A model generated the notes under the pieces. It had not been told where the DNA came from. It did no database searches and saw nothing but the letters and a program-made list of their open reading frames with translations. Positions 1-10,080 of a DNA stretch of 10,080 nt are shown here, piece by piece (position 1 is the first letter of the stretch; each line of letters starts with the position of its first letter). Source of the DNA: Pseudomonadota bacterium (GTDB lineage Bacteria; Bdellovibrionota; FAC87; UBA2466); the NCBI GenBank assembly GCA_043767805.1, contig JAYUGC010000152.1, positions 1 to 10,080 on the forward strand, read 5' to 3'. Position numbers and translations under genes: made by a program.

Positions 1-70
1 TCAGCCGCCATTTGGTACCAAAAGGTGCCGGAGCTAGCTATGGCACCTTTTGGTACCAAATGGCGGCTGA
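1..70. repeat. Long palindrome: perfect 29-bp inverted repeat (1-29 / 42-70) around a 12-nt centre; may extend beyond the window start
   Basis: TCAGCCGCCATTTGGTACCAAAAGGTGCC (1-29) is the exact reverse complement of 42-70. The centre contains the self-complementary AGCTAGCT (32-39). Each arm holds a nested palindrome TTTGGTACCAAA (11-22, 49-60). It is followed by CCCTTTTTT (71-79), which is terminator-like on the + strand. Confidence 0.9.
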
Positions 71-157
71 CCCTTTTTTGGCGGTAGTTACATTATATAC
101 CGGGGGAGAGTTGGGTGCCGTTGCCGCTTTTGGGATGGTGTGGAAGGATGCGGAGCC

Positions 158-2353
158 ATGGGTCAAGAGATGAGCTTGGAAGAGAGCCGCCGCCGGCGGA
201 GGGAGAAGATCACGGTCGTGATCTTGACCCTCGTCATCGTCGTCTTCACGGCCATCGAAGTGCATCTTCTCAAGACTTCCGCCCAGCTCCCGTTCGTAAA
301 CAGCATCTTCTTCTTCGGGTTGATGAACCTGAACCTCATCCTGATCATGCTGCTGCTCTTTCTGGTTTTCAGAAACGCGGTGAAGCTGATTCTCGATGAG
401 CGGCGCCGAAAGACCGCGTCCCGGCTAAAAACCCGGCTCGTCTTCTGCTTCATCCTTTTCGCCATCATTCCCACGGTGCTGCTCTTCACCATTTCCGCGT
501 TCTACATCAAGAGCAGCTTCGATAAGTGGTTCAACGCGAAGATGGAAGGGACCCTCCGGCGGAGCATCGAAGTAGTGAAGAACTATTACGAAGGCACGGA
601 GACCAACGCGAATCATTTCGCCCGAAGGATCGCCCTGAAGCTCGCTTCCGGAAACAAGCTCGACGCGCCGATGTCGCGCTACCTGCAGGAAGCTCGCCTC
701 GAGTACGGCTTGGACGGGGTCGAGTTTTACGCCGACCCTTTTTCGCCGCGGGTCTCCACGACGCACCCGGAACGCTCTAAGTACATTCCGCCAGTGCCGC
801 TCGAGACTTTGAAACGGACTTTCGCGGGAACGGGTGAGTGCCGCATTCAAAACGTGGGCGGCGGCGAGCTCATTCGCTGCGGCGTTTTCATGGGCGTGGG
901 GAAGGGCGCCATTTTCGCGAGTTACTTTTTGCCGCTGGGGCTGGCGAGCCGGCTCGCCGACATCACGCTCACTTACGAAGATTACAAGAGCCATAACCCG
1001 CTCAACTATCCGATCAAGTCGACGTACTTCGCCATTCTTCTGATGGTGACGCTACTCATTCTCTTTACGGCCACCTGGACCGGATTTTACGTGGCAAGAA
1101 GGCTCACGGTTCCCATCGAGGAGCTCGCCAAGGGAACCGACGAAGTCGCGCGCGGAAATCTCGACTACCAGATTCCGCCCTCGGGAAACGACGAGCTCTT
1201 TCAGCTGGTCGAGTCCTTCAACCACATGATCCGAGACTTAAAGCACTCCAAGCAAGCGACGGAAGAGGCTCGTACCCATCTCGAAGTCCTTCTCGCCAGC
1301 GTGCAGTCGGGCGTGGTGTCTCTTGACGAGAACGGCCGTATCTCGATGATCAATCAGGCGGCGACCACACTTCTTCGTCACGACGCCGAAGTGCTACTCG
1401 GTAAGCCGTACTGGGCCATCATTCCAGAAGAGCACCGGCCCGAGTTCCGCGAGATCTTGCTCGCCGTGTACGGAACATCGAAAAGCGTTCGTCGCGAGCT
1501 GCGAATCAATACCGCGCGCGGCTCGATCACTTTGCTCGTCACGCTCAGCGCCCTTCGGGATGAAGGGAAGCGGCAGATGGGGGTCGTCGCCGTGTTCGAC
1601 GACGTGACCGACATCCAGAAGATGGAGCGCATGCTCGCCTGGCGCGAGGTCGCCAAGCGCATCGCTCACGAGATCAAAAACCCGCTTACGCCCATTCAGC
1701 TTTCTGTTCAGCGCCTGCGCCGGCGCTATCTCGACAAAATTCAGGACGATGGTACTTTCGACCAGGCAACCCAGATCATTCTCACCGAGGTCGATTCGCT
1801 GAAAACTCTAGTGAACGAGTTCTCCTCTTTCGCGCGCTTGCCCGAGATTCAGCAGAGGCCCGAGAGCTTAAATGAGATCACGCTCGAAGCCGCGAACCTC
1901 TACCGGGCGGCCCACGAGCGTATCGTTTTCGCAATCGATCTGGCCGAAGAGCTTCCCCCCATGCAGCTCGATCGCGCGCAGTTAAAACGCGTGCTCATCA
2001 ACCTGTTCGATAACGCCGTGGATGCCATGAAGCAGACGGGCCGGATCGAGGTATCTACCGACTGGGATAGAGAGGGAGGCCTCATCAAGCTCACCGTAGC
2101 GGATGAAGGTTGCGGTATAGACGAAGCGGTTTATAGTCAGGTTTTCGAGCCCTATTTCTCGACTAAACAGGGCGGCACGGGTCTGGGACTGGCCATCGTT
2201 CAGCGCATCGTCTCCGACCATGGGGGATTTGTCAGGGTGGGGCCGAATCGGCCCAGCGGTATGCGATTCACTTTGGAATTTCCCGAAACATTACGCATCG
2301 ATCCTCGCCGGGGGCTCACTAGAGAAAACCGGCCGGAAGAGACTTTGTCATGA
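158..2353 (+). CDS. ntrY: NtrY-family membrane sensor histidine kinase (TM helices, periplasmic domain, HAMP, PAS, HisKA, HATPase_c)
   Basis: Three N-terminal hydrophobic helices plus one after the periplasmic domain. HAMP (ARRLTVPIEELAKGTDEVARGNLD), PAS (LLASVQSGVVSLDENGRISMINQAA), NtrY-type H-box (AWREVAKRIAHEIKNPLTPIQLS), N-box (LINLFDNAVDAM), G1 (DEGCGI), F (FEPYFSTK) and G2 (GTGLGLAIV). The start is uncertain: GTG 140, ATG 158 (AAGGA at 144-148) or ATG 170. Confidence 0.88.
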   Translation: MGQEMSLEESRRRRREKITVVILTLVIVVFTAIEVHLLKTSAQLPFVNSIFFFGLMNLNLILIMLLLFLVFRNAVKLILDERRRKTASRLKTRLVFCFILFAIIPTVLLFTISAFYIKSSFDKWFNAKMEGTLRRSIEVVKNYYEGTETNANHFARRIALKLASGNKLDAPMSRYLQEARLEYGLDGVEFYADPFSPRVSTTHPERSKYIPPVPLETLKRTFAGTGECRIQNVGGGELIRCGVFMGVGKGAIFASYFLPLGLASRLADITLTYEDYKSHNPLNYPIKSTYFAILLMVTLLILFTATWTGFYVARRLTVPIEELAKGTDEVARGNLDYQIPPSGNDELFQLVESFNHMIRDLKHSKQATEEARTHLEVLLASVQSGVVSLDENGRISMINQAATTLLRHDAEVLLGKPYWAIIPEEHRPEFREILLAVYGTSKSVRRELRINTARGSITLLVTLSALRDEGKRQMGVVAVFDDVTDIQKMERMLAWREVAKRIAHEIKNPLTPIQLSVQRLRRRYLDKIQDDGTFDQATQIILTEVDSLKTLVNEFSSFARLPEIQQRPESLNEITLEAANLYRAAHERIVFAIDLAEELPPMQLDRAQLKRVLINLFDNAVDAMKQTGRIEVSTDWDREGGLIKLTVADEGCGIDEAVYSQVFEPYFSTKQGGTGLGLAIVQRIVSDHGGFVRVGPNRPSGMRFTLEFPETLRIDPRRGLTRENRPEETLS

Positions 2354-3705
2354 TTTTGCGGCGCTTACTCATCATCGACGACGAGGAAAACATCCTCGCC
2401 TCCTTAAAGGGAGTTCTGGAGGACGAGAAATTCGTCGTGCAGACGGCGAGCAATGGGGAAGAAGGCTTAAAGCAGCTCCGTCGTTTCGCGCCCGACGTCG
2501 TGCTCCTCGACATCTGGATGCCGGGCGAAGACGGGCTCAAAGTCCTCGAAAAAATTAAAAAGGCCGACCCCTCGGTGGTGGTCGTCATGATGTCCGGGCA
2601 CGGCACCGTCGAGACCGCGGTCAAAGCCATCAAGCTCGGCGCCTTCGATTTCCTCGAAAAACCGCTCCATTTCGACAAGGTTTTGGTCGTGCTCCAGCAC
2701 GCCTTCGTCCTCCGCTCGCTCAAAGACGAGAACCGCGATCTCAGAGAAAAGCTGCGTACGGAGGAGCCTCTCATCGGCGAGAGCGCGACCATGCAGCACC
2801 TAAAACACCTGATTTCCGTCGCGGCTCCGTCGAACGGCTGGGTGCTTATCCTAGGCGAGAACGGCACCGGAAAAGAGCTCGTGGCGCGCGCTCTGCACGA
2901 CGGCAGTCCCCGGTCTCAAAGCCGGTTCGTGGCGGTGAACTGCGCGGCCATCCCCGAAGAGCTCATCGAAAGCGAGCTTTTCGGCCATGAAAAAGGCTCG
3001 TTCACGGGAGCCGTGGAACGCAAAATCGGTAAGTTCGAGCAGGCCGACGGGGGCACCCTCTTTCTCGACGAGGTCGGGGACATGGGCCCCAAGATGCAGG
3101 CGAAGATTCTGCGCGCCCTTCAGGAATGCACGATTTCGCGCGTCGGTGGGAGCGAGCCCATCGAGGTCGATATCCGAGTCATCGCGGCGACCAATAAGGA
3201 TTTGCGCCAGAACATCAAGACGGGCGACTTCCGCGAAGACCTCTTCTACCGCTTGAACGTCATCCCGATTCAGGTACCTCCGCTTCGGGAGCGCAAAGCG
3301 GACTTGCCCCTTCTCGTGAGCCATTTTCTGCGCCGTTATTCCGCCGGAAAAACCATTGAAGTGGTGGGCGAAACCTATGAAATTCTAAAGAGTTACTCGT
3401 GGCCGGGGAACGTCCGGGAGCTCAAAAACTGGGTGGAGCGCGCTTGCATCCTCAACCAGACCAATGTCATAGACTCTTCGACTGTCGAGAGTATAGAATC
3501 GGGCGGGCAAGAAACAGATACTTTTGCCTTTGAGGAGAAGAGCTTACGGGCCGCGAGAGCGTCTTTCGAGAAGCACTTCATCCTCAAGATGCTGACCGAA
3601 AATGGGGGCAATATCTCCAAGACCGCGCAGATCATCGGCGTGGAACGGAGTCACCTCCATAAGAAGATGAGGAGCTATGGCATACGGGAGTTACCCAACT
3701 CTTGA
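2350..3705 (+). CDS. ntrX: NtrX/NtrC-family sigma-54-dependent response regulator (REC, AAA+, Fis-type HTH)
   Basis: REC domain ([15 protein letters not shown] phospho-Asp, MMSGHG, FLEKP). Walker [24 protein letters not shown] loop, Walker [26 protein letters not shown], and C-terminal HTH ([21 protein letters not shown]). ATGA overlap with the kinase stop codon. Confidence 0.88.
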
Positions 3706-4768
3706 TCTCACCAATGGGATCAAGCGCCGCAAGACCCGTGAAATCACCGTCGGGACTGTGAAGCTGGGTGGGGAGAACCCCATCCGCGTGCAATCCATGA
3801 CGACGCCGAAGACCGCGGATGTGGCCGCGGTGGTAGCTCAGGTGAAAGATCTCGAAGCGGCCGGCTGCGAAATCATTCGCATCACCGTGAATCACGAAGA
3901 AGCCTCCGACGCGCTTCCCGCCATTCTCAAGGAATTGACCATCCCGGTCATCGCCGACGTGCATTTCGATTACAAAATGGCGCTCGCCTCTCTCAAGACG
4001 GACGTTGCCTGCGTGCGCATCAATCCGGGCAATATCGGCGCCGAGTGGAAGACGCTCGAAATCGTGAAGATGGCGCGCGACTTAGGGAAAGCCATCCGCA
4101 TCGGCGTGAACGCGGGCTCTCTCGAAAAACCTCTTCTGAAAAAGTACGGGCACCCCACCTCCGACGCTTTGGTGGAGAGCGCGCTGGCCGCGGTCGCGCT
4201 GCTCGAAGGCCAGAATTTTTATAATTTCAAAATTTCCATCAAGTCCTCGAACGTCATCGAGAACTTCATCGCTTACACGAAGCTTTCCGCGCAAACCGAA
4301 GCGCCCATGCACATCGGCGTGACGGAAGCGGGCACTCGCCACTACGGCGCCGTGAAATCCGCGGTTGGATTGGGCAGCCTTCTCATGATGGGCATCGGCG
4401 ACACGCTCCGCGTGTCTCTCAGCACCGATCCGGTCGAGGAAGTAAAAACCGGCGTTTATATTTTGAAGTCGTTGGGCTTAAAAAACGATACTCCCGAGAT
4501 CATCGCGTGCCCGAGCTGCGGCCGCGCCGATATCGACGTGTACAAGCTTGCCGAAGAAGTCGAGCGCCGCGCGCTCGGCATGAAGAAGAACATCAAGATC
4601 GCCGTCATGGGTTGTGTGGTTAACGGCCCGGGTGAGTCCATGGAAGCCGACATCGGCATCGCCGGTGGTAAGGGCGAAGGGCTCGTCTACAAAAAGGGCG
4701 TCGCGATCAAAAAAGTCCCCGAGGCCGAGATGCTCGGCTACCTAATGTCCGAAATCGAGAAAATGTAA
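3677..4768 (+). CDS. ispG: (E)-4-hydroxy-3-methylbut-2-enyl-diphosphate synthase (MEP pathway, [4Fe-4S])
   Basis: Motifs VQSMT, ADVHFD, RINPGN, IRIGVNAGSL, HIGVTEAG, GIGDTLRVSL, and Fe-S ligands CPSCGR and AVMGCVVNGPGE. At 363 aa it is the two-domain form. The start overlaps ntrX by 29 nt, with GAGGAG at 3669-3674. Confidence 0.96.
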   Translation: MAYGSYPTLDLTNGIKRRKTREITVGTVKLGGENPIRVQSMTTPKTADVAAVVAQVKDLEAAGCEIIRITVNHEEASDALPAILKELTIPVIADVHFDYKMALASLKTDVACVRINPGNIGAEWKTLEIVKMARDLGKAIRIGVNAGSLEKPLLKKYGHPTSDALVESALAAVALLEGQNFYNFKISIKSSNVIENFIAYTKLSAQTEAPMHIGVTEAGTRHYGAVKSAVGLGSLLMMGIGDTLRVSLSTDPVEEVKTGVYILKSLGLKNDTPEIIACPSCGRADIDVYKLAEEVERRALGMKKNIKIAVMGCVVNGPGESMEADIGIAGGKGEGLVYKKGVAIKKVPEAEMLGYLMSEIEKM

Positions 4769-4771
4769 GGA
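4766..4771 (+). promoter_or_regulatory. Shine-Dalgarno-like TAAGGA for proS, overlapping the ispG stop codon
   Basis: TAAGGA-TTT-ATG, where the TAA is the ispG stop (4766-4768). Confidence 0.6.
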
Positions 4772-4774
4772 TTT

Positions 4775-6205
4775 ATGGCGGAACGTATCACTCCCCGGGA
4801 GAAGGATTTCTCCCAATGGTATCTCGACATCATCACCCACGCGAAGCTCGCCGACGAAAGCGGAGTCCGCGGCTGCATGGTGATTCGCCCCAACGGCTAC
4901 GCGCTTTGGGAAGTGGTCCAACAGAATTTGGACAAACGATTTAAAGAGACCGGCCACCGGAACGCTTACTTTCCGATGTTCATTCCGGAAAGCCTTCTGA
5001 AAAAAGAGAAGGACCACGTGGAAGGCTTCGCGCCCGAGTGCGCGGTCGTCACCCACGGCGGCGGCAAGAAGTTGGAAGAGCCGCTCATCGTGCGGCCCAC
5101 CTCCGAAGTCATCATCAACTCGATGTACTCGAAGTGGATCCAGAGCTACCGCGATTTGCCGGTGCTCATCAACCAATGGGCGAACGTAGTGCGCTGGGAG
5201 ATGCGGACCCGCCCGTTTCTCCGCACCCTCGAGTTTCTCTGGCAAGAAGGCCATACCTGTCATGCCGACGAGGACGAGGCTCGCAAGGAATCGATGAAGA
5301 TGCTCGACGTCTATCAGACGTTCATGAGGGACATCCTCGCCATTCCGGGCATCCCGGGACAAAAGACCGAGAACGAGAAATTCGCGGGCGCTTTGCAGAC
5401 TTATTCCGTCGAGACCATGATGCAGGACAAGAAAGCCCTGCAAGCGTGCACGACGCATTACTTCGGCACCAAATTCGCCGAAGTGTTCAATATCAAGTTC
5501 CAGAGCAAAGAAGGTAAGCAGCAGTACGTGCACCAGACGTCTTGGGGCATGTCGACCCGGATCATCGGCGCGCTGATCATGACCCATAGTGATGACCAAG
5601 GGCTCGTGCTTCCGCCGAAAGCGGCGCCAACCCAAATCGTCATCGTGTCCATCACCCAAAAGAACAAAGACAATACCCGCGTTCTCGAAGTGTCTCGCCA
5701 GATCCACAAGGATTTACTCGCGGCCGGTTTCCGGGTGGAGCTCGACGATCGTGAGGGACAGTCGGCTGGCTTTAAGTTCAACGAATGGGAAGTGCAAGGC
5801 ATTCCCCTTCGGGTCGAAGTCGGCCCGCGCGACCTCGAACAGAATCTCGTGACGCTTGCCCGCCGCGACGGCATCAAGGTGCAATCCAAGCTCGAGGAAG
5901 TGGTGGGCGCCATCGGCCCGATCTTGGACCGGCTGCAAAAAGATCTCTACGTGAAGGCCGCCGATCGCCTGAAGAACAACACGTTCCTCGAAGACGACTA
6001 CAAAAAGTTCCAGGAGCGGCTAGAGGGCGAGGGCGGTTTCTACCAACTTCACTGGTGCGGCAACGGCGATTGCGAAAAGAAGATTAAAGAAGAGACGAAA
6101 GCCACGAGCCGCTGCATTCCTTTCGATCAAATCAAGGAAGCCGGCAAGTGCATCCGTTGCGGAAGCCCTTCGAACGGTCGCGTCATCTTCGCCCGCAATT
6201 ACTGA
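4775..6205 (+). CDS. proS: Proline--tRNA ligase, archaeal/eukaryote-like type (no INS editing domain, C-terminal Zn-binding domain)
   Basis: DFSQWYLDII, VRGCMVIRPNGY, HVEGFAPE, VRPTSE, motif 2 NQWANVVRWEMRTRPFLRTLEFLWQEGHT, motif 3 QTSWGMSTRIIGA, anticodon-binding domain (GIPLRVEVGPRD), Cys-rich C-terminal domain (WCG..C..RC..CIRCG) and terminal ARNY. Length 476 aa. Confidence 0.96.
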   Translation: MAERITPREKDFSQWYLDIITHAKLADESGVRGCMVIRPNGYALWEVVQQNLDKRFKETGHRNAYFPMFIPESLLKKEKDHVEGFAPECAVVTHGGGKKLEEPLIVRPTSEVIINSMYSKWIQSYRDLPVLINQWANVVRWEMRTRPFLRTLEFLWQEGHTCHADEDEARKESMKMLDVYQTFMRDILAIPGIPGQKTENEKFAGALQTYSVETMMQDKKALQACTTHYFGTKFAEVFNIKFQSKEGKQQYVHQTSWGMSTRIIGALIMTHSDDQGLVLPPKAAPTQIVIVSITQKNKDNTRVLEVSRQIHKDLLAAGFRVELDDREGQSAGFKFNEWEVQGIPLRVEVGPRDLEQNLVTLARRDGIKVQSKLEEVVGAIGPILDRLQKDLYVKAADRLKNNTFLEDDYKKFQERLEGEGGFYQLHWCGNGDCEKKIKEETKATSRCIPFDQIKEAGKCIRCGSPSNGRVIFARNY

Positions 6206-6227
6206 TTCGGGCCAACGGCCCGAATCA
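6203..6227 (+). terminator. Hairpin starting at the proS stop codon (possible terminator or 3'-stabilising stem)
   Basis: TGATTCGGGCC-AAC-GGCCCGAATCA is a perfect 11-bp stem with a 3-nt loop. No U-tract follows directly. Confidence 0.55.
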
Positions 6228-6321
6228 TCCTGAGCAAAGCGAAGGATCTTAGCTCATAACGTGGATCTCTGATGGGAGGTTCTTCCTTTTTAGGCGAGAC
6301 CCTTCGGCTGACGCCTCAGGA
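6225..6321. repeat. Degenerate REP-like intergenic palindromic element of the TCATCCTGAGC..GCGAAGGATCT / AGATCCTTCG..CTCAGGATGA type
   Basis: Left arm TCATCCTGAGCAAAGCGAAGGATCT (6225-6249) and right arm GAGACCCTTCGGCTGACGCCTCAGGA (6296-6321). TCCTGAG pairs with CTCAGGA, and CGAAGGATCT pairs with AGACCCTTCG with one mismatch. It resembles a widespread bacterial intergenic repeat type recalled from memory, not database-verified. Confidence 0.65.
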
Positions 6322-6350
6322 CAGTTTCTCTACGAGAAACTGGCTATAAT
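6322..6350 (+). promoter_or_regulatory. Putative promoter of the OMP gene: perfect -10 TATAAT preceded by a 9-3-9 inverted repeat (possible operator)
   Basis: TATAAT at 6345-6350 with CAGTTTCTC-TAC-GAGAAACTG at 6322-6342 covering the expected -35/spacer region. There is no consensus -35. Confidence 0.5.
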
Positions 6351-6356
6351 AGTTGA

Positions 6357-7046
6357 GTGCCTCCCTCCACTCGACTCCTCCTGGTCACCGCACTCGCGGT
6401 ATGTCTAGCTATCGCTCGCGCGGCCCATGCCGCTGAGCGCCAAGAGCCCGTGCCTGCGCCGACGGCCGAGGCCGCTGGGGCGGCTGAAAAGCCGGTCATC
6501 GACATGGAGCATGCGGAAACGTTCATCGACGTTTCCGAGGCCATTCGTAGCCGCCAATACGTGCAGCGCACCATCCTTTCCACCGTCATCCGCGCCACCA
6601 CCAAGTTCTCGATGGATCGGTTTTATGTGAACCATTTGATGGGCTTTAGCTCCGTCATCCAAGCGAGCGGTAAGTCATCCTCGGGCCTACAGGGGCTCGC
6701 GACCGGTTACGTCAGCAGTGGGGGACATGGGTTTGAGGTCGGGGCCGAGTTCTCGGCGGTGAGTAACGTGTACGCGGGGTACCGCTATATCTATCGCCCC
6801 GATAACTTCTCGCTCTGGCCGATTCTTGGCTTCGGGGCCGGGATGGAAGTCAATGCGTTGAACATTTCCAAGCCGCCCCGGTTCAATCCGGACAACCCGG
6901 TAATCCCCAAGTCCCTCTTTTACGGGATGGCGGGACTGCTCATTCCGCTGGTGGACGTGGGTCTGCGCGCGGAAGTCCGTTTCTCAGTTCAGGGCATGAG
7001 ACGGCTCATCCTCACCCAAGGTCTCGGGCTGATCGTGTTTCTCTAA
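6357..7046 (+). CDS. Hypothetical secreted protein, probable 8-stranded outer-membrane beta-barrel (OmpA-like/OMP_b-brl fold)
   Basis: Sec signal peptide (R, LLLVTALAVCLAIA, AHA cleavage site) and a Pro/Ala-rich linker. About 8 amphipathic Gly/aromatic strands follow: FYVNHLMGF, GLQGLATGYV, GFEVGAEF, VYAGYRYIY, LWPILGFGAG, FYGMAGLLIP, VGLRAEVRF, QGLGLIVF. GTG start. Confidence 0.7.
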   Translation: MPPSTRLLLVTALAVCLAIARAAHAAERQEPVPAPTAEAAGAAEKPVIDMEHAETFIDVSEAIRSRQYVQRTILSTVIRATTKFSMDRFYVNHLMGFSSVIQASGKSSSGLQGLATGYVSSGGHGFEVGAEFSAVSNVYAGYRYIYRPDNFSLWPILGFGAGMEVNALNISKPPRFNPDNPVIPKSLFYGMAGLLIPLVDVGLRAEVRFSVQGMRRLILTQGLGLIVFL

Positions 7047-7072
7047 TCTCTTAAAAGGTACCTTTTAAGAGA
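7047..7072. terminator. Perfect 26-bp palindrome between convergent genes (probable bidirectional terminator/processing stem)
   Basis: TCTCTTAAAAGGTACCTTTTAAGAGA is identical to its reverse complement. It fills 26 of the 30 nt between the stops at 7046 and 7077. Confidence 0.6.
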
Positions 7073-7076
7073 GGGC

Positions 7077-10000
7077 TTAGGGCTTGCTGAAGACTTCGAA
7101 CTGCTCGACGTGGAACGCCGGGTCCGCTTTCACCACGATTTGACGCTGCAGGCGCTCTTCCAAGCCCTTCCAGTGCGTCTTCTCTTCTTTCGTGATGCGT
7201 CCGATGACTTCCGAGTTCGCGAACACCACGATGTTCTTATGGGTCGTCGCGATGGCTTCCTTCTCGATCTCGCGGAAGATCTCAAAGCAGATGGTCTTTC
7301 TGCTCTTGTGATAGCCGCGGCCTTCGCAATACCCGCACTGTTCCGTCAGGTAACGGACCAAGTCTTCGTGCGTCCGCTTGCGGGTCATCTCCACGAGACC
7401 TAGCTCGGAAATCTTCAGGATGTTCGTCTTCGCGCGATCTTCCGATAGCGCTTCCTGGAGAGCGTCATAAACTTTTTTACGGTTCTGGGCGTTCTCCATG
7501 TCGATGAGATCGATGATGATGATGCCGCCGATGTTGCGGATGCGGAGCTGATAGGAGATCTCTTTGACCGCTTCCAGGTTGGTCTTGAGGATCGTCTCTT
7601 CCAAGCTCTTCGAGCCGACGTAACGGCCCGTATTCACGTCGATGGCGGTAAGCGCTTCCGACTGATCGATGAGCAGATATCCGCCCGACTTCAGCCAGAC
7701 TTTCTTGCCGAGCGCGCGCGAGATCTCCGCTTCGATGCCGTAATGCTCAAAGAGCTGAGACGGCCCCTTGAAGAGCTTTACGCGGCCCTTCAGGCGAGGG
7801 CTGAACTGCGAGATGAAGCCGAGTACGTTCTCGTAATCCTGCTGGTTGTCGATGACGAGAGAGTCCACGTCGTCCGTGAAATCATCGCGCATCGTTTTGA
7901 GAGCAAGTCCCAAGTCTTCGTGAATGAGGGCGGGTGCCTTCTTTTTCTTGGTGTTCTCCTGAATTTCCTCCCAAAGATGGAGGAGATAGTCGGCATCCGC
8001 TTTCAGCTCGCGGTAGCTCTTACCTTCGGCGACGGTACGGATGATGAACCCGACCTGGCCATTGGTGCGGATCTTCTTCGTGAAGATGTCGCGGAGCCGT
8101 CTCCGTTCCCGATCGCTTTCGATGCGGCGGGAGATGCCGAGGTGCTTTACCGTCGGCATCAGCACTAAATTTCTGCCCGGAAGGCTGATATGCGTGGTCA
8201 AGCGCGCGCCCTTGGTGCCGATGGGCGCCTTGGCGACTTGCACGAGAAGCTCTTGGCCTTCCTTCAACAAATCCTGAATCTCGACGTTTCGGCGCTCTCT
8301 ACGGCGAGTCCGGCCTCCGCCGCCTCCGCCACTGCGTCCCCCACGGCCTCGCCCTGGCGAGCCGCCGCGCCGATTGTCGCGCCGTCCGCCGCCTTCACGG
8401 CCGCGTCCCTGGCCGCCGCGATCTCTGTCGCCTACGCCGCGGGCATTCACGCGCGGATCTTCGTTACGGTCGCCGCCGCGATCGTTCCTGCTATCGATGT
8501 GCCGCTGATCCCGGTCACCCGGGTTATCGCGATCCAAGCGCGGGTCTTCGTTGTTTCTGTCGTGCCGGTCGGGCTCGACTCCTTGATTCGGATCCCGTTC
8601 GCCAGGAGCGTGCTGCTGGAAGCGGGCGTCGTCGTTAAATCTCGCGTTGCGATCTTCTTCTTGGCGCGGTTCGCGATCGTCCGGCCGATTTTCCTGCCGG
8701 TTATCCGTGCGCTGTCCGCGGTCGGCCTGGGGACGATTGTCCTGGCGGCCTTCCGGATTGTTCCCGCCCTGATCGCGGCCGCCGCCCTGGCGATTGCGAT
8801 CGCCGCCGCGGCGGTTATCGCGGTGTCCGCCGCCGTGGCCTCTGTCCCGGTTATCCCGGTTGTCTTGGCGGCCTTCCGGATTGCGATTGCGATCGGGCGC
8901 GTTTTGAATGCGATCGATGGGATCGCGAAGCTCGAGGCGCGGATGCTGCGGCTGTGCGGGCGCATTGGCATCGGCGGGCTGGCCTTCGCCCTGCTGGGGC
9001 TGACCTTCCTGTTGAGGCGCTGCCTCACCGTCCTGCTTGAGGGCTTCGGGCGGCTGCGGATTTTGTTCCGCATTGAGCAAAGCTTGTTCTTGCTCTCTCT
9101 TGATGCGTTCCGCCGGATCCACCAGGATAAGACGGGGATGGGAAACGACGGGCTTGGGCTCGTTCGTGACCGCTGCTTGTGGTTCCGTCGAATTCTGATT
9201 GGCGGCGTCGGTCGGCGCCTGAGTTTGCGTTTGGGCCGCTTCCGGATTTTGCGCCGTCGCGACCGGCGGATTTTGTTCGGCGAGAGCCGCTTGTTCTTGC
9301 TCGCGCTTGATGCGTTCCGACGGATCCTTCAATTCCAAACGAGGGTGAGGTCCGTACACTTCGAGCCGCTCGGGTCGTTCCCGGCGTCCGCCCCGCTCAC
9401 CGCGAGGTTGGTCGTCTCTTTGACGGCCTCCGCGATCGCCGCGCGCGTCCCGGTTTTGATCCCGGCCCTGATCGCGCCCGCGTCCCCCGCGGCCCCGATC
9501 TCTATCCCGGCCGCGGCCTGAGCCTTGTTGCTGCCCGCCGCCTTCACGGCCACGTCCGCCCTGGTCGCGGCCTTGCTGACGGTCCTGTCCGTCGCGGGAA
9601 TGAACGCGATTGCCGCGGCCCTCCTCATCGTCAGTGCGCGGGGCTTGGGGAAGAGGCTGTCCGTCGGGACCGAGCGCCACCACTTGCGGTACCGCGCCTT
9701 CCCCGGCCGGCTGAGCTTCGGTGCCGGGCTCGTCACCTTCGCCCGTTTCTAAATCTTCGCCTTCGTCGTCCTCTTCATCCCCTTCGAGGTCGGCGTCTAA
9801 ATCGGAGTCGCTCTCGTCGTCGACATCGCTGGAGCTATCGGAATCTCCGTCGCCATCTCCGTCGCTCTCCGTGTCGCCGTAATCGAACTCGGTGCCGAAG
9901 GGCTCATCGATGATGTCGTCGACGTAAAGAAAAGCGGTGCGCTCGAGACCGAGCTCCAAAAAGGCGGCCTGCATTCCGGGAAGAACGCGCTTAACGAGGC

Positions 10001-10079
10001 CCTTATAAATATTTCCAACGACGTTACGATCTTCTTCGCGCTCGATGTGAAGGCTTTTGATCTCTCCGTCCTCGAGGGT
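7077..10079 (-). CDS. rng: Rne/Rng-family endoribonuclease (RNase G-like, no C-terminal scaffold) with a ~540-aa insertion in the S1 domain; 5' end lies outside the window
   Basis: The frame is open upstream of ATG 9974 to the window edge and reads TLEDGEIKSLHIEREEDRNVVGNIYKGLVKRVLPGMQAAFLELGLERTAFLYVDDI (start of S1). S1 resumes at VEIQDLLKEGQELLVQVAKAPIGTKGARLT. Also present: 5'-sensor motifs GISRRIE and GFIIRT, catalytic Asp motifs LTAIDVNTG and GGIIIIDLIDM, SELGLVEMTRKR, and Zn-link CGYC. The protein ends right after the small domain (FEVFSKP). Confidence 0.92.
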   Translation of the reverse strand, partial: TLEDGEIKSLHIEREEDRNVVGNIYKGLVKRVLPGMQAAFLELGLERTAFLYVDDIIDEPFGTEFDYGDTESDGDGDGDSDSSSDVDDESDSDLDADLEGDEEDDEGEDLETGEGDEPGTEAQPAGEGAVPQVVALGPDGQPLPQAPRTDDEEGRGNRVHSRDGQDRQQGRDQGGRGREGGGQQQGSGRGRDRDRGRGGRGRDQGRDQNRDARGDRGGRQRDDQPRGERGGRRERPERLEVYGPHPRLELKDPSERIKREQEQAALAEQNPPVATAQNPEAAQTQTQAPTDAANQNSTEPQAAVTNEPKPVVSHPRLILVDPAERIKREQEQALLNAEQNPQPPEALKQDGEAAPQQEGQPQQGEGQPADANAPAQPQHPRLELRDPIDRIQNAPDRNRNPEGRQDNRDNRDRGHGGGHRDNRRGGDRNRQGGGRDQGGNNPEGRQDNRPQADRGQRTDNRQENRPDDREPRQEEDRNARFNDDARFQQHAPGERDPNQGVEPDRHDRNNEDPRLDRDNPGDRDQRHIDSRNDRGGDRNEDPRVNARGVGDRDRGGQGRGREGGGRRDNRRGGSPGRGRGGRSGGGGGGRTRRRERRNVEIQDLLKEGQELLVQVAKAPIGTKGARLTTHISLPGRNLVLMPTVKHLGISRRIESDRERRRLRDIFTKKIRTNGQVGFIIRTVAEGKSYRELKADADYLLHLWEEIQENTKKKKAPALIHEDLGLALKTMRDDFTDDVDSLVIDNQQDYENVLGFISQFSPRLKGRVKLFKGPSQLFEHYGIEAEISRALGKKVWLKSGGYLLIDQSEALTAIDVNTGRYVGSKSLEETILKTNLEAVKEISYQLRIRNIGGIIIIDLIDMENAQNRKKVYDALQEALSEDRAKTNILKISELGLVEMTRKRTHEDLVRYLTEQCGYCEGRGYHKSRKTICFEIFREIEKEAIATTHKNIVVFANSEVIGRITKEEKTHWKGLEERLQRQIVVKADPAFHVEQFEVFSKP
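8901..9347 (-). repeat. Three copies of the intragenic peptide repeat HPRLxLxDPxxRI, two of them extended by KREQEQA..AEQNP
   Basis: Copies at 9347-9267 (HPRLELKDPSERIKREQEQAALAEQNP), 9140-9057 (HPRLILVDPAERIKREQEQALLNAEQNP) and 8945-8901 (HPRLELRDPIDRIQN). Confidence 0.85.
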
Positions 10080-10080
10080 G

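What the first reader, a model, noticed from the sequence alone, without database searches (positions are those of the whole stretch)
8286..9911. RNase G/E with a ~540-aa disordered region inside the S1 domain instead of a C-terminal scaffold: a possible 'inside-out' degradosome
Seen: about 542 residues separate AFLYVDDI from VEIQDLLKEGQ, the two halves of the S1 domain. They are almost entirely polar, charged or Gly/Pro, in one uninterrupted frame, and the protein stops directly after the catalytic small domain. Established: E. coli RNase G has only a short loop here, E. coli and Caulobacter RNase E carry their disordered degradosome scaffold C-terminally, and moderate S1 insertions are known in actinobacterial and plastid RNase E. 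Inference: this enzyme has placed a scaffold comparable in size to the E. coli RNase E CTD inside the mobile RNA-clamping S1 domain, a distinct architecture for degradosome assembly or condensate formation.
Basis: partly seen in the sequence, partly recalled or inferred. Interest (0 to 1): 0.82.

Follow-up and report, generated by a model that had tools for sequence, protein, structure and literature searches.

The report
Giant disordered loop inside ribonuclease S1 domain
The only RNase E/G-type RNA-cutting enzyme of this Bdellovibrio-like bacterium carries a real 542-residue floppy, highly charged segment inside its RNA-binding S1 module and has no tail; this is an oversized, lineage-typical form of a smaller insertion already known in Caulobacter and plant enzymes, and its role is untested.

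Summary
542 residues (window 8286-9911, minus strand) separate AFLYVDDI from VEIQDLLKEGQ in one open frame, and the protein ends 4 residues after the small domain. Catalytic, 5'-sensor and Zn-link residues align with E. coli RNase E. The insert sits where E. coli has a 15-residue loop and where Caulobacter RNase E has its known S1 insert. AlphaFold2 gives a confident core and pLDDT under 50 for the insert, apart from two short helices.

It is not unique. In 65 close homologues the same loop holds 76-578 residues with no C-terminal tail, and 65 of 66 inserts, the window's included, share an acidic-first, basic-last polarity. Other families of the phylum have about 30 residues there, or 250-340 plus a tail. 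This scan has noted similar giant S1 inserts on other DNA. I found no paper describing them outside alpha-proteobacteria and plants.

The scaffold or condensate reading is plausible but untested. The genome has no second RNase E/G. Its PNPase and two RRM proteins carry RGG tails. Verdict: real, a new variant of a known kind, of moderate interest.

The parts
7077..10079 (-). Partial CDS of the sole Rne/Rng-family endoribonuclease (1000 codons plus stop at 7077-7079). About 17 N-terminal codons lie beyond the contig end.
9912..10079 (-). N-terminal piece: end of the RNase H-like part and S1 strands beta1-beta3 (residues 1-56). It aligns to E. coli RNase E residues 24-71.
   Evidence: PDB alignment; strands 24-33, 38-42, 49-52, block-mean pLDDT 76-93
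8286..9911 (-). The 542-residue S1-loop insertion (residues 57-598): pI 4.96, net charge -28.
9876..9911 (-). Conserved N-flank of the insert (residues 57-68, IDEPFGxDVD-like). P60 is invariant in 66 of 66 close homologues.
9708..9911 (-). Acidic block (residues 57-124, net charge -33).
9372..9641 (-). First Arg/Gly/Asp/Gln-rich near-neutral polyampholyte block with RGG-type runs (residues 147-236).
9273..9347 (-). Unit 1: HPRLELKDP motif (residues 245-253) followed by a predicted helix (253-269; 10-residue block pLDDT 75 and 83).
   Evidence: (39-nt direct repeat D3, 92% identical to unit 2)
9072..9140 (-). Unit 2: HPRLILVDP motif (residues 314-322) followed by a predicted helix (322-336).
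8919..8945 (-). Unit 3: HPRLELRDP motif (residues 379-387), with no predicted helix.
8400..8903 (-). Second Arg/Asp/Asn/Gly-rich block (residues 393-560). It includes an internal 27-nt duplication (NPEGRQDNR) and the islands GERDxNQGVExDRHDRNNEDPRL and NEDPR(V/L) shared with P0003.
8286..8399 (-). Terminal RGG/Arg-rich basic block leading into S1 strand beta4 (residues 561-598; net +8 over residues 561-592).
7080..8285 (-). C-terminal 402 residues: second half of S1 (K623 aligns to E. coli K112), 5' sensor (R681, T682), catalytic Asp residues (D814, D857), Zn link (C915, C918) and small domain.

Best explanation
SHOWN: this is an intact gene for the organism's only RNase E/G-family endoribonuclease. 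The loop between S1 strand beta3 and the helix/beta4 has been expanded to 542 residues of low-complexity, predicted-disordered sequence, and there is no C-terminal non-catalytic region. The loop is the same one that carries the 50-150-residue S1 insert of alpha-proteobacterial and plant RNase E. In this bacterial family the insert is always present, varies 76-578 residues, evolves mostly by indels and internal duplications, and keeps one constant design: a strongly acidic first part, a net-basic Arg/Gly-rich last part and an overall negative charge.

INFERRED (most likely mechanism): the insert is this lineage's counterpart of the RNase E non-catalytic region. Its Arg/Gly/Asp blocks and terminal RGG box probably act as extra, flexible RNA-binding arms placed beside the S1/5'-sensor RNA channel. 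If the enzyme is a tetramer like E. coli RNase E, there would be four such arms per enzyme. The acidic block would pair electrostatically with those basic blocks, and with the RGG tails found on the same genome's PNPase and RRM proteins. That would give multivalent, salt-sensitive self-association of the kind that drives Caulobacter BR-bodies, and possibly gate RNA access to the S1 cleft. The three HPRLxLxDP units are candidate docking sites for an unknown partner.
For: Identity and integrity:
- Pfam RNase_E_G E 1e-104, and TIGR00757 at 480.6 bits against a cut-off of 326.
- K623, R681/T682, D814, D857 and C915/C918 align with E. coli K112, R169/T170, D303, D346 and C404/C407, and are invariant in 83 aligned homologues.

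Site of the insert:
- Query residues 7-54 align to E. coli 24-71 and query 600 to E. coli 89.
- The two halves flank a 62-residue gap in the Caulobacter chain 4OXP at the same place.

Disorder:
- AF2 pLDDT is 85-97 in the core and under 50 across the insert, except for helices 253-269 and 322-336.
- VLIMFWY make up 8.1% of the insert.

Lineage pattern:
- 65 of 65 measured close homologues have the extra length in this loop (76-578 residues) and no tail.
- 65 of 66 inserts (the window's included) are acidic-first and basic-last, and 66 of 66 are net negative.
- The same polarity holds in 28 of 33 distant homologues with inserts of at least 60 residues.

Genome context:
- One RNase E/G match in a genome rated 100% complete.
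- No RNase Y match, and RNase J is present.
- PNPase has an 80-residue RGG tail, 80-395 residues in nine family relatives with complete tails.
- The strongest RGG clusters in the genome's open frames fall in PNPase, two RRM-domain proteins and this insert.
- PNPase open frames are 701-725 aa in 5 of 5 phylum genomes whose RNase lacks the insert, and 745-799 aa in 5 of 5 that have an insert plus a tail.

Motif:
- HPR[LIV]x[LIV]xDP occurs 3 times in 3.44 million open-frame residues of the genome, all in this insert. It recurs in relative P0003.

Literature analogy:
- The Caulobacter RNase E CTD has alternating charge clusters, a low pI, and sticker interactions between basic blocks and RNA or acidic blocks (PMC13616956, passages read).
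Against: No experiment or expression data exist for this protein.

Sequence conservation inside the insert is almost nil. The same-genus relative P0002 is 96% identical in the catalytic part but shares no detectable similarity beyond the flanks, and only P0003 shares motif islands.

Length varies seven-fold, and Bdellovibrio-type families of the phylum manage with about 30 residues here. Most of the length may therefore be dispensable.

The charge layout is one large acidic block plus mixed blocks, not the regular alternation described for Caulobacter.

The co-occurrence with PNPase tails rests on 10 hand-picked genomes plus one family. Kin are not independent, and a shared mutational bias would give the same pattern. 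RNase insert length and PNPase tail length do not correlate within the family (Spearman -0.30, p 0.17, n 23; by genus -0.16, n 10).

Low pLDDT is not proof of disorder.
Confidence: 0.55

Rival explanations
1. Tolerated low-complexity expansion. Only a short acid/base core of about 60-80 residues in the loop is functional, as in the shortest family members. The other 460 or so residues come from slippage and segmental duplication in a permissive surface loop and have no role of their own.
For: The length range is 76-578 with a continuous distribution. There is no sequence similarity to the same-genus relative beyond the flanks. Internal duplications are present: 39 nt at 92% identity and 27 nt at 93%. 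Family members with 76-94-residue inserts have equally conserved catalytic parts. PNPase tails vary just as widely, which fits a lineage-wide mutational tendency.
Against: Charge polarity and net negative charge are kept in 65 of 66 and 66 of 66 inserts regardless of length. The frame stays open over 542 codons, with normal codon use. A repeated non-low-complexity motif is conserved between two species. RGG-type regions are concentrated in RNA-related proteins rather than spread over the proteome.
Confidence: 0.25
2. A strict 'inside-out degradosome'. The insert carries specific short docking motifs that recruit defined partners (PNPase, a DEAD-box helicase, a metabolic enzyme), as the E. coli RNase E C-terminal domain does.
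For: Three HPRLxLxDP units, two followed by confidently predicted helices, resemble the 'microdomains' of the E. coli CTD. There is no CTD and no second RNase E/G. In Caulobacter, RhlB binds an N-terminal fragment that includes the S1 insert (PMC4245959). E. coli RNase E uses two or more motifs to hold one PNPase trimer (PMC12489471, abstract only).
Against: The motifs are found only in this protein and in P0003 among 66 close homologues, so no family-wide docking site exists. No partner has been identified.
Confidence: 0.2
3. Mainly an autoinhibitory gate. The acidic block mimics RNA and occupies the S1/5'-sensor channel, and substrate, partner or ionic conditions displace it.
For: An acidic block with net charge -33 starts 1 residue after S1 strand beta3. 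This polarity is conserved even in the shortest inserts. Voss 2014 saw a helix of the Caulobacter insert protruding into the predicted RNA site, and suggested that acidic side chains could mimic RNA.
Against: A gate would not need 542 residues. AF2 places no part of the insert on the core with confidence. This reading can coexist with the best explanation.
Confidence: 0.12
4. Artefact: a misassembly, a chimeric contig or a decaying pseudogene.
For: The contig ends 17 codons into the gene. Several relatives have this gene cut by contig ends. Short Logan contigs show loose ends at 7879, 8330, 8819 and 8984, and one back-joint from 8839 to 7861 in two runs.
Against: Per-run contigs of three runs span the whole insert with 0 differences and 0 gaps: X1 covers 7904-10080, X2 7934-10080 and X3 7296-10019. 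Two of them continue past the window end. All three come from one study and may be the source samples. Independently assembled genomes show the same architecture, with inserts of 464, 478, 523 and 576 residues. The frame is open and both flanks are in register.
Confidence: 0.02

Closest known systems
Caulobacter crescentus RNase E S1-domain insert (PDB 4OXP; Hardwick 2011 PMC3045602; Voss 2014 PMC4245959)
   Same: The insertion site in S1 is the same. It is also highly charged and predicted disordered, with some helical propensity. It lies beside the RNA channel.
   Different: Published inserts are about 50-150 residues, and those enzymes also have a long C-terminal scaffold. Here the insert is 542 residues with no C-terminal region, in a different phylum. 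Hardwick 2011 described the insert as absent from other bacterial classes.
E. coli RNase E C-terminal scaffold (RNA degradosome)
   Same: It is of comparable size. Both are disordered with Arg-rich segments and short islands of predicted structure, attached to the same catalytic core.
   Different: Here the region lies inside S1, not at the C-terminus. No amphipathic membrane-targeting segment is evident. No partner is known. The NCBIfam RNase E equivalog score of 283 is far below the 908 cut-off.
E. coli RNase G (CafA/Rng)
   Same: It is the best NCBIfam match (NF008689, 497 bits). Both end right after the small domain, and the catalytic residues are conserved.
   Different: The score is below the equivalog cut-off of 594. 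This protein is twice the length because of the S1 insert, and it is the sole family member in its genome rather than a paralogue beside RNase E.
Caulobacter BR-body scaffold (charge-clustered, low-pI RNase E CTD; PMC13616956)
   Same: Both have a low pI (4.96 here), net negative charge, acidic and basic clusters, and Arg-rich RNA-binding blocks.
   Different: The position differs. Here there is a single dominant acidic block rather than regular alternation. Condensate formation is untested.
Plant plastid RNase E (Arabidopsis RNE) S1 insertion
   Same: It has an insert at the S1 loop. As cited in Voss 2014, deleting it reduced activity, which shows that such inserts can matter.
   Different: It is much shorter, and the plant enzyme also has an N-terminal extension. 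I read only the citing passage and the listing of PMC2486463.

Membership tests
Rne/Rng ribonuclease family (Pfam PF10150, TIGR00757) | Match to the catalytic-domain profile above the curated cut-off | tested here: met
   PF10150 scores 350 bits against a cut-off of 25.5, and TIGR00757 scores 480.6 against 325.95. The best structural matches are E. coli RNase E chains, E 2e-36.
Rne/Rng ribonuclease family (Pfam PF10150, TIGR00757) | Catalytic Asp pair, 5'-sensor Arg-Thr, S1 Lys and CxxC Zn link (E. coli numbering recalled from memory) | tested here: met
   D814, D857, R681, T682, K623, C915 and C918 align to E. coli D303, D346, R169, T170, K112, C404 and C407. All are invariant in 83 homologues.
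RNase G (NCBIfam equivalog NF008689) | Score above the equivalog cut-off; compact protein of about 490 residues | tested here: not met
   497.1 bits against a cut-off of 594. The length is about 1017 residues.
RNase E (NCBIfam equivalogs NF008074, NF052586, NF052588) | Score above the equivalog cut-off; long non-catalytic C-terminal (or N- and C-terminal) region | tested here: not met
   Scores of 283, 272 and 263 bits against cut-offs of 908, 900 and 1400. The protein ends 4 residues after the small domain.
S1-insert RNase E of alpha-proteobacteria and plants (Voss 2014) | Insertion in the same S1 loop, charged and predicted disordered | tested here: met
   site; charged fraction 0.395; pLDDT under 50
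S1-insert RNase E of alpha-proteobacteria and plants (Voss 2014) | Insert length about 50-150 residues, alongside a separate C-terminal scaffold | tested here: not met
   The insert is 542 residues and there is no C-terminal region.
RNA degradosome scaffold | Defined partner-binding microdomains that recruit PNPase, a helicase or a metabolic enzyme | not testable with these tools
   Candidate units exist, but binding needs pull-down or structural work.
RNA degradosome scaffold | Amphipathic membrane-targeting helix (E. coli type) | tested here: not met
   Ten-residue windows with at least 4 VLIMFWY residues occur only at residues 127-139 and at or next to the three HPRL motif sites. The two predicted helices are polar.
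BR-body-type condensate scaffold | Charge-clustered IDR of low pI that phase-separates with RNA | tested here: inconclusive
   pI 4.96, net charge -28, an acidic block of -33 and a basic end. Phase separation cannot be tested here.

The most novel reading that the evidence does not exclude
In Pseudobdellovibrionaceae-like bacteria the whole RNA-decay scaffold has moved into the mobile S1 clamp of a tail-less RNase E/G. Its acidic block and Arg/Gly blocks, together with RGG tails that arose in parallel on PNPase and on RRM proteins, would form a bacterial RNP-granule network. In that network, condensate or partner engagement directly gates RNA entry to the active site.
Probability: 0.22. Interest if true: 0.75.

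Novelty: new variant of a known kind. Interest (0 to 1): 0.48.

Why it matters
RNase E scaffolds are the textbook example of a bacterial disordered hub, and every characterised one hangs off the C-terminus. Here, and across a whole family, a region of the same size sits inside the RNA-binding S1 module of an otherwise RNase G-like enzyme. The family shows a natural length series from 76 to 578 residues with a conserved acid-then-base polarity. That series is a ready-made experiment on what the length and charge pattern of a disordered region do to an RNase. It also shows that the S1 insert is not confined to alpha-proteobacteria and plants, as the passages I read from the two Caulobacter papers imply. 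The RGG tails on PNPase and on RRM proteins in the same genome suggest a wider, unexplored use of eukaryote-like RGG regions in bacterial RNA metabolism.

Tried and rejected
1. Complex prediction of the genome's PNPase (residues 1-700, 10-row alignment) with insert residues 236-275. The result was 'no answer' (score 0.02, mark 0.32). It counts neither for nor against binding.

2. Sequencing-run search. No RNA holder was listed, so nothing can be said about expression.

3. Correlation between RNase insert length and PNPase tail length within the family. It was not significant, so the idea of a shared 'IDR budget' was dropped.

4. Tandem Repeats Finder on the insert. It found only four tiny arrays (scores 30-46), so the insert is not a tandem array. 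Dispersed duplications were found instead.

5. Family-wide search for the HPRL motif. It is present in 2 of 66 inserts, so it is not a family-wide docking site.

6. BLAST of the insert against 119 other inserts plus genome-derived ones, with composition correction. Only P0003 matched.

7. The antisense ORF 8190-9521 on the + strand (443 aa). I treat it as a by-product of the GC-rich, biased composition, because the minus-strand frame joins two conserved domain halves in register. It was not tested further.

8. The listing of cluster members for organism names of ten homologues. The database was switched off, so most homologues remain unnamed.

9. Earlier-notes look-up by place. Nothing was returned.

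10. Foldseek on the full model. It confirms the RNase E fold of the C-terminal 400 residues but does not by itself verify packing of the split S1. That rests on the AF2 strand assignments and pLDDT.

11. Supplementary Figure S1 of Voss 2014, which tabulates S1 inserts, was not viewed. It may list longer inserts than the text states.
Full report
OBSERVATION. The window is a whole 10,080-base contig, G000:C152. On the minus strand one frame is open from 10079 down to a stop at 7077-7079, giving 1000 residues. AFLYVDDI ends at 9912 and VEIQDLLKEGQ begins at 8285. The segment is R 88, G 83, D 71, Q 51, E 50, P 45, A 35, N 33. Only 8.1% is VLIMFWY and 39.5% is charged. The reading frame has 0 stops, while the other five frames have 3-20, and 0 of 2000 shuffles stayed open. 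Synonymous codon use matches the catalytic part. The gene runs off the contig end. By comparison with homologues about 17 N-terminal codons are missing. The ATG at 9974 listed by the ORF tool is an internal Met of the S1 domain.

IDENTITY. Pfam finds RNase_E_G at residues 632-903 (E 1e-104) and the thioredoxin-like small domain at 914-996. NCBIfam places the protein in the Rne/Rng family: TIGR00757 scores 480.6 bits against a cut-off of 326. It stays below the equivalog cut-offs for RNase G (497 against 594) and RNase E (283 against 908). Against E. coli RNase E chains, the residues I recall as functional all align with identical residues here. These are K112, R169/T170, D303, D346 and C404/C407, matching K623, R681/T682, D814, D857 and C915/C918. 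All are invariant among 83 aligned homologues. The enzyme therefore looks catalytically competent.

WHERE THE INSERT SITS. Query residues 7-54 align to E. coli RNase E 24-71, and query 600 aligns to E. coli 89. E. coli thus has a 15-residue loop where this protein has 543 residues. In the Caulobacter fragment 4OXP the two halves align to chain positions 45-93 and 156-288, on either side of the published Caulobacter S1 insert. AlphaFold2 was run with an 83-row alignment. It gives strands at 24-33, 38-42 and 49-52, then a helix at 601-604 and strands at 610-617 and 625-628. The surrounding 10-residue blocks average pLDDT 76-93. This is the order expected for an OB/S1 fold with the insertion between beta3 and the helix/beta4. 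Foldseek's best matches are E. coli RNase E chains, E 2e-36.

ANATOMY OF THE INSERT.
- (i) Conserved flanks: IDEPFGxDVD-like at residues 57-68 and RR.R.. at the end.
- (ii) An acidic block at 57-124, net charge -33.
- (iii) Arg/Gly/Asp/Gln-rich near-neutral blocks with RGG runs.
- (iv) Three copies of HPRLxLxDP at residues 245, 314 and 379. The first two are followed by the only confidently predicted elements of the insert, helices 253-269 and 322-336 (10-residue block pLDDT 61-83).
- (v) A second Arg/Asp/Asn-rich region.
- (vi) A terminal RGG/Arg block, with net +8 over residues 561-592.

The whole insert has pI 4.96 and net charge -28, while the catalytic C-terminal part has pI 8.9. At the DNA level there is no tandem array. 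There are dispersed duplications: 39 nt at 92% identity, 207 nt apart, covering HPRL units 1 and 2, and 27 nt at 93% identity, 123 nt apart. The pattern HPR[LIV]x[LIV]xDP occurs three times in 3.44 million open-frame residues of the genome, all of them here.

ASSEMBLY. Per-run Logan contigs of three runs span the entire insert with no differences or gaps. X1 covers 7904-10080, X2 covers 7934-10080 and X3 covers 7296-10019. Two of them continue 1.4-1.9 kb beyond the window end. All three runs belong to one study and may be the source samples, so they are not independent of the contig. Some short contigs show loose ends inside the region, and one back-joint (8839 to 7861) appears in two runs. 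I read these as cross-matches or strain variants in low-complexity DNA, without proof. Independent genomes give the stronger argument (next paragraph).

RELATIVES. A search with the catalytic part, limited to proteins of 550-1750 residues, listed 120 homologues. I measured the loop in 119 of them; P0038 and P0109 gave no N-terminal hit. In the close clade (73-96% identity; 65 measured of 66) the loop holds 76-578 residues and none has a C-terminal tail. Counting the window's protein, 9 of 66 inserts are at least 440 residues and 2 of 66 are at least 500. Because of the length limit this search cannot show forms without an insert.

Whole-genome searches fill that gap. In the window's family, 32 of 34 genomes have the gene, with open frames of 533-1051 aa when complete. 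Three are at least 1000 aa, and five are cut by contig ends. Across the phylum, 200 of 201 sampled genomes have a match, nearly always a single one. Several families have frames of about 505-550 aa, and others have 860-1145 aa.

I measured 26 fetched loci directly. Four more family members have inserts of 464, 478, 523 and 576 residues and no tail. Fourteen of fifteen loci from other long-frame families have 250-341 residues in the loop, and the fifteenth has 90. All fifteen also carry a C-terminal tail. My fetched regions cut these tails at 72-110 residues. Subtracting from the open-frame lengths implies tails of up to about 330 residues, which is an inference. Two further loci hold 97 and 138 residues, with tails of about 20. 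Five short-frame genomes have only 28-48 residues in the loop.

The closest named relative is an uncultured Pseudobdellovibrionaceae MAG, 96% identical in the catalytic part. It lies on the same 36,482-base contig as the same-genus genome G004.

A CONSERVED DESIGN WITHOUT CONSERVED SEQUENCE. With composition correction, only P0003 shares significant similarity with the window's insert: the HPRLEL units and two islands near residues 468-546. The same-genus P0002 shares nothing beyond the flanks. Yet 65 of 66 close-clade inserts have an acidic first 40% (median net charge per residue -0.37) and a net-basic last 40% (+0.155). All 66 are net negative, with a median of -27.5. The exception on polarity is P0025. 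The same polarity holds in 28 of 33 more distant homologues with inserts of at least 60 residues. Even the 76-80-residue inserts are half acidic and half basic. This argues for selection on charge pattern rather than on sequence.

GENOME CONTEXT. The genome, rated 100% complete with 2.8% contamination, has one RNase E/G match, no RNase Y match and one RNase J above its cut-off. The RNase is thus the only family member and cannot delegate scaffold duty to a paralogue.

While fetching PNPase I found that it carries an 80-residue C-terminal GGR/FRGG tail. In the nine family relatives whose tails I measured whole, the tail is 110-395 residues of RGG or Arg/Asp/Pro repeats. A scan of all open frames for RGG clusters ranked PNPase first. 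Next came two small proteins that Pfam identifies as RRM domains with RGG tails, and this insert. A stricter scan for long charged low-complexity regions found 8 frames. The RNase had by far the longest, and three of the 8 looked like off-frame artefacts.

PNPase open frames are 701-725 aa in 5 of 5 phylum genomes whose RNase lacks the insert, and 745-799 aa in 5 of 5 whose RNase has an insert plus a tail. These ten genomes were hand-picked by the RNase feature and kin are not independent, so this is only a lead. Within the family the two lengths do not correlate.

LITERATURE. Hardwick 2011 (PMC3045602, passages) describes the S1 insert as a distinguishing feature of alpha-proteobacterial RNase E. 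It is described as absent from other bacterial classes but present in plants. Voss 2014 (PMC4245959, passages) gives lengths of about 50-150 residues. It names the only consistent properties as location, charge and predicted disorder. It solved part of the Caulobacter insert as helices protruding into the predicted RNA site, suggested acidic side chains could mimic RNA, mapped RhlB binding to the N-terminal fragment, and cites loss of activity on deleting the plant insert. A 2026 paper (PMC13616956, passages) describes the Caulobacter CTD as alternating charge clusters of low pI, whose basic blocks bind RNA or acidic blocks. Paris 2025 (PMC12489471, abstract only) reports that two or more RNase E motifs hold one PNPase trimer. 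Four full-text searches turned up no description of giant S1 inserts or of Bdellovibrionota RNase E/G. The term 'S1 insert' occurred only in the two Caulobacter papers among the 15 papers listed. Subscription journals are not covered, and I did not see Voss's Supplementary Figure S1.

EARLIER NOTES OF THIS SCAN. Five earlier findings on other genomes report the same kind of feature. One is a Bdellovibrio-like genome (293 residues), three are acidobacterial (325-550) and one is Kapaibacteria-like (about 350). These are unchecked AI notes. I confirmed only that the feature is typical of the Bdellovibrio-like lineage, using my own data.

MECHANISM. Shown: a competent RNase E/G core, a giant disordered charge-polarised loop at the known S1-insert site, no tail, no paralogue, and lineage-wide presence with extreme length variation. 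Inferred (confidence about 0.55): the loop is this lineage's non-catalytic region. Its Arg/Gly blocks would act as extra RNA-binding arms next to the substrate channel. Its acidic block would pair with them and with RGG tails of PNPase and RRM proteins, giving multivalent electrostatic assembly and possibly gating of the cleft.

The rivals are as follows:
- Neutral expansion around a short functional acid/base core (0.25).
- A strict motif-based degradosome scaffold (0.2).
- A pure autoinhibitory gate (0.12).
- An artefact (0.02).

These readings overlap, so the figures do not sum to one.

VERDICT. The feature is an extreme, lineage-typical variant of a known but poorly understood insertion. 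As far as I could search it is uncharacterised in print, and this scan has seen it repeatedly. Interest is moderate.

Noticed in passing
G000:C134:43116-45458 (minus strand; locus L051:1258-3588): The genome's PNPase carries an 80-residue C-terminal GGR/FRGG (RGG-box) tail. In nine family relatives with complete tails it is 110-395 residues of RGG or Arg/Asp/Pro repeats. PNPase frames are 701-725 aa in 5 of 5 phylum genomes whose RNase lacks the S1 insert, and 745-799 aa in 5 of 5 with an insert plus a tail.
   Followed up: partly
G000:C119:14334-14912 (minus) and G000:C29:806-1195 (plus): Two small proteins with a Pfam RRM_1 domain (E 2e-24 and 5e-24) and Gly/Arg-rich RGG tails. This layout is reminiscent of eukaryotic RNP-granule proteins.
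   Followed up: partly
window 6357-7046 (+): A 229-residue ORF, convergent with the RNase gene, has no Pfam match at E 1e-5.
   Followed up: no
window 140-6205 (+): Neighbouring genes are an NtrY-like sensor kinase (140-2353), a sigma-54 activator response regulator (2350-3705), IspG/GcpE (3677-4768) and prolyl-tRNA synthetase (4775-6205). No link to the RNase is evident.
   Followed up: no
G000:C184:6565-7656 (minus): An open frame of 364 residues with no Pfam family has a Gln/Gly/Asn-rich stretch and a short RGG run near its C-terminus.
   Followed up: no
window 7861-8984: In two runs, short Logan contigs show loose ends at 7879, 8330, 8819 and 8984 and a back-joint from 8839 to 7861 with 4 extra letters. 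These may be strain variants or cross-matches of low-complexity DNA from other organisms.
   Followed up: no
Family genomes G008, G009, G019, G026, G028 and window end 10080: The RNase gene is cut by contig ends in at least five relatives and in this window. GC-rich low-complexity inserts of this kind seem to break short-read assemblies, so lengths in MAG catalogues are probably underestimated.
   Followed up: no
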